Source of the DNA: Malacoraja senta
Taxonomy: Eukaryota
Direction: 5' to 3'
Length of the DNA: 64,000 nucleotides
Assembly (NCBI GenBank): GCA_038087875.1
Contig: CM075981.1
Location: forward strand, 12,524,001-12,588,000
The position numbers were made by a program, and so were the translations under genes. Under the pieces are notes generated by a model, which saw only the letters and a list, made by a program, of their open reading frames with translations, did not search any database and was not told where the DNA came from. Each line of letters opens with the position of its first letter. Within the stretch, counting starts at the first letter, position 1. Shown here piece after piece: positions 1 through 64,000 of this stretch.

Positions 1-480
1 ACATTAACTGTTTTGTGTAGGAAAGAACTGCAGATGCTGGTTTAAATCGAAGATAGACACAAAATACTGGAGTAACTCAGCGGCACAGGCAGCATCTCTG
101 TTTTCTTTCTCTGATTTTTCTAACCTTTTCTGTTTTTATTTCAGATTCCATTAGTCCAATTTGTTTATCACCCTACATAAAGCAATCCACTTGACTGGTA
201 TTCAGGGCACACATTCCCACTGTCACTGGCTCACAATGTGTGTGTAGATAGTGGACAATGTGGTGCGCACTGACAACACAACACGACCATATAGGTTATA
301 CCAACAGGAGCTTCCAAATGTCCAGCCTCTTCCACCAAGATGGTCATGGGGTGCAGTTCAGTTCTACAGTGTGGAAACACCACCAGGTATGCACCAACCA
401 TCAATTATCTATACACTAGTTCCAAGCCATATACACTTGGGGCAATTTACTAAAGACAATTAACCTTCTTAATTTAACTT

Positions 481-720
481 CCAGAGAGTGGTGAATCTCT
501 GGAACTCTCTGCCACAGAAGGTAGTTGAGGCCAGTTCATTGGCTATATTTAAGAGGGAGTTAGATGTGACCCTTGTGGCTAAAGGGATCAGGGGGTATGG
601 AGAGAAGGCAGGTACAGGATACTGAGTTGGATGATCAGCCATGATCATATTGAATGGCGGTGCAGGCTCGAAGGGCCGAATGGCCTACTCCTGCACCTAT
701 TGTCTATGTTTCTATGTTTA
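481..720 (+). mobile_element. CR1 3' end
   Basis: cagagagtggtgaatctctggaactctctgcc...gatcagccatgatcatattgaatggcgg...ctatgtttctatg, the same family as 7510-8745. Confidence 0.85.
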
Positions 721-1639
721 ACCTACAAACCTGCATAGGCAGGAAATAAGACAATACATTTGTGAAAATGTGGCAGTGTAGTTGATTTTCACCTATTAAA
801 CATCTACAAGGTGCTTTAAAGATTATTTTACTTTTAAAAGAGAGCCTTGCTTGCTTCAGAAAGACTACAGTCTGGGAAAATGGAAGACTGAAATAGTTTC
901 CTGTACAAGTACAAAAGCATTTAATTGGGAGCACTGAAACAAAGGAATGCCAATGATGACAATAACTTTTCCCATTCATTTTCTGCCAAATTGATCATGC
1001 TCTTAAACCCCAACGTATCTGGAATGAGCTGGCAGAGGAAGCGGACTGGAGGGTAAAATGCAGGCAAATAAGACTAGCCCAGAATGCCAACTTGGTCAGC
1101 ATGGACAAAGTGGGTGTAAGGGCCTGTTTCCATGCTGTACAGCTCAATTACTCTATATTGGTAATTTCTCATACATTACAGAAGCTGTAACAGGGCATTT
1201 TCATCACTTGAAGCTGCAATAAAAATACCACAGTGCAAATCAGGCTAAGCATACGTCATAAGACAGAGGGAAAGATAGATCAGCCATGATTGGATGGCGG
1301 AGTATACCTCATGGGCCGAATGGCCTAATTCTGCTCCTATAACTTTATGAACATATGAAATAACTACAGGTCTGAGCAGCAATGTTATCAGCAACATTGA
1401 GCTTTGACAGTAAACTTTGCATGTGGCATCCCACAACGTCCTCAAGTATTCAAATAATTATTTCTCATTTACTCAATCTGACCAAGCTAACCATACTGGG
1501 ATTTGTTCAGATGTTTGGTCTAGATTTCCTGTTTGGGATTGTCACCGGATGATGAAAAGAAAGATGTTTTCTTCTTTTCCACTGCTCATCTATGCCTAAA
1601 CCTGAAGGTGAAAAGAAAATCAAAGATTCGAAAATGGGG

Positions 1640-1967
1640 TAGCAGAAGATAAACATAACTTAGAGATCTCTGTGACCTGGTTGCGGACAGTAACGATGAG
1701 CCAGTTTTGTTTGATTTATTCACGCAAGGGCTGCCCTTTCTCTGACCCAGGAGGGAGCTGTGTGGGAAGCTAGTTAGTGCGATAGGCCTCTAGTGCTGTT
1801 CTGCAGAATGTCTGGAGCCAGAGTGTTTGCAAAGAGCCTCTGATAAATAGGCAAAAAAGGCCCTGCTCTCTCCAGCTGGACTTCAGTGATGCTCAGAGAT
1901 CATTGTATCCTCATGTAACAACTCAAACAGGCAGGAACATCCTAAGCTCCACCAGATTTTGGTAAGC
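1640..1967 (+). promoter_or_regulatory. Possible distal promoter or first non-coding exon
   Basis: Non-repeat stretch of higher GC with FOX-like (tgtttg), GATA (ctgataa) and NR half-site (tgacct/tgaccc) words. It ends in a donor-like tg|gtaagc at 1962. Confidence 0.25.
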
Positions 1968-4814
1968 AGACTTTTAAGAATATCAGTTTAATTTTGTTTC
2001 AGTGTTTCAACAAACTTCAGTGACTCTTTAAAATACAGTTTATATCAGGAGGAATATGACAAAAGAAAAATGAGCAGATGTGCTCAACTACTGAAACTGA
2101 AAGTATATTTTATTTGGAGAAAATGTGAAAAACAATTAGCATTAGCAGAAATAATATTGGTTATATTTTATTCCATTCATTCCATGGGATAACAATAACC
2201 TCATCTGTAATATTCATTTTAGATGATACTACAAAGATTGTTTGACTACTTTTATACTTTTTAAAGGTTGGTCATACACCCATTAGTTTGCAAACTTCTC
2301 AACATTATGACAACTGCGATCGAAAAAGGTTATACAAATGGCCATGTAGTAAATTGGGGTGTCATGAAATACTAAATGATTGTATAAATGCAAGTTCTTT
2401 CTTTAACTATCACTAACATTAACATGTGCAGTTAGAATATAGTCATAGCCAAGAAACAAAAATATTGTTGCAGTTTTGGATATGTCATAATATAAAGCAA
2501 TCGTCTTTGAAGGCCAGTTATTTGGCTTAAAATGGGTGATAATAGCATCTGGCATAAACCTAGAACAGAAAAATATTGTTATTAACTTATTATTCAACTA
2601 TATAATACTCACTTACATGTAATTGTACATTTAATTTCTGTAGAAATTAAATCTTTTTAGATTGTTTAAATTATTGCAGCTTAAAATAGCGGCATGTGTT
2701 GATGCTTCAAGGGAAATTGAAGTTCTAAAGAACTAAGTACAAATCTTAAAGTAGTGTTCAGTTGTAAAGCTTTTTTGAACTCCATGGTAATTTAGGAAAC
2801 CACCATTGTACATGGTAGACCAAATATGCAAAAGGAATAGTTGACGATGTACCTGCCAGCCACGGAGAACATATCACTGTTCATTTAGAAATAAAATGAG
2901 ATTCAAGAATTTATTTGTTGCCCTAAATAAACAATATCTCATAGCTGATGTCCTACGTATGTGAAACACAGTTATGTCTTCAATTGTATGTGCAAGAATA
3001 CTTGTAAACGCAATGATTTTTGAAGTACCCCCTATAACATGTGGATAAGACAAAATGACAAAAAACAGAACATATAGATTCATAGTTAAACAGAAAGCAA
3101 AGGCACAGTAAAATATTCTGTCCAATTCATTAATGCAGTTGTTTTCGATTATTGCAAATGCTTTGAGTAAGAGCCAAAGTCTACGGTATCAGTTTCTATG
3201 AAGATTGAAATTGGTAGAACAGGAGATAAAACAAATGATGAAGTGGTGATAAGGCAATACCAAATGCCTTATACCAATTAGTCCAACGTAAAATGTAAAG
3301 ACTGAGGAAGACAACATTTTTCTGAACTTTTCGCCTTGGGAGACATTGTGTTTTACCATGATTTGAAAACTATGAATATGGTGTTCCTAATATATACGAG
3401 AATAATCGATCCAATTATGTGAAGAATATTTAAAATTTGGATTAAATTGATTCTATGGTCTGAAGAATTTTAATGGAATTTTGGCTGTGCGAGGTAAAGG
3501 CTTTCAACACTAGTTATTTATCATATCTCACAGTTGCATCTGAGTTTAACCATTCAAATTATGATTTTCTTTAATGTATATTCCCTAATTAGGTAGAATT
3601 CCCCAATTCTACATTAGAGAACTGCATGTATACAAATTATTGTTATTATCACAAAGTGGGATTGTGGAAATTGTGATCCATTTTAAGACGACCATGGACA
3701 TCTGTGGAGAGCCTGGAGCTTAAACAAAACAAAGACATCGTAGATGTACAGCAAATAGGTCAGCATCTTCAAAAGAATGTTAACATTTTGGATGGAGACC
3801 TTTAACTGAAATTTTGCTTTTCAATTCTGCACAAATATATTTAGCATTTCATGGTTACTTGCAAACTTACTTTTTCTTCCAATATTTTGAGCATTATTTA
3901 CTGTATTTAATAAAATTGAAGGTCAGTATAAAAATCCCTGCACATCCTGAAAAGGGATGACCATGTGATAGACCCTCCCAAAATAGTTGTAAATTGTGAA
4001 TCAAAGTGATGAAATCGTTGTCTCTGTAGTCTTTAGTATCTAGCACTAAATGCACGCAAGAGTATTGGCCACTGGTTACATGCACCACTGTGCACTGTGC
4101 TTCATTGACTTTAATGGATCTGATTGAATGGCGATGAATACAACCAGTGACACTTTAGCACATACTTTAATGTTGGCAAAAAATGAAATCCTCCTCTAGA
4201 ACGTTTACATCACAGATTCAGGTGACCGATTCTTTCAGGGCACAAATGTCACCCAACCCACTTTGCTGCAAGAACCTTGAATATCAGCTTGTATATGAAA
4301 GCCCAAGGCTTTAAGGAATGTTCTCAGTCTCTTCTTTCATTGGGACATAATCCTTCTTGAATTGATTATCATTTGCCATTTTTACTCTAAGATATTTTAA
4401 AGTGCAGAGACTATATTTATCTCCAATAAATCTTTATCTCCATTTGTGTTCAGTAAATTCTGGTTTGTTCACTCCCTTCTCTACTAGTTTCCTGCTTTAT
4501 GTAAGTCACCAGAGTTCTTGGACTTTTCACCACAATTAAGTTAGAGTATTTCAATTTGTAACTCTCATTAATTCTCCCAGAGACCTAGAAAACAGGTCAG
4601 AACTAACCTATACGAATAATCAGAAGAACTGAATAGGTTTCAAATGAGACATCTTGTTGCAAAGTAGAAATTAAAAGTCTTCATTGGAAAAGTGGATTCT
4701 GTCATTGTGGCAATGTATGAATAAACATTAACAATGTTGGATAAAAGCCTCAGTGCTAAGAACGGTACTGTACAGAGTTGAAAGTAGGCATTCAAAAGGT
4801 TGATTTGCAGGTTG

Positions 4815-5430
4815 AGTGGGTAGGAAAGGAAGGCAAATGCAATGATAGCATTCATTATGAGAGGTCTAGAATATAAAAACAAGGATGTAATGCTGAGGCT
4901 TGTCAGGCCACATTTGGAATATTGTGAGCAGTTTTGGACCTCATGTCTGAGGAAGAAAGTGCTGGCGTTGGAAAGGTTCCAGAGGAGGTTGATCTTGGAG
5001 GATTATGGGTTAATGTATGAGGAGCGTCTGAAGGTTTCGGACCTATAATCACTGGAGTTTAGAAAGATGAGTGGGGATCTAATTGAAATCTACTCAATAA
5101 TGAAAAGCCTAGATAGAGTGGATGTGGAGAGTCTAGGACCAGAGGGCACAGCCTCGGAATAAAAGGACGTACCTTTAGAATGGAGATGAGGAGAAATTTA
5201 TTTAGCCAGAGAGTAGTGAATCTGTGAATTAATTGCCAAAGACAGCAGTGCAGGTATTTTTAGGTATTTTTAAAGTGGAGATTGATAGTTTTTTGGTTAG
5301 TAAGGGCTTCAAAGAATACGGGGAGAAGGCAGAAGAATGGGATTGAGAAGGAAAAATTAATCAGCATTGATTACATAGCAGAGCAAACTTGATGGGCCGA
5401 ATGGCCAAACTTTGCTCCTTTGTCTTACAG
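4815..5430 (+). mobile_element. CR1 LINE 3' fragment
   Basis: [20 protein letters not shown] and a typical 3' UTR. Confidence 0.85.
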
Positions 5431-7509
5431 CTCATGTTTTCACCAACCTTCTTTAAAACACTGGTTCTGATTCTTTGGCACTGTATAGAACATAGAAAAA
5501 TGCAGCACAGGAACAGACCCTTTGGCCCCCAATATCTGTGCTGAACATGATGCTCAGATAAACTAATCTCGTCTGCCTGCATATGATCCATATCCTTCCA
5601 TTCTCTGCATATCCATGTGCCTAGCTAATATCCTCTTATTGATATATACATTGAAGTAAGTCAATTAACCCAATGTTGGTAATGGAGAATATGAGCCAAG
5701 ACAAAATTAAATCACATGCAGAAGAGCAAGAACTATCAAATAATAATCAGTCCAGATTTTTTGCAGACAAAACATGTTTTACTGGAGAAATTATTGCTTA
5801 TCTTGCTGAAATAATGGATTTGAAATTATATAAATTAATTTTCAAAAAGCGTTTGACTAAGCGCACAATGGACATGTTTGTGAAATTTAAGCCCATGAAG
5901 AGAATATGACAGCATGAGGCCAAAATTAGTTAATAATAGAAAGCAGAAAGATTCACAAATGTCTGTTTATCGAACTGGTGAGAAATCGTTCTTGATACCC
6001 GGACCATTGTTCCTCTTAATGTATATTATTGATTTGGGCTGGTATAATTTCCAATGATACATATCTTAAAAGTCATCAGTCCAGCAAATGTTGAGAAGGA
6101 AAAGGCAGTGACAGACTGATGGAATATTAATCGTAATAGTAATTCTAGATAACCTTCATCTAGTCACTGTACTACGATTTTAGTGTCATCCGCAGATTTA
6201 CTAACCATGCGATCTACATTCACATTCAAATCGTTAATATAAATAACAAGCATCAGTGAACCAACACACGATCTCTGTAGCACATCACTCGTTACAAGCA
6301 ACTAGTCTGAAAACCACTTTCTGTCTTCTAGCTTCAAGCCAATTTTGTATCTAATTGGTTTGCTCACCCTGGATCTCATCCGATCTAACTTTCAGACCAG
6401 AGGGTCTCGACCCAAAAGGTCACCCATTCCTTCTCTCCTGAGATGCTGCCTGTCCCACCGAGTTATTCCAGCATTTTATATCTATCTTCTGTGTAAACCA
6501 GCATCAGCAATACCTTTCTACCATGTTGTACCTTGATCTTGCTCAAATCCATGTCTACCACACCGCTTTCATCAATCAACTTGCACACACTTCAAAAATC
6601 TCAATTTAATTTGTGAGACACAATTTCCCACGAGCAAAGAAATGCTCATTATCCATAAACACTTCTTGCCTTTCCAAATGCATGCACATCCTGTCTGTCA
6701 GAATTCCTTCCAATAATCTACCCGGCAATTATTTTAAGCTTAATTTCCTTGGAGCCACTTTTAAATAGAGGCACACACTCCCCATTCTCCAGTATTCCGG
6801 GCCTCATTCATGGCTATTGATGATACAAATATCTCTTCCGTGCCCTCCACGTTCTTCCTCCACTTGCTTTCCACATTGTCCTAGGATGCACTTGATTAGG
6901 TCCCACGGATTTATCTACCTTTAAAACATCTAGCACCTCACCTTAACTATTAATATACCCAAAATCCATATTTTTCTGCACAATAAATATTCATTTAACA
7001 TCTGACTGATTTGCTATGGCTCCATACACAGATCATTGATTTTCAAGGGGGGCTGCTCTCTCCCCAGTTACCCCTTTGCCCTCAACATACTTGTAGAATG
7101 TCCCCTTTTTGCCTTGCTGATTTCCTTCAAGGGTGCACCTACATCCTAATATTCCTCATATAGTTTACTTGATCCCAGGTGCTGTATGTCATATGGCTCC
7201 TTTTTCTTGACTAGAGCCTTAATATCTCTTATCATCCAGTGCTCCCTGATATCCAGCCTTGCCCTTCACTCTAGCAGGAACCTGCTGGGCCTGAACTCTC
7301 CCTATCTCATATTTAAAAGCCTCCTACCTACATTCTTCTTACTTGCAAACAACCTTCCCCAATGAGTATTTGAAAGTTCCTGTCAAGTACCATTAAATTT
7401 AGGACATCAATGTCTGGACCAGTCCTATCCTGTTCCATAACTGTTTAAAAACTAATAGACTTATATATCACAAATCTCCCATCAACAATTCAGTCACCTG
7501 CCCCGTCTT

Positions 7510-8745
7510 AGAAACATAGAAAATAGGTGCAGGAGGAGGCCATTCGGCCCTTTGAGCTCGCACCGCCATTCATTGTGATCATGGCTGATCGTTCCCTATC
7601 AATAACCCGTGCCTGCCTTCTCCCCATATCCCTTGACTCCACTAGCCCCTAGAGCTCGATCTAACTCTCTCTTAAATCCATCCAGTAATTTGGCCTCCAC
7701 TGCCCTCTGTGGCAGGGAATTCCATAAATTCACAACTCTCTGGGTGAAAATGTTTTTTCTCACCTCAGTCTTAAATGACCTCCCCTTTATTCTAAGACTG
7801 TGGCCCTGGTTCTGACCTTGCCCCACATTGGGAACATTTTTCCTGCATCTAGCTTGTCCAGTCCTTTTATAATTTTATATGTTTCTATAAGATCCCCTCA
7901 TCCTTCTAAACTCCACTGAATACAAGCCTAGTCTTTTCAATCTTTCCTCATATGACAGTCCCGCCATCCCAGGGATCAATCACAAGGATGTCCTTCCTCC
8001 AATTAGGAGACCGAAACTGTACACAATACTCCAGATGTGGTCTCACCAGAGCCCTGTACAACTGCAGAAGAACCTCCTTTACTCCTATACTGAAATCCTC
8101 TTGTTATGAAGGCCAACATTCCATTAGCTTTCTTCACTGCCTGCTGTACCTGTAAGCCAACTTTCAGTGACCGGTGTACAAGGATGCCCAGGTCTCGCTG
8201 CACCTCCCCTTACCTAACCTAACCCCATTGAGATAATAATCTGCCCCCTTGTTTTTTGCCGCCAAGTGGATAACCTCACATTTATCTATATTATACTGCA
8301 TCTGCCACGCATCTGCCCACTCACCTCAACCTGTCCAGCTCACCCTGCAACCTCCTAACATCCTCTTCACAGTTCACACTGACACCCAGCTTTGTGTCAT
8401 CCGCAAACTTGCTAGTGTTGCTCCTAATTCCCTCTTCCAGAATCATTAATATATATGGTAAACAGTTGCGGCCCCAACACCGAGCCTTGCAGCACTCCAT
8501 TCGCCATTGCCTGCCATTCTGAAAAGGACCCGTTCACTCCTACTCTTTGCTTCCTGTCTGCCAACCAATTTTCTATCCATGGCAACACCCTACCCCCAAT
8601 ACCATGTGCTCTAATTTTAGTCCACCAGTCTCCCGTGCGGGACCTTATCAAAGGCTTTCTGAAAGTCTAGATACACTACATCCACTGGCACCCCTTCATC
8701 CATTTTACTTGTCACATCCTCAAAAAATTCCAGAAGATTAGTCAA
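7510..8745 (-). mobile_element. CR1 LINE, RT C-terminal part and 3' UTR
   Basis: ORF pieces GVLQGSVLGPQLFTIYIND, QRDLGILVH and [13 protein letters not shown]; tail tttctatgtttcta. Confidence 0.92.
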
Positions 8746-8922
8746 TTAGTCTTTATTAGTCACACAGCACGAAAACTGGCTCTTCAAACTAACACGTTCT
8801 TACTGACCAAGATGCCCCATCTAAGCCAGTCCCATTTGCCTGCATTTGGCCCATCTCCCTCTAAACCTTTCCAATCCATGAACCTGTCCAGGTATCTTTG
8901 AATGTTGTTTAAGCCTCAACTA

Positions 8923-9662
8923 CCCAAATGTCTCTCCTAATGTGATAAATGTCTCCTCCAAGAAGCGTCTACAACCCATTCTTTCGCTTCCTGTATAAAG
9001 TTACAAAACTTCTGGACAGAAATATTTGATACCTTCTCCAAAATACTTAAAATTATATTGGAACCAGATATAAAATTGATCATATTAGGTATGTCAGATG
9101 CCTGCTCTAAGCTAACGATATTTCAAAGACGTTTCCTCAATTACGGCCTAATAACGGCGAAAAAATGACATACTCAAATTTTGGAAAGAGACAACAGTCC
9201 CCACAGTGAAGATCTGGATTACAGATATGTCTGAGACACTACATTTGGAAAACATTACGCTTGTCTTGGCGAAAAAACCAGATCAATTTCTTAAGACATG
9301 GATACCTTTTACTGAATTTGTACAACAACAGAATGGTTAAACACAAATTTAAATTTAAATTCGATGCCAGGGTGGGTGGTGGGGGGGGGGAAGGTATATC
9401 TCCATTTTTTCTTTTCTTATTTTTTTTCTTTTCTTCTGCACTGCTTTGGTAGCTTAGAGGTCTTTTTCCTGCTCTTTTCTATTTTTTTTCTTTTTTCTTC
9501 ATTCTTTTCCTTCTTCTTTCTTTGTTTTCCTTTTTTTCTTTTTTCTTTAAAAAAAATCTAGGTTATAAGGTTAAAAATGAAGCTGTACAATAATTGTATA
9601 ATTGTTATGCCAATTGTCTTATCCTTGTACAATTGCTTCTAATAAAAATAAATTAAAAAAAA
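8923..9662 (+). mobile_element. 5'-truncated L1-clade LINE 3' end
   Basis: CDKC...HSFASC..LQNFW ORF2 knuckle, pyrimidine-rich 3' UTR, AATAAA and poly(A). Exact 12-bp TSD AAGCCTCAACTA at 8911-8922 and 9663-9674. Confidence 0.85.
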
Positions 9663-11360
9663 AAGCCTCAACTATATTCTCTGGCAGTTTGTTCCATATA
9701 GGCACCACCTTGTGAGTGAAAAAGTTGCTCCTCAGGTTCCTACTAAAAAAATTTACCTCTCACCTGTTGCCCTATTGTTCAAGTGGAGGTCGAATTTTGT
9801 CACTTCTCCAAATAGGCCATCTGCATATTGATTGAGAACATTTTCTTGAACATATTGACCAAATTCAACCTCATGCAAGCCCTTAGCATTGCAAGCCCTT
9901 AGTCCCAGTTAATATTTATAAAGTCAAAAATTCCCACTAATAACCCTATCATTAATCTACATATTTTCTCCTCTAGTTCCTGCTGACTATTGGGCTGCCC
10001 ATGTTACAATCCCATCAATGAAAAACAACCATTTTTATTTCTCAGTTCCATCCATATAGCTTCACTGGATAATCAGAGGTTAACAGGAATTGGATAAAGG
10101 TGTTTAAAATCATACAAGTTATAATAGAGTACATAAAGAGAATCTTCATCCTAGATGGCAGCCAATAGTGGACACTGAGTGCTTTCCTTGCCAGTACAAT
10201 TCAGATCCCAAAACCAACTATAAAATAAATGCTCAAAGGAACTAGCACGGCAAGAGAAATATCAGTTGTGCTCAGTGAATAAGCTGTAGGATATGTATTC
10301 TGTCGCATTAGGACTACTCAAGTCTAAATGTGCAACAAAGTATTTAAACTCTACTATTGATATTTGGTGGCTACTTTTCATGGCATATAGACCATTGATG
10401 GAATTATATCATATTTTAACAGCAAATAAATAACCAAAAAAAAAACATCCATTATCCGTCTGCTTAAAATTTAAAAAAAGGAATGAGAGAAAGAGAAAAT
10501 TTAAATTTAATATATATTTTATGATAGCAGAATATCCCTTTAAAGACATTGAATATTTTTTATGAAGTGTAGGCTTTGCACCAATGCAGAAAAAAATGGC
10601 ATTTAGTTTTCATAGTCCTAAAATAGCAAAGTGATAATGTCCAATTAATTGGCTTTTTAATTGCATTAATTGGGTGATAATTGTTGGGCAGAACTTCATC
10701 AAGAATGCTAAAATTCTCCTCTGAAATAGACCCACGATACATTTTACATCCACTGGAGAGGGCTATTCAAACCTCAATTTATAACCTATAAGTATGCATC
10801 TATGACAGTACAGTGCTATCTCTCTGCCTCAACATCTTCTTTGGTTTCTATGTGGGATTAATAGGAAGAGAGTGAGCATAAGAATAAATACTTGTATAAA
10901 TTGGGAGGAACTTGTGCTCAGAAATTCACCCATGATCAGTAGCTCTAAGCCCAATGAAATGAATTTGGAAGCAAAGTTATTATATAGCACATATAACATT
11001 CTCAGCTAGGAATATCTTCATAGGCAAATTGTCCACTTTAGATTGAGGCAAAAGACTGCACACAAAATATGTTCTGGCCTACTTTGCCACGTTGGAGAAA
11101 CAAGTCAATGCTAACTGTGCTACTGTTGGCCTCAGTGCTGAAAAGTGCTTCTCTATTTGGGGATTAGTTAGCACATTGAACTAGTGCTAATCCTACACTG
11201 ATTGTAGGACCCAAACTTTCATCTCTTAAAAGGTAAATGATGAGGGGTGATGTTTGAGAGGTGGGGAGTGCTTTATAATTGGAAATGGTAGAGGTTTTTT
11301 GCAGTTTGTCTAACATTGCAGGTGATACCTGGCCTTTTCACCAAATGCATAACTTGCCTC

Positions 11361-11444
11361 TAGTTGATGAAGATAATGCATTTCCATCTAGTTGACGAAG
11401 ATAATGCATTTCCATCTAGTTGACGAAGATAATGCATTTCCATC
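11361..11444. repeat. Tandem repeat, 3 x 28 bp
   Basis: tagttgaYgaagataatgcatttccatc x3, no spacers. Confidence 0.95.
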
Positions 11445-13470
11445 ACTCAATTACCAACAAACGTTATCATGTGGTATACCTTCCTAATGTAACTCCCTTC
11501 GAGTCCTCACACATTTATTATTACTCCAAGTCTTGCATCCTCTTTTCTCAGCTACCATCCAACCATGGCAGGCACAGAAAACTTCGAAGACTTTCAAACG
11601 ATTTATCTGACATTAATTAGTGGGCTTTGGATAAAGTTTTTTTTTTAATGTTCTGCATCAGATGTCTAATAAATAAAATTATACAGCTTTACAAGACTGA
11701 CCAATGGCTCATTCAAATTGTTACCTTCGTGAGTACTTATTACAATGCTTGTGTAATAGTCACTGCAGATCAAAGGTATTAGCATTTTGGAATGCTATGA
11801 AATGTGGTTTAGATGAAATGGTGCGATTATTTAATAAAAATGAAATATTCAAGAGAGAGTTAGATTTAGCTGAGGGAATCACCGGATATGGGGGAAAAGA
11901 CGGAACAGGGTGCTGATTTTGGATGATCAGCCATGATCATATTGATTGGTGGTGCAGGCTCGAAGGTCTGAATGTCCTACTCCTGCACCTATTTTCTATG
12001 TAATTTTGGTTATTATGATTATTATTACCATTATAATGTTTTAGCTTGTTCTACTTTATGCGTTTTATGTTAAATCAGTACTTTGGGGTTTTTTGCATAG
12101 CTTTTCCATAGAGCTTTCATCACAATGAATAGTGCCTCACATTCATCAAAAGTACAAACTGAAAAGATGGCGATTCGCTCCAACAGCTGCTTCCTGTCCT
12201 AAACAAGTTTATGCAGTCTTATGCATAACCCCAGTGGATGAGATGGGTCCCCCAAAACAACATTACTCTTTAATTTGGCGTGGTTCCTACAATATTCTTG
12301 CACATAGAGGCAGTGAGAATGGATGGTGTGGGAAATGGAAAAGTGACACTCTCCCATCTTTGATGATGTATGTATGTGTTACTGCTCTAGTTGACAGATT
12401 GAGTGAATGCTTGGAGATATTCAGAGGCATTGTGAACCTTGGTATTCAAGGAGAAACGTAACATTGACGTTATTATTCTTAATTCTCTGGAAGTAGCAAG
12501 ATTTTCAGACAGACCAGTTCTGAAACTGAAAATGCATTCAACTTGATGAAAGAGAGAAGAAAATTATCGTTCCTTTTGTAGTGTGTATGTACATTCCAAT
12601 AGGTCAGTACATAAAATAGTTCAACAGTTCCCCGAAAGGAAAGTTAAATTTGTTTTTTTCCAAATGGACTTTGACTGCTTCCGATTTTCTCGAATTGATA
12701 AGCAGTGTCTGATCTTTGCAGTGAGATAATGATGGGTCACTTTGGTTTAAAACAAACATTTACTGTGACAGATAAGAGCTAACTCTCTGCAAGCTGCACC
12801 TTGACACACCACATTCTGTTTGTAAAACTAGAAATCCCGTGACTTTTAACCAACCCCTTTCTTCTAAAACATACTGAGATGGAAATAAAATACCTTGATA
12901 GTTCATTGATCCTTCCTTAAATATGTCCATTGTGCACTTTAAGCACCCCCCCATCCCCTTTCACTCGCAAACAGAATTGTACAAAATCCACAAGGATGCA
13001 GATTCGGCACAAAAACAAAGTGCTGAATAGGAGATAACTATATTCAAACAATTGAGGTTCCATTAATACTAATCCATATGTGTACTGGTATTTACATTTA
13101 TAGAATAGACCACTATCACAGGCATTAGGGTACAAATTCTGTGATACGCAGAAGGATATAACGTCTGTGAAAAACAAACTGCTGGAGGAATTCACCAGGT
13201 TAGGCAGCATCTGTGGAGGGAAATTGACAGATGACATTGCAGATCGGGACCCTACAGATACAAGCAGAAGAAACAAAGGACAGCAGATGCTGGTTTATGG
13301 AGAAAACCCTACAGTTACAATTTCTGTTCATTTTAATAAGAGGGAACAATTGAGGGAACGTTTAAAGTAATCCAATTAATACTCTCAACTCATGGGTGGT
13401 TTTATAGTGATGATCTGATCATTAAAATAAGAGTTAATTAGTTTAATTCAACTGAACAGGAAGTTAGCAA

Positions 13471-13557
13471 GGGTCCGCATCTGAAAAGTCACCTATTCTT
13501 TTTCTCTAGAGTTGCTGCCTGACCCGCTGAGTTACTCCAGTACTTTGTGTCTATCTT
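13471..13557 (+). mobile_element. Penelope-derived short insertion
   Basis: TSD AGGAAGTTAGCAA at 13458-13470 and 13558-13570. Confidence 0.75.
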
Positions 13558-13689
13558 AGGAAGTTAGCAAAATATATTTACTTTCCACTGAGGAAAGAAG
13601 AAACCATTTAATAACATCATTTACTTCTTTGTTGGTTCCTTTCTTGGGCCAGGCCAGGATGGCTCTCGACATATATATCCTATTGAGAA

Positions 13690-14635
13690 GCTTTGAACAA
13701 AATTCTCGAGATGGAAAGGAGCCCAGTGATGGAACAATATAAGAGCACTATGTAAGATTTGTTCTGCACATCGGTATTATTGATATAGGTAGGATTAGGA
13801 ATTAGGTCTTGCAGAGTGAATTTAGGGAGTTAGGCAAAGGTAAAAAAAAGCAGGACCTCAAGGGTAGTAATCTCCAGATTATTCCTGGTGCCACGTGCTA
13901 GTGAGGGTAGAAATAGGAAAAGACGACAGACGCATGGCTGAGGAGTTGGTGCAGGAGGCAGGGATTCAGATATTTAGACCATTGGGATCTCTTCTGGGGC
14001 AGAGATGACGTACAAGAGGTTGCATCAGAATTGGAGGGAAAACAATATCCTGGTGGGCAGGTTTTGAAAGTGCCTCTAGGAAGGGTTTAAACTGAGATTG
14101 GCATGGGGAAGGGATACAATACAGTAGTGATGCAGGTGGGAGGATGGAAACCGGTATAGATGTCACTGACAGCAGGTTCAGTTTACAGGATAGACATGAG
14201 CACGGTAAGGAGCGAGGAATGCCGGTTGGATTAAAATGTATTTATTTCAACACGAGGTCTGACAAGTAAGGTGGATGAACTCAGGGCGTGGATAGGAACG
14301 TGTGACTGGGATGTTAGAGCCATCACGGAAATCTGGTTAAGGGAGAATAAGGCCCCTCAGAAACCAAAGTGGTCACCTATGTATGGAGCCGCAGAAGATG
14401 GGCAATGTTCTCAATTAATATTTGTCCTCTGTTTTACTGCGGTGGAAGATGTGGGAACTTGTTAATGGTGTTAGTGGTAATGTCTTAAGGACAGTTTGTA
14501 TTGCATTCGCGGAGGTGCTGGATGTCATAAGGTGTATGAATGTAGATAAATCTTGTGGGCCTGATCAGATATGTACAATAACACTGTGGGAAGATAGAGA
14601 AGAAATGGCAGAAGTCCTGGTTGAGATTTCTTGAT
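13690..14635 (+). mobile_element. Decayed CR1 internal fragment (ORF1 esterase-like and APE start)
   Basis: HWDLFWGR-like ORF1 stretch; DELRAWIGTCDWDVRAITEIWL; VDKSCGPDQI. Confidence 0.7.
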
Positions 14636-16368
14636 CAGGAATAGCTACTCCCCCTCCATTATCAGGCTTCAGAACGGAATTCCTTCCATAAGGTAGGATA
14701 CTGTCCGATTTACCTCGACCCCATTCAGGACAATGTCTAATGAACTGGGGCACTACAATGTGCTGGAATGCTGAGAACAATATTCGGCATGGTGAATCTT
14801 CCCCTTTGCTCTATATATTGTACTTGAATTTGAACTGATTGTATCTATGTATGGTAAATCTGATCTGTTTGGATAGCATGCAAAACAAAGCTTTTCACTG
14901 CATCTCGGTACATGTGACAATAATTAACCTGAACCTAATCATCGTTACACATGGCTGAGATGCTGTAAGACTAGAGGCTGGCTAATGTTTTACTTCTCCC
15001 TAAGAGCTGCAAAGAAAAACCTGTGTTCTATAGACAAGTAGGAAAGTTACTGGTAAAGTGGGGAAGAGGGGCAGGATAATGGGAGAAATGGGCAACATTG
15101 GGGGTGACAGGTAAGAGAGGTGGTTAAAAAATGGGGTTTGATACTTAAAATTAGAGAATTCAATGTGCATGCCACAGAAGCAGAACTTATACTGTTCCAT
15201 CAGGGACTGGATTGTTTTAGTGTTATTATTATTATTATGTGCGAAATGTTTTAAACGTCATGTGCGATGCTCCGGTATTCCCTGGGAAACGTCTTTTCGT
15301 TTTGCACTGCACAACTGTTGCTTGCAAGATGACAATAAAGGAATTGAATTGAATGAGGTGCTGTTCCTTCAGTTTTTGCGTGGCCTCACTCTGGCAGCTT
15401 TCGCCTTCCACTACAATCAGCCGGAAGAACCCAACCCGAAAGGTCACCTATCCATATTCTCCAGAGATGCTGCTTGACCGCTGAGTTACTCCAGCACTTA
15501 GTGTCTTTTTGTAAAGCAGCATTCTACAAACAATTAAGAATTTACTATACATCCCAAATTCTAAATCATAAAAGTTTTTTTTCTATAAAGTGACAGATGT
15601 TTATATACAAGTCACATGTTTATTTGTCACATGCACTGGATAAGCCCGGAACAATGAAATTCTTACTTGCAGCAGCTTTACACACAAAGTTGCACAACAA
15701 CAATAAGTATAAAATAAATTATCAGTTACTCTCTGTAAACTAGACCATGATAGTACATGGACTTCTTGTATGATTCTGAATTGCCTGACTTGAACACCAC
15801 AAATCTGGTCTTCAGTAGATTACAGATCTCCTTGGTTGATTCAAGGCTTCTGGTTAGGAAACACTCAGATGATCTTGGCAGGAACACACTCCTCCATATA
15901 CCTACTTATGAAATCGGTAACAACCATGGTGTATTTGTTCAGGTCCATTGCCAATTCTTTGAACATTGTCCAGGCTACTGTGCCAAGCGATTGTGAAGTC
16001 ACTCCTCTGCTTTAATGTTTCTTTTTGAGATATAAAGTTACACAACTGATGCATCAGAGATGGAAATCTACTTTTTAAATGGTACTTTGAATAGAAAAAT
16101 ATATATTTTTAATATATCCTATGAAGAAAATGCCACATATTTATGTGAAGAAAGATGTTTTTAACAGTAGATACAAAGAGCCGCAGATGCTGGAGTCTTG
16201 CGTAGAACTTTGTACAAGATGTTGGTGAGGCCACATTTTGAGTAATGTGTTCTGGTTTGGTCCCCTTGCTTTGGGAAAGATGGTGTTAAGCTGGAAAGAG
16301 TGCAGAGTTTCAACTAGTCTGACTACTGGTATGATATGGTATATGAGAGTTGTCATATAGTGGTTGGT

Positions 16369-16545
16369 AGACAAAAGTGCTGGAGAAACTCAGCGGGTGC
16401 GGCAGCATCTATGGAGCGAAGGAAATAGGCAACTTTTCAGGCCGAAACCCTTTTCCTTCGCTCCATAGATACTGCCGCACCCGCTGAGTTTCTCCAGCAC
16501 TTTTGTCTACCTTCGATTTTCCAGCATCTGCAGTTTCTTCTTGAA
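16369..16545. mobile_element. Penelope-derived fold-back insertion
   Basis: Inverted arms; 15-bp TSD CATATAGTGGTTGGT at 16354-16368 and 16546-16560. Confidence 0.8.
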
Positions 16546-17929
16546 CATATAGTGGTTGGTCAAGGAAACTCAGCTGATTGCTTTTTAACCCTACAATGAA
16601 ATTTGTGAAATGGCCTTGTTGGATTAGTATGCCAAGCTTTTAATGAAGGCAATGTGCAATTGTTGTTTTTTTGACTAGGATAGTCCTTCGCGTAACTCCA
16701 CTCTCTCAACATAAGGATTAATTTTTAATGCACTTAGATATGGTTAAAAAAATAATTAAATATCAATCCATTGCAACAGAAATAAGTTCACTTCCACAGG
16801 AGAGCGAGGATGGATAATAAATGTGGAAGTGGAAGTGGAAGTGTCAGAGTAATCCTTAGTATAAATAAAGTAATTTGTACATTTTTTAACTAATTAAATG
16901 AGAAAAAGACTTGCATATATAAGGTATTTTTAAAGTTACTTTTATGAAGCTCCAAAACACTTTACGGCCAATCAAGTACATTGGTGATGAAGGGACCATG
17001 ATCTTATGTCACACTGCGAGCCCTTTACAAACTAAAATGTGATAATGACCAGTTATAAGGGGACTGGACGTCACCAAAATATCGTCATGGAACCTTTTAT
17101 GCCCACTTCAGAAAGCTGACAGGTCTTCGGTTTAACCTTATTTGACAAAGGTAGTCCTTAAATATGATACCCTCCCTCATTATGATACTGGAACTTTAGA
17201 GAAGGTTTTATACCTTAGTTTAGATTTTATACTCAGGCCACTGGTGTGGGGCTTGAATCGGCAAACTTTTAACACAGAAAAGAAGTATGACACTGAGCCA
17301 TGATGTCTGAGTCTGCATATATATGATAGATCTACATAGGCTGAATACACCATCATCTACATTCATGTTTTGAAGTAAGATAACATGCAATGTAAGGCAA
17401 ATCCATGATAGGTCCTGGGCCCAACAGCTGTGAGATTCTCGCCATTAACATCTTAATTCTATTTTTATCCATGTTATGCCACATAAACTATCTTGTATCC
17501 TCAGATTGAGTAAGGGAATGCAAACTGTGTCAACATAAACATTAACAAGAACAAAAAAACATTCTTGTTAGCAAACAGAGTTGTTGGTGTGCTTCTTTGC
17601 CAATAAAAATAACACAAAATGCAGTTAATAATCAAGTAAGTAACTGATCCAGCAATCTCACAGTAAAGGAAAATAATAATGTTTCTGAAAGTCACTGTAA
17701 AAACGTCATTGGATTGGAAATTGTTCCCCTTGAAACAATAATGGAATTTGATCCAAAGCATGATAAAAAATTAAAGAGTAACAACATGAGCAAACATGAA
17801 AGGTCAGACGTTCTGACGAATGCTAATTTAGCTAAAGGTGGTGTACACAGCAGTGAAAGGGAACAGTTCATCCAAAAATATAATTACCTTCAATGTCTGC
17901 TGCTGAACAGTGCACTTTACACAATAGCT

Positions 17930-18665
17930 AGTGAATGCACAGTGAATGGCAGGGCTCTAAGGAGTGTTGTGGAGTGAAGGGATTTAGGAGTGCAGGTACA
18001 TAGTTTCTTAAAAGGGGTGTCACAGGTAGATAAGGTGGTCAATGAGGCTTTCGGCACATTGGCCGTCATCAGTCAGGGTATTGATATAGAAATTGGGATG
18101 TTATGTTGCAATTGTACAAGACATTGGCGAGGCCATATTTGGAGTATTATGTTCAGTTTTGGTCACCCTGCTATAAAAACAATGTTGTTAAGCTGGAACG
18201 AGTGCAGAAAAGATTTGTGAGGATGTTGCCATGACTTGAGGGCCTGACCTATAGGGAGATGTTGGGCAGGCTAGGACTTTATTTCTTGTAGCACTGGAGG
18301 ATGAGCAGTGAACTTATAGTGGCGTATAAGATCATAATGGGAATATATAGAGTAGATGCACAGAGTCTTTTACCCAGAGTAGGGGAATCAAGAACCAGAG
18401 GACATAGGTTTAAGGTGAGAGTGGACAGATTTAATAGGAAACTGAAGGGCAACTTTTTCACACAGAGGGTAGTATGTTTATGGAAGGTGCTGCCAGAGGT
18501 GGTAGTTGAGGCAGGTACCGTCACAACATTTAAAAGACATTTGGACAGATACATGGACAAGAAAGGGTTAGAAGCATATGGGCCAATAGGACAATGGTAT
18601 ATGGAGCAGCTTGGTCGGCATGGGCAAGTTGGGCCAAAGAGCCTGTTTCTGTGCTGTATGACTCT
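17930..18665 (+). mobile_element. CR1 LINE 3' fragment
   Basis: ORFs 17990..18220 and 18301..18726 (RTRGHRFKV, FFTQRVV). Confidence 0.88.
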
Positions 18666-20787
18666 GATTTTATTAGCTACTTCTGCACACTCTGCTGCTC
18701 CTCATGATTCTTTTGCATGTGTATAAAGGCCCATATCCTCATGTTCTGTGTGACATAAATGTATAGAGCCAAAAACTGCCAGTCTTTTAATTGCCTACAT
18801 CTGCTACCCATAAAAAACACACAGTGAATGAGACTCCTCTACATCCAGCCGGAGTCTCAGCCAGTGACTGTATCAGTTAGAAAATTGGCCATGGTCCTCA
18901 GTACAACTCAGTAATTTCAAGCAATTAATATTGATAAATTGATAAAGGAGAGCACAGAGTTGAAGATACTGAGGTTTCATCAAATTATTGATTTTACCCT
19001 CTTTTATAGCAGCTCCTGGTTTTGGAAAATGAAACACATTTTCTCCAGTGGAGGAAAACTAATGGTGTCCACATTGTGTGGGATTTTTTACTAGTAACAG
19101 TGCATGAAAAGCAACCCGATATGACTGAGGCACAGGTAGTCTGTAAACATGGTATCTTGACCCATGCTAGCAACATTAGCTACGTGAAATTCTTATTATC
19201 TGAAAGAAAATCAAAATAAGTGCAGATGCTGGAAATATCAAATTAAAACATAAAATACTGGACAAAACAGGCAGCTCTGGAGTAATTCATTGGGTCAGGT
19301 AGCATCTCTGGAGGGCAAGGACAGGTGACTTGATTTCAGGTTGGACCAGACTGATTGTAGTCGGGTCTGGAGGGGGTGGTGGGGGAAGCTGGAAAAGAGG
19401 TGGGGGCAGGACAGAACAGAGCCTGGCAAGTGATAGGTGGATACAGATGAGCATGGTCAAAGTGCAGGAGATGAGCAGGAATCACAGAGGGAGAGCAATG
19501 AGAGTGGATCTTTCTGAACTCCAGTTAGAGGGAGGAAGAGAACTTCTTCAAGGTGGGCAAATCTTGGAACACCTAATGGGTCAGGCATCATCTACGTAAA
19601 GAAAATAATTTTGTTTTCTTAATTCTTACTGATAATGTATAAAACAATTGGTTTCTGCATATTATTCTCATACTTTATTCTCACTTTTTTTTACTCTTCT
19701 GGAACTTTTGGAATCATGAATTGCATGTTAAGGATTTTAGTAATTTGTGAACATATTTTCTTTCATAAGGAGTAAATAATGCAATGAAAACAGAAAAGCT
19801 ATAAGTTTTCAAACCAGAATGTGAAAAGAGATGCAATAATTAGAACATAAAAATATTTCAAAATGCAGTGAAAAAGAGAGTGGGGCAGAAGGAATTAAAA
19901 AGGTCCATGAACGGTTCGAAAGCAAAAAAAGGTTAAATGACACATGATGAGAGTACAATGTAAAATAAAGTGGCAATTGGACAAGCAAGAGTGGAGTTGC
20001 AGATAATTACCCAAAGCTTTTGGAAGAAGTTGGAACAAATGTTGGAAATTTAAATTATAGAATGCTTGAAATGCTTCTTAACTGGAATTGGGGATCTCTA
20101 TATTGTGTCCTGAATGCTGACATATGCAGATTTGGAATGAAAATTTCTCACAGTGAGACGAGGTTGGGATGGTAGATTTATTTTCCTGAAGGACTTAAAT
20201 GAGTCAGGATATCATTACTAATATTAGTTTTTTTTAAAATTCCAGATCTATTTCAATTGCTTGAATTTAAATTCATAATTTGCCATGAATTTAAATTCAA
20301 ATCCCTAAAACAATAATCCAAGTCACTGGATACTAGTGCTGTAACAACCATTATGTTCTGTTGCCATACCACCAAATACCACCTCGGATGCTGTTTGTGT
20401 GGAGTTCGCATGTTCTCCGTGTGACTGCATGGGTTTCCTCCAGGTTCTCCAGTTTCCTCCGACATGCCAAAGACATGGGGGTTTGTAGGTTAATTGGTTG
20501 CTAAAAAATTGCCCATAGTGTGTGTAGGGAGTGTATGAAAAAGTGGAATAACATAGAACTAGCGTGAATGGGTAATCAATGGGCAGCGTGGACAGTGGAT
20601 TGAAGGGTGTATTTCTATTGAATCTTTGCAACTAGAGTGATAAAGATGCTATTAGATGGTATTAGATTATTTTGATTCAACAACAATGTAAGAACAGAGG
20701 CATATGGCCAAATGAAGATGCTGTGTGATTTGAAGGGAATTTGCAAATTATGGTTCAAGTGTCCATTGTCCTTTTTCTACTTTTATT

Positions 20788-21078
20788 GAGTTTAGTTTAG
20801 AGATACAGCATGGAAACAGGCCCTTCAGCCCATCAAGTCCACGCCGGCCAGCAATCACCTGTATAATAGTTCTATCCTACACACTAGGGACAATTTTACA
20901 GAAGCCAATTAACCTAGAATCTGCACATCTTAGGAATGTTGGAGCATCTGGAGCACCCAAAGGAAACCCACATGGTCACAGGGAGAACGTACAAACTCTG
21001 TACAGACAGCTCCCATAGTCAGGATCGAACCCAGGTTTCTGCCGCTGTAAGTCAGTAACTTTACTGCTGTGCCACCAT
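20788..21078 (-). mobile_element. tRNA-derived V-SINE (HE1-like)
   Basis: Reverse complement of the same consensus. An oppositely oriented partial copy lies at 20380-20630. Confidence 0.8.
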
Positions 21079-21381
21079 GTCATCTCTGTGACAAAATTCA
21101 ACACTTAGATCTTCTATTAATGAAGCTTGGGGGTGATGCTGACAAGGATCCTTGGAAAATATTGAAGATACCCAAGATAAGGCAGGATGTGTGAAATTAT
21201 ATACAAGGGTGCAATTGCCCACAGGGGAAGTGGCATAAAGAGATCATTGCTTATTCTACAAGTCAAAGAAAATAATTGGAACATCATCTAATTTTCTTGA
21301 TGGCTCATGAGACTTATATTTGCTCAGAATAATTGTTGGCAGGTAGACTAGACAAATAAGTACCAAGTAATAAAGAGTTAA

Positions 21382-21574
21382 AGAAGGAACTGCAGATGCT
21401 GGAAAATCGAAGGTACACAAAAATGCTGGAGAAACTCAGCGGGTGCAGCAGCATCTATGGAGCGAAGGAAATAGGCAACGTTTCGGGCCGAAACCCTTCT
21501 TCAGACGTTGCCTATTTCCTTCGCTCCATAGATGCTGCTGCACCCGCTGAGTTTCTCCAGCATTTTTGTGTACC
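21382..21574. mobile_element. Penelope-derived fold-back insertion
   Basis: 70-bp perfect inverted arms 21412-21481 and 21505-21574 around a hammerhead core. Confidence 0.8.
21474..21506 (-). ncRNA. Minimal hammerhead ribozyme core (Penelope type)
   Basis: Reverse complement gtCTGAAGAagggtttcggcccGAAACgttgcc: CUGANGA, stem II gggu-UUCG-gccc, GAAAC, palindromic AACGTT. Confidence 0.7.
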
Positions 21575-21879
21575 ACCAAGTACTAAGTAATAGTGTGCAG
21601 GGCAAATTCATGGAGGAAATTCAAGGTAGATTTCCCCTGTTGTTAAAACCCCCCAGAGAATTGGACATTTTAGATATAAATCATATAGTGAGAAAACTTT
21701 GCAGTTTTGGGGTAAAAGCACACAAATAAGGTGGAATTTTATACTAATTTGAGAGAGATTTAAATTTGTCTGAAACTTGAGAAATACAAAACAACCCAAC
21801 AAGAAGGACAAAATAAGACAAATTAAATTAAAGATACGTCAGTAGATGACTATTGGAAAATATTGAGAGAAATTATTAA

Positions 21880-23477
21880 TAATTTACAATCCGTATGATT
21901 GATTAGTAGGACTGGATGTTACAATCCCTAATATTCACTACAATCGACATTCTTGGTATGACCACTAGGTGAATTTGCTAACAATCAGACACATCTTCAG
22001 TTGTGTACCTCAACATCACTGGGTGTTTCGGCCTTTTATCACAAGACACCCTCAGTCGAGGCAGGCCCACCGAAGGTTGATCAGACCTGGGTGTGTGTCT
22101 TATTGTTAGCCTCTAGATGGTCACGTGGCAGCCCAGACAGCATCTTTCATCTTCAGCCACAGCCAGTGACTGCTCCGTTCGGCGGCATTGGCAAGTTCTT
22201 TTATTGCCCTCCTTTGTGCCTGCCCTTTGACTCCTACTTCCCTCAGGAGCCTTGCGGTGGAACTGGCTACAAAGCCCCTGCACCCCACCTCCACTGGACA
22301 CACCCTTACACTCCAACCTCTCTCCTCTACCTCTGCTGCAAGGTTTGAATATCGAAGCTTTTTCCTTTCATAAGCCTCGTCCACAGCCTCCTCCCATGGG
22401 ACCGTCAGCTCAATGAGGAAAACACGCCGACAGGAGTTGGATCAGAGAACGAGGTCTGGTCGCAGGTTGGTAACTGCGATTTCAACTGGGAACTAAAGCC
22501 TCTGGCCTAGGTCAACACGCATTTCCCAGTCCCTGGCTGCGTTCAGTGGGCATGAGTTGAGAGGCGAGGGGTTAGTCCTCCGTTTTTCTCCTTCCCAGAT
22601 GAAGGATGGTATTTGTGGGAATGTTATCTGGGCATTGATAGGCATGGCGTTGGTGGTAACTCTCTTGCACTCGAGTTCAGCTGCCAAACACCTCAGCATC
22701 TGGTTGTGTCGCCAGGTGTATCTGCCTTGTGTTAGGCTGGTCTTACAACCGACCATGATGTGCTTGAGGTTTGCTGGAACTGCACACTGGCACTGGTAGG
22801 CTGGATCCTCTCCCAGCCAAAGATTTAGGTTTGTGGGAGAGGGAAGGACGTCATATGTGGCTCTGATAATGAAGCTCAACTTATTTGACTCCATGGCCCA
22901 CAGCTCTCTCCATGTGATCTTCCTCCTCTCAACGCCATCTCATGTCATCCAGCGGCCTTGTTTGGCTTGGGATATGGCTTTGGCACACCTGGCTGCTTCT
23001 TCCTGGTGGCGCACCTCCTCCACCACCAGGTGCCGACGTTCAGCTGGAGTAGCCTTTTGCCAGGTAGGTTTAATTACTCCCAGGCCAAAGCCCCCTCGGC
23101 CTTGTTGGACATGGCCCACTATGTCCCGGTGTTGGAGGGCGGATTTTGCGTCCAGTACCACTGCTGCTGGAGTCCATTTCTTCCCTGTTGCTAGGGTTGG
23201 AGCGACACCTCTTATTATTGGGTCCTGGGATTCTGTTAGTGTCATGTCCAGCCTCACTTTGGCACATTTGTATTCCTCCACCAGGCTTGAGACTGGCAGT
23301 GAGAGGGCTCCATTCCCATAGAGCCCTATGCTGCTGAGGCATCTCGGTAGCCCAAGCCACTTCCTCACTTGTGAGTTCACCAGTCTCTCCAGCTGGTTGA
23401 TATGGGTTAAAGTGACCTCGTAGATGGTAATTGGCCACATGAGTCGGGGCAGTAGACCGAATTGAAGGCACCATTCC
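21880..23477 (-). mobile_element. 5'-truncated Hero-type (R2-group, REL endonuclease) non-LTR retrotransposon
   Basis: One frame with three stops: PRLMWPITIYEV, RKWLGLP, CCHC knuckle then QGRYTWRHN, RPDLV, IELTVPWE, KKLRY, VEVGCRGFV. ATTAA direct repeat at 21875-21879 and 23478-23482. Confidence 0.85.
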
Positions 23478-25785
23478 ATTAAGAAAGAATAAACAGGAAA
23501 ACTGGTCCAATTGACAAATGGGGAAAAATTAAATACAGAATTAAAAGAAAAAGCTTATAATATTATTAAAATAGCGGTACACTGTATATCCAAAGACAGC
23601 ATTTTAAAATTCAGCACAAGATTTGCAAGAAATCAATAAGGTAATAGAATATTAGAATAAGCCAGAAAGAGGAATCAAGCAGATTGCAAAGTAGTTTGCA
23701 ATATTAGGAACAATAAATGTATGACCCATTAAGATGAAGGTGAAGTTATAATAAGGAATAAGAATATGGAAGAAACATCAAATATTTTATGACTGTCTTC
23801 ATGGTATAATCCATGAAATACAAACCGGTGAAGGTAGTCTTCTGCAGATGAAGAACTTAGAAAAAATAAATTTGGATATAAAAGAATATTGAAGAAATTA
23901 TTGGGACTGCACACAAACAAATTGCCAGAATTTAAAACAAAAAGAGCTGGCTGTGGATGATGAAGTGGTTTTGATCTTTCAGAATTTGATCAACTTTAGA
24001 ATGATACGTGTGGGTTAGTTAGCAGTAAACATAACCTGGCTATTCAAGAAAGGAAAGAAAGAGAAAAAAATACATTAAAAAAATGTAGGGTAATTAAGCT
24101 TGGGAACAATAGGAAGGAAAATGCTTGAATCATTTACTAATGGGTGTGGTAACAGAAATTTACAAAATCATAAAATAATTAGGAAGTAACAATGTAGATC
24201 TATGAATAGAAAGTTGTATTTAATTAATATGTTTGATGTTGTAATTAGGACAGATATTAAAATGAAAGAAATAGTTAATAGCTGCATAATAAATAGGAAT
24301 AAAAGGAACATTTTTAATATGCAACTAACGGAGTACGACAAAAACTACTGGTTGGACCTCAGCTACCCATAATCCATGCCAATGATTTAAATGAGGTGAA
24401 TGAGAATAATATATTTATGTTTACAAACCACATACATTTGGACAGGAAAGTAATCTATGGAATGGATGCAAAGGGATTTAATATAATAATGACTGATATT
24501 TTTTGGCAGCAAGGCAACAAGGATCAGGTGGGTAAGTGGACAAAGTGCAGGAGCAGCCATAATGTTATTGAATAGTGGAACAGTATTAAAGGGCTGCTCT
24601 TTCTTTTTTTTATTAGGTTAAGTAAGGTAAGCAAGAAAGTGCACATGAAATATTATCCACATTGGAAGAAAAAGTTGAAACACCGATTTGGTTTTCTAAC
24701 AGAGAGATTGGGAATGTTGCCATTCAGCTTTTTAATATATTTCTCTCTTCTATCTTGACACTATTTTTCTTAGCATCCTTGAACATACAATCACAAACTT
24801 GACAATGAATTACAGAATGCAAACAGTATGCTGGCAATTATTGAAAAAAGATTACGGTATAAGAGTAAAGATGCACAGATGCAAATATATTGGGACATAA
24901 TGAAATCTTTCCTGGAGTTCTGTGTAGACACAAGGAACTGCAAATGCTAGTTTAGAAAAAAAAGACACAAAATGCTGAAGTAGCTCAATTGGTCAGACAA
25001 CATCCCTGGAGAACATTGATAGGTGATGTTTCAGGTTGGGACCATTCTTCAGACAGCTTGTGGGAGGTGGGGGTGGGAAGAAAGCTACACAAGAGAAGGG
25101 GCAGGACAAAGTGTGGCAGGTAATAGACAAGGGGGATTTTGATAGGCGGATTGTTGACAACCATCTTGAGTACCTGGGGTACCATGCACAGTTTTGGTCT
25201 CCTTATTTAAAGAAGGATACATTTGCCTTAAAGAGGTTCACAAGACTAGCTCCTGTGATAGAGTGTTCATGGATGAAGGATGCAGTTGTGGTAATGGTTG
25301 GGGTTGTCCCAATTTGGAAAAAATAGTGAATTTACCCTCTAATTCCTTAGAGTTTATAAGAATGAGAAAATAATTAAAAACATAAAATGGATTGTTAAGG
25401 TTATTGTTGAGTGACTGTTTAACCTGGCTTGCAAGTCTGGAACTGAAAGGCATATTTTCATTTCAGGACCGAGTTTAAGAGAAATCTATCCTATCAAGGA
25501 ACATCAGAAAATCAGCTGTGATAATGTTAAATGGAGAATTAAAAATTGGTCATTTAGCACTTTAATCTACTTCACTTCTACATTGACACAATTTTTCTGC
25601 CCTATTCCCTTATCTCGATTCCACAAATTTCAAAAATCTATCGGTCCCAGGTTTTGAGCGAAAGATTTGTGAATCTTTGGGATTTCTACTGTGAGGACAG
25701 TGAATATTTAATTGTGGATTAAATTCAAGGTAGAGAGTGATTGATTTTTGGTTACAATCAATTATGAGCAGGAATACGTAGTTAA

Positions 25786-26623
25786 GGGCCTGTCCCACTT
25801 GGGCGACATTTTCGGCGACAGCCTGAAAAGAGGTTGTCGCGGCGTGGACAGGGCGTGATGCGAGGTGACGCATGTAGTGACGCACGGCATCTCCTTGCCG
25901 CCCCTGGATTTTGGAATGTTCAAAATCTTCAGGCGACATCTGGGTGTGTGTGCGGGGTGACGCATGTCGTGTGCCCTGTCACATGCTGACTTATGCTGTC
26001 CTGCGGGTGACGGCCGGTGACGCGGGTATATAAACCGCTGACTTTCAAAACTTTTTTGATTATTTGGCTGAAGATAGCCAGGGGCAAAGTGCCCATAAAG
26101 AATGAAAAGTACAAAAAGTACATAAATGCACAAAGTACTTAATTAAGAAACATCTGAAATTATGTTCTTTCTAATGTGGTGAAAAAATAAAGATCTTTTT
26201 GTCTTGTTGAAGTTCATTAGAGTTGATGCAAATTGTAATGTTATTGTCAGATTTGACTTGTTGCTGAATAATTTTTTTGCTTAAGTATGATGTTCTTTGA
26301 AATATGCCGTTAAATATATAGTTACTTTTGTTGAAGTTAAACCTTTCTTGTTAAACGAATTGTTATTTTTCAATATAATTTATTTTTAAGCTGACGTTAA
26401 ATAAACTATTTATTTCTTATAAAGTTATTGGTCGTAAGATTTATTGTAGATAAGTTCATTTCCAATGTGATTATTATACTTCAGTGTAACCTTCTTGTGT
26501 TGTGAAGGCGGGTGACGCAAAGTGTCGTAGATTGTCGTACAACTTGATGGTTTTTAGGGCGACTACGGGCGTCAGTCCCTGAAGCTCGCAGTCGCTGAAA
26601 AAATCGCAAAGTGGGACTGGTCC
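25786..26623. mobile_element. Non-autonomous TIR element (MITE) with TTAA TSD, Kolobok- or Harbinger-like
   Basis: ttaa|GGGCCTGTCCCACTT...AAGTGGGACTGGTCC|ttaa. CpG-rich arms; it interrupts a CR1 3' UTR. Confidence 0.8.
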
Positions 26624-27794
26624 TTAAGGTAGATATGCCATGCCCATATTTGAATGGCAGAGCAGGCTAGGGTGCTCATATGATCTAACCCTGCATTCAT
26701 TTCTTATGTTCTAAGTATGAAGCAATTTCAAAATCATGTTGGATCCAGTTCATCCTGATATAAAAAAAACTAAGGTTTTCCAAGAAATTCATTAATATTT
26801 TCAGAATGATTAATCTTTCACATTAAAATCCAGATTTTTAGATGTTGCAAAAACATCTCAACTATAAACATTAGATTGATTTGCCATCTTTGAAAATTCA
26901 ACATGTATAATTTGTAAACAAACTGCTCTAATTCCAAACCAGAAGGTCCCCAGGGATGCTTTCCTTAGAAATGTCAAATTGTTTGCTAATCCCCAGTTCT
27001 CTCAGTCCAACGTTTTGAGAATTGGAGTGTGGGAAATGTCATTATTATTCTGATCAAACTTTGCATGGGATTGGAATAGTTGTATAATGTTTTTGGGAAG
27101 CTTTTCAAAGCAGGAGGTTTGCATTTACAGGAATTTTAATCCTTAATGGGGATTCTATTCCAGAGAAAGGTCAGAAGAAGAACAGATATGTAGATTGAAT
27201 CCAGTCTCTGGTATGAATCACCTGATCAGAGTGCTAGTGTTACAGTTTATCCCATACAAGAAAAAAACTCAAAAGCATGCCCACTCTTCATGCTTCTCTA
27301 TACATTCTAATTGAAAGGTAGACTCATTCATCTGCGTCCATCGTTAAGTATCTTGTTGTAGCTAGGAATTCATCAGCATGTCCACCCTATTAACAGTGGG
27401 AATCTCTAAGTGTCTATATTTGTCCCTACCATTTCTCAACAACATGTTGTAGCTCAGGAACATTGTCTGAAAGCATGGTTTCAGTTTTCACCGTGATTGA
27501 AAGGTGAAGCCTCAAGCAGCTTCAAATCTTTGTTCTCAGACCTCATTCCAATAATCCGTCGTTACGGTAAACCTTGGGTGAACCAGGATGGGGCAGGACT
27601 AGGAGAGGGGCACAGAGTTGATACATAGTCTTGGCTGATGTCAATGTGAAGGAGGTCAGTAATGGTAACTGGAGAAGGTGTCTATTGGGTGACCGCAGAT
27701 TGCTTTCAGTGATGATGGGGTGGTGGGATGGATAGATCAATTACTTTTGATGGAAGATATTAACTGGAAATGATGCTGATGGGAAGGTGGCAAC

Positions 27795-28085
27795 ATAGAA
27801 CATTACAGCACAGGAATAGGTCCTTAGACCCACAATGTTTGTGCCGAACATGATACCTAGCTGAACTGATCTCATCTGCCTGTACATGATCCACATCCCT
27901 CTATTCCCTGCATGTCCATGTGTTTATGTAAAAGCCTCTTCAACACAACTATCATATCTGCCTCCACCACCACCCCTGGCAATGCGTTCCAGGCCCCCAT
28001 CACTCTCTGTGTAAAATATTTGCCCCACACATCTCCATTAAACTTTCTCCCTCTCACCTTAGAGCTAAGTCCTCTAGTGTTGGAC
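27795..28085 (-). mobile_element. CR1 3' end
   Basis: ORF 27872..28165 FTQRVMGAWNALP. Confidence 0.8.
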
Positions 28086-30488
28086 AAAACAAGAAAGAGC
28101 AGGAAGAAGAGGTAGGAAATGAGAAAAATACCTGAACAATCACACCCGCCAATAACATCATCCAAGTGACAAGGTTAGTTCAGATCAAGAGCTAAAAAAA
28201 ATCTTCTCTAGAAAACACTGACATGTGATAATGCCCTTCCCAAACTTTATAGATTTCTCAATGTTTCATCATGTTCCTGATATCCAGAAATGCTTAATTA
28301 AAAAAAACACAATTGAATCAAATAAACAAATAAAGATTATTAAAAATAATTATCTTCTTAAAAAATAAAGAAAAACCAATAAAGGTTCTTCAAATAAATC
28401 TTTTAAAATTATTAAAAACATTAAATCAAACAAGGGATGAGCGAACCAAGGAGTTACAGAGCGAGTGAAATGTGATTACAATGGAGTTAGAGTAAATGTG
28501 TCAGATGGTTGGTGCAGACTTAGTGTGCCAAAGTGCCTGTTTCCATTCTGTATTGCTCTGTGGCAATGTTAGACAAACTATGGCTTCAAAGATCCTTAGT
28601 CACTTTCGAAGAAATAAGTCAGAAATACACAAAGACAAGCTTACGTGCAGGTTGCTCGCTGCGAGGTTACTTATCCAGGGACCATACAACATGTCAGTTT
28701 AGCCAAATCTTGCCTTGGTCTCTATTTGATGAAATTCAAATGTGGTTAATGGTTATAAAAGTTGTAGCAGAAAATATTTTAAAGGTAGTATCAGATTCAA
28801 CATGAACATAAAGATTTCTGTGGAATGGAAAAGTGTGTTACGTTTCCACAGATTTTCATAAGTTAGGAATTATTTAAAGTAATAATTGAACATTTTCCAG
28901 CTTTCTTTTGACAATTCCTCACCAAATGTACCATCTCGTGTTCTGCAGGAATATTTGGGATGCAGTTTTATTTAAAACTGGAGATTTTGGATCATTTTGC
29001 CTTTAAAAAAACAAAACAAGAGCACTGAGACATATTGTGGCATTTGCACTGTTTTGAGTAAGAATCACAAAGCGATTCAACTTGTGATAGAGGCATCCGT
29101 CCATAATGGCACTGACAGAAGTGACCATCGTACAATCCCTGTGGAGATAATGTCCTATCTTCACATATAATACACCCTTCATCATTTTGTGTGGTATCAC
29201 AATCACACCAAATGGGATTGTTTCACGACAGGCCTGACTGCTCAAAACTGGGCTTCAGCCAATTGCCTCACCCCATGAGATATTAAGAAAGTCCTGTGAG
29301 TAATTGGAATTGATTGATTATCTTTAAGCATTTTTCAAAATCCCTGGAGTTAGTTTTTTTTTAATGGAATATTTACAAGCATGTTGAATCTTTCATAACT
29401 TCTGGACTTGCCAAATAACTCTACAGCCAGTTTATTATATTTAAACTGTATTTGCTTCCAATGTATGAAATATTACAGACAATATATTCTCAGAACCTAA
29501 TAATCTGTTATATTAGGAAAAGAATAATGATCAGGACACCAGTCAATTCTCCTCGTCAAAATGTCCCTTGGAATATTTTCCCACCAACTTAGAGAATAGT
29601 CAGAGTCTAGAGTTAAATATCCCATCCAAAAGACTTGGACATTGCTGGTCCAAAATGCTTCACTGAAGAACCACCTTGATATTTCTACTTAAGTAATGGA
29701 GCAAGATTTGAACAACCTTATTATTCATAGGAAAGAATGCCAGCAAATGAGCTACAACTATTCCTCAAAATAGTGTTCTCACTTCTTTAAACAACGTTTC
29801 TCAGAGCATTTAAATTGTCCTTATTTAATTCTGATAAATAATTTCGAGCATCATCTTCAAATAAATATATTTTTTATAACAGAATTCTAGACTTGAAAAG
29901 GAAGAAAAGTACAACATTACTTTCTTGATGATGAAATAATGATGCAGTGTTTTGGTAATAAATCACTGTAATTAATATACTTTCTTAGAATTTTTCTGCA
30001 CTGGGATTATATCTGGAGGATATTGCATCTGAGCTAATCTTAACAAGAGCGTGTCAACATCAAGAGGCTTTCAAAATATAAAATTACGATCAATTACGAT
30101 TAAAATTTTATTTTAAATCTACTTTAAACTTTGAGAAATTTGCTTTTTATATTTCTGTCACTTTATTTTCCAATGTAGAAGGAGATTATTTGGAGGAATT
30201 TTTGTTGTTTGTTACTGTTACAGTCTTTAAATTTCAAGTATCTGGCAATATGCGCTATATAATTATCAAAAGAAAAACATTGAAATAGTGTTTAAATAGT
30301 CTGATTCATTATTTCAGTTTACCCAAGATCAAGAAAAAAAGCTTAGACAGGTAATATCCAAAACAAATAATGTGAAAAAAAATTGTAAATGGCTTTCACA
30401 ATGTAACATTTCAATTATCTTCATTTAATTCTGATACTTGAGAATTTTGAGAGTGCTTCATCTTCAAATAAATGTATTTTTATTACAG

Positions 30489-30599
30489 AATTGACTTGTT
30501 TTCTGTAAGTGAATTTAAGAAAGCTGCTGTTAAGCCAATTCCTCAATCCAAATGATCAGTGAGGAGTTAAATGATTTACAAATGTTAACTTTGGTTTCG
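30489..30599 (+). other. Candidate non-coding 5' UTR exon
   Basis: ttattacag acceptor, strong donor cg|gtaagt at 30600 and an internal ct|gtaagt at 30505. It leaves a 199-nt intron to the acceptor at 30798. Confidence 0.45.
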
Positions 30600-30842
30600 G
30601 TAAGTAGTATGCGCCTTCTATTTTGGACATGGTATCAGATCAGATCCAAAATTAGGATCATTTTCCACAAAGACTGACTGAGATGCATTTAACCCGTGAT
30701 ATATTAAACCAGTTCACACTTTACTGCAGGCAGTGGTTCCAATGGTATTATTGCTATTGAATAATTAAACTTGTTTCAATTGTCTTTTCATTTTTCAGTG
30801 TCTATGCTGTTATTTTTAATGCAATCAACAAACAGTGCATGA

Positions 30843-30939
30843 ATGAAACACTGGACAGGATCAGAGGCCAACATGGCTGGGCATGGCCACTTAGCTCTTT
30901 CAGATGGATACTGTCTTGCTGAACCTCCCCAACTCTACG
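30843..30939 (+). CDS. NR1H5: FXR-beta coding exon 1 ([32 protein letters not shown])
   Basis: Acceptor tttttcag at 30791-30798 and donor G|gtatgt at 30940. The SDGYxLAEP motif is as recalled for the mouse FXR-beta N-terminus. Phase 1 matches the next exon. Confidence 0.85.
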
Positions 30940-33900
30940 GTATGTATAAACTCACAACAATTATGTTTTACTTTGGCAAAGACCAAATAGGAGTGTATAT
31001 ATACACCAGCTGTTATACACCAGCTCTTTGAACATTTTAAGCAAAAGTCTAAGAGGAAATTTGTTCATGCACTGGGCATTCACTTAAAACCCCAGAATAG
31101 AGGACAGGAAAGATAGTACCTTCCATTTTTTAGCAAGAACAACTGAAACGGGCATAAGCAGATGTAATAAGAAGCCTGATGCATGAGGAAGCATTTAGGC
31201 CCCCTCCGCAAGACTGCTCTTTCCCCACACATTGTCATCCCAGACTGTTCTCAGTGAAATCTGTGATAAAGGTTTAGATTTCAACTTCCTGCATGAAGTA
31301 GTTGGCTCATTCATTAGTTTTCATTGCCTAATATCTGAAAAGGAGTGATTTTCAAAAAATAACTACTAATTATTCATGAGCGATTTGTGCCATCTATAGA
31401 CGATGCACGTGTAAGGGGGAAATCGTGGAAGCAATGTGCTATGTACTACAATCCTTTAAAAATGGTTTGCAGGGATGAAAGGTTAAGGAAATAAACTTGC
31501 CCATTTGTGACTGTAGAGTTACAAACTAATGTGACTAATCCTTAACTGGTCTATCAAGTTACCAGTTGAGTCACCTTCTTTTCAGGATGGCACTACAATA
31601 AATACTGATCTAGCCTGATGTACCCATAACCTGAGAATGAATTAAAAAAAAAAATTTTAAACAGTGCAATAACATTTGAAATGTGTGTATCAAAATGTAA
31701 TCCATTTAATTAAAACTTATTACCATCAATTTTATTTCAAAATTCCAAATCAATGTTATTGAAATCAAGCCAATTAATACTTTTATGCCTGGGAGAAAAT
31801 GATGGGTGCAACAACCGAGCTAAATACATTTTCACATAAGACGATATCTGGAAGCAATCCAAGGAAAATTCTTTGCAGGAAAATTAAATACATTTTAACT
31901 GTTCCATTTTGGCAGCTTACTTATTATATGAAACTTTAGCAGGGGTAAAAGTTAAATAAACACATTTGTAATTATAACTTTGAGATATCATCAGCTCATT
32001 TGAAAATATAACTGACACAAGATTAAGCCAAGATAACAGTAAGGGGAATGCATCCAGCTGATTTCAGAACCATCAAGAAAATAACTGTTTTCAAGTGAAA
32101 TGCTGATAACTGACACATGGATCTAATTAACATCATTCAAAACTGCAGCTGACTTGGAACTGATTTAAGTAATGGCAATGTAAAAACTGCTGTGAGGATC
32201 TGCTAGGAATAAAGGAGAATTGTGACCATTAGCACATGGTATCCTTCATGGCACATGGTTCAGTACCCAATTGGTATCCTTCTGTGCTTGTTTGTTCATG
32301 ATGCTGTGAAATAACAATGCAGAGTTATATCCAAAATTATATACCTTATCTTTCCTTCCAATTGGGAAGGTGACTTCTCTTCAATTATCCTTCATAAGCC
32401 AGTTAGCTCACAAAATAACAGAATAATGGCCTGAGACTTCTTAAAGTTAAAACTTACCATGTTTGTGTCTATCTAATAATTTATATGGTGAATAATGGAG
32501 GAAATAAAGAAAGGAATTAAAACTAACAGCAGGGTCTTGACCTGAAACGTCACCTATTCCTTTTCTCCAGAGGTGCTGCCTGACCCACTGGGTTACTTTA
32601 GCTTTTTGTGCCTATCTTCGGTTTAAACCAGCATTTGCAGTTCCTTCCTACACCTTAAAACTAACAAGAAGGATAGAGCTGTCATAGGAAGGTGAGAAGG
32701 AGTCAAGCTGATTATAATCTTAATTCAACTATCGAACTTTCAAGGAAAACAAAGAAAAGTTGACTTTCAGATCTTACAGTCTGTCAATGGCCTTCCTTTC
32801 ACTGTTGTCACTTAAAAGAGTCTGTTAGAGTTAGTCATACAGCACAGCTACATGCCTTTTGGCCCACTGGTCATCAACCAGCCATCTACACTAATCCTAC
32901 ATTTTATGCTCCCCACATTCTCATCAACTCCCCTCAGATTCTACCCCTCACACACACAGTGGGAGGCAATTTAGAGTCCAATTAACCCAATGACCTGCAT
33001 GTCTTTGGGCTGTGGGATGAAACCCGAAGACCTGAGGAAAACTACATGGTCATAGGGAGAATGTGGAAACTCCATACAGTCATTGGCTGAAGTAAGGATT
33101 GAACCTGGGTCTCCGCATTGTGAGGCAACAACTCTACTTGCTGTACCACTGTGTCACCCTAACATGTACAGCAGCCAACTACCTCAGAACAAGACTGCCG
33201 TACTTTGATAAAAGGAAGCAACTGACAGAAAGGAGTTTTCTTGTAAATGAGGAAAACGTGTTTTTCTTTCAGCTCTCTGTGATGGAATTTCTTACTTCTC
33301 TGGTATAAATATTTTCAAATTGTACTCAGAGAAGACATTTTAGGCATATGTGTTTGAAGATATGAATTCATATTTTTATGAGGATTATGTCAGTTGTTTC
33401 CTTTTGTCATAGTATTATTGGAATAGTTTCCTGCCTTATACTTTGACAAAAGGAAGCAACTGTTCTATGTTCTCACCACTCTGGTATTTAACTATGTTAG
33501 GTATTATGTTTTGTACTCCTGTCATATTAATTACACACACACACACACAACCAACCAGTCACACAAACTAGCGTACAAGCACAAACACTTGCAAACACGC
33601 ACAAACACACAAAAGCAAAATGAAGCGCACACAAACTTTCATAAACACAAACACACACATATGCACATAACCAGACACACACATATACTCACAGTTCACA
33701 CATACACAATATCTCTTGCATGGGCATGTTCCCATTTTACCAGATACTTCATTCACTTTTTTTCCTTCTCTTTGTGTCTCTGATTATGATTTCTATAACA
33801 ATGAGAAAAATGATGATGATGATGATGATAATAATAATAATTATTAATTTACATGTAAATAGTATGGCTGCAATTGTTAGCTTACACAAAAAATAAATTA

Positions 33901-36900
33901 TACAAATGACAGAGACCTATTTTTCATGTGGAAGCCTCCACATTGAGTTATAATTAACCATGTCAAAATACATACATGCAGGAGATGAATGTTAAACGAA
34001 GTGCTAAATTACTATTCGAGCCAAATTAGGGTAGTACACTGTACATGGTAATTGTAATAACTATGACCATGTACACCAACTGAAACTGGTTTTCAGGGAG
34101 TTTCAAATTTATTGCTTACATGTACATGTGCACTAACTACTGACTGGAGAGCACCACTAATAATTGTTAAACTGCAATGCTACTGATTTGAAATAACTTA
34201 TCAGTATACAAAATAACACAATTTATCATTCCCCAATAAAAATTCAATCCAATACAGGTTTTATTAAAATCATGTATGGCAGCCAATAGCTGAATAGTAC
34301 GTTTACAGTGAAATGGCATACATTAATAATTCATAATTCACAGTAATTTGAGATAACAATGATGATTACCAATAAAGTATTGCTGCTTAATGAAATCAAA
34401 ATTGGATAATGTGATAATCATAACATACCATGAAATCATATATGTCTATAATTCAAAAGCTAAAATCCAGGGATTTATACATCAAACGTTTCTACAATCT
34501 TATTATGAAAATTAAGTTTACATGCTAAAAGATTATAGATAAGAGAAAGGAGAGAGTATTGGGTAAAATTTCTTAAGCAATGAAAAATCTAATCAATGAC
34601 ATTTGTAAGAACTTCCTACAACACAATTGGACTGTTATTATAATACTGTTATTGCACTGTCGTAAACCATGGATGTATAATAAATAACTTCCTGAAATAC
34701 AATTACGCAAACCAATTTGTATGATAAAGACATAAAGGTGATATTATGGAAATATTAATATGCGTAACAGTACATTACAAAAAAATATCCATCTTAAGAG
34801 CATTTAAGATGAATTTGCTGTACCTACACATGTACACATGGTATAAAACATAACATTTTTACATTAAGGAAAATATTAATGAGTTGAGGAAAAATTAAAA
34901 AGAAAATGCAATAAAGCATTAACCTTGTATGTATATAAATTAGAGGATATTTACTGAGTTGTAACATCTGGAATTGGGAAAAACATTTCATTGTAACTTT
35001 ATGACACATTCAGATTCAGTATCCAGTGTTGAAAGGGCAAGACATTCTCATAAATGCAAGAATTAAACTGTATGTAGTGATAAATTATTGGCACATACTT
35101 TTAGGTGTGAAAAGGGCAGTAATATCTGAAATTGCAAGAGGTCCTGAAAAATATTGCACAAGAACATGAACATAAATGCAGCCAATATTCAGGTTAAATG
35201 AAGTGTAGACAATGGCAAGACAAATGGAAATGCATGAATTCAACAACCCTCCCCACTAAAGAAATGTTTTAATGCATATTATCCTAAAGCAGACAAAGTG
35301 TTCTATTTTGCTTTGGTTTGGTTGTGCTTAATTTTTTGTTAGTTTCAGCACTTTTCTGCTACACAATACACAACTGGAAAAAAAAGTGAGGAGGGGAAGA
35401 TGTGTTTAATTATTTCACCAAGAAAGACACAGAAAGTTTGGAAATTTAAAGTGTTGAGTTTCTAAATCACAAATGGCCATACCACATGTGTCTCTAATCA
35501 ATGTACATGTCCTACAAACGGTTTGCCAAGTACATTGTTTGCCAAGTACATTGCATAAACATTGTTTGCCAAGTACGTTGCATAAACATGCTTGGTCTAC
35601 ATAACTGCACGTGTAGAATACTGCAAAATATTTGTATTTAACATTAACCAGAAAAAAAAGAAGCTTAAACAACATCAAGTCGGATGCTTCATATTATATA
35701 ATGTTCATGACAAAAATCTGATATAAACATTGCCAGACATGTTTGTTGTCCTCGTTGTATGTTTTCACTCATTATCGATGAGATCTTGAGGCTTGATTCT
35801 CGACAATGTCTCTCCAGAACTGACATCTGTTGGGAGGCATGACGGGGCACTGTTTCATCAGGATGTCATTTTTCTTGTTGCTTGGGATTCCCCGTGCACC
35901 ATTCCTTGGGGGAAAGCGCTGCCCATTCAACATCTTCTCAGCCACTTTCTTCTTCTGGAATTCCCCACACGAGAACTCCTCATCGTCGGTCGATGTCTTC
36001 CAGTAGATTTTGCTGGAGCCTCGACGAAACTGAGCAACTCGGACTGTGCTGAGAACCGGTTTGTTGGTGAATCCTGCGCTGCTCATTCCATTCTCCCACA
36101 GACTGAAGTCTGCTGGTCCCATCTGGATGGCAGCACCGTTCTTGTTGACGACTTCTCAAAGTGCCCTTTCTCAAAGTAGTTAAGGGTGACAGTGTTTGCC
36201 CCCCCTCCCCATCCTCATTAACCATGAGCGCCATGCCTGTGAACAGAACCCAGGTCTTATTCTGGGCCGAGCAGTTGTCCACCCAAAATGTGAAGTGCTC
36301 GCAATCCCGGTAGGCCCCGTTTTGACCTTGTCGAACGCACTGACAACATCCTCAGCTTGCCGGCTGGCAATGCCCTCGTGCCAAACTACTCCTACTGGCT
36401 TTCTGTTATTGCCTGCTGCTTTTCCTCCAAGGGGTGCAAATGTCTCATGGAACAAAACAAGTCTGCGTGTGAACATGCATGTCTTCACACCCGGTAGCCT
36501 TGGCAACATGATCACTTTCTGCATGTCCATGGAGAAGAACGCCTCTTTGTCCCCGTGATTCTCTTCACAGTCCTCTCGATATGCCTTCTGGTCCTTCCAG
36601 CATTTTTGTTATGCTCTTTCCATGCTGCACATTTGGTACATTTTGACGTGTCTTCATTGTCGTGTTCTTGTTTGTCATAAATTAGACAGAGCTCACATTC
36701 CTCCTCCCCCAATTTGGCGAAACTAATGTTCAAGCTGTTGACGGTCTTTCTGTATGTGTTGTAACCTGCAACACCCTGGTGTGATTTCTGGAAGTCATGG
36801 TACATTTCTTTAATGCTCAGTTCTGGTGGGAGGTAATTCCTATGCGGAGCATGTTTGTGTCCGTAGTAACTGATGCATGGATTGAAGGAGTTGATGTGGC

Positions 36901-39900
36901 CGGTGATGAGTGTTTAGTTTTCTGCAGAAAGTTTGTGTTTGGGGTCATGGCGTCCTCTCTTGTCATATCTTTGCGGTGATATCTCTCCTGGCATGGCTGA
37001 GTTGAGCGTGACTGTGATGACTTTGTCGCTTGTGTAGCCGAGGTACTCAAGAAAAACTTTTGCATACCATGTGCTGGTGGCCTGTCTCGTCACTGAACCT
37101 GTAGAGACGTGATCTTCTACTTTAGACTCTCTTCCTGCAAAATATTTCTTTAGTTACTAAGGAAGTGAAACACCAACATGAATTTCCAAAAATGAACCAT
37201 TTTATCTAATTTTAAAAAGTTTGAATGTTTCAATAAATATTATTAATAAATGTATTGTTCTTATTTTGATGTAATTTTCCATTTGTTTTAACATGTTTCA
37301 TATGTTTTTATTTTGAGTTTGTTCTCTGTACAATCAGCATATATTGATGATTATAAGTTATGATTTTGTGAAAAAAAATCAGAAATTCATTCACAAAGTA
37401 CCATATTTTTGTGTACCATAAAGTGAATTTTACCTAAAAAGTGGCACATCTTTGCAAATCTGATCCAGATCCTCATACATTTGACATGCTAATGTTCCTG
37501 AGCTTATGTAGTAATGTCAAATGGCACAACAATATTTTTATGTCTTGGTGTAAGATTTCAGTACTTATTTGTGGTCTACAAATGATGCAGGTTACTTACA
37601 AATAAGCTGAGTGTAAATGGAGAGTTCTGCACTTTTGGTAATCTACACCCTTGAGTAGTAGGTGGTCCTGAAACACTACAGCTCTTCTGAAATCCAGCTG
37701 CATATTCAAAAAAGGACTAAAAGTACTGGTGTAACTCGGCGGCTTAGGCAGCATTTCTAGAGAATATGGATAGGTGATATTTCGGCTCGGGACTTTTCTT
37801 CAGACCTGAAATGTCACCTATCCATGTTCTCCAGAGATGCTGCCTAACCCACTGAATTACTCTAGCACTTAGTGTTCTTTTGTGTAAACCAGAATCTGCA
37901 ATTCGGCAATTCCTTGTTTCTACATTCTGCATATTCAAAATGTTTACAGATGTAGGCTAAAATTTCTTGCAATACAGTAATTTCTACTTTGTTTTAATTC
38001 AGAGGTTCTGACTGATCAGATTAGCTACCCACTTCAAGACCCAGAACTACAGATGCCTGCATACAGCCAGTATTCCAACATGCAGTTCTCTACGATGGCA
38101 GCACCTCAGCAGCAGACGCATTATTCTGCTCATAATTATTACCCTCAGTATTCACCAGAAGGACATTATTCTCCAAGCTCATATGAGCTAAACAAACCAC
38201 AGTACTTGGGCCCCAATGTTACAGATGGAGTGATGCCTGTTATGAAAAGACCAAGACTCAACAATTCATCTTTGCGAGTAAAGGGTGAGGAGGAGTTGTG
38301 TGTGGTGTGTGGGGACAAGGCTTCAGGGTATCATTATAATGCACTAACCTGTGAAGGATGTAAAGGTAAGAATTCAAGCCTTTTAAAATATATATTGTAA
38401 TTCATTATCTTCAATATTTTTTCAATAGAAATTTGTACTCACAGCTAAAATGGATCTGTCATGTGTATAGCCTAAGTGATAGAAATTAGTTTGCTTAAGG
38501 CACGACCCTTATGAGTGATTGACAACACTGAGCCTGTACTCGCTGAAGTTTAGAAACATGTGTGGGGGGGGGGGGGGGGGGGAGTCCTCATTGAAACATA
38601 CTAAATAGTTTAAGGCTTGGATAGAGTGGATGTTTCCCCTAGTGGAAGAGTCTAGGACTAGAGATCATAGCTTCAGAATTAAAGGACCTTCCTTTAGGAA
38701 GGAGATGAGGAGGAATTTATTTAGTCAGAGGGTAGTGAATCTGTGGAATCTTTTGCCACAGAGGCTGTGGAGGCCATCCGTAGATATTTTTACGGCATAG
38801 ATAGATATATTCTTGATTAGTACGGGTGTCAGGGATTATGGGGAGAAGGCAGGAGACTGGGGTTAGGAGGGAGAGATAGATCAGTCATGATTGAATGGCG
38901 GAGTACACTTGATGGAATTCTGTTCCTATCACTTATGATCTTATGACGACCCAGCAGGAGGTGTGTGTGGGAGACGGACAGATGGAGTGGGTGGGGAAGG
39001 GAAATAAATTATGTGATAGGGGGCTGGGTTGAAAAGAAGGGTGCTTGTAAGAGCAGGAGTGATGGGAAGCAGGTTACCTGAAATTGTTGAATTCAATATT
39101 TATGCTGGTGGGTTGGCAGAACTACCCAGGCAGAATATGAGGTGTTTCATTGGCCTCATCCTGATAGTGTATGAGACCAATGAAAGGCAGGTAGGTGTGG
39201 AAATGGGAAGAGGAATGGCTTAAAATTGAAAGCTTCAGATTGCCATGGTGGACAGAACGTGGGTGCTCAACATTTGTTCCTGTGCATTGGTATTTAGGCC
39301 CCAATAGTCTACCATGCATGTGTTTCAGAGATCTGTGTAAATGCTCATTTGTGTATTTTGTGCACATATTTTATTGGATGGGTATGTGATTTAGTTTACA
39401 TACTTTTGTTAGCAATGACAAATGCCATTGCTGACACAATGAATTAAGTTACAGCCATACACTGCACATAAAATTAAAACAAAAATTGAACAAACCAGTT
39501 CAATAAACAGACCAGCATTGAAAAATAATTGTTTAGGATGATAATGCTGACTTAGTCAACTCTTATGAGAATAAAAACAACTGAAAATGCCGGAAAAAAC
39601 TGAGCAGATATTGAGAGAGTAACACTGTTAACATATCCGGCTGATGACCTAAAAGTTCAGGTAATTTACCCGAGATATTAATTCCATTTCTTTCTCTGCA
39701 GATATTGCTTGACAATTTCCAACCTTGCAGTATTTTCTGTTTTCCTGTTATCTTTCTGATATCTGCAGCATTTTGTTTTAGTCTTATTTAATTTTGCATT
39801 TTACATCTTGTATATTTTAATATATTTCTGTTTAATCACTGTATTGATGATGTCTTGCAACTATTGGCTTCAGGAGGTTAATGAATAATACATCATGGGG

Positions 39901-42900
39901 GAGCTGAAAATATTCTGTCTTGAAATGTCTCAGGAACAAATGAGGGTAATGCATGTAAACAAATCTACTTCCTACATACCTATATTGTTATATCAGACTT
40001 TAGTGCCAATGAATTGGACTGGCACTACTTAACTAGAAGTCGGGCAGAAAGAATATTACTAGTATGGGAAATGTGAAAAACAGGATTCTATTGTATTTGT
40101 GCCTCCCCATTCCTCACTCTTTGCTCAAATTGACACTGCACACTGCACATGCTTTGAAGGATGTATGCTCATTTGGTGAAACACCAAATGAGCATGAATA
40201 TGCAAGGAAAAAGGATAACACAAGGGAGTGCCACCAAAATGAGCTTTATCATAGGAAAGTCAGGTAAGGACTTTGATGGTGTACATTAGAGAAAAAGGCT
40301 GATGGGCATAAACAAGTGCATTGTAAGAACTACCTCAAGCAGAATGGCAATAAACTTGAAGGTATCCAGTTCCAACATGACAAAAGGCTTTGTGCACTCC
40401 AATTTCATCACTTTCTGTGCATAATAAGCAGTCTTTTCAATCTGTTCATCCGGGGACGCACGCCATACAATATCTAGTGATTGATGTCAAGAGTTTGCAT
40501 TTTGAACAAGTAGCTTCCACACTGTCAGAGGCATTGGAATCCCAGTCAGTAGAATTGAAAGGAGCTTCCAGGATTTCCTATTGTCACCTCCACAGCACCA
40601 GGCTATTGATATGAATGTTTGGCGATAGTTTTAGGAATATGGGTGCAAGATGTCGCACAGCCAACTATATAATGCACATTAACTACATGTATTCTTGAAA
40701 CAGGTAACTCATCAGAAACTCATACATGGCTCTGTTAATTCCGAGCCTGAGAAGTTGATTCATATTGGTAATTTAAAAGGTGTACCTGCAAATATTGTTG
40801 GTGCATCTTGGCAATGTAACCGTTCAGGATCTGCTGATTCTTGATTACCCTGCAATATCTTCTCTCAGTATTTTTCTACAAAAGCATTATTGTGAAGAGC
40901 CGTTCAGCATTACAATTGATCTTGACTTCAGAAATTATATACACGGAGAGAATGAATGAAATAAATATTCTGCTTAAATCAAGAGAAAAGATGGCATTGT
41001 AGAAATGTTCCACTTTGTTCTCATTTTTCTTGAGATATGAAAGATGTAGAAGTAGCGATTTTTAAAAGTATAGATAAGTTTAAAAAATATGTGTAGATCT
41101 GTCTACTTTAAATAATGAATTCTCTATTCAGTGAGATGATTTTATTGTTATAAAATTTAGACCATCCTGTTTTCCAACCAGGATTCTTCCGCCGGAGTAT
41201 CACAAAAAATGCTGTGTACAAATGTAAAACTGGTGGGAACTGTGAAATGGATATGTACATGCGGAGAAAATGTCAGGAATGCCGGCTGAAGAAGTGCAAG
41301 GCAGTGGGAATGCTAGCTGAATGTAAGTAATTAATAAACAGAAAAAAACTTTTATGTTTGAAAATGTATCTTTGCTGATACTTTGGCTTCTGATTTTTTG
41401 GAAAAACACATTAATTTAACACTTTTTAAGATCTCTGGAAACCCCAGAACACTTAACAACCAATAAAGTACTACTGTATTTTAGGAAATATGTCAGCCAA
41501 TTAATAAACAACAAGCTCCAATAAACAGGAAATTGATAATAAACAGACCGTCTGTGTTTAGTAATGTTGATTGAGGATTGAGGATGATGAGCAAATTGGT
41601 CAAATTCCTGCCACAATACTGATCGGCATTGAGCGTATGAGTCAGGAAGTCACATTTAAGTTTTATAAAACATTGGTTGACCCCATTAGGAGTATTGAGT
41701 GCAGTTCTGATTGCACATTGCAGGAAGGACATGGAGGCCTTGGAGAGGGGCAGAAGAGTTTCACCAGATTGGTTGTTAGATTAGAGGGTGTTAGCGAGCA
41801 AGAGAGACCAAACAAATTTAGATTGTTTTCTTTGGAATGTCAGAGGCTGAGAAGAGACCTGATCAAAGTTCATAAAATTATGAGAGGTATAAATAGGATA
41901 GATAGGCAGAATATTTTTCCCAGCGTGAAAATGACAAATAAAAGTGGGCATAGGGTTAAGGCGAGAGGGGAAAGTTTAAAGGAGATGTGTGGGTTACATT
42001 TTTTAAACAGAGGAGCGTGAGATGTGCTATCAGGCTAATCTAGGGCAGGGTAGAGGGTGCCAATCAACAGGAGAATTTAGAGGGAGTGCAAAATAACAAC
42101 TCTAATAATATGCAATCTTTAATTTGGGAAAATATCTCAAGCACTTCACAAGGATCATATCATACAAGATTTGACATTGAACAACTTAAGACTTCATGAC
42201 ACTTGTATTTTATTTCTCTTCTATTTTGGCCATCTCTTTAATGGCACCTCTCTTCCCAGACTTAAGTCATCTGTTTTAACTTTCCATGGTAACATTCCGC
42301 TTTTCTCATCCACTTGTTTTAGATCAGATGATTTTTTAAACAACTCACATCAAAGTTTTTAACTGTAAAACTAAGAAAATTAGAATTTGTTCCAATATAA
42401 TGCTGCAGAGGTAGAAATGAGCAAACTTTTGATGTTGGAATTCACTCTGTGGGAAAAGATGCTTGAGTTTGGAACAGTCTGAATCAAAGCATTAGATTCT
42501 ATGGATTTTCTATGGGAAGAGAGGAGAAGCAGACTACTTTAGGGAAGCCAGACACAAGCAGGTAAGTGTAGAGCGGGAAAAGAAAACAAAAACAGAAACT
42601 ACTGGAGTAATTCAGTGGGTCAGACAGCATCCCTTGAAGACATGGATAGGCGACTTTTTGGGTCAAGACTTCAGACTGATTTCAGGTTTAGATAGGGCAT
42701 TCTTTGAGCTTAGGGCTCTTGCAGATAAGGAAATGATGTTATGGAGCAATTAAAAATAGGATGCCAATCTGCAAGAATCACACAGATATCTTCAAGGTTA
42801 TAGGTTTGGAGGAACATAGGATAGGTATTATGAAGAAATGAAGATTTTAAACTAAAGACATGACTTAAACATAAATTAATATAAATCAAGTATGGAAGAG

Positions 42901-45900
42901 ATGGACAAATGGAACATAGTACAGTACAGTTGTTTAAGAAAGAACTGCTGCTGGAAAAATCGAAGGTAGACAAAAAATGCTGGAGAAACTCAGCGGGTGA
43001 GGCAGCATCTATGGAGAGAAGGAATAGGAGACGTTTCAGGTCGAGACCCTTCTTCATAGTACAGTACAGTATAGGAATGGGTCCTTTGGCCCACAATGTT
43101 TGTGCCCAACATGAAGCCAAGTTAAACTGATTGTACACGATCCCTCTATTCCTTGCACTTCCATGTGCCTATCTAAATGCCTCTTACATGCCACTATCGT
43201 ATCGGCCTCCACCGCTACCCCTGGCAATGCATTCCAGGCCCCTACCATTCTCTGTGCAAAAGAACTTGCTCTGTACATCTCCATGAAACGTTCCCCCTCT
43301 AGCTATGCCCTCTAGTGTTGGACATTATGACCCTAGGAAAAAGATTCCTACTTATATACTTCTATTAAGTCTCCCCTCAACCTCTGACATTCCAGAGAAA
43401 ACAATCCAAGATTGTTGCCTGGAACGCATTGCCAGGGGTGGTGGTGGAGGCGGATACGATAGTGACGTGTTTCACCCAGAGAGTGAGATGAGGAAAATCT
43501 TTTTCACCCAGAGAGTTGTGAATCTGTGGAATTCTCTGCCACAGAATGCAGTGGAGGCCAATTCACTGGATATTTTCAAGAGAGAGTTAGATTTTGCTCT
43601 TAGGGCTAAAGGATATGGGGAAAAAAGCAGGAACGAGATACTGATTTTGGATGATCAGCCATGATGATATTGAATGGCGGTGCTGGCTCAAAGGGCTGAA
43701 TGAATCCTGCACCTATTTTCTATTTTTCTATTATCTAACCTCTTCTTGTGCTGAAACCTTCTTGTCCGGGCAGTATTCTGGAAAACATTATCTACACCCT
43801 CTCCAAATCCTCCAAATCCTTCATGCAACACTCAAATTGTGGCCTAACCTGTCATATAGAGCTGCAATATGACTTCCTGACTCTTATACTCAATGCCCCT
43901 AGCATAGAAGACAAACATACCAGCACGTCAATGTTATCAAGGGTCTTGCCGTTAACTGTGTACTCTCCCCTTACATTCATGCTCCCAAAGTGTAATACCT
44001 TACATTTGCTCTGATTAAACTCTATCTGCCATTTTTTTTAACCATTTCTGCAGGTGATCTATATCCCTATGTATCTTCTGACAGCTTTCCTCACTGTTTG
44101 CAACTTCTCCAATTTTGATGTTCCGCAAACCTACTCACCAACTCATCCACATTTAAATGGAGCATTGTGTTAAAATAATATCTCTTTATTCAGGAATAAA
44201 GGTATTGAGCATTAAATGGTATCTATTAAATTCTTCTAGGTTTGCTAACAGAAATCCAGTGCAAATCTAAACGCCTACGGAAAAACACCAAACAAGTCAT
44301 GGATATTTATTGCAGCATAAAGACAGAGGAAGATGGTGTTGACAGCAAACAGGTTTCATCTACCACAAAGGCTGGAAAGGTAAGATTGTTTGAATTTGAA
44401 GGATAAATATCTCACTTTTGAAAGGGGGATGGCTGAAGGATACATGATACATTTATCAGATTTCTATTTTCATGCAGAAAAGTTGGACATCATCTTTGAA
44501 GAAAATCACATATAAGAATGCTCTGTAAACCTGTGCGTATCTTTTGTGGGATTGACTGTAATTATACAGAGCTGAGACAAACTCTGAGGCCTTCTGGAAG
44601 TGCCATTTAAATATGGTGCACAAGTATCACCTTTTTTTGAGGGCGGACGAGTGGTGCAGCTAGTAGAGCTGGAGATCCCGGTTCAATCTTGACCCTGAGT
44701 GCTGTCTGTGTGGCGTTTGCAGGTTCTCCCTGTGATTGCATGGGTTTTCTCCAAGATCGCAAAGATGTGTGGGTTTATAGGCCTCTGTACAAATTGCCCC
44801 TAGTGTGTAAGGAGTGGATGAGAAAGTGGGATAGCGTACAACTAGTGTGAATGGATGATCAATGGTCAGTGTGGACTCAGTGGGTTGAAGGCCTGTTTCC
44901 ATGCTGTTATTCCTAAACTAAACTTTTACCCTGCTGTTCTATTTTGCCATGGCTGCTTGGCACACATTTTAGCTCAAAATTAAAACAATTATAAATGTTG
45001 TGAATTTCATGCTTGAGATATCTTTTTGAAGAGGTGAATTAGTGGAATATAAGCAGTACAGAGAAAGATCTACATTGATTATTGGAGAAATTAAGAGGAT
45101 CTAATATGGGCAAGTATCCTGTACCTAATAACTTGCATCTCAGTGTTTGGTGATCTTCCAAAATTTCCACAGTTTTCAAACAGTTCCAGAGGTTGGAAGT
45201 AACAAACATAATACTGCTAACATAAGAAAGGAGGGACAGAAAATATAATCGACCAGTCATTTGAATCTGTCCTCAGCACAATATGAAGATCCATCATCCT
45301 GTGCATGGTAAAGAGATATCTAGAAAACATACGATTTGGCAAATCAAACTTATTTTATGACAGGAATCAAACTTATTTTATGACAGGGTCATCGTTTTGG
45401 GTAATTGAGGGTAAAATTCAGGGGGGAATTGTCTAGAATAATTCATATAATTTAAAAAAAAATCCTCAGTTTATTAGAATTACTCTTTATGTCCGTATTA
45501 AGAATAGTAATACTATAAATTCTTAGCCCTGTTATCCATATACCTAGCTCATTATTTACATGTGTATCATTCTCCTGTTCTCTCACTATGAGATAAGTGG
45601 TGAAAATAAAATTTTGAAAAGCCAATACATCTCTCCTCAGAGGGTCAATCCCTATGCTCTCCTTGGGATTTCTCAGTCACGCACGCCTCTAGATTAACTT
45701 TCCTGATATCATGATTTAAGAAGGAGCAAGAAAGGTCTCCTGAATGTAATCCCTGTGTCTTTATTTATCTGTTCAATTAATATATGTGTATAATATGACA
45801 TTACACCATCATTCTGATATTACTTGTGTAATTATTCAGATCAGTAGATGAAGCAAAGGGAATAATAATTCCCTTTTATCTCTGCTATAACTCAATTTGT

Positions 45901-48900
45901 GATAAATATAGTACATAATTCCATTAATTCTGCATGAATAACTGAATAAAACGATGATGATTTGCAGCAGTTCTAAAATGTAATCCATTTCCACTGCATT
46001 GCTTGTGAAAGTAAAGTTTATAATACAATTTATTTCCAGGTAACTACTACTTCCAATGAGCAACACTGCATTGAGATTAGGTTGTTAAACAAATTAATGA
46101 TTGATGAGCTCGTTATCCGTAAAATAATGAAGACTCCGATGGAAAGTGCCAGATTTAAAACTTCTCACATTAGATGTGCAAATGATGTGATTTTCTGTGT
46201 TTTATACCAATTCCCTTCCAAATAGATGGGATTCTGCATAATCAAGTTATTTTTGAAACTACATGAATATATCACAGATCTTGGGTCTATGTTTCTTGAC
46301 AGTAAATTTAACTTAAATGAACACTATTGAGAATGCACTGAGCATCTGAGTAGCATAAATACCTTTTTTAAATTATTTATACAGATGCAGCAGAGAGTGG
46401 AGTTTACAGCTGAGGAACAACAGCTCCTCGATTACATTGTGGAAGCTCATCACAAGTACCGAATACCCCAAGAAGCAGCAAGAAAATATGTAAGTAATAT
46501 GGGCAGATTTAAACAATTGATTTTGCATTAAAATGTTATAGTCACATCAATATTATTGGCTCAAGTGAATCAATGATAATTTGGTTTGTGATTTAACTTT
46601 CACAGTTTTGTAAAGACCATATAATTAAATTTTGACAATTGCATCATCGATCATCCATGTTGATGTGCTTAGAAACGTTTTATAACCATTTTTATAAACA
46701 AGAAAGTGCAGATGCTGGAATTTTGTGCAAAACACAAAGTGCTGGAAGAAGTCAGCAGGTCAGGCAGCACCTGGGAAGAGAATAAACAGGTGTCGACCCA
46801 GGTCGGGATCCTTTTCAGACCCAAGTTCATCTTGTTTCTATCTTGTTTGGAAATATATATTAAACACTTAGCTGCATCTGATGTTAGTGGATGACAAATG
46901 TATGTGAATTATGGGTAAAAGTAAGTTAACCACTTGAAAGTGCTTCCTTTTGAAATGTGTATTACATCAGTATATCTCCAATTGGAATATCCAAATAGAA
47001 TCAACCATTTCAAACATTTAACATACACTTCTGGTCACAAATAATACCTGTACAGAGCAGCTGATCTCATTAGGTGGCACACAATGAAATAATTCCTAGT
47101 GTAATAGTCATTTAGAGCATTTTCTGGGATTTTAAAAAATCATATTGGCCCAAACGGAGCTTGTCATTACGTACTCAACTAAACCAAATTTCAAAGGGAC
47201 TTTTTCCATTTCCAGCATCTGCAGACTCTTGTGTCTCCAAAAACAAAATTCAGATTCTGTAAATCTGCAATAAATATAGAATTACAGAAATACTCTTGTT
47301 TTATCAAGGAAAAATCCTGTTGATGTTCTGGTCCACAAATGCTTTCCGAGTCGCTGAGCATTTATTTCTGCCATTCTTTCTGTTTATTTAATGTAGTTCC
47401 CTTTCATTATTGTGACACTGAATGGGAGAAGTTTTTTTTATATACATTATCGTGCTTTCAGGGGTTTACCTGATTAACCACAATGTTTCTTCACAATTAA
47501 GTGTTGTTTCTAATATCACTGTCTATGTATCAGTTATTCGAACCTGCAAATCCTGTGGAGGATTTTCTCAGGCTCTCAGAGAATGCTACCCTGCAAGTGG
47601 AAGTATTGGTAGAGTTTACTAAAAGATTACCAGGTGAGTAGGTGTGAAGTTGCAAATAAAGCTTTATATAGTTTAATGTGCAATTGCAAATCTAAGAATG
47701 TCTCATCTTTGTTCCATTGCACTTATTTAAAACCAATTGAAACAGAATTACTTAGTTTGCTTATTTTGTTAAATGAATATTCATTGTGGGGAAATATGAT
47801 ATATGTAATATGCCGGAAAAGAAAGTGGTTGTATCTCCCTCTACAGACACTGCCTGAGCTGCTGACTATTTCCAGCATTTTCTGTGTTTATTTTCAGATC
47901 ATCAGCATTTTTTTTGCATTTGCTGCAAAACTTTATTTTAACCATTTCCAAATCAAAACAATTATTGTATGAAGTATTGGAAATATATTTATTCTTCAAT
48001 GGAAACTATTTTGAGGATTACTTTTTAAAATTATCATGGTCTTACTATCTAATCAACTCAAATGTAAACGGCTCTATCAAAGGCTATCATTCATTTCTCA
48101 TGGACGCTCCTTCATTTTGTCACCTGCTTGGTGGTGTTGGTGAAAGCCTTTTAAGAGGACTCTTGCTTCATTTATACTTATGGTTAGATTGGACCTTCCA
48201 GGTGCTCCTCAAGAAATTCCTCAGTCACAAAGAAATTAAAACATTTGTATTAGATTTCAAGCTTTTTTACTCTCCACTCTCCACGAGAAGCAAATATACT
48301 CTGGGTGTATAGGACAACAAAATCTGCTGCTAATTTGTCATTCAGTTTAAATATATATATTATAATGACTCAAAGATAGACACAAAAGGCTGGAGTAACT
48401 CAGCAGGTCAGGCAGCATCTCTGGACAAAAGGAATAGGTGACATTTTGGGTCAAGACCCTTCTTCAGATTGAGAGTCAGGAGAAAGGACGAGAGATATAG
48501 ATTGTGATATAGAACAAATGAATGAAAGATATGCAAAAATGTAACAATGATCAAGGAAACGGCCCATTGTTGGCTGTGGGCGGGGTGTTAACAAGTTATA
48601 TGGACAACGAAACTCACCAGGACGACAGTGAAACTAATACAACGACTAGGATGGGGGAGGGGATGCAAGGATTGCTTGAATGTAAAGAAATCAAATTTCA
48701 TACCACTGGGTTGTAAGTGCCCATGCGAAATATGAGGCACTGTTTCTCCAATTTGCGTTTGGTCTCACTGACAATGGAGGGGGCCTAGGACAGAAAGGTC
48801 AGTATGAGAATGGGAAGGGGAGTTAAAGTGTTTGGCAACAGGAGATCATGTAGGCCCAGGCGGACTGAGCGAAGGTGTTCAGTGAAACAATCACCCAGTC

Positions 48901-51900
48901 TACGTTTGGTCTATGTATAAGAGTCCACACCTGGAACAACGAATACAGTAGATGGGGTTGGAGGAGGTGCAAGTGAACCTCTGCCTAATGACATGTAGCA
49001 ACAGAATTGGAAAGTATCAAATATTGGATAAATATAAAGATTATAAAAAGTTGATGATTTGTTTTTATGTATTCCAAGGGCAAAATGAGAGGTTGAATGT
49101 TATATCTGGAAATTCAGTAGTGTGTATATTGTTTAAGGATTCCAGACATTAGACAACGAAGACCAGATTGCATTGCTAAAAGGTTCCACTGTGGAAGTGA
49201 TGTTCCTTCACTCGGCACAATTGTACAACCAGAGCTTCACACAGAGCAGTCACCAATATATTCAGGGTGAGTAATGAGAGATTCAAACAAAGAATGTAAG
49301 CTTCTTTCACTTTTGTCACTCTCAACTCTTCGTCCACCTGGTTGGTGCAAGAGATTTTAGGAAATGTGAGAAATACAACAGCTGATTTAACATGCTGCAT
49401 GTTGCTACATAAAGGAGTGTGATTAAAATGAGAAATTATGCTTGAGGGATGAGCATTGGGTCAAAGGAAGGAGTTACCTGGCCATCCTTTGCTAATCCTT
49501 GCATGTTCCTCAGGAAAGATTGAAAAATGGTTTAACATCTTATCGTGATTAACAGCACCTTTTAACTAGGTAATGCTTCCTAGGTAACTCACTCGAACGT
49601 TAGTCTAGATTTTGTGCTTTAGTCCCTGGAGTGGGACTTGAACTTAAACCTCCTAACTACAAGGTGAGATTGCTGTGTGTTCCCAAACCAAACTGCAGTA
49701 GTTTAACAAACAAAGGGCTTTTCCAACCAACATGCTATTGCATAGGCATTTGGCCATCTACCACTTTTCAGTGATCTTCCATCCACGTTCCCACCTTTTT
49801 TTCCTCTAGAATAGAACATGATTAAGCCAGTTTATCATCAAATCCAACCACTTCAGAAGATTATCTGGACACTTTGTCACATATTGTTCTTGCTCAGGTC
49901 AGTCATTTCTTGTCCTGGATAAATACAGAATGATATCACTGGTATGAACACACATTTTGAGCACTGCCAAAAGAAGCAGGGTCATATTGTTCTAAACCAT
50001 AACTTAAATGAATAGTCTGTGAACTATTCCCATTCCAGGACTGGGAAATCTCAGTCGGGTGGTTCACTTCACTTTTTTAGTTATTGGGCCTACTTTAGCA
50101 TCACACATCACGTGCATGATTCCCTAAAAATGGCAGGTCAGATGGACAATGTGATGAAGAAAGCCTTTGGCACACTTGGAATATCATGACGCAACTGTAT
50201 AGGTCAATGATGAGACCACACTTAGAGCACTGTGTGCAATTTAGGTCGCCCAGATATATGAAGGATGTCACTAAGCCGGAAAGGAAGCAAAAGAGATTCA
50301 CTAGGATGTTACCGGCAGCCTGGGCTTGTGGGCTTGAGTTAGAAAGAGATTGAATGGGCTGGGACTTTTGCCGATGGCTCCGACTTCAAATTTCTGGGGC
50401 TAGGTTGTTAGATGCTGCAAACACAGCAGAAGGGTACTCAACTTATTATTTTTTTTTAAAGGAATTTTTTTTTTCCTTATATCAAAAAACACACTGAAGA
50501 ATATTTGTGTTATATTTAACATAGAATGTATGTCCTGTATATTCCACCATTAGACTTTCTTTCATTGATTTAATGGCTGTAGTGCATATTATTTTCCAAT
50601 TGGATGGCAGAAATTCATCATCATTCCCTCACCCTCACAAGTGGAAGCCATATCAACCGTATTATCTGGAAAGACAAGGGCAGCTGTTGCATGTGTGTTG
50701 TTACAACTGAGGAGGATTGTAAGTCACATAACATGCTTACTTGGAAACGGCTTTTCCCTTTGTATGTGCATTCTCAGTAAATATTAAAAACAATTCCTTC
50801 ATCAAAGGACTATATTCATGAAAGTTCACAATTTTCAATGGCAAAAATTAATCACAAATAATTCCAGGGTAGACAAAAATGCTGGAGAAACTCAGCGGGA
50901 AACGTCGCCTATTTCCTTCGCTCCATAGATGCTGCCTCACCCGCTGAGTTTCTCCAGCATTTTTGTCTACCTTCGATTTTCCAGCATCTGCAGTTCCTTC
51001 TTAAACAAATAATTCCAAGAACAGTTTTGGTGGTGTGTACCAATTTTTTCGTAATTGTCTTAAAGATGGCTTGAAAAACATGTATTAATTCTTTAAAGTT
51101 TAGCCATGGATTATTTACTGCCATGCCTTTTAATATTTTTTCCGATCTATAAAAACGTTCTTATAATTCATAATTCATGCCTCCTTAATTCAATCTGAAG
51201 AAAATAAATGAGATAATTTTCAATTTTTAACTACAGAATCAATTAACCCTTTTTAAAAATACTGTATCTATAGTTAGTTTGCTTATCCATACTGCTGCCA
51301 TCCACACAGGCTGGAAGAACCTCATACCTTTAGAAAGGTACAAGAACGGGGGCACCTCCAGACTCTCATACCTATTTCACTTATAGCCACACGATGCCCA
51401 ATTCCAGTTATTAATCTAAAGAGTTTGATTGTCCTCTGGAACCAAGTACACAAGTAACATTCCCTCTCTCTTATGCAGCATAATCTATAAACTACATCAT
51501 AGTACATAAACTATAAGCTTCATCTCATCAACTCTGAGACAAAATTCAAGCTGCAGATTTACGACAGATATCGTCACCATGAATTCTAAAGCTTTCTAGC
51601 AGCTCCTACAAACTACAGCTGCAGCATCTTTCACTTACTAGCCTCTGAATCCAGTACATTATCCTTATATTTCTGCCAGCTCCAATGAGATCCTACTACA
51701 AGCCTCCCCACCCCTTTCTGCCTTCTGCAAGGACCACCCCCTCTGACTCTGTGGTCTGCTAATCCCTCTGCACACACTCTTTTCTGATTCAAGCTACGGT
51801 TGTTCTTCCATTTCCTCCATCATCACCATCAATGGACCCAAACAGCCCTTCCAGGCGATGCATGGCTCATGTGGACCTCGTCCAACCTTATCTATTGCAT

Positions 51901-54900
51901 TATGTGCTCCAGATGAGGCCTCTTCTACATAAGTGAAACCAAGCACAGAACAAGTGACTGATTTGCAGCAAAACCATATTGTACCGCTGATTGTACTACT
52001 GTTATGGATTCTGTCGCCTTATATATAGGACTGAGCTATAGCCAATAAAAAATCCTAATTGCAAATTGTTCTTTTGTTTGTTTTCCAGATACTGAACACT
52101 ATTCCACACTCCCTGGATGTTGTACTAACCAATGTTTTGAAGAGCATATTCCAGCCGTTATGATGGAGCAGTCTAATTTGGATGAGATCTCGATTGTAGT
52201 TCCAAATCGCACATTAGGTACTACCTGCTTATATACTATTACAGTAATGCAAAAATTGAGGCATGGGAGATTATTATACACCAAATCCAAACTTTATTTC
52301 CTTGTTGACTCTGGGGGTAATTTTAGTAGGGTGAGTTATATTTTAACTGTATTTTTAATTACCATTGTTTATAAGAATTAGTCCATAAAAATAGAAATAC
52401 TATGAATTCTTAGCCCTGTTATCCACATACCTACTTAACATGTGCATCATTGTGCTGTTTTCCTTAACTGTCAGGCATAGAGGGTATGGTGAAAAAAAAT
52501 TAAAAAAGTCAATACATTTTTCATCAGAGGTTCCATTTCTTGGGTTTTCTCAATCACCCATTCCACCATAATAACCTTCCTGGTATCATGGTTTAAGGAA
52601 GAAAAAAATCCCAGTGAATTTAATGAAAAAAATAGTTCATTAATTGCTGCTATAACTATATTTGTGACATAAATTTTGTGTATAATTTCATTAAGTCTGT
52701 ACGAATATCTGAATAAAACTATGATTGATTGCAGTACTTCTAAAGTGTGATCCATTTCCACTGCATTATTTTCTAAAGCATCTCTTCTAATACAATTCAG
52801 TCTGATTCAAGTGTGTTAAAAACATAGTTGTGGTTTTAAAATGCTACAAATTCTAAGTTAGACATCTTGATTTAATCTATTTCGGTTCACCTTTATCTAT
52901 CGACAACTTTTGCAAGTACCCCATCATACTTCAAGTTATCATAAATCATGTATGCATTTTGTTGAAGTTAATTTGGAAATATAATGTTGCACTTCTTTGT
53001 AACCAGGTATAGCTGAAGAATTTATAACACCAATGTTCGATTTCTACAGAAGCATGGGGGAACTGAATGCGACAGACACTGAATATGCCTTACTTTCTGC
53101 AACCACCATTCTTTTCTCAGGTAAAAAAAAAACATAATCACTAATTAGGTTGGCCATGCATTATAATTCAACGCTGGTTCTAATGCAGCTAAAGTAAAAT
53201 GGTATGGTAGTTAATTGGGAAATCTTCGTACGAATGAAACATAAACCAAAGGAAGTTAGATCTCAAGCCGGGTGTTGAACAGCCAGGTTGTTGTCTCTGC
53301 GTCAATGTCTGCCAGGCCCTGAGCTCCATTGGTGGGTGGTAGAGCGGGCACCCAGAAATGACATGGTTGGCTGTCTGTTGTTCTGCTCCGTATTCACAGG
53401 CTGGGCTCTGGTGGAGTCCCCATCTCCACATACTGGCATTGAAACGCCCAACTCCAGTATGAAATCTGTTGAACTTCACCTATGCTCCTCTGGGGAGGTC
53501 AGACCCTGGATAGCTTTTATTTTCTGAAGAGATGTTGCTGTGTAATGGAGATGATGTTGCCTTCCACTCCTGTGACCACTTGGTGGCTATCCAGTGTGCT
53601 TTTGTCTCAGTTGGCTGGATGGATGCTAGGGGTTGTTTTCCATGTGGAGCAAAGGGGTGACGGTACTTGAGACGGGGTGGCCTCTTTTTTTATCTGCTAA
53701 TTGCCTGATGGAGGAGATGATCTGGGTCCATGGCACGACGAGATAGTGCCAGAGTTGCTGTTTGCAATAATGATCAGATTAACACATTGATATGATTGCT
53801 GAAAAGACCTTCAATTTATTAATTTGCCCAAATTATATTGGAATTTAAATGGAAAAAATATATTGTAACATCCTGGCACATTGGAAAAGGCCACCGGCAG
53901 GTGAAAAACTTGAAATTTTCTTCATTACATTTGTAATTCTACCTTGGCATTAACATATCACTCCTGATTTCCTTTCTGGTTGGGCTGATTTGAGTGTCAC
54001 AATAACATTGACTCAATTGACTACAATTCCAAGGGATATTACAAGCATTACATTCATGTATTCTAGATCTGGATGATGAACAGAGATGAAACAAGAAAAT
54101 AGATGTGGTAAAACAACTCTTAAATTGACTCCAATTCATAATTTCTCACAAATTTTAACCTTGCAACCACTAGTTAGACAATCATACTTTACCGAGTTTG
54201 TTAAGAAATTTGGAAATAAAATCTGATAACCTACATGAGCCAAATAATCTGATAATCTGATAACCTACATGAGCCAAATGCCTGTCTTTGCTTGTAATGC
54301 ACAATATGCAGCCCTCAGACCACATCCATTCTGTTCGATGTTCATTTTTGGTCTTCACAGGAGCCTCCAACATGGCTGTGAGCAGCAGACAGTTGTATGT
54401 TTCCGTCTAAGCTTCGGGCACAGCCGCAACAGTTGAATAATTGTCCTATTTTCCTTCTGTACAAGCTGCCTAAGCATCCAAATATCCTTGTGCCTTATAC
54501 AGTAGCCTGTCAGTGACTGACTGTCCACCATCCAGAAATTGATCAGTTGCTAGGCGAGGGCTTTTTACTTCTTGTTTTCATATATTCTAAAAGACTCGGG
54601 CTAATGCTGAAATAACAATTAACAGCAGGCGAATAACAAATAATGTTAAAGTCCTGAATATAGCATGGTTGCGACAAAACTTGATCTAGTGGTTGGTCAG
54701 AGATCCTTGGACTTTACATTTCACATATAGGTTCAAATTAAGCTGGGAGTAATACCTTCAGATGCAGTGGAGGGGAGAGAATAGATTTATTTTTTAGAAC
54801 TGGCAAATGCAGAGGGAGATCTCAAGGTTCCCTTCCATATAAATTCTACCTCACGCAGCCAAATTGTATCTAACTCTTGCTTCTCTGAAATTAGTATCAA

Positions 54901-57900
54901 GTGTACAAAATACAATCTTCAACATTTACCTGGATGGTTCCAATTCATCTTTAACCTCTTTTATCAAGAAAACTCATGCGCCCGGACAACAATAACTCTG
55001 AGGAGATTGCTACACTGAGGACATGCCGATTTATGACTAATGCCAACCAAACACTCACACTTTGGCAGATTGTAAAGAGATAGTTTTGGGATTTCTTCCA
55101 GTAATCCACACATCGCAGTGAGCAGGCAATGATTAGTGGAAAGTCTGTGACATGGAGTGCAAAACATTTAAGGCCTTGTTCAGTTTGACTCAAATGTTGA
55201 TCTAAGAGGCTATGGAATAATCAGGTACTCACTCGTTATTGGTATCAAAGTTGATGCAATTACTAGCCTTAAAATGTGTCTAATGCCATTCATGAACGGT
55301 ATACAGCAAGATGGATCTCTTTCATGATCCCCCCCTCTTATGTTCAACTGCATATAAATGAGGCACAAACTATCAATTCTGTTTCTCTTTTCACAGATGC
55401 TGAGTATTTCCAGCATTTTGTTTTTATTTTTGGTATCCAGCTTTTCCTTTTTTATTCGCAACCTTGACGTCCTGATTGACCCTGAGATTATCCTTTTCTG
55501 GGTATTTACACTGCCACTATTTCTATAGAGATACTTTTTTTTTGGTGATAGTACTTGCTGGTACAGCAAAAAGGCATCTCTATAAAGTTGAATTCTTAAA
55601 TTTCAAATTTCAAATTTTTTAAATTTCAGTTGTTACAAAAAGATTACTAAAGTAAAAAAAAAAAAAATGTATTCATTAAATTAAGTGTTCGGGCCCTTAA
55701 ACAGCTTATAGGACGACAATCTGCCATAGATAGCAACAGCAAGGAAAGATAAGCATACCTGCACTTTTTCTTCTACAAAAGAACCATAGCAACATCTTTT
55801 CTTCTGCAAAGAACCACTGGATAAGATTAACTGATTCCAGCCCGAGAAAGCCAATTTGCTGCAGAAATCCACATACATGCATTGTTCATTTAATTCCAAT
55901 GCACTCCAAGCTGGTTCTCGGGAACATTTATCCTTCAGCCATCACACGTTTATGCTCATCCAAACATTGTCCTCCCATCAAGTTCTGCACACCTATCACT
56001 TTTACATTGGTATAGGTAAATCTCAACTTTAACATTGTCACCATGTCGTGGTGGAGAAGCTTGTGTGGTCCTGAGATCCTGAGAGCGATGCTGTCTGGAG
56101 CTATGCTCCTGGTAGGGCCACCCATTGCGGTAAGGTCGAGGGGGAGGTCCCTGGCAAAGAGCAATTCAACCAAGACCTCAACGGTGGAACAGGCGGAGCA
56201 TGATGTCTGACTTTCGTGGAGCATAACAACGGCTGGGAAGGCGGATGAAGGCTGCAGCAGAAAAGGGTCCCGGTCGTCTTGGACTCCATGCCACTGGATC
56301 CTGACCCAGATCTGTCAAGGACCGTGTGGTAGCTGTCTCCCCACGTTAAACAAAGTCACGCACAGGCGTCCTCCATAGAGAGGATAGTCATACTCGTTTC
56401 GAGTGACCGCCGATGATGATGATCTCTGCAACATTTCAATGCCCAACAAATCTTTCTAATATCTGCTGTTCTGCACTCCTAACATTTTGCCAACCCGATT
56501 GTAATAATTTCATCACTGACAACTGCTTGGTAGTAAACTCAGAAATTCTATCTCCATTTCCTGTTTCTTTAAAGTTCTCCTTAAAACCATGGGGCTACTA
56601 TCATTGATGGGGTATTGGTGACTGCAGAAGGGAAATGTAGACAGTGGGGCAAGTAGATTAGCTTGGAGAGTAGAGGAAAGCACTCCTCCTGGCTTACAAG
56701 AAACAGTAGAAAGGCAATTAATTATTTCATACAGAAGTCTATGCATCTGTTTATCTACTGATTTCCTGAATCAAAGCTAAACTTGGAACAGATAAAATCA
56801 AGGCACACTTCTAATAAAACATAAATTAATAAATCACCTGAAGGTTAATTGGTGCCCGCCTCACTCACGTCCTCTTTAACCCTTGAGATGCGCAATCATG
56901 ATGTCGATTGGACACAGGATTTATGTCTTAAATAACAGTCAACCGAAATCTTCCCTCTTGAGTTTTAGAATCCTCACTTTTATTTCTATCACCTGTTGAC
57001 TTTCTATAACCTGAATCTTGAAACTATTATTCAGTATCAGAAACACTCATTTGCTAGACATTGTATGTCCAGCTATTTTGTAAGCATCTTGGTAAGTGCA
57101 AATATCAGAATTTATTTGCAGAGACTATCTTATTACTGTACATAGAGCTAATTTTCTTTATTTTTGTGGTTTTAGCTACGTAACAGAGAATAACATGCCA
57201 TTTTGAAATTATTGTTAATTGTAAGTCATTTTCGTGCCTCAACTAACTTAGGCTAGTGGAATCAAGGAATATGGGAAGAAGGCAGGCACGGGTTATTGAT
57301 TGGGGACGATCAGCCATGATCACAATGAATGGCGGTGCTGGCTCGAAGGGCCGCATGGCCTCCTCCTGCACCTATTTTCTATGTTTCTAAGTAAAACAAT
57401 TGGATTATTTCAGTGCAGAGGCATTTTATTTCTAAAAAATAAATTAATCTTAAATTAAGTCAAATAAATGCACATGTACTGTATGGTTTCACAAACCGGA
57501 GTCATAAAATAAACTCCAAGAATTATTCACATTCATACAAATGTAGCTCTATAATTTTTAAGTATTTGAAAAATCTTCACTTATTGCATATGAAGAAAAT
57601 TTTAATTTGTTTTTGGAGAAGTCAAGACATATTGCATTGGGAACTATTGAGTTGTAAAATCCCCCCCCCCCCCCCTCCAAAATAAAAGTTCTTAAGTCTG
57701 CTCTTTTGAATTTACAAAAATCATGTTATAACAGGGAACCAAGTTAGCTTTTCTGGAAGGATCTTATTTGCAACCATAATTTTGTGCTAGTTTCACAGGA
57801 AATCGTTTTCTTTATTCACTTGAACAATTTTATTAGCAAATTACAGGAAACCTGTGTTTAGATTATTTTACATTTCCATCCGGCTGTTATATATGGAACT

Positions 57901-58381
57901 TCACTGTTCCCTTTCGGTACATATGACAACACTTGAAAGAAAATTCAGTCATTCTCAATAGTGGGGTTTTCCCGAACTAGTTTCCATAAAACAGATGGCT
58001 ATTTTTTGGGACATTACAAAGTTTTAAAGTTTAACGCCTTGTCTAAAAGATGAATATTTACCTACTGTGCTTGTACTGTTGCAGTAACATTATGCCAATG
58101 ATCATTGTACACAACTTAAAGCTCTTTTTTTTTCTCCTGCAGATCGACCCTATTTAAAGAATAAAACACATGTAGAAAAATTACAGGAGCCTCTTTTGGA
58201 GATTTTACACAAGTACTCCAAGATCCATCATCCCGAGAGTCCGCAGCGCTTTGCTCGGCTTTTGGGTCGACTTACTCAGCTTAGAACTCTTAACCACAAT
58301 CATTCAGAGGTATTAATGTCCTGGAAGATGAAGGATCAGAAACTTACACCCTTGCTCTGTGAAATTTGGGATGTCCAATGA
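30843..58381 (+). CDS. NR1H5: Farnesoid X receptor beta-type nuclear receptor, spliced CDS join(30843..30939,38003..38365,41182..41322,44240..44379,46385..46489,47534..47633,49138..49266,52089..52217,53007..53120,58143..58381), about 518 aa
   Basis: Ten exons with canonical AG/GT ends join in frame (1557 nt including stop). They encode a C4 zinc-finger DBD ([32 protein letters not shown]), a hinge and an LBD ending [14 protein letters not shown] family is certain. Beta assignment rests on [32 protein letters not shown] and the extra LBD exon. Confidence 0.88.
32529..32654 (+). mobile_element. Penelope-derived short insertion
   Basis: TSD TTAAAACTAACA at 32517-32528 and 32655-32666; starts near gggtcttgacctgaaacgtc. 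Confidence 0.75.
32825..33155 (-). mobile_element. Diverged V-SINE
   Basis: Reverse-strand head, V-domain and tail words. Confidence 0.7.
33195..37530 (-). mobile_element. Decayed Sola1-type DNA transposon (extent approximate; transposase remnant 35772-37134)
   Basis: Minus-strand ORF pieces give [77 protein letters not shown] and YFEKGH, broken by frameshifts. Repeated 24-27 bp motifs at 33195-33462 look like a terminus. Confidence 0.7.
33533..33842. repeat. CA-rich low-complexity tract and (GAT)n(AAT)n microsatellite
   Basis: Directly visible. Confidence 0.85.
37712..37926. mobile_element. Penelope-derived fold-back insertion
   Basis: Diverged inverted arms; 14-bp TSD CTGCATATTCAAAA at 37698-37711 and 37927-37940. 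Confidence 0.75.
38003..38365 (+). CDS. NR1H5: FXR-beta coding exon 2 (A/B domain plus first zinc finger)
   Basis: ttcag|AG GTT CTG = [29 protein letters not shown]...[25 protein letters not shown]|gtaaga. Overlaps ORF 38053..38400. Confidence 0.97.
38528..38945 (+). mobile_element. CR1 3' end with long G run
   Basis: Shares the 3' ORF/UTR words of the other CR1 copies. Confidence 0.8.
41182..41322 (+). CDS. NR1H5: FXR-beta coding exon 3 (second zinc finger)
   Basis: accag|GA TTC TTC CGC = [47 protein letters not shown], donor gtaagt; 141 nt. Confidence 0.98.
41590..42020 (+). mobile_element. CR1 3' fragment
   Basis: ORF 41571..42020 ([22 protein letters not shown]). Confidence 0.8.
42931..43054 (-). 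mobile_element. Penelope-derived short insertion
   Basis: 16-bp TSD CATAGTACAGTACAGT at 42915-42930 and 43055-43070; truncated within the hammerhead core. Confidence 0.8.
43071..44160. repeat. Cluster of CR1 3' fragments in both orientations
   Basis: ORFs 43054..43284 (-) and 43305..43664 (+) both carry QRxVxxWNxLP. Confidence 0.75.
44240..44379 (+). CDS. NR1H5: FXR-beta coding exon 4 (CTE/hinge)
   Basis: ttctag|GT TTG = [47 protein letters not shown]|gtaaga. Confidence 0.97.
44641..44925 (+). mobile_element. tRNA-derived V-SINE (HE1-like)
   Basis: Same head, V-domain and tail as 59131-59437. Confidence 0.8.
45420..46030. repeat. Intronic dispersed repeat, copy 1
   Basis: Colinear with 52310-52800 (for example aattcttagccctgttatcca, tccatttccactgcatt). 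Confidence 0.85.
46385..46489 (+). CDS. NR1H5: FXR-beta coding exon 5 (LBD helix 1)
   Basis: tacag|[35 protein letters not shown]|gtaagt; phase 0/0. Confidence 0.93.
47534..47633 (+). CDS. NR1H5: FXR-beta coding exon 6 (LBD helix 3)
   Basis: atcag|[34 protein letters not shown]|gtgagt; 100 nt. Confidence 0.95.
48370..48990 (-). mobile_element. Penelope-like element 3' part (GIY-YIG remnant plus terminal repeat)
   Basis: Minus strand reads [29 protein letters not shown], followed by the same terminal repeat as the short copies. Confidence 0.8.
49138..49266 (+). CDS. NR1H5: FXR-beta coding exon 7 (LBD helices 4-5)
   Basis: ttaag|[44 protein letters not shown]|gtgagt; NR signature [14 protein letters not shown]. 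Confidence 0.95.
50867..51004. mobile_element. Penelope-derived fold-back insertion
   Basis: 13-bp TSD ACAAATAATTCCA at 50854-50866 and 51005-51017. Confidence 0.8.
51330..51970 (+). mobile_element. Old Penelope-like fragment (GIY-YIG remnant)
   Basis: tccaaccttatctattgcattatgtgctccagatgaggcctcttctacataagtgaaaccaagc = [20 protein letters not shown]. Confidence 0.65.
52089..52217 (+). CDS. NR1H5: FXR-beta coding exon 8 (LBD insertion exon, 43 codons)
   Basis: Long pyrimidine tract and ttccag acceptor. Open in phase 1/1: [44 protein letters not shown]|gtacta. Position fits the FXR-beta-specific LBD insertion; the sequence is not conserved enough to confirm by eye. Confidence 0.75.
52310..52800. 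repeat. Intronic dispersed repeat, copy 2
   Basis: Colinear with 45420-46030, same orientation. Confidence 0.85.
53007..53120 (+). CDS. NR1H5: FXR-beta coding exon 9 (LBD helices 7-8)
   Basis: accag|[38 protein letters not shown]|gtaaaa; 114 nt. Confidence 0.96.
53223..53765 (-). mobile_element. Vingi/Ingi-like non-LTR retrotransposon 3' end
   Basis: [19 protein letters not shown]...[19 protein letters not shown]-terminal knuckle; 3' end cattcgtacgaaga. Confidence 0.65.
56037..56423 (+). mobile_element. Short non-autonomous RTE-derived element
   Basis: Starts tgtcgtggtggagaagcttgtg...gagagcgatgc...ctggtagggccaccca, resembling RTE (Expander/BovB-type) 5' UTRs. No ORF; (GAT)n tail. Confidence 0.6.
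58143..58381 (+). CDS. NR1H5: FXR-beta last coding exon (helices 9-12, AF-2)
   Basis: Pyrimidine tract plus ctgcag|[79 protein letters not shown]. Confidence 0.98.
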
Positions 58382-58970
58382 AGGATTATAGCAGAACATT
58401 GTTACAAATTTTTGGACTGGTCAGTGCAAGTGTAAATCCAGCTTTTATTTTGTAGCACAAATTCATGACAAAATAAAAAATGCAAGATCTCCCTTTAATT
58501 TCCATCAGTCAACAGCTACTTTGCCAAATCAATCATCTTGGTGCTCATTACAGTCGCTAAAGTTTTCTTTGCATAATCTAACTTTTTGTTTATTATACTG
58601 ACCAACAGCTTGTCGCTTGGTCTTTATATTTGTAAAGCATCTGTTCTTATTCAGTATAAGGATGACCCACCGGTGATCAAGACAGGTATTATTCACCTTT
58701 TTAAATAAACTGTTCTGGAGATTGCGGAGACCTCTTAACAGAGCAATAGATAAATCAGCCTTTGGATAGTTGCAATTCCCAATTTTTTTAAATTCGTATA
58801 ATCTTTAAAAGTTTTTAACATGATTTTTATAGAAATTAGTACATTGCTGGGGTATGGAATTACAAAATCGCTAAAATGCATTTCAGATTGTTTTATCATT
58901 TATTATATATTTTAACGGTTTATGGAAGAAAATGTAACATATCTTAAAATGCTAGAATTTAAGAATATTC

Positions 58971-58976
58971 AATAAA
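58971..58976 (+). terminator. Candidate polyadenylation signal of the FXR gene
   Basis: AATAAA about 590 nt after the stop, followed by a GT/T-rich tract. An alternative AATAAA lies at 58704. Confidence 0.5.
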
Positions 58977-59130
58977 CTTTTATATTATATAGTGTTTTGA
59001 ATTTTAATTTAAAACAATCGGCATCAATAGAATTATTGGTTCATACAGCGCAATTAAAAAATACAAAAATTAATTCAATGAAAATGTAGTCTACATTTTG
59101 GAAGACAAATTAAATGAAACAATTCTGTGC

Positions 59131-59437
59131 GACACAGCGGCACAGCTGGTAGAGCCACTGCCTCATAGCTACGGAGATCCAGGTTCGATCCTGAACTCAG
59201 ATGCTGTCTGTGTAGAGTTTGCACATTCTCCCTGTAGTTTAGGTTTCCTTTGGGTGTTCTTGTTTCCTCCCACATCCCGAAGACGTGTGGGTTTGTAGGT
59301 TAATTGGCCCAGTGTTGGGAGTGGCTGAGAAAAAATGGAATAACATAGAACTAGTGTGAACGGGTGATGGATGGTTGGCGAGGACTTGGTGGGCCAAAGG
59401 GCCTGTTTCCATGCTGTATCTCTAAACTAAACTAAAT
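59131..59437 (+). mobile_element. tRNA-derived V-SINE (HE1-like)
   Basis: A/B-box-like head (ggcacagctggtagagc, ggttcgatcc), V-domain gtagagtttgcacattctcc, CR1-like tail ending (ctaaa)n. Confidence 0.85.
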
Positions 59438-60264
59438 CAAAAGTAACACATGGGAATTTGTATTGTCACTGCAAAGTAGGCATGGCAATATATTCATTGT
59501 GTGGTCTTCTAGCTTCACTTTTACGTTTCTTTAAATTGTTTTTCTATAGGTTGATTGTTACAATTGGACCCGGTGTTGGTAAGGCCATACCAGGAGTATT
59601 ATGCACAGTTATGATCCCCTCACCTAAGAGAAGATCAAGTAGCAATGGAGATAGTCCCAAGATATTCACTGCAGTAATTCTTGAAATGAGAGGATTGTTC
59701 TATCGAGATAGATTTGTATTCTTTGGGGTTTAGGAGAATGAAAGATGATCATATCGAAGCAAACAAGATTCCAAGGGGGCATAACATGGTACATATCAAG
59801 ATGTAGTCACTACTGAAAGAATTTTGAACAAGGAGACATAGTTACAAGTTAAGGAGCTGAACTAAAATCCATAGAAATTTCTTCATGCAGAGACTTTAGG
59901 AGACTTGTGCACATTGCAGGATTTCAGCATTCTTAACATTGGAGGTTAACTTGGTAAAAGTGGAGACTGATCAAATTTGAAAGTTTGGGGGGTTTGAGGA
60001 CCATGGTGATCTGATGGAGTGTCTACTCCTGCACCTGTTCTCTTGTGTTCTTGGATTCTTATTTTGTTCTATATTTATTATAGGAGATCACTTAAGAATT
60101 GTGTATGGAGATAAACTTTATTTGTCTCACAATTTTCTTCCCAAACTATTTTAGTGAGCTTTCTGAAAGACAAGTCTGAGCCCTCAGGTTAGGATACCCA
60201 ATGACCAAGGAATATCACAATATATGTCATGGCTGTTAAATGTTAAGAATGCTGATATCCTGCA

Positions 60265-61362
60265 ATGAGAGTAATGGTGGATGGCTGTTTGTCAGGTTGG
60301 AGGCCGGTGACTAGTGGGGTGCCTCAGGGGTCTGTGTTGGGTCCACTGTCGTTTGTCATGTACATCAATGATCTGGATGAAGGTGTGGAAAATTGGATTA
60401 GTAAGTATGCAGATGATACTAAGATAGGTGGTGTTGTGGATAATGAAGTAGATTTTCAAAGTCTACAGAGAGATTTAGGACATTTGGAAGAGTGGGCTGA
60501 AAGATGGCAGATGGAGTTTAATGCTGACAAATGTGAGGTGCTACATCTCGGCAGGACAAATCAAAATAGGACGTACACGGTAAATGGTAGCGAATTGAGG
60601 AATGCAGTTGAACAGAGGGATCTAGGAATAACTGTGCATAGTTCCCTGAAGGTGGAATCTCATGTAGATAGGGTGGTAAAGAAAGCTTTTGGTGTGCTGG
60701 CCTTTATAAATCAGAGCATTGAATATAGAAGTTGGGATGTAATGTTAAAATTGTACAAGGCATTGGTGAGGCCAATTCTGGAGTATGGAGTACAATTTTG
60801 GTCGCCTAATTATAGGAAGGATGTCAACAAAATAGAGAGAGTACAGAGGAGATTTACCAGAATGTTGCCTGGGTTTCAGCAACTAAGTTACAGAGAAAGG
60901 TTGAACAAGTTAGGTCTTTATTCTTTGGAGCGCAGAAGGTTAAGAGGGGACTTGATAGAGGTCTTTAAAATTATGAGCGGGTTAGACAGAGTGGACGTGG
61001 ATAAGCTTTTCCCATTGAGAGTAGGGAAGATTCAAACAAGGGGACATGACTTGAGAATTAAGGGACAGAAGTTTAGGGGGAACATTAGGGGGAACTTCTT
61101 TACTCAGAGAGTGGTAGCTGTGTGGAATGAGCTTCCAGTGGTGGAGGCAGGTTTGATGTTATCCTTTAAAAATAGATTGGATGGGTATATGGACGGGAAA
61201 GGAATGGAGAGTTATGGTCTGAGTGCAGGTAGATGGGACTAGGGGGAAGTATTTATTTTTAATTTAAAAAAAAAAAAAAAAAAAAAATTTAAATGTTCAG
61301 CACGGACTTGAAGGGCCGAGATGGCCTGTTTCCGTGCTGTTATGGTTATATGGTTATATGGT
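60265..61362 (+). mobile_element. Young 5'-truncated CR1 LINE (uninterrupted 325-aa ORF2 C-terminus)
   Basis: GVPQGSVLGP, YADD, FFTQRVV; 3' UTR ending in (tatggtta) repeats. Confidence 0.95.
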
Positions 61363-62370
61363 GCACGTTTCTATATCTGAAAGTTATCTGTCCAGTAGGA
61401 CATTAACAGGGGATGTTAATTTTCCCATAAAGCCAATACAATTATTGGGATTCACAGTATAACAACAGGTCCTTAAAAGCGGCAGTGCTTCTGGCTGAAA
61501 ACTCACTCTTCCCATCTTCCTGAGCCCCAGGATCTACAGGTGGTAGGACCTGGTTCTTGAGGCTTAGGGCCAACCTATTGCAAATAGGAGCAAAGGTCTA
61601 GGCATCTCCCACTCTAGTATTCATTCTGAATAGTTGTTTTAAAGAACTGTGACAAACACAGAAGGCTGCAAGATACTTTGAATTTCCATCCATGCTCCTA
61701 TGACCCTCTTCTGAGAGACAGCACAAGTGTGTGAATGTGACGGATTCCCAGGTTAAACAGTATGAAGAGGTTAAACAGTATGAAGGGTTCCGAACCAAAA
61801 CATCACCTATTCTTTTTCTCCACCTTCTTGAAAGCAAAGTTAGGTTTTCTGTATTTTTCTTTGAATGACCATGTGCTGCCTTTCCAGATTAATACATTTC
61901 AGAAATAAGGGGATCGTGAGCTATATTTTCTTTTAATACCCTTTAGTTTATTGAAGATTATTTCATAAACCATTCAGTACAGGAGACTGACCCACATTGA
62001 CAGCCCTTTGCTCTGGATCTTTTGTAATGCACAAGCCCTAATACCATACTGTTGGAATACAATTTTAGCTTCTCTTGTTCGGTAATGCTACTGATGACAA
62101 TCGTGTGACTATGGGTTTGAGATGGGATGGGTTGTTTTATCATAGGAGCACACTACCCTAATGTGAAGCTGTGGTAATTTCCATCCAAATTTTGTAAAGT
62201 TTTCCCGATGTACTTTATTTGGTGCATATTATTTGGCCACGTGCAGTTATGTCCTAGCAATTAAATGTTTATCTGGACACTTCATTGCGTGACCATAATG
62301 TTAATTTAATTTGGCTCCGCAGTGCAGCACAGGAACAGGCCCTTCGGCCCATAGCGTCTGTGTTGAACAT

Positions 62371-64000
62371 GACGTAGCGATGTTACAATACCTACCTTCA
62401 GCGGTGCTGCAGTTCTGCCACTGGCCGTGTGCGCGACTTTGGCGCCTTTGCGGGGGGGGGGGATTAAAATGCAGATTTGTACCGCTTATCGGAGAGGTAT
62501 TTCCTCGGGCTGCGAGTCGATGAAGAAAAATCGATCGGACTTCCGTTCCCGTTTTAATTTTAAGTCGCTGTACAATTTAATAGTTTGATTAAAATATAAT
62601 GCGACTTCTAACGCCCTCAATGCCTACAATGTGACGGATCGCAAGAACGGGAACAAACAAAGGGTAAGTCGTTTATTTTACATGTAATCTTCCTTCTTGG
62701 GGTGGCTTTAATCTAATTTTACGTTGCGAAAATGTGATTTGGGCCCCTTATGATTCGGCAGTGTCTTTCCTGCTGATATGGGCTTCAAATTCACCGCAAA
62801 TGCAATGTTCCAATCCAGAAACACCCACTCGCAAGATGATTTAAATCCTCTTTTTTTTTTGGACAATCGTGTCATAAGAACATCTAAACCGTCTATATTT
62901 TGTGTAATTGTATAATCAATATTTTTATACTAAATATACACAACAGCTTTAGCCACATTTATTGTGCAAAAAATAATAATTTTGATTATATTGGAAGTAG
63001 ATGTTTCTAGATTAATTTATGGGAATTAAACATTAAATTCCTTCCATCTGGCATATGTACATGACAGTGAGATTTAAAGAGCATGTTATATTGTGAATTC
63101 TTGTGTGAATGGGATTAGTTTGTTATTTGGATACTTAGGCTATTTAAAACAATTATCCTTTTCTTAAGAAATGGAATCTACAGGACATTCTTAATGGGAA
63201 AGTAGTGGGCAGAAAGGCATGTCATGCGTGGTTTGAAGAGCAAAAACTTGTAGTTTACAATGCCAAAAGTGAAAAGTTGAGGAAAAACAAGGTGTAGATT
63301 TGCTTATTGGTTACAATCTGCAGAGTATGATGATGCTATTGATTATGATATGCCAATGTACCAGGTAGCAACTGATCTTCTCCATAAAGACTCGGTCTAT
63401 TGCTAGAAATTGTAATTTATTTACCTATCTGTATGGACTTACAGCATATAATACAATAATATTATAGTTCTGATCTTGAGAATATCACATTTTTGAATTG
63501 TCAGGGCAGTCTGGGTGTTTATTACTATTTCCGTCACAACGGTTAATTTTGTAATTAGCTACAATTAGGTAACTAACTAATTATAGGCTTTAATTTCAGG
63601 TCATCCAAGTAAGATGTTTTATGTCGTAAGATGTCTGAAGAAGGGTTTCGGCCCGAAACGTTGCCTATTTCTTTCGCTCCATAGATGCTGCTGCACCCGC
63701 TGAGTTTCTCCAGCATTTTTGTGTACCTTCAATTTTCCAGCATCTGCAGTTCCTTCTTAAACAAAGATGTTTTATATTTGTTTCAGAATACATCAATCTA
63801 TAATAACTGAATCTTTAATACAGTTCTCTTAATTTTTAAGAAATTTATGGGCTTTTGACAGTCCTCGATCACAGCTTTTGTGTTCTCAATGGAAAAGCAA
63901 TAGGGAACAAGATGCTAATTTCAGAGTATGAAAATGGCCATAACTTTTTTAATACTTAAGATATGAAAGTGAATTAGGTGTCAAATTAAACTTCGTTTTG
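62371..64000. mobile_element. Probable non-autonomous DNA transposon running off the window end
   Basis: Abrupt CpG-rich start (cgtagcgatgttac) interrupting a CR1/SINE tail. Holds an internal coding-like remnant at 63181-63406. Second end not in window. Confidence 0.45.
63633..63665 (+). ncRNA. Minimal hammerhead ribozyme core (Penelope type)
   Basis: gtCTGAAGAagggtttcggcccGAAACgttgcc, at the start of a 63633-63762 repeat flanked by aagatgttttat direct repeats. Confidence 0.7.

What the first reader, a model, noticed from the sequence alone, without database searches (positions are those of the whole stretch)
35772..37140. Sola1-type DDD transposase fossil inside a cartilaginous-fish nuclear receptor intron
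Seen: the minus-strand fragments join across a few frameshifts into one protein of over 400 aa ([76 protein letters not shown]). It is much more GC/CpG-rich than the host intron and begins at a minus-strand acceptor (ttttgcag, near 37135-37142), so the source gene had introns. Established: these motifs match Sola1-type transposases, known mostly from invertebrates. Inference: a relatively recent horizontal acquisition, since CpGs are retained.
Basis: partly seen in the sequence, partly recalled or inferred. Interest (0 to 1): 0.72.

Follow-up and report, generated by a model that had tools for sequence, protein, structure and literature searches.

The report
Dead Sola1-type transposase in FXR intron
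A broken 1.3-kb leftover of a cut-and-paste jumping gene of the Sola1 type lies backwards in an intron of the bile-acid receptor gene (FXR) of a cartilaginous fish. Related species carry it at the same place and it drifts neutrally, so it is an ordinary genomic fossil and not a recent arrival.

Summary
On the minus strand, 35772-37111 carries about 465 codons of one transposase. It is broken by five frameshifts, one in-frame TAA and a roughly 30-codon deletion, and it lacks the first ~188 codons. It is richer in GC and CpG than the flanks (GC 0.49, CpG o/e 0.54 against 0.35-0.37 and 0.21-0.25).

The family is large, with 5378 cluster representatives. Pfam knows it only as DUF7869. It matches the published Sola1 core block by block, but not the Sola2, Sola3, Zator or ISAzo13 cores. 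It has an RNase H-like fold with an invariant D-D-D. Intact Astyanax copies have 32-bp TIRs and 4-bp TSDs. "Sola1-type" is therefore supported, though I ran no formal profile test against Repbase.

The host gene is FXR/NR1H4-like, on the plus strand. The fossil is antisense, about 0.9 kb upstream of the A/B-DBD exon.

Two inferences fail. The "ttttgcag acceptor" lies outside the homology, beside a lineage-specific deletion junction, and relatives have no intron at that position. The insertion is not recent: contigs of two other coded organisms are colinear with fossil and flanks, at 3.8-5% against 2.6-4.4% divergence. Relatives are also common in teleosts. A horizontal origin remains untested.

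The scan's notes hold no earlier Sola finding in this genome.

The parts
35772..37111 (-). Whole fossil: remnant of a Sola1-type (DUF7869) transposase coding region, matching residues ~189-675 of a 681-aa intact relative, plus its stop codon
   Evidence: tblastn of P0199 and 300 relatives; word search and profile search; composition
37056..37109 (-). First surviving piece (RLYRF..VCKS); a frameshift follows at about 37054-37055
   Evidence: Frame translations against the family consensus Y..G....VCKxFFLxTLGY
36917..37054 (-). Piece [19 protein letters not shown]
36914..36916 (-). In-frame TAA stop
   Evidence: marked * in the tblastn alignment
36582..36913 (-). Piece with the SHY..HAP, YLPPEL and [15 protein letters not shown] motifs and the Cys cluster; a frameshift follows near 36582-36590
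36324..36581 (-). Catalytic core beta1-alpha1 ([31 protein letters not shown]). The first catalytic D codon is at 36525-36527. A frameshift follows near 36310-36323
   Evidence: D399 of P0199 is invariant and lies on strand beta1 of the model
36220..36309 (-). Core beta4 ([11 protein letters not shown]). The second catalytic D codon is at 36277-36279. A frameshift follows near 36197-36219
   Evidence: D485-N-C is invariant
36161..36196 (-). Core beta5 ([12 protein letters not shown])
36153..36160 (-). Deletion junction. About 30 codons (P0199 523-552) are missing, including GHTFMSAD with the third catalytic D. Organism C has 90 nt where the window has 22
   Evidence: read laying joint 36138-36161 in X4
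35775..36152 (-). C-terminal domain, 126 codons in frame, followed by the stop at 35772-35774
   Evidence: 49% identity to P0199 553-675
37112..37153 (-). Not part of the fossil: AT-rich host intron next to the 5' truncation point. It holds the 'ttttgcag' string at 37135-37142
   Evidence: No family homology and a stop codon here. Contigs of organisms C and F leave the window sequence at 37111
38003..38366 (+). Host exon: FXR/NR1H4-like A/B domain and first zinc finger. The fossil lies antisense in the intron upstream
41154..41327 (+). Stop-to-stop frame that holds the next host exon, encoding the second zinc finger; splice boundaries not mapped
58088..58378 (+). Stop-to-stop frame that holds the last host exon (LBD C-terminus, ..LLCEIWDVQ*). 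It matches the bile acid receptor at E 1.5e-34, against 1.7e-19 for LXR

Best explanation
This is the dead, 5'-truncated remnant of one insertion of a Sola1-type DDD cut-and-paste DNA transposon, from the animal family that Pfam lists as DUF7869. It landed antisense in the intron upstream of the A/B-DBD exon of an FXR/NR1H4-like gene. This happened in an ancestor shared with several related species, and it has decayed neutrally since. When intact, such an element is about 4.5-4.7 kb long. It has terminal inverted repeats starting CTGCCC and one gene for a 650-750-aa transposase. The transposase has an RNase H-like core in which three invariant aspartates would bind the metal ions for DNA cleavage and strand transfer (inferred from the fold), and insertion leaves a 4-bp target duplication. 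The window copy can do none of this. It has lost its termini, about 188 N-terminal codons, the segment with the third catalytic Asp, and its reading frame. No function of the remnant for the host gene is indicated.
For: The pieces join to residues ~189-675 of intact P0199 at 48-66% identity. The family has 5378 representatives at E<=1e-3 and 602 at E<=1e-30, with full lengths of 650-830 aa. Relatives hit Pfam DUF7869 only. The core blocks match the Repbase Sola1-1_AP and A. pisum LOC100572977 cores printed in Majorek 2014, supplement file 5. FDLEKVLTTP, YKRK..YN, WDE..KRG, YSDNCGGQNRN and FLERGHTQS correspond to [40 protein letters not shown] and YFE.GHTFMSAD. The Sola2, Sola3, Zator and PF07592 cores in the same file do not fit. 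In the AF2 model of P0199 (pLDDT 81), D399 is on beta1, D485 at the end of beta4 and D528 at a helix start. VIA-align gives Z 9-10 to retroviral integrase cores (rmsd 2.4 A over 124-130 residues) and Z 9.0-9.3 to Mos1 and Metnase. Four Astyanax copies on different chromosome records are 99.3-99.98% alike over 4.7 kb. They have perfect 32-bp TIRs and 4-bp TSDs AATA, TACA, TATA and AATG. The L002 TIR also starts CTGCCCTG and is flanked by AATA/AATT. Orthology and neutrality: contigs of organism C tile 34048-37111 and 37109-38601, and contigs of F tile 34353-37111. Divergence in the fossil is about 4.4% (C) and 3.8-5% (F), against 2.6-3.6% (C) and 4.4% (F) in non-exon flanks. Depth over the fossil equals that of unique flanks. 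Seven further coded organisms hold 17-25% of its 31-mers.
Against: I ran no formal score against a Sola1 reference, because Repbase and Dfam are not available here and the 2009 and 2011 source papers are not held. The Sola1 link rests on five short blocks, DDD and a 4-bp TSD. The AWWT target preference, called a Sola1 hallmark in PMC3845634, is not evident in the five TSDs seen in relatives. The insect Sola1 TIR given there (GGACCG..) differs from CTGCCC... The window copy has no recognisable TIR or TSD, so its mode of insertion is inferred from relatives. Organism names are coded, so I could not convert the age of the shared insertion into years or clades. Foldseek alone gave no PDB match at E<=1e-3.
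Confidence: 0.85

Rival explanations
1. The family (DUF7869) is a separate, so far unnamed cut-and-paste superfamily that only resembles Sola1 around the catalytic residues. The fossil would then be a transposase remnant, but not a Sola1.
For: Pfam gives only a DUF. The termini (CTGCCC..) and TSDs (AATA, TACA, TATA, AATG) differ from the insect Sola1 GGACCG.. and AWWT. No statistical link to a Repbase Sola1 was computed.
Against: Five ordered core blocks, including the rare DNC.GQN.N and GHT signatures, match the published Sola1-1_AP core and not Sola2, Sola3 or Zator. DDD and a 4-bp TSD are the Sola definition.
Confidence: 0.1
2. A recent horizontal arrival. The element would have entered this species' lineage lately, and retained CpG would be the sign.
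For: CpG o/e is 0.54 against 0.21-0.25 in the intron. The copy number is very low. In a 56-row tree the fossil falls with snail, brittle-star and unnamed rows, not with the named teleost clade, although that placement is unresolved.
Against: The same insertion is colinear with both flanks in organism C and with the downstream flank in F. Its divergence is like that of the flanks, and six further organisms hold similar word shares. There are seven disabling lesions and two large deletions, one of them arising after the split from C. CpG is already below the 0.73-0.77 of intact relatives. The nearest database relatives are only 48-66% identical in protein.
Confidence: 0.05
3. An exapted or domesticated piece: a host exon, an antisense transcript, or a regulatory element of FXR kept by selection.
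For: It lies 0.9 kb from a coding exon. Contigs of a run guessed to be RNA (X16) cover 34353-37111.
Against: There is no open frame, and the third catalytic segment and the N-terminus are lost. Between-species divergence is not lower than in the flanks. The RNA label of X16 is a guess, and its contigs also cover 1.4 kb of plain intron, as pre-mRNA or DNA would.
Confidence: 0.03

Closest known systems
Sola1 group of the Sola superfamily (Bao et al. 2009; Repbase Sola1-1_AP; clade E.10 of Majorek et al. 2014)
   Same: It has a DDD transposase on an RNase H-like core. The five core blocks are in the same order with the same signatures (D-[LM]-[QE]-K..P; W.E...[GK]R; DNC.GQN.N; GH[TS]). Relatives have a 4-bp TSD and TIRs. 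Element size in relatives is 4.5-4.7 kb (bivalve Sola1 mean 5.4 kb, PMC10294476).
   Different: The third block reads GHTFMSAD, not GHTQS or GHSR. Termini start CTGCCC, not GGACCG as in the insect Sola1 MITEs. The TSDs seen are A/T-rich but not AWWT. The copy here is a truncated fossil without ends.
DUF7869-domain proteins of teleosts, e.g. Astyanax mexicanus LOC111196652 (P0265)
   Same: Same family (P0199 against P0265: 42% identity over 575 residues, E 4e-142), with the same core motifs.
   Different: The Astyanax element is intact and multi-copy, with near-identical copies, perfect TIRs and TSDs. It sits in the other major clade of the tree. The window copy is dead and effectively single-copy.
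Retroviral integrase and Mos1/Metnase catalytic cores (solved structures)
   Same: The RNase H-like fold aligns at Z 9-10. The acidic residues sit on beta1, after beta4 and on the following helix.
   Different: Sequence identity is only 7-11%. The third residue is Asp, not the Glu of integrases. The N- and C-terminal domains are unrelated.

Membership tests
Sola1 (Sola superfamily) | RNase H-like catalytic core with a D-D-D triad | tested here: met
   D399, D485 and D528 (P0199 numbering) are invariant in 47 full-length relatives. They lie on beta1, at the end of beta4 and at the start of the next helix in the model. The fold matches integrase and Mos1 cores at Z 9-10. In the fossil, D1 (36525-36527) and D2 (36277-36279) survive and D3 is deleted.
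Sola1 (Sola superfamily) | Sequence similarity to reference Sola1 transposases | tested here: met
   Block-by-block comparison with the Sola1-1_AP and LOC100572977 cores printed in Majorek 2014 supplement file 5. All five blocks match in order. This was by inspection only; no E-value was computed, because no reference sequence is available by id.
Sola1 (Sola superfamily) | 4-bp target site duplication | tested here: met
   Met in relatives only. All four Astyanax copies have exact 4-bp TSDs (L010 5634-5637 and 10334-10337, and likewise L009, L011, L012). The L002 flanks are AATA/AATT. It cannot be tested on the window copy, whose ends are lost.
Sola1 (Sola superfamily) | AWWT target preference (called a Sola1 hallmark in PMC3845634) | tested here: inconclusive
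   Five TSDs in two relatives: AATA, TACA, TATA, AATG and AATA/AATT. They are A/T-rich, but only one may fit AWWT. The sample is too small and comes from lineages 40-50% identical to the fossil.
Sola1 (Sola superfamily) | Terminal inverted repeats on this copy | tested here: inconclusive
   The only candidate pair (35255-35270 / 37139-37154, 16 nt) has no TSD, and 9 of 100 shuffles give as many matches. No CTGCCCT terminus lies in the right orientation near the fossil. The 5' end was removed by a deletion.
Pfam PF25273 DUF7869 | Score above the gathering threshold (26 bits) | tested here: met
   Relatives P0051 (40.7 bits), P0064 (40.4), P0066 (29.2), P0028 (29.4) and others pass. The frameshifted window pieces give no hit at E<=1, as expected for a domain split over three frames with a deletion.
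Sola2, Sola3, Zator, ISAzo13 (PF07592) | Their published core motifs (e.g. DFAEN / TDGCAGQYKN / SHG for Sola2; SDNASSYHGN for Sola3) | tested here: not met
   Cores read in Majorek 2014 supplement file 5 do not fit the family consensus. No PF07592 hit in 8 full-length relatives.
Superfamilies with Pfam models (hAT, Tc1/mariner, PIF/Harbinger, piggyBac, MULE, P, CMC, Transib, Merlin, Ginger/rve) | Hit to the family's Pfam transposase domain | tested here: not met
   No such hit at E<=0.01 in 16 relatives. The 4-bp non-TTAA TSD also excludes most of them.
NR1H4 / FXR (host gene) | zf-C4 DNA-binding domain split over two exons, and an FXR-type ligand-binding C-terminus | tested here: met
   zf-C4 at E 5e-10 and 2e-15. 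The last exon matches the bile acid receptor at E 1.5e-34, against 1.7e-19 for LXR.

The most novel reading that the evidence does not exclude
The skate lineage may have received this Sola1-like lineage horizontally from a marine invertebrate. In the tree the fossil falls among snail, brittle-star and unnamed rows, not in the teleost clade. The invasion would have failed almost at once, leaving essentially one copy that has sat in the FXR intron since before the related species split.
Probability: 0.15. Interest if true: 0.3.

Novelty: new member of a known kind. Interest (0 to 1): 0.12.

Why it matters
It matters little by itself. It is one more decayed DNA-transposon copy in an intron, from a superfamily already routinely annotated in fish genomes (FishTEDB lists Sola consensus sequences, PMC6404401). 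There are two modest by-products. First, the large DUF7869 family can be read as Sola1-type transposases, which gives that Pfam domain of unknown function a probable meaning. Second, Astyanax mexicanus carries near-identical, structurally perfect copies that look recently active. For the FXR gene the fossil is a neutral marker, and could be used as a presence/absence character among skates.

Tried and rejected
- Pfam on the six stop-to-stop pieces found nothing.
- Rfam over the whole window found nothing.
- A 16-nt inverted pair at 35255-35270 / 37139-37154, sitting exactly at the GC boundary, was rejected as a TIR: no TSD, 9 of 100 shuffles give as many matches, and the upstream arm lies outside the homology.
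- A search for the relatives' CTGCCCT terminus near the fossil found none in the right orientation.
- Element ends in L003-L008 (relatives from ENA assemblies) could not be defined. Their flanks form a mosaic and there is no clean TIR.
- The N-terminal ~188 codons were looked for elsewhere in the window as an upstream exon, by tblastn with 207 relatives. Only one marginal, unrelated hit appeared.
- Bao et al. 2009 and Yuan & Wessler 2011 are not held, so the Sola1 reference core was taken from the Majorek 2014 supplement.
- Foldseek against PDB gave no match at E<=1e-3. The VIA second look was used instead.
- The ESM Atlas was busy twice.
- The listing of cluster members returned no organism names for ten top hits.
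- I left the third word search unused. A. pisum Sola1 references would rank below the 120 rows shown, so it was unlikely to pay for its cost.
- For the tree only, the fossil pieces were joined inside a script with X at every break.
Full report
**What is there**

On the minus strand between 37111 and 35772 the three frames hold pieces that join into one protein. In order, they are:

- RLYRF..VCKS (37109-37056), followed by a frameshift.
- [19 protein letters not shown] (37054-36917), followed by an in-frame TAA (36914-36916).
- A piece with YLPPEL and [15 protein letters not shown] (36913-36582), followed by a frameshift.
- [25 protein letters not shown] (36581-36324), followed by a frameshift.
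- [11 protein letters not shown] (36309-36220), followed by a frameshift.
- [12 protein letters not shown] (36196-36161), followed by a deletion with a frame change.
- 126 in-frame C-terminal codons (36152-35775) and the stop.

The block has GC 0.49 and CpG o/e 0.54. The 5-kb flanks have GC 0.35 and 0.37 and CpG o/e 0.21 and 0.25.

**Family**

Pfam finds nothing in the broken pieces. A word search with the piece 36183-36608 gave 49 relatives, the best at 65% identity. Some carry PF25273, DUF7869.

A profile of those hits, searched against 1.84 billion cluster representatives, found 5378 proteins at E<=1e-3 and 602 at E<=1e-30. Full-length members are 650-830 aa.

The nearest intact one is P0199 (681 aa). 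It aligns to the window over its residues 212-675 at 48-66% identity. By eye the match reaches back to about residue 189.

Named members come from five teleosts (Astyanax, Phoxinus, Leuciscus, Coilia, Pogonophryne), a brittle star, two gastropods and a beetle. Atlas clusters are mostly arthropod and mollusc. So the family is animal-wide and well represented in bony fishes.

**Is it Sola1?**

The original Sola papers are not held. However, supplement file 5 of Majorek et al. 2014 (PMC3985635) prints the RNase H-like cores of Repbase Sola1-1_AP and an A. pisum protein as clade E.10. PMC5751038 equates E.10 with Sola1.

All five blocks correspond, in order, to the consensus of 47 full-length relatives:

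| Sola1-1_AP core | Family consensus |
|---|---|
| FDLEKVLTTP | [10 protein letters not shown] |
| YKRK..YN | TRRLV.FHETF |
| WDE..KRG...I..C | WHEGISGRNAED.AS |
| YSDNCGGQNRN | DNCSAQNKN |
| FLERGHTQS | YFE.GHTFMSAD |

The Sola2, Sola3, Zator and PF07592 cores in the same file do not fit. Sixteen relatives hit no other Pfam transposase domain.

An AlphaFold model of P0199 built on that alignment (pLDDT 81) shows the canonical beta1-beta2-beta3-alpha1-beta4-alpha2-beta5-alpha core. The invariant D399 lies on beta1, D485 at the end of beta4 and D528 at the start of the next helix. VIA-align gives Z 9-10 to retroviral integrase cores (rmsd 2.4 A over 124-130 residues) and Z 9.0-9.3 to Mos1 and Metnase. 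Foldseek alone stayed just above E 1e-3.

The transposon hallmarks could be read in a relative. Four Astyanax loci on different chromosome records are 99.3-99.98% identical over 4.7 kb. Each element (for example L010:5638-10333) ends in perfect 32-bp inverted repeats starting CTGCCC. Each is flanked by an exact 4-bp duplication: AATA, TACA, TATA or AATG. The element around P0199 has 34-nt inverted repeats that also contain CTGCCCTG, with AATA/AATT beside them.

DDD plus a 4-bp TSD is the Sola definition (my recollection of the Bao et al. 2009 abstract). The AWWT preference that PMC3845634 calls a Sola1 hallmark is not evident in these five sites. I leave that feature as inconclusive.

Overall, "Sola1-type" is well supported. 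It rests on inspection and architecture, not on a computed score against a reference library.

**Host gene and position**

The plus strand carries these host coding segments:

- An exon at about 38003-38366 encoding the A/B region and first zinc finger.
- A second-finger exon within the open frame 41154-41327.
- LBD exons downstream.
- A last exon, within the frame 58088-58378, ending ..LLCEIWDVQ*.

The zf-C4 domain scores E 5e-10 and 2e-15. The last exon matches the bile acid receptor at E 1.5e-34, against 1.7e-19 for LXR.

The exon at 38003 starts at an acceptor in mid-protein. From my own knowledge of human FXR isoforms, this corresponds to the junction ..G|VLTEQ. So the fossil, 0.9 kb upstream and antisense, is intronic.

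Earlier scan notes call the genome a skate. I did not test that, and the run names are coded.

**The "acceptor" inference**

The string ttttgcag is at 37135-37142, but homology ends at 37109-37111. In contigs of organisms C and F the alignment to the window stops at 37111. The contigs then continue for 679 and 487 nt that the window lacks. A second contig of C resumes the flank at 37109.

The missing ~188 codons amount to 564 nt, so the window lineage has most likely deleted the 5' part of the element. No relative's N-terminus matches anywhere else in the window.

In P0199 the equivalent position lies inside one uninterrupted 681-codon ORF. In Astyanax the only intron follows codon 22, about 240 codons upstream of that point. 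The acceptor-like string is therefore plain intron sequence beside a deletion junction.

**Age and origin**

One organism, probably the source species, holds 67-84% of the fossil's 31-mers. Seven more coded organisms, from ten studies, hold 17-25%, which corresponds to roughly 95% identity.

Laid on 33800-38800, contigs of organism C tile flank, fossil and flank colinearly, and contigs of F tile 34353-37111. Substitution differences are about 4.4% (C) and 3.8-5% (F) in the fossil, against 2.6-3.6% (C) and 4.4% (F) in non-exon flanks. Depth over the fossil equals that of the unique flanks, whereas true repeats nearby reach 10^5-10^6.

So the insertion is orthologous, older than the split of these species, effectively single-copy, and unconstrained.

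One lesion is younger than that split. Where the window has 22 nt (36139-36160), organism C has 90. This is exactly the place where about 30 codons with the third catalytic Asp are missing.

CpG o/e of 0.54 lies between the 0.73-0.77 of intact relatives' ORFs and the 0.21-0.25 of the intron. That is partial decay, not freshness.

A 56-row tree places the fossil, without support, among snail, brittle-star and unnamed rows and outside the named teleost clade (fossil pieces joined with X at breaks). This neither shows nor excludes a horizontal origin.

**Verdict**

This is an ordinary, old, neutral fossil of a known kind of transposon. The scan's notes hold no earlier Sola or DUF7869 finding in this genome.

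Noticed in passing
L009-L012 (Astyanax mexicanus; element e.g. L010:5638-10333): There are four copies of a 4.7-kb DUF7869/Sola1-like element on different chromosome records, two of them 99.98% identical. They have perfect 32-bp TIRs, exact 4-bp TSDs and an intact 740-aa gene with one intron after codon 22. The element looks recently or currently active in the cavefish.
   Followed up: partly
window 37641-37974 and 38476-38800: Two extremely abundant repeats, with summed contig depth of 10^5-10^6 in all four organisms laid. The first holds 82-nt inverted arms (37707-37788 / 37803-37884) and has about 11 partial copies in the window. They lie on either side of the FXR A/B-DBD exon.
   Followed up: partly
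window 60256-61239 (+): An open 328-codon reverse-transcriptase fragment (..YADDTKIGG..) of a LINE, downstream of the last FXR exon. Related C-terminal LINE fragments are at 41571-42017 and 43287-43661.
   Followed up: no
window 34353-37111: Contigs of a small run guessed to be RNA (X16, organism F) cover the fossil and 1.4 kb of intron on its downstream side, but not the other flank. This could be pre-mRNA, an antisense transcript or DNA carry-over.
   Followed up: no
L001:5790-6950: Another organism's assembly (ENA, unnamed) holds a similarly frameshifted fossil of the same family, with CpG o/e 0.55. It shares 78.5% nucleotide identity with the window over only 107 nt of the core.
   Followed up: partly
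L002:253-2730: An intact 825-aa hAT-like ORF (DUF4371, FAM200-ZBED5 RNase-like, Dimer_Tnp_hAT) lies next to the intact Sola1-like element that encodes P0199.
   Followed up: no
window 35530-35610 (-): A short tandem direct repeat (about 2.5 copies of a ~27-nt unit, GTTTATGCAA.GTACTTGGCAAACAAT) lies 170-240 nt after the transposase stop. It could be a subterminal repeat of the element's 3' non-coding part, but this was not shown.
   Followed up: no
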